This document shows, in pieces, positions 1 to 35,187 of a stretch of DNA of 35,187 nt. The stretch is from NCBI GenBank assembly GCA_048938005.1, contig JBHLMQ010000033.1, forward strand, positions 1 to 35,187, given 5' to 3'. The translations under genes were made by a program, and so were the position numbers. The number at the start of each line of letters is the position of its first letter. Positions within the stretch are counted from its first letter, which is position 1. Below the pieces are notes generated by a model. That model had not been told where the DNA came from, searched no databases, and worked only from the letters and a program-made list of their open reading frames with translations. The stretch comes from Promethearchaeota archaeon (GTDB lineage: Archaea > Asgardarchaeota > Lokiarchaeia > Sigyniarchaeales > SOKP01).

Positions 1-378
1 AACAGCAGTACCCCAAAAAACAGCAGGAAATATTACCCAATAGAATTCTGAAAGTGTTAAGAAATTGATAATAAATAAAAGAAGCATTACAAAAGTATAA
101 GAGACTAGATGATAAATCACTCCACGTTTAGCCATTGGGTAAACACCTCTTGCATATAAAATGTATGCTAAAGCATGCATATTAAATCCTATTAACCATG
201 AAAAAAGGGGGAAAAAGAACCAATAGAACTCTGGAGTAAAGAGGAAATTTATTATAATAAGTAGTACATTGACTATAATAAAAATGGCTGCATGAATCTT
301 CACAGAAAACCTAAAATTTACTTTCTGTGCGGCAATTTTTCTTAGACTCTCTTCTGAAAATCCTGAGGTTTCATTCAT
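1..378 (-). CDS. Membrane protein with tandem 2TM-like domains (3' end runs off the window)
   Basis: Not in the ORF track. Manual translation from ATG at 378 gives MNETSGFSEESLRKIAAQKVNFRFSVKIHAAIFIIVNVLLIIINFLFTPEFYWFFFPLFSWLIGFNMHALAY...YHLVSLILFVMLLLFIINFLTLSEFYWVIFPAVFWG. The H..TM..INFL..EFYW..FP...W unit occurs twice, and the frame is open to position 1. Confidence 0.8.
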   Translation of the reverse strand, partial: MNETSGFSEESLRKIAAQKVNFRFSVKIHAAIFIIVNVLLIIINFLFTPEFYWFFFPLFSWLIGFNMHALAYILYARGVYPMAKRGVIYHLVSYTFVMLLLFIINFLTLSEFYWVIFPAVFWGTAV

Positions 379-683
379 ATTTTTAACCTATCTATCTATA
401 ATTTCTAAGAAGGATGAATTTACTTTGAATCTATAAAATTTATACTCATTTAAATATATTGTTGATTCTACATACTTATATTTTATCACTAGAAGATCAG
501 CAAGATTTATGGTTAAAATTGTAAAGTTTTTTAAGTTTTTATGAAAATTAAAGAAAGGATTTTAAATATAATACTAATTATACTCTTAACAATAAAATCA
601 ATCAATAATAGTAATAGTAGCAAAAACTATAAATATCAATTTTTGTACTTTAACAAAGTCTTGCCCCAAATTACTTCTATTGA

Positions 684-1343
684 ATGAATATGTCATCATT
701 ATCAGCATATCTAGAAAAGATTGAAAAATGGGACCACCGGGCGTTTTTAAGCATTTATCAGAGTGATTTTAGTAAGAAAACTAAGAAATTTGCAATTGTT
801 TTCAGCTTTTTTGGGTCCTTGTATTTCTGGGGGCTTTTTTGGATAATATGGTTTATTTATGGATATATTACTAAAGATTATTACCTCTTAGTTCTTTTTA
901 CCGGTGGTTTTGATCAAAGTATTATTTTGCATAGTCTTATACGTTATAAAATAATTAGAAGGAATCGTCCATTTATCACACTTCAAAAAGAAGGTGTTAA
1001 GAAACATGACGATTTTATAAGAATTCCATATTTAATGAGAGAATCAGAGAAACAATCATTCCCATCAGGGCATGTATCTTTCTTAATATTTTTTGGATTT
1101 GTTTTTGCTTATTATTTTAGCCAATTTTTTTGGATAATTTTAACAATATTTATTGGATTATCTATTATAATGGCAATTTCGCGCCTTATACTTGGATCAC
1201 ATTTCCCCATAGATGTAATTTTTGGATTTGTTTTTGGACTTTTATACGCTCTTCTGTATCTTGGATTTACATATATCTATTGGGTTAACTTCTATTATTG
1301 GCTAGGAGAAACTCTTTCACCTATTATTCACTTTTGGTTATAG
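684..1343 (+). CDS. PAP2-family membrane phosphatase
   Basis: Motifs K-x6-RP (KIIRRNRP), SFPSGH and SRxxxxxHxxxD (SRLILGSHFPID); several hydrophobic helices. Confidence 0.9.
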   Translation: MNMSSLSAYLEKIEKWDHRAFLSIYQSDFSKKTKKFAIVFSFFGSLYFWGLFWIIWFIYGYITKDYYLLVLFTGGFDQSIILHSLIRYKIIRRNRPFITLQKEGVKKHDDFIRIPYLMRESEKQSFPSGHVSFLIFFGFVFAYYFSQFFWIILTIFIGLSIIMAISRLILGSHFPIDVIFGFVFGLLYALLYLGFTYIYWVNFYYWLGETLSPIIHFWL

Positions 1344-1414
1344 AAAAAATAATGTTAAAATCGTTTTATTAAGCAAAATTTTTTTTTCCATACTTTTTTT
1401 CCATATATAACATA

Positions 1415-2743
1415 ATGCAATTGTTTAAAAGGAAGGATAATAAAAAATTTGTACCAGAGGATCATAAGTTCACTTCAGATTTCAATTCAGTGATTTTTAT
1501 AGTGGTTTGGAATTCATTAGGCTTCTTTTTTATCGAATTCATAATGGCTTATTTAATTAAACAGGTTTTAAATTATCCTGCACCAAATCTCGGTTTATTT
1601 TTTTCATTTATTACTCTTGGAGGTTTAATTAGCTCATCTTTTATTGGATATTTAACTGATCGTTTTTCTAAGCGAATTTTAATTATGATAGGTTCTTTTG
1701 GCAGAGGTTTATCTTACTTTGGACTCTATATTTCAATAATGCTATATTCTTTAATAGGAATGTATATTAGTGCATTTCTATTAGGTCTGGGAGCATATAT
1801 TTTCTGGAATCCATTGGATTCTTTAATTTCTGAAAAATCTTCAAAATATTATCGATCTTCTGCTTTTGGAAAGAGAAGATTTGCCTTAGGCATCGGAATG
1901 GTGCTTGGAACAATAATAGGATTCACTATCTTTAGTATAGCGAATATTTTTACACCATTTAATGATTTTATAATATATGGTGCAATTCCAATATATGGTA
2001 TTGCTAATTTTTACGCAGGAATCCAATTCTCGCGAAAAGTGGATGAAACAATGAAATTTGAAAATCTCCATGATAATAAAAATCCAAATACTTTAATAGA
2101 ACAAGATTTCGAACTTTCTATTAAGCTATCTAGAACAGCACAAATGAAATTTTATTTTTTAGGTATTATTTTAATATTTGCGGGTTTATCTTTAAGTGCG
2201 ATTAATGTAGGGGTATATAGACCCTATATCCAACCCTACATTATTGAAAATATTAATAGTAATCCTTCTATAGTCTCTTGGTTTTATCTTCCAACATTTA
2301 TTATTGGATCTCTTATTGCCCCAAAATTAGGGACTATAGCAGATAAAACTAATCCACTTTTAGCCATCTCAGTTGCTAGTTTTCTAGGTGGAATTATCAC
2401 TTGGTTGATTATCAATTCGGGAAACTTAGCGATTTTTAGCTTTTTACTCGTATTAGATCAAACAATTATGTTAACAACAGGTTTTGTGATGGTAAATGTT
2501 CTGAGTCGTGTTTCAGTTAAACATCGCGGAAAAATCTTCGGATTAATTACTTTTCTTGAATCTATTGGAATGATTATAGGTCCTATTTTAGGCGGAATCA
2601 TATGGGAAAGTATAAGTCCACAAGCTCCCTTTATGATTTCAATTATTGTTGAGTGGTCTTTAATACCTTTTTTTGTTATAGGGATCCATATTATCAATCC
2701 TTATATTGTTGAATCTATAGACAATAAGAAAAATTTAATATAA
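1415..2743 (+). CDS. MFS transporter
   Basis: About 12 TM segments; motif A-like GYLTDRFSKR and GTIADKTNP; HRGKIFG...GPILGG in the C-terminal half. Confidence 0.9.
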   Translation: MQLFKRKDNKKFVPEDHKFTSDFNSVIFIVVWNSLGFFFIEFIMAYLIKQVLNYPAPNLGLFFSFITLGGLISSSFIGYLTDRFSKRILIMIGSFGRGLSYFGLYISIMLYSLIGMYISAFLLGLGAYIFWNPLDSLISEKSSKYYRSSAFGKRRFALGIGMVLGTIIGFTIFSIANIFTPFNDFIIYGAIPIYGIANFYAGIQFSRKVDETMKFENLHDNKNPNTLIEQDFELSIKLSRTAQMKFYFLGIILIFAGLSLSAINVGVYRPYIQPYIIENINSNPSIVSWFYLPTFIIGSLIAPKLGTIADKTNPLLAISVASFLGGIITWLIINSGNLAIFSFLLVLDQTIMLTTGFVMVNVLSRVSVKHRGKIFGLITFLESIGMIIGPILGGIIWESISPQAPFMISIIVEWSLIPFFVIGIHIINPYIVESIDNKKNLI

Positions 2744-2758
2744 TTTAATTTAAACTTA

Positions 2759-3295
2759 TTAATACCATTCGATAAACTCGTCTAAAGAACGCCTATTTCT
2801 TTCTTTCCTGTGTACTTTTTCTCGAGCTTCATCTATGTATCCTACAGCAATAATTCCCATAAGTTCAAATTTATCCGTTGGAAATTTGAATATCTCATTT
2901 ACTTCTTCTTTTTTGTTCAAAATTTCACCAATCCAAGCAGCACCAAGATCTTCCTGAGCATGAACCCCTAAAAGGATATTTTGCATAAAAGCTCCAATCG
3001 CTTGAATATCCTTTACTCTATCGAAACCTCTTTCAAGATCTAAAAACATAACGAAATTTACATATGCATCTTCTATAATTCCACCATATTTAGTGAGCTC
3101 TGAAAGCATTCTCTTAACAGTTGGATGGGTTACTATACAAACACGCCATGGTTGGCTATTATTTCCAGAAGGTGCCCATCTCGCGCATTCTAATATATTT
3201 AAAATGGTTTCCTTATCAATCTTTTGATAAATAAAGCTTCTAATGCTTCTTCTTTTCTTAATAAATTCTAAGAAATCATTTTTAACTAGATCCAT
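2759..3295 (-). CDS. Nitroreductase-family flavoprotein
   Basis: RRSIRSF, ARWAPSGNNSQPW and LMGIIAVGY motifs. Likely start is MDLVK (ATG at 3295); the ORF track extends it to 3319. Confidence 0.9.
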   Translation of the reverse strand: MDLVKNDFLEFIKKRRSIRSFIYQKIDKETILNILECARWAPSGNNSQPWRVCIVTHPTVKRMLSELTKYGGIIEDAYVNFVMFLDLERGFDRVKDIQAIGAFMQNILLGVHAQEDLGAAWIGEILNKKEEVNEIFKFPTDKFELMGIIAVGYIDEAREKVHRKERNRRSLDEFIEWY

Positions 3296-3438
3296 ATTTA
3301 AAACATTGGTAAATATCATAATATAAATTTTTCCTAAAATACAAAGTCTTCTGGGTAATATTTAGATATTCTCTCAATATTTCTTCTATTTATGTTTAAT
3401 AGGAATTATTAATAGGGTGAATATAAGAGGTTTTAAAT

Positions 3439-3783
3439 ATGGGCAAGTTTTGGGGAAAAAAAGATGATAATGACTTATTGGGTTCTCCACAAGAAACTAT
3501 GGGCTTTTCTAAGGAATATTCTTCATTACTTCAAAATTTTATAATAAAGAAATATGATTTCTCTAATCTAGCCCAAGTAGAAGATATCAAAAAGCAATTA
3601 TTAGGAAGGAAAATTTTAATAATTAATGCGAAAGAAATCCTTAAAAATGTTGATGTTTCAGAACTTAAAAGAGGGATTGAGGATATAAAGTCATTTTTAA
3701 GGGAAAACGGGGGTAGCATGGGACGCCTTGGAGATCAATATTTAGTAATAACCCCAAATGCACATGTTAAAATAGCTAATTAA
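3439..3783 (+). CDS. sepF: Archaeal-type cell division protein SepF
   Basis: Short amphipathic N-terminus (MGKFWGKK), then ILIINA...ELKRGIEDIK...GGSMGRLGDQYLVITP...VKI, matching the archaeal SepF pattern. Confidence 0.8.
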   Translation: MGKFWGKKDDNDLLGSPQETMGFSKEYSSLLQNFIIKKYDFSNLAQVEDIKKQLLGRKILIINAKEILKNVDVSELKRGIEDIKSFLRENGGSMGRLGDQYLVITPNAHVKIAN

Positions 3784-3930
3784 AAAATATATTATATCTA
3801 TTAATTTATTATATGTATAAGTAAAGCTAAAATCGTTTTTTTTATATAATCTCCTTTTCTTCTATTCTCAACCAAGATGTTTTCATAGATATTCAATCAA
3901 ATATTAAAACAAATATATGTTTAATAAAAT

Positions 3931-5604
3931 ATGGTTGAAAAATCATATGAATGGTGGCAAAATACAGTAGTTTATCAAGTTTACCCTCGATCCTTTAAAG
4001 ATTCCACTGGAAATGGAATTGGAGATATTCCTGGTATTATTAAAAAATTAGATTACTTGAAGGAATTAGGGATAGAAACGATATGGTTTAGTCCTTTTTT
4101 TGAATCTCCTCAACAAGATCATGGTTATGATATATCGAATTTTCGTGAAATTGACCCAGTTTATGGAACTATGAGGGATTTTGATAAATTATTAAAAGAA
4201 ATCCATGAGAGAAATATGAAAATTGTTTTAGATCTTGTACTTAATCATACTTCAGATAAACATCCATGGTTCTTAGAATCCGCTTCCAGTAAAGATAATC
4301 CAAAACGAGATTGGTATATTTGGAGAAATGGGAAAAAACCTAAAGGAAAGAGGCCACCAAACAATTGGAAAACATTCTCAGGAGGTTCAGCTTGGCGTTA
4401 TTATGAAAATACGGATCAATGGGTATATTTTCATTTTCTTCCTTTCCAACCAGATTTAAATTATAGAAATCCAGATGTTAAAGAAGAAATACTCGATACT
4501 ATGCGATTTTGGTTAGATAAAGGAGTTGATGGATTTCGATTGGATATGATACATACAATATACGAGGATATTGAATTAAGAAATAATCCTTTTACTTGGA
4601 CTTTGACATTTTCTGATAAAAAATCAGCATCATGGTTTCAACTCCATAAATACGATGTAAATCTTCCTGAGACATTTGAATTTGTATTAAAATTACGACA
4701 AATAATGGAAGAATACGAACCTGAGAGATTCTTGATCGGTGAAGTTTTTGGCTTTTTAGAAGATTTAAGAAAATATTATGGATCAAATAATAATGGCCTA
4801 AATATGAGTTTTCTATTTGAGTTTACATCTGCAGTATTATCATTTAGTCCAAGAAAAATTGCTAAAATCATCTCTAAAATCGAGCAAATCTTACCTCCAC
4901 CTTATACACCAACTTATGTGCTTGGAAATCATGATCGAGACAGATATATTTCTCGCCTAAAGAATGACATTCAAAAAGCAAAAACTATTGCTACATTTCA
5001 GTTAACATTAAGAGGAGTTCCTTATATATATTATGGAGAAGAAATTGGAATGTCTGACGTGAAATTTGACTTAAAAACAAGCGAAGATCCATTAGGACGC
5101 AAACTTGCAAAATTCCCCGTTCCTCAAGTTGCGAAATTATTTAGATTTTCTTTAACAAGAGATAGATGCAGAACTCCTATGCAATGGAATGCTGATCCTA
5201 ATGCGGGATTCTCATCCAATCCTGATGCTCAGACATGGTTAAAAGTCTCAGAAAATTATAAAAAAATTAACGTTGCTAAAGAAAAGGAAGATCCTAGTTC
5301 TTTGTTAAATTGTTATAAAAGACTATTAAAAATTAGAAGAGAAAACATCGTACTACAAGAAGGAAAATTTGAGTTTATTGAACTAGGGAAATTGAGTAGG
5401 AAAAGTTTAGCTTATAAAAGAATTCATGACACACAGGAAATTTTTATCTATTTGAATTTTTCAAACAAGGAGATATTATTAAAAACTCCAGTTCAAAGAC
5501 CAAAACTAATTTTTTCGACATTATCTAATAGAACAGCTTTAAATCCAGAAATATATAATGGAAATATCAAAGTATTACCACTTGAGGGAATTATTTTTAA
5601 ATAA
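3931..5604 (+). CDS. GH13 alpha-glucosidase / oligo-1,6-glucosidase
   Basis: WW..VVYQVYPRSF, DHGYDIS, DLVLNHTS, QPDLN, GVDGFRLD (catalytic Asp), GEV (Glu), NHD (Asp), YYGEEIGM, RD.CRTPMQW. Confidence 0.95.
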   Translation: MVEKSYEWWQNTVVYQVYPRSFKDSTGNGIGDIPGIIKKLDYLKELGIETIWFSPFFESPQQDHGYDISNFREIDPVYGTMRDFDKLLKEIHERNMKIVLDLVLNHTSDKHPWFLESASSKDNPKRDWYIWRNGKKPKGKRPPNNWKTFSGGSAWRYYENTDQWVYFHFLPFQPDLNYRNPDVKEEILDTMRFWLDKGVDGFRLDMIHTIYEDIELRNNPFTWTLTFSDKKSASWFQLHKYDVNLPETFEFVLKLRQIMEEYEPERFLIGEVFGFLEDLRKYYGSNNNGLNMSFLFEFTSAVLSFSPRKIAKIISKIEQILPPPYTPTYVLGNHDRDRYISRLKNDIQKAKTIATFQLTLRGVPYIYYGEEIGMSDVKFDLKTSEDPLGRKLAKFPVPQVAKLFRFSLTRDRCRTPMQWNADPNAGFSSNPDAQTWLKVSENYKKINVAKEKEDPSSLLNCYKRLLKIRRENIVLQEGKFEFIELGKLSRKSLAYKRIHDTQEIFIYLNFSNKEILLKTPVQRPKLIFSTLSNRTALNPEIYNGNIKVLPLEGIIFK

Positions 5605-5639
5605 GCCAAGAAAAATAAAAAACTTTTAAAAAAATTAAA

Positions 5640-6899
5640 TTATCTTTTCTTTCTTTCTCTTAGAATTTCTATGAAGCTTTCTATTTTATTAAGTACTTGA
5701 GTTTCATTTAATTTTCGTGGATCATTCATATCAGCATCAATAACAAGAGTTGGAATATCCGCTTCGTCCATTAGTTTACGCTTCAAATCATACATACCGC
5801 AAGCATTTGGTCTACATGACATATTATTATGTAGTAAAACCCCATCTATTTTCCAATCTCTTACGGTTTCTTTGAATTTCTCGAATCTTGTCTCTAAATC
5901 GTATATATACCAAAAACTAAGCATTAACTCTGCCATGCATTCTACGGGATTATTAAGAACATCATTTTTTGTAACATTTGGATTTGTATATTTTGTAAAA
6001 GCATATACATAAGGTTCATAAACAATAATCGCATTCCATCGTTCGAGATTCGAAAAGAACTTCAAATTATACCAAAATGGAATCCCTTCAAACATTAATC
6101 TATAATCTTCTTGTTCTAATGCTCCAATTCCATTATCTACACGTTGTTTTGCTTCACGATACATCCGTTTATATAACTTAATAGGTGATTTTAACCCTGT
6201 CATTGTAAATAACGGAAATAATCCCCCAAATGTATCTCTTGTAGAAACAGGGCAAGGTATATTTTTTCGTAATTCAAAAACATCCTGCCATATTTTCCCC
6301 ATTTCATATGAATTTTGAGCAATTTCTTGTGCTTTCTCTTTATCGTATTCATTCCCTGTGATTTCAGTAATGAAATCTAATAATTCCCAGAGTTGTTCTC
6401 TTATATATTTTTTGAAATAATCTCGCTGCCTATTATTTGTATTACTTACTACATGAGGTACATCAATAGTGAAATGTGGAACATTAAATCTTTCTGCTTG
6501 TACTTGAAACCAATTAACATGAGTATCACATATTACGTCACTCGACATCATAAATGTTGGCTTGCGAGTTCCACCTATACTCATATCAGCTTTACTTAAC
6601 ACAGCACCTACATTTGTCTTAAAATATGAACAGAGATCATAAGAGAATCCCTCATCTTCAGCTAGTTCGATGAAATTCTGAGAGTGCTTGAGAGCTGCTG
6701 AAATCGTAGCAGAATTTTCCGGTAACATTGGTTGAACATCCATAGCATATAAAAGTTCAACGGGTGTACCTGCTGTTGCCCATGCTGTAGGTTTACCTTC
6801 CCTATAGGCTTGTTCAATTGCTAAATAATGTCTACCCATTTCATTTCGTAATTTATTCGTCGCATTTAACATTTTACCACTTTTTTTTATGTTCGACAT
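5640..6899 (-). CDS. 2-hydroxyacyl-CoA dehydratase alpha-type subunit (HgdA/FldB/BcrB family)
   Basis: PVELLYAMD, PEN, DLCSY, ICDT, IDGVLLHNNMSCRP and DADMNDPR motifs with Fe-S cysteines. Confidence 0.88.
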   Translation of the reverse strand: MSNIKKSGKMLNATNKLRNEMGRHYLAIEQAYREGKPTAWATAGTPVELLYAMDVQPMLPENSATISAALKHSQNFIELAEDEGFSYDLCSYFKTNVGAVLSKADMSIGGTRKPTFMMSSDVICDTHVNWFQVQAERFNVPHFTIDVPHVVSNTNNRQRDYFKKYIREQLWELLDFITEITGNEYDKEKAQEIAQNSYEMGKIWQDVFELRKNIPCPVSTRDTFGGLFPLFTMTGLKSPIKLYKRMYREAKQRVDNGIGALEQEDYRLMFEGIPFWYNLKFFSNLERWNAIIVYEPYVYAFTKYTNPNVTKNDVLNNPVECMAELMLSFWYIYDLETRFEKFKETVRDWKIDGVLLHNNMSCRPNACGMYDLKRKLMDEADIPTLVIDADMNDPRKLNETQVLNKIESFIEILRERKKR

Positions 6900-6914
6900 T
6901 TTTTCTTTCCTCCT

Positions 6915-7952
6915 TTATATTATTTCTGCAAATGCTTCAAATCTCGTTGCTAATTGTTTATAGGATTCTCTATTATATTCCATTTCAACAAAAAGATATG
7001 GGATTCCTAATTCTTTAAATTTTTTGTTGAAATATGGATGATCATATAAGACAGGCTCACAGAATTTTTGAGCTATGTTTATAACACCATCTACATTGTA
7101 ATTTATCGCTAAATTCTTCACTACCTCAAATCTTTCATATGAGGGAAACTTTGTGGAATAAATTGGCTTATCTAAATGATATTTCGCAAGGGCTTTGAGA
7201 GGTTCTTCATTTTCATCTACATTATTCCAAAAATATTTTGTACCTATACATAAATCATCAATAATGATGTGGAATCCAAGACTTTCGAGAAATTTAATAA
7301 ATTCTGTATCATCTATTACTGAACCCGTTAACATAACTTTTTTTAAATTCTTATCTAAATTTGGTTTCTGTATTTTTAACTCTTCGAGCTTTGATTCAAG
7401 CATTTCTAAAGCTTCATTTTTTTCTGTTTGCTGCACTTTTTTAATTAAAGTATGAAATTCAGAACCTTTTAAAATCATTTTTACTCTATATTCCGAAATC
7501 TCTCTTAATAAGTTCCTGATTCGGTTCATTTTATTTATCGCTTTACTGATTTTTTCGGATGTAATACTCACACAAAACTTTTCTTCTAATTGGTTTATCA
7601 ATTCTTTCATATCATTAATAAAAAATTTAACGGAAGTTTCATTTCGCTTTAATGGAGCGTTAAGGAAATAAAAAAATTCAAGATCTACACATTCCAGCCA
7701 AATGTCAAACTCTCGATTAGTACAATCACATCCATGAGTAGTTATCACACCTTTAATCTCAGCATTGAAACCTTCAATTGCTTGTTGAAGAATGTTTCTT
7801 GCCCAAACACAATGGTTTGGAGGGATATGTTCATTAGCTTTATCGATACCTAATGTAGGATCTCCAAATAATCGTACCGGAACTATATCAGCCGCAAGAA
7901 TAATTTCTTCAGGTGTTTCAACAGACGCATCGCAAATTGCTAACTTTTTCAT
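6915..7952 (-). CDS. 2-hydroxyacyl-CoA dehydratase beta-type subunit (HgdB/FldC/BcrC family)
   Basis: PEEIILAAD, HGCD, DDLCIG, VDGVI..QKFCEP, LATRFEAFAE. Confidence 0.88.
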   Translation of the reverse strand: MKKLAICDASVETPEEIILAADIVPVRLFGDPTLGIDKANEHIPPNHCVWARNILQQAIEGFNAEIKGVITTHGCDCTNREFDIWLECVDLEFFYFLNAPLKRNETSVKFFINDMKELINQLEEKFCVSITSEKISKAINKMNRIRNLLREISEYRVKMILKGSEFHTLIKKVQQTEKNEALEMLESKLEELKIQKPNLDKNLKKVMLTGSVIDDTEFIKFLESLGFHIIIDDLCIGTKYFWNNVDENEEPLKALAKYHLDKPIYSTKFPSYERFEVVKNLAINYNVDGVINIAQKFCEPVLYDHPYFNKKFKELGIPYLFVEMEYNRESYKQLATRFEAFAEII

Positions 7953-8087
7953 TTTTCTCTTCAGTCTAATAATTTAATATTCTAAATTCCTAATGTTATT
8001 TTAAATTCTTAAATATTTAAAAAAATATTTATTTGATCTCGTAATTAAAAACATAACTTTGAATAATTTTATGAAGAATTCATTTCA

Positions 8088-8396
8088 ATGTCGCAACCCA
8101 CAATATCACGAACTCTAAGTAAAGCTATTTTAAAAGATTCCGTTCGTATTAAATTGAAAATTTGGAATACATATTTAACTGGGAAATTGGTTAGATTTGA
8201 TAATTACATGAACCTAATAGTAAAAGATGCTAAAGAAATTTACTTTGGTCGTGGTGGAAAGCGAAGCAAGGATTTAGGAACTGTTATGATACGTGGCGCG
8301 AGTATAATTTTTATTGGGCAGGATCGGGAGAAGTTGATTCTTGCTGTAGAGGATGAGGAAAAGTTATTGCATAGGGAAGAAGTAGATGATAGTTAA
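8088..8396 (+). CDS. Sm/Lsm RNA-binding protein with an acidic C-terminal extension
   Basis: Sm1 motif GKLVRFDNYMNLIV and Sm2 motif LGTVMIRGASI; conserved archaeal linkage to rpl37e. Confidence 0.9.
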   Translation: MSQPTISRTLSKAILKDSVRIKLKIWNTYLTGKLVRFDNYMNLIVKDAKEIYFGRGGKRSKDLGTVMIRGASIIFIGQDREKLILAVEDEEKLLHREEVDDS

Positions 8397-8414
8397 AAGA
8401 AAAGAGGAGTAAAA

Positions 8415-8615
8415 ATGGGAAAGGGAACACCAAGTAAAGGAAAGAAAAATAAAGCTGCAACTCATAAAACATGTCGACGATGTGGGAATCACTCATATCA
8501 TCGCCGAAAAAGATTTTGTGCCAGCTGTGGTTTTGGAAGAACAACTAAACTCAGACAGCCTGCATGGAGAAATCGATATCGTGCTTTTAATGGAAAAAAA
8601 TCTTTTTATAAATAA
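8415..8615 (+). CDS. rpl37e: 50S ribosomal protein L37e
   Basis: MGKGTPS.GK.N...H..CRRCG..SYH.....CASCGFG zinc finger; SD GAGGAG upstream. Confidence 0.97.
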   Translation: MGKGTPSKGKKNKAATHKTCRRCGNHSYHRRKRFCASCGFGRTTKLRQPAWRNRYRAFNGKKSFYK

Positions 8616-8730
8616 ATAATTCAAGTCTAAAATTTAAAATATAATTAGCTAATTTTCTAAGTTTTTTATATTAAATTCCATTTATATCATACATCTAAAG
8701 AATTTAATTTTACTTCTATTAAGAAAAATA

Positions 8731-9105
8731 ATGAATAATCTAGAAGTAAAGAATCTAAATAAGGAACTAGAACGATTAGAATATTTTGAAGATATTGTTG
8801 GTACAGCTATAGTAAATCGGAATGGGCTATTAATTTCTTCGAGATTACCCAGAAACATTGATGAAAGAAGATTTGGAGCAATGGCAGCTAGTTGTTATTT
8901 TGGAATAGAAACAGCAGCTTCAACTATTGGAGCAAGTGAAATTAATCATCTAACAGTTGAATTTAATGAATATCAGTTAATAATAATGGAAGCAGATGAA
9001 AATTTAATTTTAGTTTCATTAGTAGATTATAATGCTAATTTAGGTTTAATTTTTATTGAAATTGAAGAGAGTATAAAAAATATAAAACAAATATTAAATA
9101 GGTGA
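8731..9105 (+). CDS. Roadblock/LC7 domain protein
   Basis: IVGTAIVNRNGLLISS, FGAMAAS, LTVEF, ANLGLIF roadblock pattern; 124 aa. Confidence 0.9.
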   Translation: MNNLEVKNLNKELERLEYFEDIVGTAIVNRNGLLISSRLPRNIDERRFGAMAASCYFGIETAASTIGASEINHLTVEFNEYQLIIMEADENLILVSLVDYNANLGLIFIEIEESIKNIKQILNR

Positions 9106-9111
9106 TTTAAT

Positions 9112-9849
9112 ATTTTAACTGAAAAACAAAAGGAAAGATATTCAAGACAAATTATATCTCCTTTAATTGGAGAAGAAGGGCAAGAAAAACTTTCTAAAAT
9201 TAAAGTATTACAAATTGGAGCAGGAGGGTTAGGTTCACCTTTTGCATTATACCTCGCAGCCGCCGGAATAAACGAATTAACTATAATTGATAATGATGTA
9301 TTAGATATCACTAATTTGCAAAGACAAATTCTTTATAATGAAACTCAAATCGGAGAAGATAAGATTAAATCTGCAAAAGAAATATTATCAAAACTTAATT
9401 CAGATGTTCAGATTAACACTTATAAGGATTATGTTGATGAGAATTCCGTAAAGAAATATTTAAAGGAAACTAAATATGATTTTATAGTTGATTGTAGTGA
9501 TAATTTTAAAACAAAATTTTTAGTGAATAAAATTGCTGTAGAGAATAATTTACGATGTGTAATTGCTGGTATAAAGGACTTTTATGGTCAAATAATGACT
9601 ATTAACCCGAGAAACACTGCGTGCTATCAATGTGTCTTCTCCCCAATAGAAACTCCTCCTGATGAAGGCCCCTTACCTGTAATTGGGGTTACTCCCGGGA
9701 TTTTAGGAACATTAGAAGCTCTAGAAGTGATAAAAACAGTTTTAGGGCTACCTAACTTGGAAAATAAGGTTCTAATGGTTAATCTAATAGATTTAAGGTT
9801 TAATATTATAGAGATTGTAAAGAATGAAAAATGTATTTGCTCGATATAG
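9112..9849 (+). CDS. ThiF/MoeB/UbaA-family E1-like activating enzyme (probable ATT start)
   Basis: The frame is open from 9106. (M)LTEKQKERYSRQI..IGEEGQEKL...LQIGAGGLGSP..YLAAAG...IIDND...TNLQRQ lies upstream of the ORF-track TTG at 9316. Also DCSDNF, CYQC and a C-terminal CIC. Confidence 0.9.
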   Translation: MLTEKQKERYSRQIISPLIGEEGQEKLSKIKVLQIGAGGLGSPFALYLAAAGINELTIIDNDVLDITNLQRQILYNETQIGEDKIKSAKEILSKLNSDVQINTYKDYVDENSVKKYLKETKYDFIVDCSDNFKTKFLVNKIAVENNLRCVIAGIKDFYGQIMTINPRNTACYQCVFSPIETPPDEGPLPVIGVTPGILGTLEALEVIKTVLGLPNLENKVLMVNLIDLRFNIIEIVKNEKCICSI

Positions 9850-9873
9850 GCAAATTAATGAAAAAGAAAATAA

Positions 9874-10422
9874 TTATAATTTAGTTAGTTCAGGGTTCTC
9901 TTGAAAAAATTCTCTAAATTTTTTACCATTATTAGCATATTCACCAGCAGTTTTCGCACCTATAAATTCTCCTTCTTCTGGTAAATCTTTTAGCTGTTTA
10001 GCTGGGACACCAGCCCACAATTGCCTAGAAGGTACTTTTTTGTTAGTAATTACAGCTCCCGCAGCGATCATTGACCCATCATCCATTTTAGTGTTATGTA
10101 ATACATTAGCCCCGATACCAATTAAACATCCGTCTCCTATTTCTACTGGTCCATGAATCATCGCATGATGTCCAATTATGCATTTTGAACCAATTATAAC
10201 AGATGTTCCCTTCTCCATATGAATTGTAACATTTTCCTGAATACTTGTATTCTCTCCAATCTTAATTTGACCTTGATCCCCTCTTAAAACAGCTCCAAAC
10301 CAAATATTGCTCAATTCTCCGATTATTACATCTCCAATAATAACAGCAGTGGGAGCAATATATACTGATTCATGAATTTGTGGTTTTTTTCTCGTATAGG
10401 GGCTTGGCATTATAATTGGCAT
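9874..10422 (-). CDS. Gamma-carbonic anhydrase family (left-handed beta-helix) protein
   Basis: Hexapeptide repeats; IWFGAVLRGD, IQENVTIH, IGHHAMIHG, AGVPAK. Confidence 0.92.
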   Translation of the reverse strand: MPIIMPSPYTRKKPQIHESVYIAPTAVIIGDVIIGELSNIWFGAVLRGDQGQIKIGENTSIQENVTIHMEKGTSVIIGSKCIIGHHAMIHGPVEIGDGCLIGIGANVLHNTKMDDGSMIAAGAVITNKKVPSRQLWAGVPAKQLKDLPEEGEFIGAKTAGEYANNGKKFREFFQENPELTKL

Positions 10423-10579
10423 AATTTCTCACATATAATATTTTTTAAAATTGAAGAATTAAGATAAAAATAATAAAGTTATGCTAAATTTTAGAAAAAA
10501 AACAAGTAATAAATAGAATAGCTCTTTAATAATAATTTAACCAATCAATCCATCTTAAAACAATTAAGGGCAAGTAAAA

Positions 10580-12307
10580 ATGGAAGGAAATTTACAATTC
10601 ATATATAAAAAAGAATACTGGTACATTAGTGCATTTATTAATACCAATGAGTTTATTGGAGAAACTAAAGCAGAAGAAATAGAAGCTCTATTATTAGAGA
10701 GATTAAAAAATCTAAGTGATAAGGAATTAGAAAAAGCAATTGCATTTTTAGAAAAACTTCCTCATGCTGAAGAAAAGAGAAGTATATTAATAGAAATGAC
10801 TAAATCCGTTTCAATTGAATGTGATTGGGAACCATTTTTTCAAAATTTCCCTTATACCGATGAGGATAACCCATATACCGAAGACAACAAAGATTTAATT
10901 TATAATACTTTGGGTTTCTTCAAATTAGAAGTAGAATATTTCAAAAATGAGCCATTTAAAAAAGAAAAAATAACACCAGATTTAATCCAACAAGTACCCT
11001 TTATAGTTCTTGATATCCTTAAGGAATTTAGTAAAGAAAAAAAAAATCAATATCTACTTCTTGATACGGAGAGCCCGATTTATGTTTTCGTTATATCCAC
11101 TAAAACAACCCCGATAGACGTTCAATGGGATGAGGAAAATGTGTACAAATACAAAAGAGTTCTTGGATATTGGAACCAAATTTATGCTGGTCAATGGCGA
11201 GATTATAGTGAGGATCTTTTTGAGAGAAGGGTCAAAAAAAATCTATCGAATCGTGTAACTGAATTGCATTATATTAAGAGAAATTCTGGATTTATTTTTA
11301 TGGCAGAAAAAAACTTCGAAACAGAGTTTTCATACATAAAAGACCACATATTAGAACCAACACCAAAAATGAGAGCAGTATTATTCGCATTAATGACAAT
11401 TAATCATTCTCTTGATGTGTTATTTATGAAAAGATATTCTGATGTCTTTATGAGCTTAGAAAAAATTGAACAAAAAACTAAAAATCTCAGATTTTTAAGA
11501 GGAATGATCCAGACTAAGATGAGCCTTATTTATAATGAATTAGATTGGAATCCACGTCAACATTATACAAGAGTTTTAACCCACTTGATAAAAAAATTCC
11601 GTATTGAAGAGATAATAAGAAGAACAAATGAAAAATTCAGTATGCTGTATGATTCTATGCAGGAGTTATATTCAAAAAGAAATGAAGAAAACCAAAAGAG
11701 AACTAAGAAAGCACTTTACTTCTTGAATATCTTATTAGGCGCAGGATTCATAGTAGAATTTATTAATACTATAAGAATAGCTACTGGTTTACAAGAAACA
11801 GTTCCACCTTGGCCTTTAGTACATGGGATAATTTCATTAATTTTGGGATCATTTTTGCTTCTTACTATTGGTTATTTTGTATATAGCAGATACAAATTAA
11901 AAGTTTCAGAACTGGGACATACTGTTGATGCTGTTATTCAAGATGATGACCAAAATGTCATATTAATAAAACGAAAATTTGCTCCTTATAAGGGAAAATA
12001 TGCACTTCCTGGGGGATTTATGAAATATAATGAAGATCCAGAACAAGCTTTAATCAGAGAAGTAAGAGAAGAAACCAACCTAGCTGTAGAGATTCTTAAA
12101 AAGATTGGGATATATGATCAAAAAGGACGAGATCCACGAGGTAGAGTTGTATCAACAGCATTTAAATGCCGTATAGTAAAAGATCTTTCAAGAATGAAAG
12201 GTGGAGACGATGCTCTTGTTGCTGAAGCTATACAAATCGATAAAATCAGATTAATAGATTTAGCTTTTGATCATAAGCAAATATTAAAGGATGCTGGTAT
12301 TTTGTAA
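10580..12307 (+). CDS. Membrane protein: soluble N-terminal region, long helical stalk, 2 TM helices (CorA-like layout) and a C-terminal NUDIX hydrolase
   Basis: Nudix box GFMKYNEDPEQALIREVREETNL, plus TVDAVI, LIKRK..PYKG.YALPGG, RDPRGRVVS, GDDA and LAFDH, as in ADP-ribose pyrophosphatase/NrtR-type Nudix domains. Two hydrophobic helices lie at about 11712-11883. The CorA-like call is an inference. Confidence 0.8.
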   Translation: MEGNLQFIYKKEYWYISAFINTNEFIGETKAEEIEALLLERLKNLSDKELEKAIAFLEKLPHAEEKRSILIEMTKSVSIECDWEPFFQNFPYTDEDNPYTEDNKDLIYNTLGFFKLEVEYFKNEPFKKEKITPDLIQQVPFIVLDILKEFSKEKKNQYLLLDTESPIYVFVISTKTTPIDVQWDEENVYKYKRVLGYWNQIYAGQWRDYSEDLFERRVKKNLSNRVTELHYIKRNSGFIFMAEKNFETEFSYIKDHILEPTPKMRAVLFALMTINHSLDVLFMKRYSDVFMSLEKIEQKTKNLRFLRGMIQTKMSLIYNELDWNPRQHYTRVLTHLIKKFRIEEIIRRTNEKFSMLYDSMQELYSKRNEENQKRTKKALYFLNILLGAGFIVEFINTIRIATGLQETVPPWPLVHGIISLILGSFLLLTIGYFVYSRYKLKVSELGHTVDAVIQDDDQNVILIKRKFAPYKGKYALPGGFMKYNEDPEQALIREVREETNLAVEILKKIGIYDQKGRDPRGRVVSTAFKCRIVKDLSRMKGGDDALVAEAIQIDKIRLIDLAFDHKQILKDAGIL

Positions 12308-12421
12308 AAAAATTTTTAAAAATTTTTTTTTTATCTTATTTCCTAAAATAGTTTATGCTAAATTCTAACGAAAATTAATATAATATAATACGCATCAATT
12401 CAAGATTTATTATACGCAAAT

Positions 12422-13366
12422 ATGACTGTTAAACAATTACAAGAAGAAATTTTGAATCTAAAAAATCAAAATGATGTAACTATCCTTGCTCATTATTATC
12501 AACCAATCGAAATACAGGAAATAGCTGACTTTTTAGGTGATTCTCTTGGATTATCTCGAACAGTAAAGGAAAAAGCAAATACAGAATATATTATATTTGC
12601 AGGAGTTAACTTTATGGCAGAAACTGCCTCAATAATAAATCAAGACAAGCATATACTAATACCTAATTACGAGTCCTGCTGTCCAATGGCAGCTTTTCTT
12701 ACTCCTGAAATGGTCAGAGAATTTAAAAAAAAATATGATGGAATTCCCGCAGTAGTATATGTGAACTCAACTGCAGCAGTAAAGGCCGAGTCAAATATTT
12801 GTTGTACGTCAGCAAATGCTGTAAAAATCGTTAAAAAGATTAGTCAAGAATTTAATGTAAAAGCAGTATTATTTGGACCGGATGCTAACTTAGCAGATTA
12901 CACTGAACAAATTTCAAATATAGAGACTATTAAAATGCCAGAAAAAGGACATTGTTACGTTCATTCACAAATTACTGTAGAGGATATAAAAACAGTTAAA
13001 GAAAAATATCCTAAAGCAGAACTTATTGTTCATCCTGAGTGTATTAGAGGAGTAAGAGAGCTAGCAGACTATGTAGGTTCTACAACCGGAATGTATAATT
13101 ATGTTAAAGACAATTCTTCTGAGGTAAAAGAGTTTATAATAGGGACAGAAGTAGGATTATTGGAACGTATGGCGCAAGATTTTCCAGATATTAGTTTTTA
13201 CTTAGCAAAAGACAGATTAATTTGCTATAATATGAAAAAACATAACTTAGAACTAATAAAATATCTTTTAGAAAATTTAGATGATAAAGCTTTTGAAGTT
13301 AAAGTACCCTATGAGATTGCGAAAAGAGCTTTAAAACCAATTGAGAAGATGCTGGATTTTTCTTAA
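12422..13366 (+). CDS. nadA: Quinolinate synthase
   Basis: ILAHYYQ, GDSL, GVNFMAE, CPMA, YVNS, CCTSANA, PDANL, CYVH, HPEC, GTE, CYNMK. Confidence 0.97.
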   Translation: MTVKQLQEEILNLKNQNDVTILAHYYQPIEIQEIADFLGDSLGLSRTVKEKANTEYIIFAGVNFMAETASIINQDKHILIPNYESCCPMAAFLTPEMVREFKKKYDGIPAVVYVNSTAAVKAESNICCTSANAVKIVKKISQEFNVKAVLFGPDANLADYTEQISNIETIKMPEKGHCYVHSQITVEDIKTVKEKYPKAELIVHPECIRGVRELADYVGSTTGMYNYVKDNSSEVKEFIIGTEVGLLERMAQDFPDISFYLAKDRLICYNMKKHNLELIKYLLENLDDKAFEVKVPYEIAKRALKPIEKMLDFS

Positions 13367-13410
13367 GTCAAAAAATTTTTTCAACTACTCAAAAGAATTT
13401 TACTTAAATT

Positions 13411-14508
13411 TCATGAACTAGAAGTCAATATGTTAAAATTTAACTCTAATTTTGAGCTATTTAAAATGGCTTCTTGCAGCATTTTACCTTCTTGTGATAG
13501 GGTTAATTTTTGAGATTTTGCCACTCCTTCCATCAATTTTTCTCTCTCTATATCTAAAAAGCCCATTTCTATTGCATTCTTTATGATTAGATTTAATACT
13601 AATAATTGAAATTGTTCATGAATAGCATCCCATATTAAACCCATTTCCTTTAACTGATTAGCTATTTCTTCAGCTATAATATCCAGATCATAAATCATAT
13701 CATAAATACCTTCTTGGAGATTAATAATTTCATCCATTAATTTATCTTTAATGAGCCTTAGGGTTGTAGTCCCTAATAAATCTTCTTCATGAAAATAAAA
13801 ATCATTATTTTTGCGTTTAATTAAATAAAACCCAAAATCATTTTTTATTAATTTAACTCTAGCTAAGTAGTTAATAGCTTCTCTTGAAACATTATAGACT
13901 TCACAAAACTCGTCTAAATTTAATTTATAACCACCAAACTCTTGAGAACTTGACTCGTCAAAATGCCAATATTTTCGTGCAAATGCTCCTTGACCTAAAA
14001 TTGAATTATAAAAAATGTAAAAAAGTGATAAATATAAATCTCTATCTTGTTGTAATTCAAAAAAATTATCTCCTATTTTGGAGATGATCCTTACTATATG
14101 AATTATAAATGGATCTTCCACACTTATTTCTTTGTAAAAATCTATTAAGTCCTCGAGTTTTCTGACATTTTCTTTTAATTCATTAACAATAAATAACTCA
14201 TCTTTTAGTTTTAAAGGTTCCTCTCCAAGTTTCTCTATTCCTTTTTCAGTAATTACATAACTCCTGTACTGCTTATTTGTTTTTCTGTCTGTAATTAACC
14301 TTTGTTCTATATTTTTATTTTTTCTATGAAAACTCAGATATTTAGAAACAGTAGATCTACTTAAATTAGAATATTTTACTAAATTAGTAAATCTTTGTGG
14401 ACCTAAATTTCTAAGGATAAATAATATCCGTCTACTATTATCTTCAATATTGCTAGATTTTTTTAGTAACTCAATCTTTAACTTTTTTGATATATTCCAG
14501 CTTTCCAT
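13411..14508 (-). CDS. Winged-helix DNA-binding protein with an uncharacterised C-terminal region
   Basis: ILFILRNLGPQRFTNL...LSRSTVSKYL...Y.ITEKG is a typical MarR/HxlR/ArsR-like wHTH. Confidence 0.75.
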   Translation of the reverse strand: MESWNISKKLKIELLKKSSNIEDNSRRILFILRNLGPQRFTNLVKYSNLSRSTVSKYLSFHRKNKNIEQRLITDRKTNKQYRSYVITEKGIEKLGEEPLKLKDELFIVNELKENVRKLEDLIDFYKEISVEDPFIIHIVRIISKIGDNFFELQQDRDLYLSLFYIFYNSILGQGAFARKYWHFDESSSQEFGGYKLNLDEFCEVYNVSREAINYLARVKLIKNDFGFYLIKRKNNDFYFHEEDLLGTTTLRLIKDKLMDEIINLQEGIYDMIYDLDIIAEEIANQLKEMGLIWDAIHEQFQLLVLNLIIKNAIEMGFLDIEREKLMEGVAKSQKLTLSQEGKMLQEAILNSSKLELNFNILTSSS

Positions 14509-14698
14509 AATAATATGATATAAACCTGGATATAAAAATATATACTTTTTTTTTGGACTTAGACTAAAATAATATAAAAATACAAATATTAATCATTTTA
14601 GTATATATTAGGGATAATAATAAGTAAAATTTAATAAATAAGAGTTTAATGTTAGAAATTGGAATATTATTCAAAATTAAATGATAATTTAATAACAT

Positions 14699-14896
14699 AT
14701 GACAATAGAAGATCCTAATATTTTAAAACGAATAAAAACAATTGAAGAAAGGTTAGATACAATTGAAGAACGTTTATCACGTTTAGAAAATAGATTGGGT
14801 CGCTTTCCATCTCCTCCATCTCCAAAACCCAGTCCAATACATCCTCCAGGACCCCCTGGTCCACCAGGACCTCCTCCAGAGCCTTTTCGATTTTAA
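14699..14896 (+). CDS. Small coiled-coil protein with a proline-rich (PPG)3 tail
   Basis: Heptads IKTIEERLDTIEERLSRLENRL followed by PSPPSPKPSPIHPPGPPGPPGPPPEP. The tail is locally GC-rich in AT-rich surroundings, consistent with coding. Confidence 0.75.
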   Translation: MTIEDPNILKRIKTIEERLDTIEERLSRLENRLGRFPSPPSPKPSPIHPPGPPGPPGPPPEPFRF

Positions 14897-15050
14897 AATA
14901 TTATTAGAAAATCATTTAGAGCAAAAAAAGCAATTTTCATCTTTTTTAAACTGAAGTTCGGTTTATTGAACGAAAATCCTTAATTAATCAATTTTTTAAT
15001 TATTATTTAATATAAATCAATTATAAATCATAAAAAGGGTGTGATTAAAA

Positions 15051-15305
15051 ATTACCCAATATAGATTTAGGCTAACCGGAGTCCCTCCAGATCAAGCGAT
15101 AAAGCTCATTGAGTTAGATCCAAACAATTCAATTGCAGAAATTAAAAAAACTGTGCAACGTGAATATAAATTAAACCCAATCTTAGCGATACAATTTATC
15201 TTTAAAGGTAAAGTCTTGCCTGATCAGTTAAAATTCGCAAAGATAGGAATTCATCCAAAAAAAGATGTCATTACGGTAATGGCTACGCAAGCAGGCGGAG
15301 TTTAA
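15051..15305 (+). CDS. Ubiquitin-like (beta-grasp) protein ending in GG-V (probable ATT start)
   Basis: Manual translation: (M)TQYRFRLTGVPPDQAIKLIELDPNNSIAEIKKTVQREYKLNPILAIQFIFKGKVLPDQLKFAKIGIHPKKDVITVMATQAGGV*. FIFKGKVLPD resembles ubiquitin LIFAGKQLED; diglycine near the C-terminus. An SD-like GGGTGTGA ends 6 nt before the ATT. Confidence 0.85.
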   Translation: MTQYRFRLTGVPPDQAIKLIELDPNNSIAEIKKTVQREYKLNPILAIQFIFKGKVLPDQLKFAKIGIHPKKDVITVMATQAGGV

Positions 15306-15345
15306 GTAATCCATTAATTGGAGACGTATTTATCACGGGGTTTAT

Positions 15346-15375
15346 AAGAGAAAAAAGTGGCTTATTTTTTCTCTT
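15346..15375. terminator. Hairpin between the convergent Ubl and longin genes
   Basis: AAGAGAAAAAA-N8-TTTTTTCTCTT perfect 11-bp inverted repeat followed by T-rich sequence. Confidence 0.45.
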
Positions 15376-15408
15376 CTTTTCTTATTTTTTTAATAACGTT
15401 AATAGTGA

Positions 15409-15834
15409 TTATTGTTCTAGATAATAGACATTCTTGAAATCCTTGAATTTTGTATCAAGAATTTGAATAATTTGATTAGAAAAAGATTTGAATTTAGAAA
15501 TTTCTCCATTAAAATCCTCTAAATAATCTTTATAATTTTCCAAGAAGTTATCAATTATAGTTTCAGAAAATAATTCTAGCTTTTTTTTATCAACCTCTTT
15601 GTTATCACATTTAAGAACTAAGTGAAAACCAGATATGTGGTTATAAAAGAAAAAGATAAAACTATCTAAGGTTAACATTTTCAAGCTTTCTTTAAACTCG
15701 CGCTTTGTAAAGCGACAAATTATATCAAAATAACTTGCTAGGGATTGTTCATCATCTAATCTATTGTTATTCAAAAAATCATGATAAAATAAGGCGAGTC
15801 CTGCTTGATTAATTATCATTAATTCTTGAATCAT
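15409..15834 (-). CDS. Longin-domain protein
   Basis: MIQELMIINQAGLALFYHDF...L..YFDII.RF....F.ESL..L.L....F.F.....F.LVL...F...Y...L..FNGEISKF..F...I..IL, a typical Asgard longin pattern. Confidence 0.8.
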   Translation of the reverse strand: MIQELMIINQAGLALFYHDFLNNNRLDDEQSLASYFDIICRFTKREFKESLKMLTLDSFIFFFYNHISGFHLVLKCDNKEVDKKKLELFSETIIDNFLENYKDYLEDFNGEISKFKSFSNQIIQILDTKFKDFKNVYYLEQ

Positions 15835-16137
15835 TTTGACTCTTTTAACGTTTCAAGTCTTTCTTAATTATCCGATATATTCTTATTAAATTCAATTATT
15901 TGAGATTTTTTATTACCTAACTTATGTTACAAGTTGTTTTTAAACTTTTATTTAAGAATTTATTTAGTTCAAAATAATTTTTTCAATTACAATATCCGTA
16001 TAAATTGAATATTTAGATTCCTATTATCCATTTAATATTAAAATAGAAAATAGCTCCTTTGTTGCCTTAAAAAAAAGGAAATATTCACATAAACCGGGAT
16101 ATTAGAAAAAAAAAGGAATATACAATAATAATGAATT

Positions 16138-17190
16138 TTAAATTATTTGTTTAATAGGAATTTTCTTTATTGTGTTATAAGCGGTTTTTAGACATTTTTC
16201 TGCATCATAAACTATAGTATTTATTATATCTGATACACTCTCTACACGGTCTATTAGTCCAATGCTTTGTCCTAAATAAACAGTACCTTCCTCAACGTTT
16301 CCTTCATATGTCTTCTCTAAATCTGCTAACTCTTTTTCAACCTTTGCCATTGAAGTTTCACCAGCTCTTTTTTCTTCTTTACTTGTGACAAGAGTTTGAT
16401 TTTCAATCATTTTATTCTTCCATACTCTTGCAGGCCCAAAAATCCCCGTTTTTAATTCTGTATCAGAGACTCTTGAGTTGACTACAATTTTTTTATAATT
16501 TTCGTGAAATTCACATTCTTTAGACGCGATAAATCTGGATCCCATAGAAATAGCTCCAGCTCCCATTGATAAAGCAGATGCTAAGCCTTCACCAGTAGCA
16601 AACCCTCCAGACGCAATTATAGGGATAGATGGTAATTTCTTTCTTACTTGTTGTAATAAAATTAAGGTGCTAATATTTTCATAGGATTGATGCCCTCCAC
16701 CTTCAGTTCCAGTAATCACTAGCCCATCAATTCCACTAGTAATCAATTTTTCAGCAAGATATAATGAAGGGGCAACATGGAAATGCTTAATTTTTGAACC
16801 ACTTTCTTTTAATTTTTCAAAGTGTTTGTTATAAATCATTCTTGGAGAGCCTGCACTTGTGATTAAATAAACACATTGTTCTCTTATTTTTGGATTTTCC
16901 ATAATAAAACTCGGAAGCTGCCTACAAAGCTTAATAGCGTCTGGTTGTAGTCTAGCTGTTCTAATGTTAAAACCAAAAGGCTTATCAGTATGTTCAACAA
17001 CGTATTCCATGCTTTTTTTCATTTCATCTATAGTTATAGTTCCATGTAAAGTAACGTGACTTAAAACACCTAAACCACCTGCTTCTGATACTGCAACTGT
17101 TAATTTAGTCGTATAAAAAGGACCCATTGGAGCACTTAGTATCGGATGCTTAATCCCAAACATTTTTGTTATATTCGTTTCTATTACCAT
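16138..17190 (-). CDS. Nitronate monooxygenase / FabK-like flavoprotein (paralog 1)
   Basis: HPILSAPMG, VSEAGGLG, TDKPFGFN, GTEGGGH, PIIASGG, MGSRF, GQSIGLI. Confidence 0.9.
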   Translation of the reverse strand: MVIETNITKMFGIKHPILSAPMGPFYTTKLTVAVSEAGGLGVLSHVTLHGTITIDEMKKSMEYVVEHTDKPFGFNIRTARLQPDAIKLCRQLPSFIMENPKIREQCVYLITSAGSPRMIYNKHFEKLKESGSKIKHFHVAPSLYLAEKLITSGIDGLVITGTEGGGHQSYENISTLILLQQVRKKLPSIPIIASGGFATGEGLASALSMGAGAISMGSRFIASKECEFHENYKKIVVNSRVSDTELKTGIFGPARVWKNKMIENQTLVTSKEEKRAGETSMAKVEKELADLEKTYEGNVEEGTVYLGQSIGLIDRVESVSDIINTIVYDAEKCLKTAYNTIKKIPIKQII

Positions 17191-17436
17191 TCTGAATCAC
17201 TTTTTTCTCATTTGATAAATCTAAAACAAAAGATTTGATAGTTCAAACCTTTAATTATAAGATCAAATGATTAGTTATTTTTATCAAAGGTTTATTTATA
17301 AAACTTTTACTTGAAAACACAATATTAAAAGTATTATTTTATCAAAGCTGTTATTAAAAATTCGTTTCTTTTTTATTAAACAGCTAATTCAAGGTTTTTC
17401 CTTTAGGATTTGTGGAGTATTGTTATACATCATTAC

Positions 17437-17454
17437 TGAATGAATCTTCATTCA
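17437..17454. promoter_or_regulatory. Palindromic operator TGAATGA-N4-TCATTCA
   Basis: Perfect 8-bp inverted repeat TGAATGAA-TC-TTCATTCA in a divergent intergenic region. Confidence 0.55.
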
Positions 17455-17616
17455 TTTTTACTAAAAAATAATAATATTCCAATTTTCCACAAATTTTTAT
17501 TATTAGTTTCAAATTAAAAGCTAAGATTTAAACTTACTTATTCAAAAGAATCAATTAAATAATTATTGTTTATTCTTAACTATTATGTGCTTTTCTATTG
17601 AAATATGGTGTAAAAT

Positions 17617-17805
17617 ATGGCATGGGGAGGATCACTTAATAAAAATGGCTCTGATTATATTAGAAAGTTAAGGGAAGCAGATAGAGTTGTAGCATTTTTA
17701 GAAAATCTTAAAGAAGATTTAAAGCCTGATGAACAGGCAAATTTTTCAAGGACAATTGAAATAATTACAGATTATTATTCAAAAATATCAGAAAATAAAG
17801 ATTAA
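17617..17805 (+). CDS. Small hypothetical helical protein
   Basis: 62-aa ORF with SD-like GGTG upstream; it ends 4 nt from the convergent hycI-like gene. Confidence 0.65.
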   Translation: MAWGGSLNKNGSDYIRKLREADRVVAFLENLKEDLKPDEQANFSRTIEIITDYYSKISENKD

Positions 17806-17809
17806 AATC

Positions 17810-18379
17810 TTATAATTCCTGCATTATATTTTTAATAATTTCAATAATTTGGTCGGCTGCTTTTTTAATAGTCTCTGTAAGATTAAATTCAAAAAAGGGA
17901 AGATCTTTGCTCTCACTTCGTTCCTTGAGTGAAAATGTATCTTCTTTATAGAAAGTTAACTCAGTAAATCCTTCAAGACTTTCAGGTACAAATCCAATCA
18001 TCAATATATTCAAAGTTCGCAACTTCTCTATCAATAAATCAATCACTATATGGATTGGAATTGTATGTGATGATATTGGTACATATTCTTTAATACTTTC
18101 TCGTTCAATTATAGCAACAGTTCCAGGAGGTTTATTTAAAGTGCATGTATCTAAAATAATGAGATGCGACGCTCTAAATTCTATAATATCATCAATTCTA
18201 TTCATGGGATCAATACCCGCGTTAATAAATAAGAATTTATCATTAGAGTATTTTAAAAGCTCGCTAACGATATAAATTCCAACTGCATCATCTGCTAGCT
18301 TTTCTTCTCCTATACCCATGAAAACGATTTTTGTTGCGTTTCTTAGCTTATCTAAAAGTTTCTCATAAAGATTCTTCAT
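17810..18379 (-). CDS. Hydrogenase maturation protease (HycI family)
   Basis: GIG....DDAVG, FINAG..P, LIILD, SSHTIP motifs. Confidence 0.85.
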   Translation of the reverse strand: MKNLYEKLLDKLRNATKIVFMGIGEEKLADDAVGIYIVSELLKYSNDKFLFINAGIDPMNRIDDIIEFRASHLIILDTCTLNKPPGTVAIIERESIKEYVPISSHTIPIHIVIDLLIEKLRTLNILMIGFVPESLEGFTELTFYKEDTFSLKERSESKDLPFFEFNLTETIKKAADQIIEIIKNIMQEL

Positions 18380-18631
18380 AACTGATTAAAGAAATGATAG
18401 ATGCTAAATAAATAATTATTAGATGCTTATTCGAATTAATAAACTTATCTTAAATAATAATTATCTTTTTGAATGTTAATTGAGTTTGCTAACTTCCCCA
18501 AAATCGTAAATAAATTTCATAATTCAAACACTCAATTATATTATATTCAAATTATTATACTAAAAGGTTAGGTAAAGAGTTATTATTAACAGTCAAATTC
18601 TTTAAAAAAGAATCTAATAATATATTTAAGA

Positions 18632-19249
18632 ATGGAAGAAAAGACATCAGATAATTTAGAAAAAGTACAGATAAAAGGTATTGTTAATAACAATAAGGTT
18701 ATTATTTTAGATCCTAATGGAATTCAAGAATTTTACGAGAATTCTTATATTGGTACCATTGAAAAGAATGATAAAAATGCTGAAGTTTTAGTTTTAGAGC
18801 CAATTGAAGTACTTCTTTTAATTGAACGTAATAGAATACTACTATGGAAGGATAATGATGAAAATAATGTTCAATATAATTTTGAGACGGCACTTGAACA
18901 TTTTACTCAATATGATCAACGCTTATGGCAAAAATACATCATTTATATGGATTTGAGAAAAAGAGGATACATCGTTCGCACTGGTTATGGGAATGGCTTA
19001 GATTTTCGTGTGTATAAGAGAGGGGCTGATTTTGAAAAAGATTCAGCGAAGTTTTTAATATTTCCTGTATTTGAAGGGGATCCTATTGAACTTCGAGATT
19101 TAGATAAGATGTCCAGAGTTGCTATGAGTTCCCGAAAGGATTTAATTGTCGCGACAGTTGATAGATTGAGTAAGCCCATTTACTACAGCGTTAAAAAGTT
19201 CCAGATTTTAAATAAAGGAGAAAATAACGAAAAGAATAATGACGGATAA
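18632..19249 (+). CDS. endA: tRNA-splicing endonuclease subunit
   Basis: L...E.L.L.E, Y.IY.DLRKRGY.V.TG...G.DFRVY, RVA.S.RK.LI.A.VD; the catalytic His is not evident. Confidence 0.88.
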   Translation: MEEKTSDNLEKVQIKGIVNNNKVIILDPNGIQEFYENSYIGTIEKNDKNAEVLVLEPIEVLLLIERNRILLWKDNDENNVQYNFETALEHFTQYDQRLWQKYIIYMDLRKRGYIVRTGYGNGLDFRVYKRGADFEKDSAKFLIFPVFEGDPIELRDLDKMSRVAMSSRKDLIVATVDRLSKPIYYSVKKFQILNKGENNEKNNDG

Positions 19250-20879
19250 ATTTGCGTGTGATACATCAATAATATTCAACGGTCAGATTCTTAAGCTGAT
19301 TGAAGATAGAGAATTAGGAGAAAAACCTGAAATATTTATATCAAATGTTGTGATCGCTGAAGTTGAATATAGAACCAACATCCACAAGGAAATTGGTTTC
19401 TTCGGATTAAATGTTTTAAAACAATTAAGGCAACTCCATGAAAAAGGTGCGATCACTCTTCATGTTATTGGGAAAAGACCAACTAGAGAAGAAATAAAAA
19501 TGGCACCTGGAGGGGAACTGGATGCCTTAATAAGAGAATCTGCAAAACAAAATAACGCTGTGCTTATAACAGCAGATCGTATACAAGGCGATGTAGCCAT
19601 TTTTGAAGGATTAGAGGTAATGTATGCTTGGGAGAAAAAAATCTCAAAAGAAAAAGAACCTCTTTCTTTGAAATTGCTAGAATTTTTTGATGATACAACT
19701 ATGAGCGTTCATCTGAAACGAAATTTAGCGCCATATGCAAAAAAAGGATCTCCTGGAAATTGGAGACTCGAAAAAATTCAAGATGAATCATTGAATTCTC
19801 AAATGATTGAAGATATCGCATTAGAGATAATAGAAAATGTGCGAGAAGATGAGCACTCATTTATAGAAATAGAAAAAGAAGGTGCTGTGGTTGCTCAATT
19901 ACGTGAATTTAGGATCGTTATTGCAAGGCCTCCTTTCTCAAATGATGTCGAAATCACCGCCACTCATCCTCTTGTAAGTTTAACCTTATCAGATTATTCC
20001 ATTGATCCAAGACTTAAAGAAAGGTTACAAAAAGCAGAGGGAATTTTAGTATGTGGATCACCCGGAGCGGGAAAATCAACTTTTTCAGCGGCACTAGCAA
20101 ATTATTACTTGAAACAAGAGAAAGTAATTAAAACACTTGAAAGTGTTAGAGATTTACAGGTAGAACCAGAAATAACTCAATACACAAAATTAGAAGGGAA
20201 CCTTGAGAATTCAGCAGATATACTTTTGCTTGTAAGACCAGATTTTACCATTTTTGATGAAGTTAGGACTACAAAGGATTTCCAAATTTATTCAGATTTT
20301 CGCTTATCTGGAGTTGGGATGGTTGGTGTAGTTCATTCATCTTCAGCAATAGATGCAATTCAAAGATTTATAGGCCGAATAGAGCTTGGAATGCTTCCAT
20401 CAATTATAGATACAATTATTTTCATTGAAGGTGGAGATATTTCAACAGTTTTAATATTAAAAATGACTGTTAAAGTGCCTCATGGGTTTAGAGATAAGGA
20501 TTTAGCGAGACCAGTGGTGGAAGTAAGAGATTTTAAGAATGATTGGCTTGAATTTGAGATTTATAACTTTGGTAATGATGTAGTTGTGAATCCTATCAGT
20601 TCTAAATATCAAGCGAGAACAAAAGGATTTCAAGGAAGTAGAAGGAAAAAAGATGAGAGGATTAATTTGGATATCGAGGTAAAAAAACAAAAAATCATCA
20701 TTAAAGCAAATCCGGAATATTCTAGTCAAAATATTGTTATCTTCGCAGAGAATCAACAGATCTTTACAGGTTCTTTAAGTCGTAATAGCGATATTTCTCT
20801 CTCACTTTCAAATAAGGAAGCTAGAAAGATATTAAGAGAATTAAATAATAATAAAGATATTTTTGGAAAATTAAAATAA
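19239..20879 (+). CDS. PIN-domain ATPase (PINA family)
   Basis: N-terminal PIN domain (DTS, GELDALIR, LITAD), TMSVHLK, Walker A GSPGAGKST, ESVRDL, LLVRPDFTIFDEVR, GMVGVVH, DLARPVVEVRDF. Confidence 0.92.
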   Translation: MTDKFACDTSIIFNGQILKLIEDRELGEKPEIFISNVVIAEVEYRTNIHKEIGFFGLNVLKQLRQLHEKGAITLHVIGKRPTREEIKMAPGGELDALIRESAKQNNAVLITADRIQGDVAIFEGLEVMYAWEKKISKEKEPLSLKLLEFFDDTTMSVHLKRNLAPYAKKGSPGNWRLEKIQDESLNSQMIEDIALEIIENVREDEHSFIEIEKEGAVVAQLREFRIVIARPPFSNDVEITATHPLVSLTLSDYSIDPRLKERLQKAEGILVCGSPGAGKSTFSAALANYYLKQEKVIKTLESVRDLQVEPEITQYTKLEGNLENSADILLLVRPDFTIFDEVRTTKDFQIYSDFRLSGVGMVGVVHSSSAIDAIQRFIGRIELGMLPSIIDTIIFIEGGDISTVLILKMTVKVPHGFRDKDLARPVVEVRDFKNDWLEFEIYNFGNDVVVNPISSKYQARTKGFQGSRRKKDERINLDIEVKKQKIIIKANPEYSSQNIVIFAENQQIFTGSLSRNSDISLSLSNKEARKILRELNNNKDIFGKLK

Positions 20880-20925
20880 ATCAATTTTAACCTAATTATT
20901 AATTACAACAAAATAATAGAGTATA

Positions 20926-21684
20926 TTAACTACTCTTTACTATTTCTCTTACTTTTTCCATTATGGGTGGGAGTACATCTTCAATCAAATTATCGAATCT
21001 TATATCAGCTACGTGATCATAAGGTGTATCACCTTTATTAATAAGTATCAATTTTGCACCATTCTGCTTTGCAATCCCAGGCATGTTTGCCGCGGGGGTA
21101 ACTACTAAAGATGACCCAACTACAAAAAAAACGTCAGCATTCTCAGAACGTATTATTGATTCCTGAAGCTCATCGTAAGGAAGTGGATCACCGAAATTAA
21201 CAATACTTGAAATTAATCGTCCTTCACAATGAGGACAGACTGGCTGACCCTCACGAACGGGATGTGTTCTATATCCTGGACCCCATATACTTTTGTCCCA
21301 ACCGACCTCTTCGAATAGCATCTTTTTATTACATGATAGACATTTCATGAAAAACTGATTCCCATGGAGTTCAGCTAGCATATCAAAGGGTATTCCCGAT
21401 TTAGCATGCAAACCATCCACATTTTGGGAAATAAGGTAATTTAATTTTCCCATTTCCATTAATTCTACGATTGCATAATGGTTAGAATTAGGTTTTACTT
21501 GATCCCATGCTACTTTTGGTTTAGGGGGTGGTAATCCCTTATCGCGTCTAGTCCACACACCATCTGGACCCCTATAATCAGGTAACCCACTACCTGTGGA
21601 GCAACCTGCACCAGTGAAGACTACTAACCGCTCTGATTCAGCAATCCATTTGGCAGCAAGATCAATTTTTTCTTCTAAATCCAT
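20926..21684 (-). CDS. Sir2-family NAD-dependent deacylase
   Basis: FTGAG.[17 protein letters not shown], ELHG, two CxxC pairs, FGD.LP, GSSL.V.PA, IN. Likely start is MDLEEK at 21684. Confidence 0.95.
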   Translation of the reverse strand: [252 protein letters not shown]

Positions 21685-21914
21685 AAAAAACATAAAAAAA
21701 GTACGGTTTAAAAAGATTTTTGTGTTAATTATTTTCACTTATATATTGTTAAAAATTAAAATCCTTTTACCTTAATATAGAAAGAAAAAAAGAGTATTTT
21801 TTATACATTCAATCAAATGATCAATTGATAGATATTGTTTGGTATTAAGAGGATGTGCTAATATTAGCATAATGGAGGTTAAGGATTATTTTATCATATA
21901 TTGTTAATTTTGAT

Positions 21915-22283
21915 ATGGAAGCTTTAAAAAATACGGAAGAAGATTATGAAAAAGTAAATCTTACGGTAGATCAATCTAAAATTATTCAGGAAATGTCCAG
22001 ATTTTTATGTAAATTTATAAAAATTCCGGAGATAGCCATGAAAGGTATTGCTTGGAATGCCTTAAGGGAATGGCAAATAAGAAACAATAAGGCTATTCCT
22101 GAAATTGCAGACTTACCACTTGGAAAGAAATTAAATGTTATTAAAGTAATTTTTTGTATTGGTAAGAAGATGTTGAAAACTATGTTAAAACAGCCAAAAA
22201 GTAGAAATGAGATAATAATTGATATTGCTTTTGAAAAGGCTTTCAAACTTTTCCTTAACTATTCCTGTAAGAACAATTGTTAA
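21915..22283 (+). CDS. Hypothetical protein
   Basis: 122-aa ORF filling the gap between the sirtuin and PHP genes; no motif recognised. Confidence 0.65.
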   Translation: MEALKNTEEDYEKVNLTVDQSKIIQEMSRFLCKFIKIPEIAMKGIAWNALREWQIRNNKAIPEIADLPLGKKLNVIKVIFCIGKKMLKTMLKQPKSRNEIIIDIAFEKAFKLFLNYSCKNNC

Positions 22284-22295
22284 AGATCGTATAAG

Positions 22296-23030
22296 TTACG
22301 CTAATTTTTGAAATTTTAAGGTTTTTAGTAGAATCTCAAAATTTTTCTCAAGATTATAATATTTTATCATTTCAATAGGTTCTTCAATATCATTCAAATT
22401 AGAAAGTCTATGAGAATCACACCCTATGGCAACAGGGATCTGGTATTCCTTTAATTTTTCAAAAAAGAATTCATTTTTACGAGAATAAAATTGTGGGTAA
22501 CTAGAGTTAAATTCAAAATAGATATTATTTTTTTTGAGAAAACTAATTAGTGTATCAAGGTTTCCAGTTAAGAAGTAAGAAGGATCAAAATGCGCTAAGC
22601 CTAAAATAGGAAATCTATTAAATTCAGTTAATTTATTTTTCCAATAATATATTAAATTTTTAATAAAAGCAAGAGATTCATGACTTTGAAGATATTCAAA
22701 TAAAATCAAATCATATTTGTCTATTTGTATGTATTTTCTAATAAAATGCTCAGAACTTGCCAAATCAACTTCAATTCCTTTTAGAAGTATTAAATCAATT
22801 TTATTATATGTTAAATATTTCTGGCAATCCGAAATTTCTTTTAGATATGCTGAAATTGTTTCATAATTATTCAGAGTAGAAACCCATGCTTTCCATGAGT
22901 TTGTAAAATGATCGGTTATTGCAATATAATCTAATTCTAACTTAATTGATCTTTCTACTATCTGTCTGATGGTTTGTCTTCCATCAGAATAATTCGAATG
23001 AATATGCAGATTCATTTTTGGAAACAGCAT
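22296..23030 (-). CDS. PHP-domain metallophosphoesterase
   Basis: NLHIHSNYSDG, IAITDH, GIEVD, LAHFD, FEFN, GCDSH. Confidence 0.92.
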   Translation of the reverse strand: MLFPKMNLHIHSNYSDGRQTIRQIVERSIKLELDYIAITDHFTNSWKAWVSTLNNYETISAYLKEISDCQKYLTYNKIDLILLKGIEVDLASSEHFIRKYIQIDKYDLILFEYLQSHESLAFIKNLIYYWKNKLTEFNRFPILGLAHFDPSYFLTGNLDTLISFLKKNNIYFEFNSSYPQFYSRKNEFFFEKLKEYQIPVAIGCDSHRLSNLNDIEEPIEMIKYYNLEKNFEILLKTLKFQKLA

Positions 23031-23079
23031 TTTTCAAACGGAAACCTTTTAAGACTCTAATAAAAAAACAATCGGATTA

Positions 23080-24954
23080 TTAAATTCCCAAAGTTTTCGT
23101 TTCCTTATTTAAATATAAACTGAAAGAACCACTAAATAATAAAATTGTGCCAAGAAAAATTAAAAATCCAAATAATAAATATTCTCCTGTTGTTGTACTT
23201 CCAAAAGTAATACTATCTATTGAAATAATATCGAGTGCAAATAAGGAGATTAGAGTAAAGATAAATACTGAAGAAAAAATTTGAACAATGCCTATAATTA
23301 TATTAATATAATAAATGATTTTTGCTTTACTTTTTTTCAGTTCGATAATTTGGCCTATTCCGATATCAATAGCTACTTCTTTTTTGTTTATCCTCTTTAT
23401 AAAAAAATAAACAAGTTCTTTGATTGGGATAATATCAAAAAAAATAGTAAGGATTGTAAAAATACATATAAATATCAATATCCGCATTAAAATATTGGAA
23501 AAAATTGAAGTGAATCCTGGTATAGGAGAGCTTAAAACGCTAAAGTTATTTATAACCCAGATTAAAAATCCAACTAAAATTATAGCAAAAAATTTTAATC
23601 CTGCTAGCGTTAGAATGATCGAATGTCGGTCTGCAATTGTTAGTAAATAGTATGTTATTCCTATACTGAGAATAATTACCCCTAAAACAATTGCTCTCCA
23701 CTCCAAGAATAATGCAAGTATAATACAGAAAGACATAACGATAATTGGGAGATATGGAAAAAATGGAGCCTTAAAAGGACGATCTAATTCCTTTCTTTTA
23801 CGTCTTAAGTTAACTGCAGCATAATTGATGAATGCTAATCCTATAAAATAAATAAATGTGGTAATATTCGCTGAGAACCCGATGTTCGCAAATAATGTTG
23901 ATAGAAGTGTAAAAATAATCGCAAATGATGTTGTTATAATCAATATCAATGTTGGTACTTTAGTCTTTTTACTAGTTTTTAATAGTTTTTTTGAAAAATA
24001 ATTATCTCGTGCTAAAGCGTTCATAACACTTACAGCGGAACCTAAAGCAGCATTCATTGCAATAAGTGTTGATATTATCGCTGCAATTCCCATAAGTATA
24101 AATCCAGGAAATCCAAGAATATTACTTAATACAACTGCCAATAAAATGGGCGTATCACCTAGTCCCGTTGAAGCATTTCCAATATTAATTAAAACTACAG
24201 ACGTTATAGATATGTAAATAAATAATGTTACAAAAATAGCAATTATATTTACCTTTGGAATATTTTTAGAAGGATTTTTTAAATCAGCATTTAAATAAGA
24301 TAAATTAGTGGTAATAGTTGTAAAAAAAATAAACATTAAAGAAAACATTGAAATCACACTAAAAAAATTAGTTTCAGATAAAAAGAATTGGGGATTATAT
24401 TTTGGATTGGTATTTGGTGCTATCCACAGCCCAGCAATAATAAAAATAGCAAAAATTGCTAATAAAATGATTGTTGATATGATCAAACTTCTCATTGCTA
24501 ATCTTTGAGTTTTAAATGCAATAACTGCTGTAAATAATATAGATATAAGGGCAATTATAAGAAATATTGGGGGTAATACCGAGAAAGGAAAAAAAGCATC
24601 AATAACTATAGCAAAAGCCTGAGCAGAAAAAGAAAACGATGCAATATTCGCAACCCATAGAAAGAATCCAATAATAAATGCCAAGAACCGTCCTAAAGCT
24701 TCTTTACTAAAATTATAAGCTCCCCCTGAAATAGGTAAGCTAGTAGAAAGTTCACTAAAATTAAGTGCAATCAAGATAATTAAAATCCCTCCAAGAATTA
24801 AACTGATTAAAACTCCAGAATTAGCTTCTTCTATTGCTGTACCTAAGAGAATAAATATTGAACCTCCAATGCCACAACCAATTCCATACAAAACACCAGC
24901 TAACAATCCAACATTACGAGTTGGAAGAATCTCTTCTTGATCTTTTTCAGTCAA
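23080..24954 (-). CDS. APC-family amino acid permease with extra C-terminal TM helices
   Basis: GIGGSIF, ELSTSLPISGGAY, LKNPSKNIP, ALARD, RPFKAPFFPYLP. Likely TTG start at 24954; the ORF track starts it at 25023. Confidence 0.9.
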   Translation of the reverse strand: MTEKDQEEILPTRNVGLLAGVLYGIGCGIGGSIFILLGTAIEEANSGVLISLILGGILIILIALNFSELSTSLPISGGAYNFSKEALGRFLAFIIGFFLWVANIASFSFSAQAFAIVIDAFFPFSVLPPIFLIIALISILFTAVIAFKTQRLAMRSLIISTIILLAIFAIFIIAGLWIAPNTNPKYNPQFFLSETNFFSVISMFSLMFIFFTTITTNLSYLNADLKNPSKNIPKVNIIAIFVTLFIYISITSVVLINIGNASTGLGDTPILLAVVLSNILGFPGFILMGIAAIISTLIAMNAALGSAVSVMNALARDNYFSKKLLKTSKKTKVPTLILIITTSFAIIFTLLSTLFANIGFSANITTFIYFIGLAFINYAAVNLRRKRKELDRPFKAPFFPYLPIIVMSFCIILALFLEWRAIVLGVIILSIGITYYLLTIADRHSIILTLAGLKFFAIILVGFLIWVINNFSVLSSPIPGFTSIFSNILMRILIFICIFTILTIFFDIIPIKELVYFFIKRINKKEVAIDIGIGQIIELKKSKAKIIYYINIIIGIVQIFSSVFIFTLISLFALDIISIDSITFGSTTTGEYLLFGFLIFLGTILLFSGSFSLYLNKETKTLGI

Positions 24955-25024
24955 ATTTATCGCATTAAATTTATATCCAAAATTAAAAATAAAAATTGTT
25001 ATATGTTTTATATATTTTAACAAT

Positions 25025-26479
25025 TCACGATTTTTCTAGGTGGAAAATTCCAGAAATAATCGATAAGATAGCACCAATTAATAAAAATAGACTCATTAAA
25101 AAATTATTGATATCACCTAAATCGATAAACTGAAAAAACACCCCAATTGCCCATATTATAAAAAACACACCAATCCCAATCAAGATTCCACCAAAAAATT
25201 TGGAAGCTCTATATATAGCAGAAAGGACTTCTAATCTATGAATTCGGCTTTCTTTATCTCTGATTTCTTTTTCTTGATTTTCTAATTCTATTTTTAATTT
25301 TTGTAAGATTACTCTAGAATCGTTTGTGCTACTTTCAATTGATTCTTTTGCTCTATTTAATTTTTCGTGCTCAGCTTCCATATGCTTTAACTTTTCTGTT
25401 AATGAATCTAGACGTTGTTCTCGTTCAATATACTCTATATTCGAGGTTTCTATATCCTGTTTTAAATCCCCTATTCTTTTTTCATTAGCTTCTATTAAGG
25501 TTTCTTTAGCAAGAATTTGTTCTACTAAAGTATTTGCTGTATCATTTAATTCTTGTATTCGAGATTCAATATCAATCAATTGTTTTTGTTTATCAGTTAA
25601 CTGTACTTTATATTTAGCAAGAAGTTCTTCATACGTTTCTCTTTGTTTTTTCATTTCGGGAAATCCTTCTTGATAATCTATAAGTTTTTGCTCAATCTCT
25701 TTAACTCTTTTTTCTTTTTTTTCAATTTGCTCAGTAAGAAGGTTTTTTTCTTCTTCTTTTGCTTCAATTTCAGTATTGGAATGCTCTAATTCAATTTTAT
25801 TTTTTCCAATTGATACTCTTAAAGTCTCATTTTCAGCTCGTTGACTTTTTAATTTTTTTTCTATTGCTTCAACTTCTTCTCTTTGTTTTTCAAGTAAATC
25901 TTCATTATCTTGGATCTCTTGGTTCATTTTTGAAATTTGGTTGCGGAGTTCTTCTTGAGTAGTAACTTTCTCTTTTATTGAATCTGTGAGTACAATTAAA
26001 TCTACTTGCCTTGTTTCATATTGTTTTACTAGTTGTTCATTGTTTTTTAAAAGCTCCATGTATTCTTGCTCTAAATTCTCTTTACTTTCTGTAGTAATAT
26101 TAAGTCGTTCTTCTAAATTGCTCATCTCTTCAGTTTTTCGATTATAGTTTTCCTCAAGCTGTTTTATTGTATCTTCAATTGCAGTAAGATATTCTTCTTT
26201 ATCATCGATCTTTTTTTTAATATCATCAAGTTTTTGCTTTGCTTCTTTTATTTCCTCGTCAATTTCCTCTATAACTTTCTTTTCAATCTCTTTTTCTTCT
26301 GCTGCTTCTCCATTTGATATGGTTTCTGATATGTCTTCAATACTATTTTCAAAGGTTCTTAGTTTTTTGTCAATTAGATCTCTTGAATTTTTAGCTTTAG
26401 ATAAAAATTCCTTATCTACTCTATCCGTTTCCCTTTCGGATTTAGTTTCCTTCTCTTTTTCGTGTAATTCGTTTGTCAT
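25025..26479 (-). CDS. Long coiled-coil protein with two C-terminal TM helices
   Basis: About 400 aa of E/K/Q-rich heptads, then FFGGILIGIGVFFIIWAIGVF and FLMSLFLLIGAILSIISGIF; no ATPase motifs. Confidence 0.85.
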   Translation of the reverse strand: MTNELHEKEKETKSERETDRVDKEFLSKAKNSRDLIDKKLRTFENSIEDISETISNGEAAEEKEIEKKVIEEIDEEIKEAKQKLDDIKKKIDDKEEYLTAIEDTIKQLEENYNRKTEEMSNLEERLNITTESKENLEQEYMELLKNNEQLVKQYETRQVDLIVLTDSIKEKVTTQEELRNQISKMNQEIQDNEDLLEKQREEVEAIEKKLKSQRAENETLRVSIGKNKIELEHSNTEIEAKEEEKNLLTEQIEKKEKRVKEIEQKLIDYQEGFPEMKKQRETYEELLAKYKVQLTDKQKQLIDIESRIQELNDTANTLVEQILAKETLIEANEKRIGDLKQDIETSNIEYIEREQRLDSLTEKLKHMEAEHEKLNRAKESIESSTNDSRVILQKLKIELENQEKEIRDKESRIHRLEVLSAIYRASKFFGGILIGIGVFFIIWAIGVFFQFIDLGDINNFLMSLFLLIGAILSIISGIFHLEKS

Positions 26480-26774
26480 TTTATGATTATTGGATTATAA
26501 TAATTAATACCTCATATAGAATTAGAATTTGAAAACTTATTTAATTTCTGCAAAAACGAAATATTTGGTTAAACAATTGTCGATTTAAATAATCGATCAT
26601 TTTTATTCATACACTTCAAATAAGTATCTTATGAATTATACTTATTTCACATATTTAAATGTTGATTTTTTCTCTTTTTTATTTTGTTGATAAAATGAAA
26701 TAAATAAATAAATTTAAATAGGAATATGTTTTAAACGATAATTTGTATTTTTATAAATCTATTAATCCGCAAAT

Positions 26775-26862
26775 ATGGGGTTATTGTGTCTTTTGAACGG
26801 ATTGAAAGATATCAGCAAAACTTTATCTATGGTTTGCGTTTGAACAGACACACTAACCCCGT
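26775..26862 (+). ncRNA. Candidate structured small RNA (long hairpin) or MITE-like inverted-repeat element
   Basis: GGGGTTATTGTGTCT pairs with AGACACACTAACCCC (14/15). The stem extends through G-U pairs and an inner AGATA/TATCT helix. TTTATAAA lies at about 26750-26757 and a T6 tract at 26875-26880. Confidence 0.45.
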
Positions 26863-26868
26863 CTAAAT

Positions 26869-27828
26869 TCAATATTTTTTCATAAGTTCTAGTACATCTT
26901 TATATGAAGTATCAGGCATAGGCCCAAAAGATTTAACTTTAAGCGCACCTACTGCATTTGCAAATGTAGCAATTTTTTTCAAATCCCACCCGACTAAGTA
27001 TCCTATGATAAAAGCACCTCCAAAAGAATCTCCTGCTCCAGTAGGATCTCTTTGAGTTACTCTAAAACCTTCTACTTTAAATCCCTCAAGATTATCTGAA
27101 TTAAAGATTGTACAACCTTCTTTTCCTTGTTTTAACACGATAACTTTTGGCCCCATTTCGAGTAATTCTTGGCAAGCTTTTTTTGATCCCTTTGTTTCAG
27201 CTAACATCTCAGCTTCTTCTCCACTTGGAAGTAAAATATTTGTTGTTTCCAAAACTGGCATACTAATCTTCAGAATTTTTTCTAAATCTAACATCTCAGG
27301 TCTAAGATTTGGATCAAATGATATAATTACGTCTGGGTTATTTTTTTTTGCTAATTTAATAGCCTTATAACATGCATCTCGAGATTTTTTACTAATAGAA
27401 AGAGCACTCCCCATAATATGGATGTTTCTTATGTTGCTGAAATATTTTGCTTTAATATCTTCTGAAGATATTTCCCCCGCAGCCCCTTTTGCAAAAATAA
27501 ATTTACGAGAACCATCAGAATTATATTGATTGAACGCTATTCCAGTAGCTAAATCTTTTATGACTCTAATTTGAGATGTATCCACATCATCTTTTTGTAA
27601 TTTTTCAATTATACATTTTCCGAATTCATCGTTTCCGATTACACCTATAAATCCTGTGGTTAATTGAAAAGCTTTTCCCATTCGAGCAGCAGAATCAATA
27701 TATATAGCTGGAGCTCCACTTGGGAATGGTCCCCGATAAATTGCTCCAATTCTTCCATGTGGGACATTTATTTCTTCACGTACAATTTCGACTAATAATT
27801 CCCCTAGAGAAATAATATCAGGGTACAT
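26869..27828 (-). CDS. PfkB-family sugar kinase
   Basis: LGELLVE, SGAPA, G.IG.D.FG, SFDPNLRP, DPTGAGDSF, ANAVGA. Confidence 0.93.
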   Translation of the reverse strand: MYPDIISLGELLVEIVREEINVPHGRIGAIYRGPFPSGAPAIYIDSAARMGKAFQLTTGFIGVIGNDEFGKCIIEKLQKDDVDTSQIRVIKDLATGIAFNQYNSDGSRKFIFAKGAAGEISSEDIKAKYFSNIRNIHIMGSALSISKKSRDACYKAIKLAKKNNPDVIISFDPNLRPEMLDLEKILKISMPVLETTNILLPSGEEAEMLAETKGSKKACQELLEMGPKVIVLKQGKEGCTIFNSDNLEGFKVEGFRVTQRDPTGAGDSFGGAFIIGYLVGWDLKKIATFANAVGALKVKSFGPMPDTSYKDVLELMKKY

Positions 27829-27948
27829 TAGTTACTATTAAAAATCTTTTTATTTAATAATTTTAAAATAATTTAACTTTTAAACAAATAGTTCCTTTTT
27901 AGTGCAAAATATTATATATTTTACTACTATTTAATTATAAAAAAAGAA

Positions 27949-28962
27949 TTATTTTATGAACTTCTGTTTAAATGATTCAATAGTGCTAGAAATTTCATTA
28001 ATATGAAGTTTTAAATCTTTAGGATGTATTTCCTTTAATTTGTCTAAATTATCAATTATATTTTTCAATTCATCAATCCATAAATTCATGAGTATTTCTT
28101 TTTCTTTATTTTTACATGCTAATTTTATTTCATCATCAATCCATTCTTTAGCGCTTTCATATATCTGTTTTTTTTGTACGTCAAGAGTTATTTTCACTAA
28201 ATCTTGCTGACTTTTAAGATTCTCTAACACTGGTTTAAGGTTATTTTTAAACTCTATATTTTCCTCATTGAATTTTTTAAACATGTCTCTAATAACCTCT
28301 TCTTTTGTGTCAAATTCTTCTTTAATATTCTTCAATTTTATTGAAAAATCTTCATTAATTGTTTTTATATTATCAGTGAGAGGTTTTATTTCATTTTTGA
28401 GATCATTGATATGATCATTCAACTTCTGATTTACTGATTGAAATCCATTTTCAATTTGTAAATTAAGTGTTTTGAAGTCTTTCTCAAGCTTTTTATCAAG
28501 AGTAGTAACTTTTTCTTTTAATTCTCTGTCGAACATATCTGATAAATCTTCTATTTTCTTATTAGTTGTATCTCCCTGTTCATCTATTTTCTGATCCAGT
28601 TGTGTGAATTGGTTTTTCACTTTTTGGGCTAATTTATTTATCTCTTCAGTTGATTTCTTTTCAATTTTATTAACATATTCATTTATGTTCTTTTCTAGGT
28701 TTTTAACTTGTTCGGTTAGAGTTTGATCAATTTTTTTTATTTGTTCGTTTGAGCTCTTTTCTAAATTATTAATTTTTTCATTGAGAGTTAGATCTAAGTT
28801 GCTAATTTGTTCTTTTAATTTCTTTTCTAGGTTTTTGATTTGATCTCTTTCTTTTTGTTCAAATGATTTAAATTGATCATTTAATTTTTGATCAAGCTTA
28901 TTAACTTGTTCTTTTAATTTTTGGAAATTTTTTAAAGAAATATCTTCAGGTATCTTATTCAC
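27949..28962 (-). CDS. Coiled-coil protein with 11-residue (hendecad) repeats
   Basis: LKEQVNKLDQK / LNDQFKSFEQK / ERDQIKNLEKK / LKEQISNLDLT... in register for about 16 units; GTG start. Confidence 0.8.
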   Translation of the reverse strand: MNKIPEDISLKNFQKLKEQVNKLDQKLNDQFKSFEQKERDQIKNLEKKLKEQISNLDLTLNEKINNLEKSSNEQIKKIDQTLTEQVKNLEKNINEYVNKIEKKSTEEINKLAQKVKNQFTQLDQKIDEQGDTTNKKIEDLSDMFDRELKEKVTTLDKKLEKDFKTLNLQIENGFQSVNQKLNDHINDLKNEIKPLTDNIKTINEDFSIKLKNIKEEFDTKEEVIRDMFKKFNEENIEFKNNLKPVLENLKSQQDLVKITLDVQKKQIYESAKEWIDDEIKLACKNKEKEILMNLWIDELKNIIDNLDKLKEIHPKDLKLHINEISSTIESFKQKFIK

Positions 28963-29006
28963 CTTTTTTATTAAGATGGTTTCTTAATTTGTAGTTTATT
29001 ATTTCC

Positions 29007-30086
29007 TTAGAGCACCCCTAATTTTTGTTTTGAGTTTTCTTCTCTAAATCTGGTAATGATTTTTACTAATTCAAATTCTTCTCTATTTAATTTTGATATT
29101 AAATCTAAATTCTTTTCAAATTCTTTTTTGGCAGTTATTAAAAAATCTTTTAAGTCAATAAATGATTCTTCGACCGATTTAGATTGGAATTTTTTTATAT
29201 GTTTAATCGTTTTATCAAGTTCAGATAAATTTATTAAAAACCTATCTATAACTTCATTTTTTTGAATTTCATTCTTTTGTAGTTCTTGTTTAAGAAATTC
29301 ATAATAAAGTAAATCTTTATCCTTTTTCTCTAAATCAGCTTTTTTTTTTGTTTTAATTTTGGGTTTAACTTTTTGGAAAATTGTATCTATATTTGTTAGA
29401 TTTACTAATCGATCTTTTAATTGTTTTTCATTTTTACCAATTAATTTTAAAAAAAGCTTGGAAATATTGTTAAGAATAACACCAGGATATAATATCTCTG
29501 CCTTTTTTAGATAAATATAAATCAATAATTCAAAACATTCATTGATATTTTCACCTGTTTTTGCCGAAGTGAATATTAAATGGTCATTTTTAGTCAAAAA
29601 ACTTTTGATAGTATTCTTCACTTCATCATTTACAAACAACAAATCTGATTTATTCCCAACTAGAATTGATAGAATTTCTTCAGAATAACGGTTCGCATTT
29701 TCTAAATATTCACTTTTAATGTTTTGCAGTGTTTCTTTTGGTCTAGATAAATCAAATACCAAAAGAACTATGTCTAAATCAGTATAAATTAAAGGATTTA
29801 ATGGATTAAAAGACCTTTGTCCCCCTGTATCCCAAATTGAAAGTATAATCCTAACTTCATTTTGGTTTTCTTTTATTACATATTCTTTTTTAGTTGTGAC
29901 ACTACCAATTGTTGGCAAATATTGCTCAGGGATTTCTTTTCCGAGAAAAACATTTATCATAGACGTTTTCCCAACCTCTCCTTCCCCAAGAACAACCAAT
30001 TTTAAATTTATAGTATCCAACCCATTTATCGCCCAGAAAAAATTTATAATACGCTTAAATTGAGAATTCTCTGGCTTTAAAACCAT
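29007..30086 (-). CDS. Rab/Ras-superfamily small GTPase with a C-terminal helical extension
   Basis: G1 GEGEVGKT, G2 PTIG, G3 WDTGGQ, G4 NKSD, G5 TSAK; about 160-aa helical tail. The true start may be TTG at 30020. Confidence 0.92.
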   Translation of the reverse strand: MVLKPENSQFKRIINFFWAINGLDTINLKLVVLGEGEVGKTSMINVFLGKEIPEQYLPTIGSVTTKKEYVIKENQNEVRIILSIWDTGGQRSFNPLNPLIYTDLDIVLLVFDLSRPKETLQNIKSEYLENANRYSEEILSILVGNKSDLLFVNDEVKNTIKSFLTKNDHLIFTSAKTGENINECFELLIYIYLKKAEILYPGVILNNISKLFLKLIGKNEKQLKDRLVNLTNIDTIFQKVKPKIKTKKKADLEKKDKDLLYYEFLKQELQKNEIQKNEVIDRFLINLSELDKTIKHIKKFQSKSVEESFIDLKDFLITAKKEFEKNLDLISKLNREEFELVKIITRFREENSKQKLGVL

Positions 30087-30338
30087 TAATTAAGAATTAA
30101 TTAATTCATAGAAACAAAATAGAAATCTATATTTAAATATATTTAGAAAAAAACTTTTTAAAACTGTATTTATCAATTTAAACTATTTAATTAATTAAAT
30201 CAATATTTCTTAAAAGAAAGCGCTATCTAAGTAATGATTTTTAAATCGATAAAAACTTTATATTATTTTCTTATTTTTCACTATCAATATTATAATATTA
30301 TTATAAATATTAAAAAGAATAAAAAGGGGTATAAGAAA

Positions 30339-31376
30339 TTGGGTTTAAAAACAAACATTACTGAAATGTTCGGGATTAAGCATCCGATTGTTGCTGCTCC
30401 TATGGGGCCTTTTTACACAAAATTATTAGCAGTTGCAGTTTCTGAAGCAGGAGGCCTTGGAGTTTTAAGCCATACCAATCTTTTTGGAAAAAATAGTTTA
30501 GAAGAAATGAAAAAAGATATGGAATATGTGATTGAACATACAGATAAACCTTTTGGATTTAATGTAAGGACATCAAGATTACAGCTTGACGCTCCAGGTC
30601 TCTTACGCGGGATTTCAAAATTTATTATGGATAATCAAAAATTAAAAGAACAATGTCTTTATGTTATAACAAGTGCAGGCTCAGCTAAATTATTGCCAAA
30701 AATAAAATCTTTCCAAAGATTAAAAGAAAGTGGTTCTAATATTAAACATTTTCATGTTGCTCCGGCATTATGGCTCGCTGATAAGTGTGTTGATGCAGGA
30801 GTCGATGGTGTTGTATTAACTGGATATGAAGGTGGGGGACATCAATCTTATGAAAAAATTAGTACATTAGTTCTTATTCAACAAGTTAAACGAAAATATC
30901 CAAATATGCCAATCATAGCCTGTGGAGGCTTTGCAAGTGGTGAAGGTTTAGCTTCAGCTTTAGCAATGGGAGCAGGAGGTATTGCGATGGGATCTAGATT
31001 TATTGCCTCAAAAGATAGTGAATTTAACGAAAATTATAAAAATATAGTGCCTTCAGCAAAAGCAACTGATACTATATACGTTACTGGAGTTTTGGGTCCA
31101 ATTCGTTTATGGAAAAATAATTATTCTTTACACCATGGAGTTGTTTCCAGCAAAGAAGAGAAAATGGCATTAGAAGCACAAATAACTCCTGAAATGGCAT
31201 TAAAAGACCAGAAGTTTTATGAAATAACTTATGAAGGTAATATCACGGATGGAGCAGTTCTTTTAGGTCAAAGTATTGGTATTATTAACTCGATTGAGAG
31301 TGTTCAAGATATCATTAATGATATCGTTAAGTCTGCTGAAAAAAGGTTGAAAGAAGCTAATTCATATATAGTTTAA
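30339..31376 (+). CDS. Nitronate monooxygenase / FabK-like flavoprotein (paralog 2)
   Basis: Same motifs as 16138-17190. A TTG start at 30339 after AAGGGG aligns its N-terminus with the paralog. Confidence 0.9.
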   Translation: MGLKTNITEMFGIKHPIVAAPMGPFYTKLLAVAVSEAGGLGVLSHTNLFGKNSLEEMKKDMEYVIEHTDKPFGFNVRTSRLQLDAPGLLRGISKFIMDNQKLKEQCLYVITSAGSAKLLPKIKSFQRLKESGSNIKHFHVAPALWLADKCVDAGVDGVVLTGYEGGGHQSYEKISTLVLIQQVKRKYPNMPIIACGGFASGEGLASALAMGAGGIAMGSRFIASKDSEFNENYKNIVPSAKATDTIYVTGVLGPIRLWKNNYSLHHGVVSSKEEKMALEAQITPEMALKDQKFYEITYEGNITDGAVLLGQSIGIINSIESVQDIINDIVKSAEKRLKEANSYIV

Positions 31377-31481
31377 ATCTGTCTAGAGTCAAAATAAATA
31401 CTTATATTATTTTTTTTCTTATTTTATTATATTTCTAATCAAATATTTCTGTATATAAAATGAATGTAAGAGATAAAAAAC

Positions 31482-32321
31482 GTGAAAGAAATAGTAACTC
31501 TAACTACAGAAATCCTTCTTGAAGGTTTATTATGGCCGGAGAGTCCACGTTGGCATAATGGTAAACTCTGGTTTTCTGATATGGATGCTCATAAAGTAAT
31601 GACTGTGGATCTAAATGGAAATACAGAAACTATATTGGAGATACCGAACCGAACTTCAGGTTTAGGTTGGCTCCCTGATGGTAGAATGTTATTAGTGTCA
31701 ATGGAGAATTCTAGGATACTTCGACTTGATCCTGAAGGAGTAACAGAACACGCAAACTTGATTGGCCTTGCCACTTTGAATTGTAATGATATGGTTGTTG
31801 ATGAAAAAGGGAGAGCATATGTGGGGAATATGGGATTTGATTTTTTTAGTCCCAACCCAAAATTTACTCCAGCCGAAATTATTCTTGTAACCCCAGAAGG
31901 AGATACTAGGATTGCCGCTGATGACATGGCTTTCCCGAATGGGATGGTTATTACTCAAGATGGTAAAACTCTTATTGTTGCAGAAACTTTTGCTCGGCGA
32001 ATTACAGCATTTAATATTATGGATGATGGTTCTCTTACAGAACGTAGAATATGGGCTAAACTTAGATCAATAGCTCCTGATGGAATATGTTTGGATGCTG
32101 AAGGTGCTATTTGGTCTTCTGCTCCAGGACGCCATAGAGCAGTACGTATTCTCGAAGGGGGTAAAATTACTCATGAAGTTAAAATTGAAACAGATGCTTA
32201 TGCTTGTATGCTTGGTGGGCCTAACCGTGATATACTTTTTATAGCAACATCAACCGCTGAGAGAGTAAAAGGACGGATAGAATACGTAAAGGTTGATATT
32301 CCAGGGGCTGGACTTCCTTAA
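31482..32321 (+). CDS. SMP-30/gluconolactonase/LRE-family protein
   Basis: PESPRWH, LWFSD, NDMVVD, FPNGM, PDGICLDAEG, ACMLGG. Confidence 0.93.
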   Translation: MKEIVTLTTEILLEGLLWPESPRWHNGKLWFSDMDAHKVMTVDLNGNTETILEIPNRTSGLGWLPDGRMLLVSMENSRILRLDPEGVTEHANLIGLATLNCNDMVVDEKGRAYVGNMGFDFFSPNPKFTPAEIILVTPEGDTRIAADDMAFPNGMVITQDGKTLIVAETFARRITAFNIMDDGSLTERRIWAKLRSIAPDGICLDAEGAIWSSAPGRHRAVRILEGGKITHEVKIETDAYACMLGGPNRDILFIATSTAERVKGRIEYVKVDIPGAGLP

Positions 32322-32375
32322 TCTTTATTCTGTTCAAAAAGAATTTATCAAAACTAAAAAAAGAAATAAAAGAAA

Positions 32376-32852
32376 ATGTCATATAATAGAAAAGAAATAG
32401 GGCCCTATGATTATATTGAGCACTTTAAGAGAAATACGGGATTATTGGTATCGATGGATAAAAATGGAAAACCCAATGTTATGGCTCTAGATTGGAAAAA
32501 AATTGAAGAATTTAAGGGCATTCCTGTCATTAGAGCACAAGTAGACTATAGTCGATATACTTATAAATTACTTACTGAAGGAGTAAATGAATTTACTGTA
32601 AACATACCTTCAGATAAAATATATCATACAGTAGATATAGCAGGGTCTTATTCAGGGAGAAATATTGATAAATTTAAAGAAGCGGGATTGGAAACCATTC
32701 CTGGAAAAAGAACAAAAGTACCAACAATAAAAGGTTGTATTCTAAGTTATGAATGTCAAATAATTCACACAAGTAAATCTGATATAAGTAGTCATCATTA
32801 TTTTTATGGAAGCATTCTAACTGCTTATGCCTCAAATGAAATTATAAAATAA
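32376..32852 (+). CDS. Flavin reductase-like (flavoredoxin family) protein
   Basis: GKPNVM, SRYT, EFTVNIP, GSYSGRNIDKF, VPTI, YEC. Confidence 0.88.
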   Translation: MSYNRKEIGPYDYIEHFKRNTGLLVSMDKNGKPNVMALDWKKIEEFKGIPVIRAQVDYSRYTYKLLTEGVNEFTVNIPSDKIYHTVDIAGSYSGRNIDKFKEAGLETIPGKRTKVPTIKGCILSYECQIIHTSKSDISSHHYFYGSILTAYASNEIIK

Positions 32853-32857
32853 CTTTT

Positions 32858-33274
32858 TCAAATTTCTTTTTCACAAAAACACGCTGAACTGTTAAAAATC
32901 TTTTCACCACATGGACATTGTTCTGGATGGTTATATTTTTCACAGATTCTTTGTATTGTTTCGCATGTAAAAAGTAAGCTAAATTTTTCACTTTCAACAT
33001 GGGCTTTGCTTGGATCAAGTGCTAATTCTTTATGTAATAGTAATTCGAGAAGCCTACTATGTCGATTCAATTCTTTTGCTAATTCAATACCATCTATAGT
33101 TAAAAATACTTCATGATATGGTTCATACTTGACTAAATTTTGTTTTTTTAGTCTTTTAATACAACTACCAAGAGTCGAATGAGGTATCTTTAAAGCTTTT
33201 TTTATTTCACCAATTTTCATTGAGTATGGTGATTTAAATAAAAATTTTATCACATGGTAATCTAAATCTACCAT
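32858..33274 (-). CDS. DtxR/MntR-family metal-dependent transcriptional regulator
   Basis: HTH...LV.YEPY..V.LT..G...A....R.H.RLLE; C-terminal HPEQCPCG. Confidence 0.88.
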   Translation of the reverse strand: MVDLDYHVIKFLFKSPYSMKIGEIKKALKIPHSTLGSCIKRLKKQNLVKYEPYHEVFLTIDGIELAKELNRHSRLLELLLHKELALDPSKAHVESEKFSLLFTCETIQRICEKYNHPEQCPCGEKIFNSSACFCEKEI

Positions 33275-33304
33275 TTTATCAACTCCTTCAGTGTTATTGA
33301 TTGA

Positions 33305-34069
33305 TTAATGTTCATGCCCTCCAATTGCTAGTATAAATGCCATAATTACAATACCTAATACGACTAATATCAATTGTTTTATGATTTCTTTAGTGCCTGT
33401 TTTTTCATGTAATTGTGGAGTTAAATCTGATAATGCTATATAAATAAAACTAGCTGATGAGATTGCCAAAAATATTGGTATAAGAAAGTTTAAAATTCCA
33501 ATAATGTAATAACTAATAATGGCAGCAGGTATCGTAGATAAACTAGATATTAAATTATAGATAAATGCTTTTTTTTTTTGCATTCCACTATGAATAAGTA
33601 TACCAAAATCACCTGTCTCCTGAGGGATCTCATGAATTATTATTGTAATACTGACTGCAATACCAATATTGAAATCTGTAATAAAAGCAGTTGCAATAAG
33701 AATTCCATCTGTAAAATTATGAAAAGCATCTCCTACCAGAATTATTGGTACTGATGCTTGACTATGAACTTCACAACTATTATTTTGACAATTCCGCCAA
33801 ATTAAAACTTTTTCTAAGAAAAAGAAAAACAGAATACTTCCTAGTACAAAATACATAATTAAATGAGGTTCACCAGCAGAACTCTCGATTGCTTCAGGAA
33901 TTAAGCCTAAAAATGAAGCAGTAAGTAATGTTCCTGTTGCAAATGAAATTAATGCAGAAACTATAACTTTTTGTATACTTTCTTTAAAGAGAATGAATCC
34001 CGAAGCAGCAAATATAGCACCTACACTTCCTAGAGTTGCAAATAATATTATCCAAACTAAAATAGGAAT
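33305..34069 (-). CDS. ZIP-family metal (Zn/Fe) transporter (probable ATT start)
   Basis: GDAFHNFTDG and HEIPQETGDF signatures. The frame extends 71 codons upstream of the ORF-track ATG (33856) through (M)PILVWIILFATLGSVGA...ALISFATGTLLTASFLGLIPEA, which are the ZIP TM1-TM2 helices. Confidence 0.9.
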   Translation of the reverse strand: MPILVWIILFATLGSVGAIFAASGFILFKESIQKVIVSALISFATGTLLTASFLGLIPEAIESSAGEPHLIMYFVLGSILFFFFLEKVLIWRNCQNNSCEVHSQASVPIILVGDAFHNFTDGILIATAFITDFNIGIAVSITIIIHEIPQETGDFGILIHSGMQKKKAFIYNLISSLSTIPAAIISYYIIGILNFLIPIFLAISSASFIYIALSDLTPQLHEKTGTKEIIKQLILVVLGIVIMAFILAIGGHEH

Positions 34070-34093
34070 TTCTCACCTTTTAGTTTCTTTTCA

Positions 34094-34169
34094 AAATTTA
34101 CGAAGTATCGTAATTTATATAAATAAGATATTAGAAAAATATTTAAAATTTACGATCAATCGTAAATTT
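34094..34169. promoter_or_regulatory. Two tandem palindromic operators TTACGA-N4-TCGTAA upstream of the ZIP-DtxR operon
   Basis: Site A core at 34098-34113. Site B is AAATTTACGAT-CA-ATCGTAAATTT at 34146-34169, with perfect 11-bp arms. Confidence 0.7.
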
Positions 34170-34312
34170 AAATAATATTATTTCTGTTGAACTCACACTC
34201 TATAGGTTAGATTTTTTTAAGAGAACTTAATAATTAGAAAATCAATTAATGATCAAGTCTTATAAATAGATTTATAATCTATTTTAGAGGTTAATTCATC
34301 ATTAAAATACCA

Positions 34313-35187
34313 TTGACCTTTTCTTGTATAAATTGTGAAAAAAAGTTTGAATTTACTTCTATTCACCATAAATGTCCTAAATGTGAAGGATTATTGTGGA
34401 TTGAGCTTAATTTAAGCAAGCTTAAAGAATTCTCTAAAGTTGAAGAAGATGGTAAATTTTGGGATTATAAATTTGCTTTTCCTCAAATAAAGGATGATTT
34501 CATCATTTCATTAGGAGAAGGAGGAAGTCCATGTAGAAGCTCAAGAAAATTTGGAGAAAAATTAGGATTAAAATATTTATTTTTTAAGGACGAAACTGTA
34601 AATCCTACAAGTTCTTTTAAAGATCGTGCTGCTGCATTATTAACTTCACATGCAAGAAGTTGGGATTTTAAAAAAATAATATGTGCTTCAAATGGTAATC
34701 AAGGTGCCTCATTAGCAGCCTATACATCAGTTGAGGGGATGAACTGTTTGAATATTATTCCAAATCTAATTGATATTGGCAAAAAGGCTCAAATGATTGC
34801 TTATAACTCTGAATTACAAGTAATCGGAGATACAGTTGACGATGCAATTGCAGATATGATAATGCGTGGTAATATTAAGGATTTTTATCAAGGTACTCCC
34901 GATTTAAATCCACTTACTCTTGAAGCGCAAAAAACCATTGCTTATGAAATAATTAAACAGATTAAAGACCCAACTTGGATATTAATCCCTATGGGTAGTG
35001 GAGAATTATTAGTTAGTTTATGGAAAGGTTTTTATGAGCTTAAACAAGCTGAAATTACGAAGGAAATTCCTAAATTAGTTGGAATACAATCTCAGGTATT
35101 ATCTCCCATTGTAGATCAATTCTTAGAAAAAGAAACATTTAATATAAAGAATAAAAGACTATATAATTCACTTGCTTTAGGTATATT
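34313..35187 (+). CDS. thrC: Threonine synthase-like PLP enzyme (3' end runs off the window)
   Basis: Not in the ORF track. N-terminal CINC..CPKC zinc ribbon, SLGEGGSP, KDETVNPTSSFKDR (PLP lysine), ASNGNQGASLAAY, QKTIAYEI, PMGSGEL. Start is TTG 34313, or possibly ATT 34301 after GAGG. Confidence 0.9.
   Translation, partial: MTFSCINCEKKFEFTSIHHKCPKCEGLLWIELNLSKLKEFSKVEEDGKFWDYKFAFPQIKDDFIISLGEGGSPCRSSRKFGEKLGLKYLFFKDETVNPTSSFKDRAAALLTSHARSWDFKKIICASNGNQGASLAAYTSVEGMNCLNIIPNLIDIGKKAQMIAYNSELQVIGDTVDDAIADMIMRGNIKDFYQGTPDLNPLTLEAQKTIAYEIIKQIKDPTWILIPMGSGELLVSLWKGFYELKQAEITKEIPKLVGIQSQVLSPIVDQFLEKETFNIKNKRLYNSLALGI

What the first reader, a model, noticed from the sequence alone, without database searches (positions are those of the whole stretch)
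15051..15305. Hidden ubiquitin-fold gene with a SUMO-like C-terminus that would need maturation
Seen: an 84-aa frame missed by the ORF caller, ending IQFIFKGKVLPD...DVITVMATQAGG-V*. Known: human SUMO2 ends IRFRFDGQPI...DTIDVFQQQTGG-VY, the same D-x-I-x-V-x3-Q-x-G-G-V pattern, whereas ubiquitin ends LRLRGG. A residue after GG must be removed by a protease before conjugation. Inference: an Asgard Ubl precursor with mixed ubiquitin and SUMO features, possibly under-annotated because of its start codon.
Basis: partly seen in the sequence, partly recalled or inferred. Interest (0 to 1): 0.85.

Follow-up and report, generated by a model that had tools for sequence, protein, structure and literature searches.

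The report
Hidden AUU-start ubiquitin-like gene, Lokiarchaeia
This is a real, very strongly conserved ubiquitin-type gene of Lokiarchaeia (Asgard archaea) that gene callers miss because it starts with ATT instead of ATG; it resembles ubiquitin rather than SUMO.

Summary
The 84-codon frame at 15051-15305 (+) is real. It opens after an in-frame TGA and has no ATG/GTG/TTG before codon 35. Its ATT sits where most orthologues have Met1, 9 nt behind a GGTG Shine-Dalgarno. It matches Pfam ubiquitin above cut-off (36.8 vs 25.4 bits). The model is a confident beta-grasp (pLDDT 92.8) and the protein ends in a floppy ..ATQAGG-V.

Strong orthologues (about 66-100% identity) occur in 136 of 160 genomes of its own class and nowhere else in the phylum. 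Codon differences are 1228 synonymous to 162 non-synonymous.

After GG, homologues have no residue or any of 15 residues, as eukaryotic polyubiquitin precursors also do. The SUMO-like reading is therefore not supported. The SUMO model scores below cut-off, no SUMO chain is among the 60 best solved-structure matches, and no Ulp/SENP protease was found.

Best reading: a stand-alone, conjugatable ubiquitin-family modifier, AUU-initiated, trimmed after GG (probably by a JAMM protease) and activated by one of the genome's E1/E2 sets. Conjugation is inferred, not shown.

Two side findings:
- ATT/ATA/ATC starts behind GGTGA look widespread in this genome.
- Some orthologues, not this copy, carry a 30-nt bulge-helix-bulge intron inside the coding sequence.

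The parts
15007..15018 (+). A/T-rich TATA-like box about 33-44 nt upstream of the start codon (possible archaeal promoter)
   Evidence: Read from the sequence. A similar A/T box stands at the same distance in same-genus loci. Inference only; no transcript start was mapped.
15037..15045 (+). Shine-Dalgarno-like GGGTGTGAT; its GGTG core (15038-15041) lies 9 nt before the start codon
   Evidence: The genome's 16S rRNA ends ..GGATCACCTCCT, so GGTGAT-type motifs are complementary to it. By eye, 19 of 26 ATT-start orthologous loci carry GGTG within 16 nt upstream.
15042..15044 (+). In-frame TGA that closes the reading frame upstream
   Evidence: Between this stop and residue 5 the only near-cognate start codon is the ATT.
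15051..15053 (+). ATT (AUU) start codon
   Evidence: It aligns with Met1 of most homologues (MTQYRFRL...). Among 42 other loci the homologous codon is ATT in 26, ATG in 13 and TTG in 1. In 24 of the 26 ATT loci an in-frame stop lies 2-9 codons upstream with no ATG/GTG/TTG between.
15051..15305 (+). Coding sequence of an 84-aa ubiquitin-family protein (stop TAA at 15303-15305)
   Evidence: Purifying selection is shown by 1228 synonymous against 162 non-synonymous codon differences.
15294..15299 (+). Codons of Gly82-Gly83, the putative conjugation end
   Evidence: G82 is invariant and G83 is at least 90% conserved in a 52-sequence alignment. Residues 81-84 have low model confidence, consistent with a flexible tail.
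15300..15302 (+). Codon of Val84, an unconstrained residue after GG that would have to be removed before conjugation
   Evidence: Of 108 homologues with a recognisable ..GG end, 23 have no residue after GG, 55 have one, 8 have two and 22 have three or more. The first residue takes 15 different identities.
15346..15391 (+). Hairpin followed by T-runs; a likely transcription terminator shared with the convergent downstream gene
   Evidence: Fold of 15300-15400: -17.6 kcal/mol, z = -1.89, which is weak. The T-runs are read.

Best explanation
The frame 15051-15305 encodes a stand-alone ubiquitin-family (beta-grasp) modifier that is specific to, and nearly universal in, the class Lokiarchaeia. In this genus it is translated from an AUU start codon placed 9 nt behind a GGTG Shine-Dalgarno. 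It is made as a short precursor (..ATQAGG-V). The residue after GG is clipped, most likely by one of the genome's JAMM/MPN+ metalloproteases. The exposed Gly83 is then adenylated by a ubiquitin-type E1 and passed through an E2 to lysines of target proteins. The leading E1/E2 candidate is the class-restricted pair on contig C76, which has no Ubl gene of its own nearby. Shown here: the gene, the start codon, the fold, the GG end, strong purifying selection, and the presence of E1, E2 and JAMM genes. Inferred: C-terminal trimming, which protease does it, which E1/E2 act on it, and conjugation itself.
For: Gene and start: the frame is open only from TGA 15042-44. The ATT aligns with Met1 of homologues. 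At the homologous codon, 26 of 42 other loci have ATT, 13 ATG and 1 TTG. Residues 5-13 are invariant or nearly so, so translation must begin upstream of them. Codon differences are 1228 synonymous against 162 non-synonymous.

Fold and family: PF00240 scores 36.8 bits against a 25.4 cut-off, and 52 of 52 family members match it. The AF2 model has pLDDT 92.8 and pTM 0.82 with beta-beta-alpha-beta-beta-3/10-beta order. Foldseek gives ubiquitin 1ubq TMq 0.76, NEDD8 0.76 and Caldiarchaeum ubiquitin 0.75-0.77. The phmmer alignment to ubiquitin puts the invariant I50, G53, K54 and K32 opposite ubiquitin I44, G47, K48 and K27.

Modifier hallmarks: G82 is invariant and G83 at least 90% conserved. The tail is floppy in the model. 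The residue after GG is unconstrained: 23 of 108 homologues have none, and the rest show 15 identities. Paralogues in the wider family often end exactly in GG, and one (P0215) has the domain inside an E2.

Conservation: strong matches occur in 136 of 160 genomes of the class (f1-f7). Outside it there are only weak hits, in 18 of 31 genomes of two families, and 0 elsewhere. The Ubl is 96-100% identical within the genus while its neighbours are 59-94% identical.

Enzymes in the same genome: five ThiF E1-like genes, three UQ_con E2s above cut-off and seven JAB proteins. The clusters on C97 and C9 each have their own Ubl. The C76 E1/E2 pair has none in the 10 kb scanned. Strong C76-type E1 matches have the same class-restricted distribution: 141 of 160 in the class against 0 of 239 outside. 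In G281 the match to this E1 is a 980-aa double-ThiF gene lying 1.4 kb from the Ubl.

Precedent: Caldiarchaeum ubiquitin precursor is processed by an Rpn11-type JAMM (PMC6043591; only the search listing and the start of the abstract were seen).
Against: No enzyme gene is linked to the Ubl beyond the family level. The nine loci from other genera or families that were compared share no neighbour but the Ubl itself. The E1 adjacency in G281 is a single case. Shared class-restricted distribution is weak evidence, because related genomes are not independent and many genes are class-specific. No RNA or protein data were obtained. Neither conjugation nor trimming has been shown for this family. Against the family profile, the best single-domain solved relative is the Get5/Mdy2 UBL (34 bits), which is a non-conjugated adaptor domain. 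Cysteine-protease DUB families were searched only as C48, UCH and OTU, and the OTU search rang in no control genome, so it says little.
Confidence: 0.6

Rival explanations
1. A SUMO-like or hybrid ubiquitin/SUMO modifier, matured by a Ulp/SENP-type protease.
For: The tail is uncharged Q-A-G-G followed by V. The Rad60-SLD model matches 32 of 52 family members at E<=0.01. SUMO2/3 chains appear among the Foldseek hits.
Against: Rad60-SLD scores 15.2 bits for this protein, below its 23.8 cut-off, while the ubiquitin model scores 36.8. All 52 members match PF00240. No SUMO chain is among the 60 best profile hits in the PDB. SUMO TMq is 0.62-0.71, against 0.74-0.77 for ubiquitin and NEDD8. Peptidase_C48 gave 0 hits. 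The V after GG is not conserved. Polyubiquitin precursors also carry one variable residue after GG. The protein starts directly at strand 1, without an N-terminal arm.
Confidence: 0.04
2. A non-covalent ubiquitin-like adaptor (as the UBL domains of Get5/Mdy2 or RAD23) whose GG end is incidental. It would work by binding partners, not by conjugation.
For: The best single-domain solved relatives of the family profile are the Get5/Mdy2 UBL (34 bits, E 2.3e-7) and the RAD23B UBL (27.6 bits). There is no linked enzyme gene. The very high surface conservation would also fit a multi-partner binder.
Against: G82 is invariant and G83 nearly so, at the end of a flexible tail, while whatever follows is unconstrained. 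That pattern is expected for a processed conjugation end and not for an adaptor. Get4 was not found above cut-off (best 14.7 bits against 30). The protein is a free 84-aa Ubl, not a domain of a larger adaptor.
Confidence: 0.15
3. A SAMP/Urm1-style modifier or sulfur carrier, activated by a small MoeB/UbaA-type E1 without an E2. One candidate is the ATT-start E1-like gene 5 kb upstream in the window (9112-9849).
For: A 245-aa ThiF/MoeB-like E1 (225.9 bits) lies in the same window and also starts with ATT behind AGGTGAT. Archaeal SAMPs are beta-grasp proteins ending in GG (recalled knowledge).
Against: No ThiS/MoaD/Urm1 Pfam match at E<=1. In four of five other genomes the best homologue of this E1 lies 0.67-3.8 Mb from the Ubl or on another contig, and 14 kb away in the fifth. 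That E1 is only 42-47% identical in genomes where the Ubl is 70-80% identical.
Confidence: 0.15
4. Not a functional gene: a decaying remnant that lost its start codon.
For: No ATG/GTG/TTG start before codon 35.
Against: The full-length frame is intact in all 30 best-matching loci. The ratio of synonymous to non-synonymous codon differences is 1228:162. The ATT start state is shared by 26 loci, usually with a strong Shine-Dalgarno. Other essential-looking genes of this genome show the same start type.
Confidence: 0.01

Closest known systems
Eukaryotic ubiquitin / NEDD8 (Pfam PF00240)
   Same: Same fold (TMq 0.76) and a Pfam match above cut-off. It has a C-terminal GG on a flexible tail. The invariant L8-T9-G10, I50, G53 and K54 lie opposite ubiquitin L8-T9-G10, I44, G47 and K48 (the ubiquitin residue names are recalled). 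The precursor carries a variable residue after GG, as polyubiquitin does.
   Different: Only about 20% identity. The tail is ATQAGG, not LRLRGG. There is an extra helical turn (VPPDQA) after strand 1. It is a single-copy gene, neither a polyubiquitin nor a ribosomal-protein fusion. Conjugation is not shown.
Caldiarchaeum subterraneum ubiquitin with its Rpn11-type JAMM protease (PDB 6fnn; PMC6043591, PMC5654768)
   Same: An archaeal ubiquitin-family protein and the top Foldseek hit (6fnn_C, TMq 0.75). Its precursor is processed at GG by a JAMM enzyme according to the abstract. This genome encodes 7 JAB proteins.
   Different: The Caldiarchaeum gene sits in a Ub-E1-E2-RING-Rpn11 operon. This gene stands alone, while a separate operon of that kind, with its own unrelated Ubl (17% identity), lies on contig C97.
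SUMO (Pfam PF11976 Rad60-SLD)
   Same: Beta-grasp fold, an uncharged Q-x-G-G tail, and a precursor with residues after GG.
   Different: It scores below the Pfam cut-off. It is not among the best 60 profile hits in the PDB. No Ulp/SENP was found. There is no N-terminal arm. The residue after GG is not conserved.
Get5/Mdy2 (UBL4A) and RAD23 UBL domains
   Same: The highest single-domain sequence scores against the family profile (34 and 27.6 bits), with a shared ..KGKVL.D.. core.
   Different: Those are internal, non-conjugated adaptor domains without a terminal GG. No Get4 partner was found above cut-off.
Archaeal SAMPs / Urm1 / MoaD-ThiS
   Same: Small beta-grasp proteins ending in GG; a MoeB-type E1 is present in the window.
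   Different: No ThiS/Urm1 family match, and the E1 linkage is not conserved.
Bulge-helix-bulge intron of crenarchaeal cbf5 mRNA (PMC2738675). Relevant to orthologues, not to the window copy.
   Same: A short intervening sequence inside a protein-coding gene, folding into two 3-nt bulges around a 4-bp helix. EndA and RtcB are encoded in the genomes concerned.
   Different: A different gene (a Ubl), a different phylum (Asgard), only 30 nt long, and found at two different sites. Splicing was not observed.

Membership tests
Ubiquitin family (PF00240, type-1 Ubl modifiers) | Match to the family model above its curated cut-off | tested here: met
   36.8 bits against 25.4; 52 of 52 aligned family members match.
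Ubiquitin family (PF00240, type-1 Ubl modifiers) | Beta-grasp fold | tested here: met
   AF2 model with pLDDT 92.8: E2-8, E17-22, H28-38, E45-51, H62-65, E73-80. Foldseek probability is 1.00 to ubiquitin, NEDD8 and archaeal ubiquitin. This is a predicted structure, not a solved one.
Ubiquitin family (PF00240, type-1 Ubl modifiers) | Gly-Gly at the end of a flexible C-terminal tail | tested here: met
   G82 invariant and G83 at least 90% conserved; mean pLDDT of residues 81-84 is 55.
Ubiquitin family (PF00240, type-1 Ubl modifiers) | ATP-dependent activation by an E1 and isopeptide attachment to targets | not testable with these tools
   E1, E2 and JAMM genes are present, but no biochemical data exist.
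SUMO (PF11976) | Match to the SUMO-type model above its cut-off, and closer to SUMO than to ubiquitin | tested here: not met
   15.2 bits against 23.8. No SUMO among the 60 best PDB profile hits. TMq 0.62-0.71 against 0.74-0.77.
SUMO (PF11976) | A cognate Ulp/SENP (Peptidase_C48) protease | tested here: not met
   0 hits at E<=0.1 in the 95.3%-complete genome. Absence from an incomplete genome is not proof.
SUMO (PF11976) | Phylogenetic grouping with SUMO | not tested
   No SUMO sequence could be obtained from the tools, so no tree was built.
SAMP / MoaD / ThiS / Urm1 | Match to the ThiS/MoaD or Urm1 models | tested here: not met
   None listed at E<=1.
Archaeal ubiquitin operon (Caldiarchaeum/Asgard type) | Ubl gene clustered with E1, E2 and JAMM genes | tested here: not met
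   The neighbours are a wHTH protein, a coiled-coil/Pro-rich peptide, a longin-like protein and NMO. No neighbour is shared across families. The genome's operon of this type is on C97.
Bulge-helix-bulge intron (orthologues only) | Two 3-nt bulges on opposite strands around a 4-bp helix, with flanking helices | tested here: met
   Seven distinct sequences: 89.9% of cells paired, against 33.6-53.8% when partners are slid. The central helix is 100% paired, with CG in 4 and UA in 3 sequences at one pair. Five pairs change on both sides. The motif definition is from passages of 10.64898/2026.10.13.758758.
Bulge-helix-bulge intron (orthologues only) | Spliced RNA observed | tested here: inconclusive
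   The single RNA run found did not cover the gene.

The most novel reading that the evidence does not exclude
This ultra-conserved stand-alone Ubl is the main ubiquitin-equivalent of Lokiarchaeia, and its production is gated after transcription in two unusual ways. In this genus it is initiated at AUU behind a strong Shine-Dalgarno. In other lineages the coding sequence carries a 30-nt bulge-helix-bulge intron, gained at two different sites just before the GG-bearing tail. That intron must be cut out by the tRNA-splicing endonuclease and rejoined by RtcB before a conjugatable protein can be made. This would be archaeal-type mRNA splicing of a eukaryote-signature gene in the closest prokaryotic relatives of eukaryotes.
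Probability: 0.5. Interest if true: 0.8.

Novelty: new member of a known kind. Interest (0 to 1): 0.6.

Why it matters
Ubiquitin-family genes in Asgard archaea are known, and public annotation already names relatives of this one 'ubiquitin-like protein'. The gene itself is therefore a new member of a known kind.

Three points matter beyond that:
- The family is class-wide and single-copy in most genomes. It is far better conserved than its neighbours, and it keeps ubiquitin's L8/I44/K48-equivalent positions. That makes it a strong candidate for the working ubiquitin of Lokiarchaeia and a concrete target for biochemistry in the cultured relatives.
- In this genus it is invisible to ATG/GTG/TTG gene callers. 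The same ATT/ATA/ATC start type appears at about 50 other long frames of this genome, so proteomes of these MAGs may be systematically truncated or incomplete.
The last Lys or Arg before GG is K71, so trypsin would leave a 12-residue remnant.

The intron-like inserts in orthologues, if spliced, would add a protein-coding substrate for the archaeal splicing endonuclease in Asgard archaea.

Tried and rejected
1. RNA evidence. One metatranscriptome run (X1) held 0.18 of the words of the intron-bearing metagenome contig L070. When laid on the contig, its contigs covered other parts but gave depth 0 over the Ubl gene (bins 3257-5920) and no joints. Nothing can be said about expression or splicing.

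2. Complex prediction of the Ubl with the C76-type E1 gave no verdict (score 0.17, mark 0.32). This is not evidence either way.

4. Linkage of the window's MoeB-like E1 to the Ubl is not conserved in five other genomes.

5. Get5-type reading: Get4 was not found above cut-off.

6. Rfam scan of 14500-15900 returned only a sub-threshold snoRNA-like match on the minus strand (27.4 against 50 bits).

7. UCH and OTU protease families gave no hits. The OTU search rang in no control genome, so it is uninformative.

8. A phylogeny with SUMO, NEDD8, Urm1 and SAMP was not built, because no sequences of SUMO, Urm1 or SAMP were available from the tools. Model scores and structure ranks were used instead.

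9. A first attempt to fit the insert to a bulge-helix-bulge with the cut directly at the codon boundary failed. Shifting both cuts by one base fits the motif and restores the invariant Thr codon.

10. Translational bypassing and stop-codon read-through were considered for the inserts. They were rejected because the stops are TAG in some inserts and TAA in another, and no matching take-off and landing codons exist.

11. Two slips were corrected: a search term that was too short (re-sent as 35) and a coordinate off by one (corrected).
Full report
OBSERVATION. Translating 15045-15305 gives LK-ITQYRFRLTGVPPDQAIKLIELDPNNSIAEIKKTVQREYKLNPILAIQFIFKGKVLPDQLKFAKIGIHPKKDVITVMATQAGGV, then a stop. An in-frame TGA at 15042-15044 closes the frame upstream. 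The first ATG/GTG/TTG is a GTG at 15153, so a standard ORF list shows only a 50-aa fragment. The window is about 29% G+C. It is contig C56 of a 3.72-Mb, 101-contig genome that is 95.3% complete with 7.2% contamination.

IT IS A REAL GENE THAT STARTS AT ATT.
- A word-based search of 5.8 billion proteins found 196 homologues at E<=0.001. The 120 listed are 72-98% identical. Where a source names them, they come from Lokiarchaeota/Promethearchaeota, and several are called 'ubiquitin-like protein'.
- Most begin M-(T/V/A)-Q-Y-R-F-R-L, so their Met1 falls on the window's ATT at 15051.
- I read the DNA of 42 other loci: the 29 best genome matches, which are all but one of the same genus, plus 13 that I picked from other genera or with inserts. 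The homologous codon is ATT in 26, ATG in 13 and TTG in 1. Two have a start shifted by a codon or two.
- In 24 of the 26 ATT loci an in-frame stop lies 2-9 codons upstream with no ATG/GTG/TTG between. The other two have a TTG or GTG 2-3 codons upstream.
- Six species of the same genus (L036, L038-L041, L043) have ATG at that very codon. ATT and ATG therefore interchange at one position among close relatives.
- Residues 6-10, 12 and 13 are invariant in a 52-sequence alignment. Translation must therefore begin upstream of them, and ATT is the only near-cognate codon available.
- Summed over the intron-less loci, codons differing from the window copy are synonymous 1228 times and non-synonymous 162 times.
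- The ATT is preceded at 9 nt by GGTG, within GGGTGTGAT at 15037-15045. The genome's 16S rRNA ends ..GGATCACCTCCT, so this is a Shine-Dalgarno.
- By eye, 19 of 26 ATT loci have GGTG within 16 nt upstream, against 0 of the 6 same-genus ATG loci. These genomes are related, so this is a pattern and not a statistic.
- Gene callers elsewhere either extended the frame upstream or cut it at residue 11 (P0035, P0076, P0099 and P0109).

WHAT THE PROTEIN IS.
- Pfam: ubiquitin family, 36.8 bits against a cut-off of 25.4. Rad60-SLD (the SUMO-type model) scores 15.2 against 23.8. There is no ThiS/MoaD/Urm1 match at E<=1.
- All 52 aligned members match PF00240, and 32 also reach E<=0.01 on Rad60-SLD.
- AlphaFold2 with the family alignment gives pLDDT 92.8 and pTM 0.82. 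The model is a classical beta-grasp: strands 2-8 and 17-22, helix 28-38, strand 45-51, a short helix 62-65, and strand 73-80. There is an extra helical turn at 13-16, and the last four residues have low confidence.
- Foldseek against the PDB gives probability 1.00 to many ubiquitin-fold chains: Caldiarchaeum ubiquitin 6fnn_C TMq 0.75, ubiquitin 1ubq 0.76, NEDD8 1ndd 0.76, the Get5 UBL 0.70, and SUMO1/2/3 0.62-0.71.
- A profile of the family against all PDB sequences ranks the Get5/Mdy2 UBL first among single domains (34 bits). RAD23B (27.6), ISG15 (about 21), Rub1 (18.5) and mono-ubiquitin (about 17 bits) follow. No SUMO chain is among the 60 shown.
- The phmmer alignment to ubiquitin places I50, G53, K54 and K32, all invariant in the family, opposite ubiquitin I44, G47, K48 and K27. 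The family's invariant L8-T9-G10 has the same numbering as ubiquitin's. The functional names of those ubiquitin residues are recalled knowledge.
- The protein is only 17% identical to the Ubl of the genome's own ubiquitin operon.

THE C-TERMINUS. G82 is invariant and G83 is at least 90% conserved. Of the 120 listed homologues, 108 have a recognisable ..GG end by my pattern. Of the other 12, four end in GG or GG plus one residue but miss my pattern at an earlier position, and the rest are truncated, frameshifted or variant. Of the 108:
- 23 stop right after GG;
- 55 have one more residue;
- 8 have two;
- 22 have three or more.

The first residue after GG takes 15 identities, with F and N the commonest and V only twice. 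Within the genus the rest of the protein is 96-100% identical, yet the endings are GG, GGV, GGI, GGA, GGF, GGS, GGY and GGFL. A conserved GG followed by anything or nothing is what a processed conjugation end looks like. It is not a SUMO mark. The eukaryotic polyubiquitin representatives found by the exhaustive search end LRLRGG plus Q, I, F, C, Y, N, L or A.

DISTRIBUTION AND CONTEXT.
- In 400 genomes of the phylum, strong matches (about 66-100% identity) are confined to the seven families of the window's class: 136 of 160 genomes, G000 excluded.
- Two other families give weak hits (11 of 12 genomes at E about 1e-6, and 7 of 19 at about 1e-3). All other families give none.
- Within the genus the order wHTH / coiled-coil-Pro peptide / Ubl / longin-like gene is kept. 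The Ubl is 96-100% identical while the neighbours are 59-94% identical.
- Nine loci from other genera or families share no neighbour at all within 1 kb. The gene is therefore monocistronic and not in an enzyme operon.
- An exhaustive profile search of 1.84 billion representatives found 267 proteins at E<=0.001, of which 96 are at E<=1e-10. This is a wide radiation of paralogues with the same FRLTGVPP signature. Many end exactly in GG, and some have the domain fused to other proteins.

ENZYMES. The genome encodes:
- five ThiF-type E1-like proteins;
- three UQ_con E2s above cut-off;
- seven JAB/MPN proteins;
- no Peptidase_C48, UCH or OTU (the OTU search rang nowhere and is uninformative).

Contig C97 has an operon Ubl(111 aa)-E1-E2-JAMM. 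Contig C9 has JAMM-E1-E2 plus its own small protein ending ..VIGG-NL. Contig C76 has an E2 (186 aa) and a 527-aa E1 with no GG-ended small ORF in the 10 kb scanned. Strong matches to that E1 (E<=1e-50) occur in 141 of 160 genomes of the class and in 0 of 239 outside it. In families f4-f7 the matches cover only its first 180 or so residues, within proteins of other lengths. In G281 (another family) the match is a 980-aa, double-ThiF E1 lying 1.4 kb from the Ubl. This makes the C76 pair my first candidate, but the evidence is circumstantial. The window's own MoeB-like E1 (9112-9849) is not linked to the Ubl in other genomes.

MECHANISM I COMMIT TO (confidence 0.6). The protein is AUU-initiated and made as a Ubl precursor. 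The residue after GG is removed by a JAMM protease, on the precedent of Caldiarchaeum ubiquitin and Rpn11 (PMC6043591; only the listing and the start of the abstract were seen). The protein is then activated by an E1 and conjugated through an E2 to lysines. The gene, the start, the fold, the GG end, selection and the presence of the enzymes are shown. Trimming, the identity of the enzymes and conjugation are inferred. The rivals are a non-covalent UBL adaptor (0.15), a SAMP-like E1-only system (0.15), a SUMO-like modifier (0.04) and a dead gene (0.01).

SIDE FINDING 1: ATT/ATA/ATC STARTS.
- The window's E1-like gene is open from 9106, but its first ATG/GTG/TTG is a TTG at 9316, 68 codons after the ATT. 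Its ThiF domain starts 9 residues after an ATT at 9112, which sits 7 nt behind GGTG within AGGTGAT.
- A ZIP-transporter frame on the minus strand (34069 down to 33305) likewise starts at ATT behind AAAGGTGAG, 71 codons before its first ATG.
- Genome-wide, I examined 3298 open frames of at least 120 codons. In 248 of them a GGTG-led candidate start codon lies within 12 codons of the upstream stop: ATG 75, ATT 50, ATA 49, TTG 42, ATC 18, GTG 12 and CTG 2.
- In 50 of those frames, an ATT, ATA, ATC or (once) CTG start is more than 10 codons ahead of the first ATG/GTG/TTG. Only the three window cases were checked by homology.
- The listings of one literature search showed no report of this in Asgard archaea.

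SIDE FINDING 2: A BULGE-HELIX-BULGE INTRON IN ORTHOLOGUES (NOT IN THE WINDOW COPY).
- Fourteen of the 120 listed homologues carry 10-12 extra residues between ..KKDVI and TVMATQAGG.
- In DNA, the 30-nt insert contains an in-frame TAG in two genomes of the window's genus (L045, L046) and in two metagenome contigs (L071, L072). A third genome (L047) has a 30-nt insert with TAA three codons further upstream.
- A pattern scan of metagenome contigs returned seven loci with five distinct sequences.
- The seven distinct site-A sequences fold alike. An outer exon-exon helix is followed by a 4-bp helix formed by the last exon bases and the 3' end of the insert. A 3-nt bulge lies on each strand, and an inner 9-bp hairpin follows.
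- On this structure 89.9% of cells pair, against 33.6-53.8% when partners are slid by 1-3 columns. The central helix pairs in 100% of cells and covaries (C-G in 4 sequences, U-A in 3). Five pairs change on both sides.
- This is the motif recognised by the archaeal splicing endonuclease, as defined in passages of 10.64898/2026.10.13.758758. Asgard archaea have the broad-specificity (alpha-beta)2 enzyme (passages of PMC5829648).
- Cutting after the second base of each bulge (a position recalled from the tRNA case) removes exactly 30 nt and yields ..D-V-I-T-V-M.. This restores the invariant Thr75 codon even where the unspliced in-frame reading gives Ala or Pro.
- All three intron-bearing genomes, and G000, encode two or three EndA-family genes and RtcB. 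One EndA subunit lies in this window at 18632-19249.
- Splicing itself was not observed.
- The listings of three literature searches showed only crenarchaeal cbf5 as a protein-coding example (PMC2738675; listing and abstract start), and none in Asgard archaea.

VERDICT. The gene is a new member of a known kind. Its extreme conservation, its AUU start and the intron-bearing orthologues give it more than routine interest.

Noticed in passing
Orthologous loci L045 (G181:C81), L046 (G212:C150), L047 (G281:C61) and metagenome loci L070-L076; not in the window: A 30-nt insert lies inside the Ubl coding sequence at two different sites just before the GG tail. Several inserts contain in-frame TAG or TAA. 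They fold into a bulge-helix-bulge motif with covariation. Removing the insert at the bulges restores the invariant Thr75 codon. It is probably an EndA/RtcB-spliced mRNA intron.
   Followed up: yes
window 9099-9849 (+): A MoeB/ThiF-type E1-like gene (245 aa) has no ATG/GTG/TTG start until a TTG 68 codons after the ATT. It starts at ATT 9112, 7 nt behind GGTG within AGGTGAT, directly after the stop of a Roadblock/LC7 gene (8731-9105). Standard ORF calling truncates it and loses the nucleotide-binding loop.
   Followed up: partly
window 33305-34069 (-), and genome-wide: A ZIP metal transporter also starts at ATT behind AAAGGTGAG, 71 codons before its first ATG. Genome-wide, 50 long frames show a GGTG-led ATT, ATA or ATC (once CTG) start well ahead of any canonical start. 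Non-canonical starts seem common in this genome, and its annotation is probably incomplete.
   Followed up: partly
window 18632-19249 (+): One of the two tRNA-splicing endonuclease (EndA family) subunit genes lies 3.3 kb downstream of the Ubl. The same arrangement is seen in G181, whose Ubl carries the intron (C81: Ubl at 11226, EndA match at 15498).
   Followed up: no
window 15409-15834 (-): The convergent neighbour is a 141-aa longin/Sybindin-like (TRAPP-type) protein, with a sub-threshold Pfam hit of 20.2 against 25 bits. It is conserved next to the Ubl within the genus only.
   Followed up: partly
window 14699-14896 (+): A 65-aa ORF has a coiled-coil N-terminus and a PPGPPGPPGPP tail. It is conserved upstream of the Ubl within the genus at 66-94% identity. 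Its function is unknown.
   Followed up: no
Proteins P0181, P0215, P0132/P0151 and P0134/P0136/P0139: Paralogues of the family occur as fusions. In P0181 the GG is followed directly by a Hint-like module (below cut-off, 24.2 against 29.7 bits). In P0215 the Ubl sits inside an E2. In P0132 and P0151 the GG is followed by a Cys-rich, zinc-ribbon-like region. In P0134, P0136 and P0139 the Ubl is embedded in 800-aa proteins.
   Followed up: partly
L077 (G281:C61) 1613-4555 (-), and L079 (G279:C1) 4489-6867 (-): These are 980-aa and 792-aa E1-like proteins with two ThiF stretches, reminiscent of the pseudo-dimeric eukaryotic E1 architecture. The first lies 1.4 kb from the Ubl gene.
   Followed up: partly
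L057 (G123:C118), downstream of the Ubl stop: The last codons of the gene (..ATQAGGF, stop, AS) are repeated three times in tandem after the stop codon.
   Followed up: no
G000:C9:64234-64515 (+): A small ORF ending ..VIGG-NL has no Pfam match. It lies beside a JAMM-E1-E2 cluster and is probably a third, divergent Ubl of this genome.
   Followed up: partly

Follow-up and report, generated by a model that had tools for sequence, protein, structure and literature searches.

Probable AUU initiation of a ZIP-family transporter gene and wider use of AUU, AUA and AUC start codons in its archaeal genus

A gene for a ZIP-family metal transporter, located near the end of a 35,187-nucleotide stretch of DNA from a Promethearchaeota archaeon (the whole stretch is referred to below as the window), is very probably intact and translated from an AUU codon, most likely ATT 34063 with ATT 34069 as the alternative, and ATT, ATA and ATC (collectively ATH) appear to serve as start codons more widely in the genus. 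This reading is drawn from gene structure, conservation, the interchange of ATG and ATH at homologous codons, and Shine-Dalgarno (SD) spacing.

The minus strand at the 5' end of the ZIP gene reads AAAAGGTGA GAA ATT CCT ATT TTA GTT TGG. The frame is closed upstream by TGA 34075-34073, and from ATT 34069-34067 it remains open down to the stop codon at 33305-33307. As the earlier note had claimed, no ATG, GTG or TTG (the canonical starts) occurs for 71 codons after ATT 34069, which was borne out by rereading the sequence. Read-through of the TGA from an upstream start was considered and excluded, because two further in-frame stops lie upstream of the GGTGA (translation LRKF*KETKR*E...), within an A+T-rich promoter. 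With canonical triplets making up 3.5% of coding codons, a stretch of 71 codons lacking them would arise by chance with a probability of about 0.08, so the run is not in itself evidence; what speaks for the predicted start is that the sequence upstream of the first ATG is homologous and conserved. The translation matches Pfam family PF02535 in two stretches (119.4 bits against a cut-off of 35.1, E 2.5e-34) and carries HNFTDG and HEIPQETGD, corresponding to the HNxxDG and HExPxE sequences that we take to be the metal-binding motifs of the central ZIP helices, and its residues 20-243 align weakly to residues 71-303 of BbZIP (5tsa, E 0.0065). The family match and the HNFTDG and HEIPQE motifs are shared with transporters of the ZupT/BbZIP type, from which the protein differs in its short form of 252 residues, its DtxR-type repressor partner and the candidate palindromic operators in its promoter.

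Table 1. Positions in the window of the ZIP locus and of the other genes with predicted ATT starts.
Feature	Position	Strand	Remarks
E1-like (ThiF family) gene	9112..9849	+	ATT 9112, GGTGA-N6 (GGTGA 9101-9105)
Ubiquitin-family (Ubl) gene	15051..15305	+	84 codons; ATT 15051 after GGTGTGA-N6
DtxR-type metal-dependent repressor gene	32858..33274	-	ATG start; 30 bases downstream of ZIP stop
ZIP-family metal transporter gene, re-annotated	33305..34063	-	252 codons + stop; probable start ATT 34063; from frame and translation, Pfam, orthologs
First canonical ZIP start, ATG	33854..33856	-	Gene callers' start, giving a 183-aa stump
Favoured ZIP start, ATT	34061..34063	-	9 bases after GTGA; homologous to relatives' ATT/ATG
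Alternative ZIP start, ATT	34067..34069	-	3 bases after GTGA; in frame; start of the earlier note
SD core GGTGA	34073..34077	-	Contains TGA 34075-34073, the in-frame stop closing the ZIP frame upstream
Palindrome TTACGA-N4-TCGTAA, candidate operator	34098..34113		Between TATA-like box and SD
TATA-box-like TTTATATAAA	34114..34123	-	About 50 bases upstream of ZIP start; putative function
Second TTACGA-N4-TCGTAA palindrome	34150..34165		Upstream of TATA-like box
thrC (threonine synthase-like)	34301..35187	+	Probable start ATT 34301; extends beyond window end

We assembled 37 non-duplicate loci of ZIP orthologs, anchored 33 of them on a conserved Trp, and scored the codon three positions before it. 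This codon is ATT at 16 loci, ATC at one, ATG at 14, TTG at one and another triplet at one, the related genomes behind these and the other ortholog counts being non-independent samples. Fifteen of the 16 ATT loci have no canonical start between the upstream stop and the conserved Trp. The earlier note had placed the start at ATT 34069; an ATT start in this frame stands, and the likelier codon is ATT 34063, which is favoured by its homology to the start of relatives, by the closest relative (L035, 92% identity), where AAC replaces ATT 34069 and the second ATT is kept, and by spacing statistics in the genome, where GTGA precedes ATG sites at N9 in 22 cases and at N3 in three (N6, 52 cases; N9 is the second commonest). 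The conserved ZIP start is thus probably ATT 34063. The SD spacing of the ZIP gene, N9 or N3, is not the optimal N6.

Three other genes in the window follow the same pattern. The E1-like and Ubl genes had been put forward as further instances of ATT starts led by an SD, and their GGTGA-N6 and GTGTGA-N6 arrangements as well as their orthologs agree with this. The TGA within the GGTGA of the E1-like gene is the stop codon of an upstream Roadblock gene, the Pfam ThiF domain covers residues 10-241, and no canonical start occurs until 68 codons in; the start codon is ATT, ATC or ATA in 21/21 orthologs of the genus, and six of seven loci from other families have ATG at exactly the homologous codon. 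In the Ubl gene, whose Pfam ubiquitin domain spans residues 17-80 and which has its next canonical start 34 codons further on, the genus uses ATT in 16, ATA in one and ATG in three of 20 orthologs (ATH in 17/20), and all ten loci from other families have ATG at the homologous codon or within one codon of it. The suggestion that thrC might be a fourth case is also supported, since ATT 34301 aligns with ATG in genome G016; the homologous codon is ATT in G015, G006 and G022 and ATC in G012. Counted from the upstream stop, the nearest canonical start of thrC is 115 codons away in G015, 159 in G006 and 35 in G022, and TTG 34313 in the window is not conserved.

The genome to which the window belongs (G000) is a metagenome-assembled draft of 3.72 Mb in 101 contigs, with 7% estimated contamination and 29.8% G+C. 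Its SD motif is (A/G)GTGA at positions -11 to -7. No 16S rRNA was found in this draft, and the anti-SD was taken from the 16S 3' ends of two relatives, G022 and G032, which read GGATCACCTCC. In order to count SD-led starts we searched for GTGA-N5-7-X, where the triplet X was followed by at least 100 open codons, had an upstream stop at most 10 codons away and no canonical start upstream, and was at least 10 codons from the next canonical start. Such sites were found for 75/891 ATG, 29/1020 TTG and 5/340 GTG triplets, for 23/1912 ATT, 14/1453 ATA and 7/794 ATC, and for 57/33963 triplets of the 55 other sense types. ATT, ATA and ATC are therefore five- to sevenfold enriched over the 55 others (Fisher p = 1.6e-11 for ATT). 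At the optimal spacing of N6 there are 52 strict sites with ATG, 23 with TTG or GTG and 34 with ATH, against five for five A/T-only control triplets together, and the spacer profile of ATH peaks at N6, the optimum of ATG as well. The claim that ATT initiation is frequent in this genome thus gains support and extends to ATA and ATC. Under a broader position-weight-matrix test the enrichment is modest: 13.6% of ATT and 12.9% of ATA triplets pass at the median ATG score, compared with 7-9% of A/T-only controls. Of the 44 candidates combining SD and ATH, 25 contain a Pfam family above its cut-off in a check made without a control set, and 18 of the 25 have a domain whose beginning precedes the first canonical start (among them uL16, thiolase, Usp, Ras-like GTPases, FAH, MFS and a response regulator); the other seven are uninformative.

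An unbiased sample was obtained from homology-defined N-termini, a comparison suggested in the earlier note, using 254 cleaned ortholog pairs between G000 and 400 kb of a genome of the same genus. In 28 distinct G000 genes the homology reaches 10 or more codons beyond the first canonical start in the upstream direction; 19 of these genes have an ATH candidate and 11 an SD core. GTGA precedes 9/19 of these ATH candidates and 13.5% of 920 ATG starts, consistent with the claimed guidance by the SD. Nine of the 28 long leaders lack an ATH candidate and are not accounted for by such starts; at least two of these look like in-frame TGA selenocysteine sites. The relative itself has 32 long-leader cases, eight of which are artefacts of masked N stretches. 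When 109 well-defined ATG starts of the relative were traced to this genome, the corresponding codon was ATG in 87, TTG in four, GTG in one, ATT in three, ATA in three, ATC in one and another triplet in 10. An initial ortholog comparison (79/347) was inflated by conserved shadow ORFs and was replaced by the cleaned set, and a codon log-odds score of leaders was discarded because it separated coding from non-coding sequence poorly.

Long runs free of canonical starts occur at the head of 232/3215 ORFs when at least 30 codons are required, an uncleaned count that includes shadow ORFs and overstates the excess. Among 2955 cleaned ORFs, 3.5% have runs of at least 30 codons and 1.5% of at least 50, where intergenic stop and start frequencies lead one to expect about 2% and 0.15%, respectively. 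By several estimates, an ATH start would be found in about 4-10% of genes, a share that varies with the method and with ad hoc filters.

Relatives in other families mostly keep ATG at the same positions. In G032, a genome from another family of the same order, 1.2 Mb contain 26 ATG, seven TTG or GTG, two ATH and six control sites at N6; the ATH excess is absent there in the GTGA-N6 test, and the difference from G000 is significant (Fisher p = 0.0016). The same test was run on G006 (0.4 Mb) and G030 (0.8 Mb), samples which are too small, and comparison of N-termini between G032 and G000 yielded 3 and 6 of 153 pairs, these genomes being too divergent. The gene for aIF1, the SUI1-family factor that proofreads start codons, has an ATT start in 22/22 members of the genus; seven loci of other families have ATA in two, GTG in two, TTG in three and ATG in none.

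It is possible, and we propose it tentatively, that the genus has reset its start-codon stringency: locking the aIF1 gene to AUU would establish a feedback like that of infC, the resulting low level of aIF1 would make SD-led initiation at AUU, AUA and AUC efficient, and hundreds of genes, those for ribosomal proteins and eukaryotic signature proteins among them, would since have exchanged ATG for ATH by drift. The ATH starts may also be explained by neutral decay under A+T mutation pressure with the initiation machinery and its regulation unchanged, which we consider unlikely. The genome is low in G+C (29.8%), a single change of G to A or T turns ATG into ATA or ATT, and aIF1 proteins are alike across families, comparison among which revealed no obvious genus-specific change in the protein sequence. 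G032, however, has nearly equal G+C (31%) and no ATH excess, and the start ATT of aIF1 is invariant, whereas an Ile codon close by in that alignment shows synonymous variation in 5/22 genomes. Decay also sits poorly with the ribosomal protein genes uL15 and uL16, members of a highly expressed class, which use ATT and ATC.

Whatever the origin of the ATH codons, their decoding in the ZIP gene may be pictured as follows. The TATA-like box, located some 50 bases ahead of the start codon, suggests that the mRNA is leadered, and makes a leaderless mRNA unlikely. The GGUGA of the mRNA would pair with the 3' end of 16S rRNA (…GAUCACCUCC) and position the small subunit over the AUU, which, we infer, the ordinary initiator Met-tRNA would accept despite the mismatch at the third position. 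If the initiator Met-tRNA reads AUU, the ZIP protein would begin with Met and retain its first two membrane helices. The initiator tRNA of this genome is canonical, with A1:U72, three G-C pairs and anticodon CAU. It is quite improbable that a dedicated second initiator tRNA or an altered decoding centre reads ATH instead. Use of all three Ile codons at high frequency would be unusual for simple mispairing, and because the tRNA set detected in the draft is very incomplete (nine tRNAs, or 16 once introns are searched for) an extra tRNA could have been missed; nevertheless, none of the tRNAs detected combines initiator features with an Ile anticodon, and the free swapping of ATG and ATT among orthologs is expected if one tRNA reads both.

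Initiation by Met-tRNA at AUU is also preferred over translation from ATG 33856, which would make a protein of 183 residues preceded by an untranslated leader of 69-71 codons open by chance, and which is very improbable. This ATG is the prediction of gene callers, its exact 183-residue product is present in public protein collections, and the open run has a chance near 0.08 if coding. From residue 3 onward, however, the codons upstream of it show protein-level conservation in over 30 loci, some of which start with ATG at that very spot; the ATG itself is not conserved as a start, the next canonical codon of ATT orthologs being scattered 3-66 codons past the Trp; no SD precedes it; and the stump would lose the first two helices of the eight-helix ZIP fold, the weak alignment to 5tsa beginning at residue 20. 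That the ATT arose through faulty sequencing or assembly, or through a recent mutation of ATG that inactivated the gene, leaving a misassembly or pseudogene, is hardly tenable even for a contaminated draft in many contigs, as independent assemblies show the same ATT at 16 non-duplicate loci, all with intact frames, and the same pattern is found in the E1-like, Ubl, thrC and aIF1 genes; the earlier note's view that sequencing errors are unlikely accords with ATT or ATC at 17/33 and ATG at 14 ZIP loci.

AUU starts led by an SD are known from E. coli infC and pcnB, and NCBI table 11 includes ATT, ATC and ATA as rare starts. The starts described here resemble the bacterial ones in that an SD places a near-cognate AUH codon, presumably for reading by the initiator tRNA, and resemble infC in that the gene of a fidelity factor, here aIF1, itself has an AUU start. 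They differ in affecting several per cent of genes, ribosomal protein genes included, rather than isolated genes, and in occurring in an archaeon with aIF1 and aIF2. In eukaryotes, eIF1 reportedly regulates its own synthesis through a poor start context, as described by Ivanov and colleagues in 2010. The aIF1 gene likewise has a weak, conserved start on the mRNA of the fidelity factor itself, such that a low level of the factor would raise its own synthesis; unlike in eIF1, the weak feature is the codon, AUU, as in infC. Mitochondria frequently initiate at AUU, AUA and AUC, with leaderless mRNAs and a modified tRNA-Met. The genus shares with them frequent AUH starts in an A+T-rich genome, but its starts are SD-led and it is a free-living archaeon. 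Non-AUG starts of mammalian mitochondria are mentioned in the accessible text of one article (PMC11775629). For archaea, the accessible text of two reviews (PMC4705826 and PMC6237735) gives AUG, GUG and UUG as the only starts without mention of routine AUU, AUA or AUC, and describes aIF1 as the factor that rejects non-canonical start codons; according to PMC4705826, aIF1 prevents an AUU model mRNA from being bound when S. solfataricus components are used. The present genome resembles the archaea covered there in its SD-led mRNAs and in having aIF1, and would differ in the routine use of AUU, AUA and AUC. Our literature search, whose scope excluded subscription journals and supplements, found no report of AUU, AUA or AUC starts in Asgard or other archaea. 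What appears to be new is routine initiation at these codons with eukaryote-type factors, and an aIF1 gene that itself starts with AUU.

Since standard gene finders accept ATG, GTG and TTG only, they are expected to cut short or overlook several per cent of this lineage's genes, as the earlier note had anticipated, and in addition to the ZIP stump a 50-residue Ubl stump is present in public protein collections. Among those affected are the ubiquitin-like and E1-like genes studied as eukaryotic signatures, and truncated starts would carry N-terminal errors into domain inventories, structure predictions and expression constructs. The genus also offers a testable case of what determines the stringency of start-codon selection and how it evolves between bacterial-style and eukaryotic systems and, if the reset of stringency is true, a natural experiment on initiation fidelity among the closest archaeal relatives of eukaryotes.

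A bacterial promoter scan gave chance-level results only, its model being irrelevant to an archaeon. The DtxR-type gene downstream, whose product matches Pfam Fe_dep_repr_C (54.4 bits), is probably the operon partner of the ZIP gene and a predicted binder of the palindromes, which would then act as operators. TTACGA-N4-TCGTAA occurs twice in the whole 3.72-Mb genome, both times upstream of the ZIP gene, and similar palindromes are found upstream of ZIP orthologs.

The long open frame ending at 33305 encodes a metal transporter of the ZIP family (Pfam PF02535; score 119.4 bits, cut-off 35.1), whose translation contains the HNFTDG and HEIPQE motifs and aligns weakly over residues 20-243 with the solved BbZIP 5tsa (E 0.0065). 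On the minus strand the start region reads AAAAGGTGA GAA ATT CCT ATT TTA GTT TGG. An in-frame TGA lies at 34075-34073, with two further in-frame stops a little upstream, and the first canonical start codon (ATG, GTG or TTG) is ATG 33856, 71 codons past ATT 34069. The observation of the earlier note that the frame is closed by this TGA and then lacks a canonical start for 71 codons is thus borne out by sequence, frame and Pfam match. The match, the motifs and the 5tsa alignment together suggest that the 69-71 codons 5' of ATG 33856 encode part of the ZIP fold. A GGTGA at 34077-34073 precedes two ATT candidates, 34069 and then 34063. We consider it a genuine Shine-Dalgarno (SD) core, because the 16S 3' ends of one same-genus and one same-order genome read GGATCACCTCC and the signal before 788 confident ATG starts is (A/G)GTGA at -11 to -7 (GTGA, six bases, ATG). 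The draft genome itself (G000; 3.72 Mb, 101 contigs, 95% complete, 7% contamination, 29.8% G+C) contains no 16S gene.

The ZIP protein was searched against 40 genomes of relatives and a collection of public contigs, and the start regions were aligned on a conserved Trp; of 40 rows, three exact duplicates and four lacking the Trp anchor were removed, leaving 33. Three codons before the Trp, 16 loci have ATT, one ATC, 14 ATG and one TTG; the remaining locus has a different codon, with ATG two codons upstream of it. ATG and ATT thus swap at a single homologous position in separately assembled genomes, which are kin rather than independent samples. As far as sequence comparison goes, this interchange (ATT or ATC in 17 loci, ATG in 14) excludes an assembly error, in agreement with the earlier argument against sequencing errors, and makes a start at a downstream canonical codon very unlikely. 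Fifteen of the 16 ATT loci have no canonical start from the upstream stop to the Trp, and the next canonical codon of the ATT loci falls at scattered places, 3 to 66 codons past it. The majority of ATT loci read GTGA TAA AAA ATT, i.e. the optimal six-base spacing. Because L035, the closest relative at 92% identity, carries AAC instead of ATT 34069 but retains ATT 34063, and because strict ATG starts use a nine-base spacer 22 times and a three-base spacer only 3 times, we place the putative translation start at ATT 34063, with ATT 34069 as the alternative.

Scanning the window for start-like codons preceded by GTGA gave three ATT sites (9112, 15051 and 34069/34063). In each case a stop lies one or two codons 5' of the ATT, which opens a long frame free of canonical starts. 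In the E1-like gene the first canonical start lies 68 codons in, beyond the GxGxxG motif, and all 21 same-genus orthologs whose contig includes the N-terminus have ATT (15), ATC (5) or ATA (1) at this codon; among seven other-family loci, six have ATG exactly there and one two codons downstream. Within 9101-9114 the TGA stop of the upstream Roadblock/LC7 gene sits in the GGTGA serving the E1-like ATT six bases on, an arrangement that suits translational coupling. The next canonical start of the Ubl gene is 34 codons in; 17 of 20 same-genus loci carry ATT (16) or ATA (1) and three ATG, and in other families ATG is found there or at most one codon off in 10/10 loci. Both of these previously proposed ATT starts therefore hold, as does the suggestion of thrC as a fourth: ATT 34301 aligns with ATG in G016, with ATT in G015, G006 and G022, and with ATC in G012. 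The nearest canonical starts in G015, G006 and G022 lie 115, 159 and 35 codons from the upstream stop, and TTG 34313 of the window is unconserved. On these alignments, that makes four apparent ATT starts among the window's roughly 36 genes.

Coordinates of the genes and sites discussed (window positions unless a contig of G000 is named)
Feature	Location	Strand	Remarks
E1-like gene	ATT 9112	+	ThiF family, Pfam match residues 10-241
Ubl gene	ATT 15051	+	84 codons, ubiquitin family, Pfam match residues 17-80
DtxR-type repressor gene	32858-33274	-	30 bases past ZIP stop
ZIP gene	33305-34063	-	252 codons + stop, from the favoured start ATT 34063
Palindrome TTACGA-N4-TCGTAA	34098-34113		flanks TATA-like box
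TATA-like TTTATATAAA	34114-34123		about 50 bases upstream of ZIP start
Palindrome TTACGA-N4-TCGTAA	34150-34165		flanks TATA-like box
thrC	ATT 34301	+	probable start, aligned with start codons of relatives
aIF1 (SUI1 family), L072	C41:33715-34038	-	orthologs L073-L101
uL16 (L10e)	C29, offset 5580	-	GGTGA-N6-ATC
uL15	C97, offset 104265	-	GGTGA-N6-ATT
Two paralogous frames, 324-326 codons	C86, script offsets 19101, 20371	-	open at TGA

Genome-wide, we counted for every triplet X the occurrences of GTGA-N5-7-X that had 100 or more open codons after them, a stop no more than 10 codons upstream, and no canonical start upstream or within the next 10 codons. The canonical triplets gave 75/891 (ATG), 29/1020 (TTG) and 5/340 (GTG), and the ATH triplets 23/1912 (ATT; Fisher p = 1.6e-11), 14/1453 (ATA; 1e-6) and 7/794 (ATC; 6e-4); the 55 other sense triplets pooled gave 57/33963 and the A/T-only triplets AAA, AAT, TAT, TTA and TTT 12/9373. 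The spacer profile peaks at six bases for ATG (52), TTG/GTG (23) and ATH (34), with 5 for five control triplets; smaller control bumps at three and nine bases are in-frame neighbours of true starts. This common peak indicates that ATH starts follow the SD geometry of canonical starts. A position-weight-matrix variant of the test showed only modest ATH enrichment. Among 2955 cleaned ORFs, the canonical-free stretch from the stop reaches at least 30 codons in 3.5% and at least 50 in 1.5%, where intergenic stop and start frequencies predict about 2% and 0.15%.

A Pfam family was matched over cut-off by 25 of 44 SD+ATH candidates (19 had none), and in 18 of these the domain starts 5' of the first canonical start, in a check run without a control set. 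The 18 include uL16 (ATC), thiolase, universal stress protein, two Ras-like GTPases, an FAH-family enzyme, an MFS transporter and a response regulator. The other seven are uninformative, as the domain lies entirely downstream of the first canonical start; one is uL15 (ATT), whose N-terminal sequence appears complete. The apparent ATH starts of uL16 and uL15 suggest that such codons also occur outside weakly expressed genes.

As an unbiased sample, 400 kb of the complete same-genus genome G006 was compared with G000, leaving 254 ortholog pairs once shadow ORFs were removed. In 29 pairs, representing 28 distinct G000 genes, homology reaches at least 10 codons 5' of the first canonical start. An ATH candidate lies near the alignment start in 19 of these genes, with an SD core in 11 and GTGA at the right distance in nine; for comparison, 13.5% of 920 reference ATG starts have GTGA before them. 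The remaining nine have no ATT, ATA or ATC candidate in this comparison; examples are 1373-2743 (+) of the window, a frame of 1377 codons on contig C101, and cases on C11, C72, C89 and C96. In two of the nine, an in-frame TGA and the DNA preceding it are conserved, which makes them probable selenoproteins; for the others, different near-cognates, conserved non-coding DNA or frameshifts are possible. For the C86 frames, whose opening TGA and upstream DNA are conserved in G000 and G006, the probable reading is a pair of selenoprotein genes with UGA read-through rather than ATH starts; a tRNA-Sec (TCA) occurs in G000.

At 109 well-defined G006 ATG starts the G000 codon is ATG in 87, TTG in 4, GTG in 1, ATT in 3, ATA in 3, ATC in 1 and another in 10; the reverse direction (105 starts) gave ATG 85, TTG 4, GTG 1, ATA 1 and other 14. 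Using filters of our own choice, and allowing for about 30% of ATH starts missed through a canonical codon no more than 10 codons away, we estimate the share of genes with an ATT, ATA or ATC start at 4-10%, and the ATH share among genes with a GTGA-N6 site at about 30%. The view that AUU initiation is frequent is thus supported in G000 by SD-triplet enrichment, the six-base peak and homology-defined N-termini.

The closed genome G032 (31% G+C), from another family of the same order, showed no ATH excess over 1.2 Mb (six-base counts: ATG 26, TTG/GTG 7, ATH 2, controls 6), and the difference from G000 is significant by Fisher test (p = 0.0016). Other families likewise carry ATG where the E1-like and Ubl genes begin, and the ATH-start expansion, which A+T pressure alone does not explain, therefore seems specific to the genus or family. 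The G006 (0.4 Mb) and G030 (0.8 Mb) samples were not large enough for the SD test. The G032 homolog of a TTG-started G000 gene reads AAGG TGA CTA AAA CTG …; homology begins at codon 12, the first canonical codon comes 65 codons in, and this gene may start at CTG or another near-cognate.

The earlier note had pointed to aIF1 and the initiator tRNA as places to look. The tRNA, on contig C41, has the ordinary form (A1:U72, three G-C pairs adjoining the loop, anticodon CAU). The tRNA set of the lineage is hard to detect: ARAGORN found 9 tRNAs in the whole of G000 with its intron search off and 16 with it on, and both tRNA-Met(CAT) genes have introns (32 and 65 bases). The aIF1 gene itself begins at ATT. 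Its start region reads AAGGTTGTGA TAA GAG AGC ATT AAA GAC GAC GAA ATT TGT CCT, and the first 54 of its 107 codons include no canonical start. This ATT is invariant in 22/22 readable same-genus orthologs (Ns mask the G006 copy), while the Ile codon five codons on varies synonymously in 5/22 and the first canonical codon ranges from codon 23 to 88. The seven other-family loci start at ATA (2), GTG (2) or TTG (3), none at ATG, and the proteins are similar across families. The alignment with the solved M. jannaschii aIF1 starts two residues ahead of the EICP motif, which indicates that the ATT yields a normal N-terminus. Two same-genus genomes, G024 and G007, have a second, more divergent aIF1-like match, with identities of 63% and 61%; two in-frame TAA codons occur in one of the two.

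Bacterial infC and eukaryotic eIF1 are subject to self-limiting loops. Two papers describe aIF1 as the factor rejecting non-canonical codons (PMC4705826; PMC6237735), and with S. solfataricus components it is described as preventing binding to AUU mRNA (PMC4705826). An AUU start on the gene for such a factor invites a self-limiting loop and, by analogy with infC, suggests that aIF1 may limit its own synthesis; both this loop and any causal link from it to genome-wide ATH usage are inferences.

Near-cognate, SD-led initiation is an already known mechanism. In full-text searches of openly accessible articles, we found no report of AUU, AUA or AUC starts in Asgard or other archaea; what is new is the scale of ATH starts, their presence in an archaeon whose factors are of eukaryote type, and the conserved ATH use on aIF1. 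The prediction that gene callers would truncate such genes holds, since public protein collections contain a 183-aa ZIP and a 50-aa Ubl, both truncated.

The two palindromes flanking the TATA-like box of the ZIP gene are the only two copies with the N4 spacer in the G000 genome, and similar palindromes also precede ZIP orthologs. The transporter and the DtxR-type repressor gene probably form a metal-regulated, self-repressed two-gene operon, whose ZIP mRNA would additionally be translated from a weak codon.
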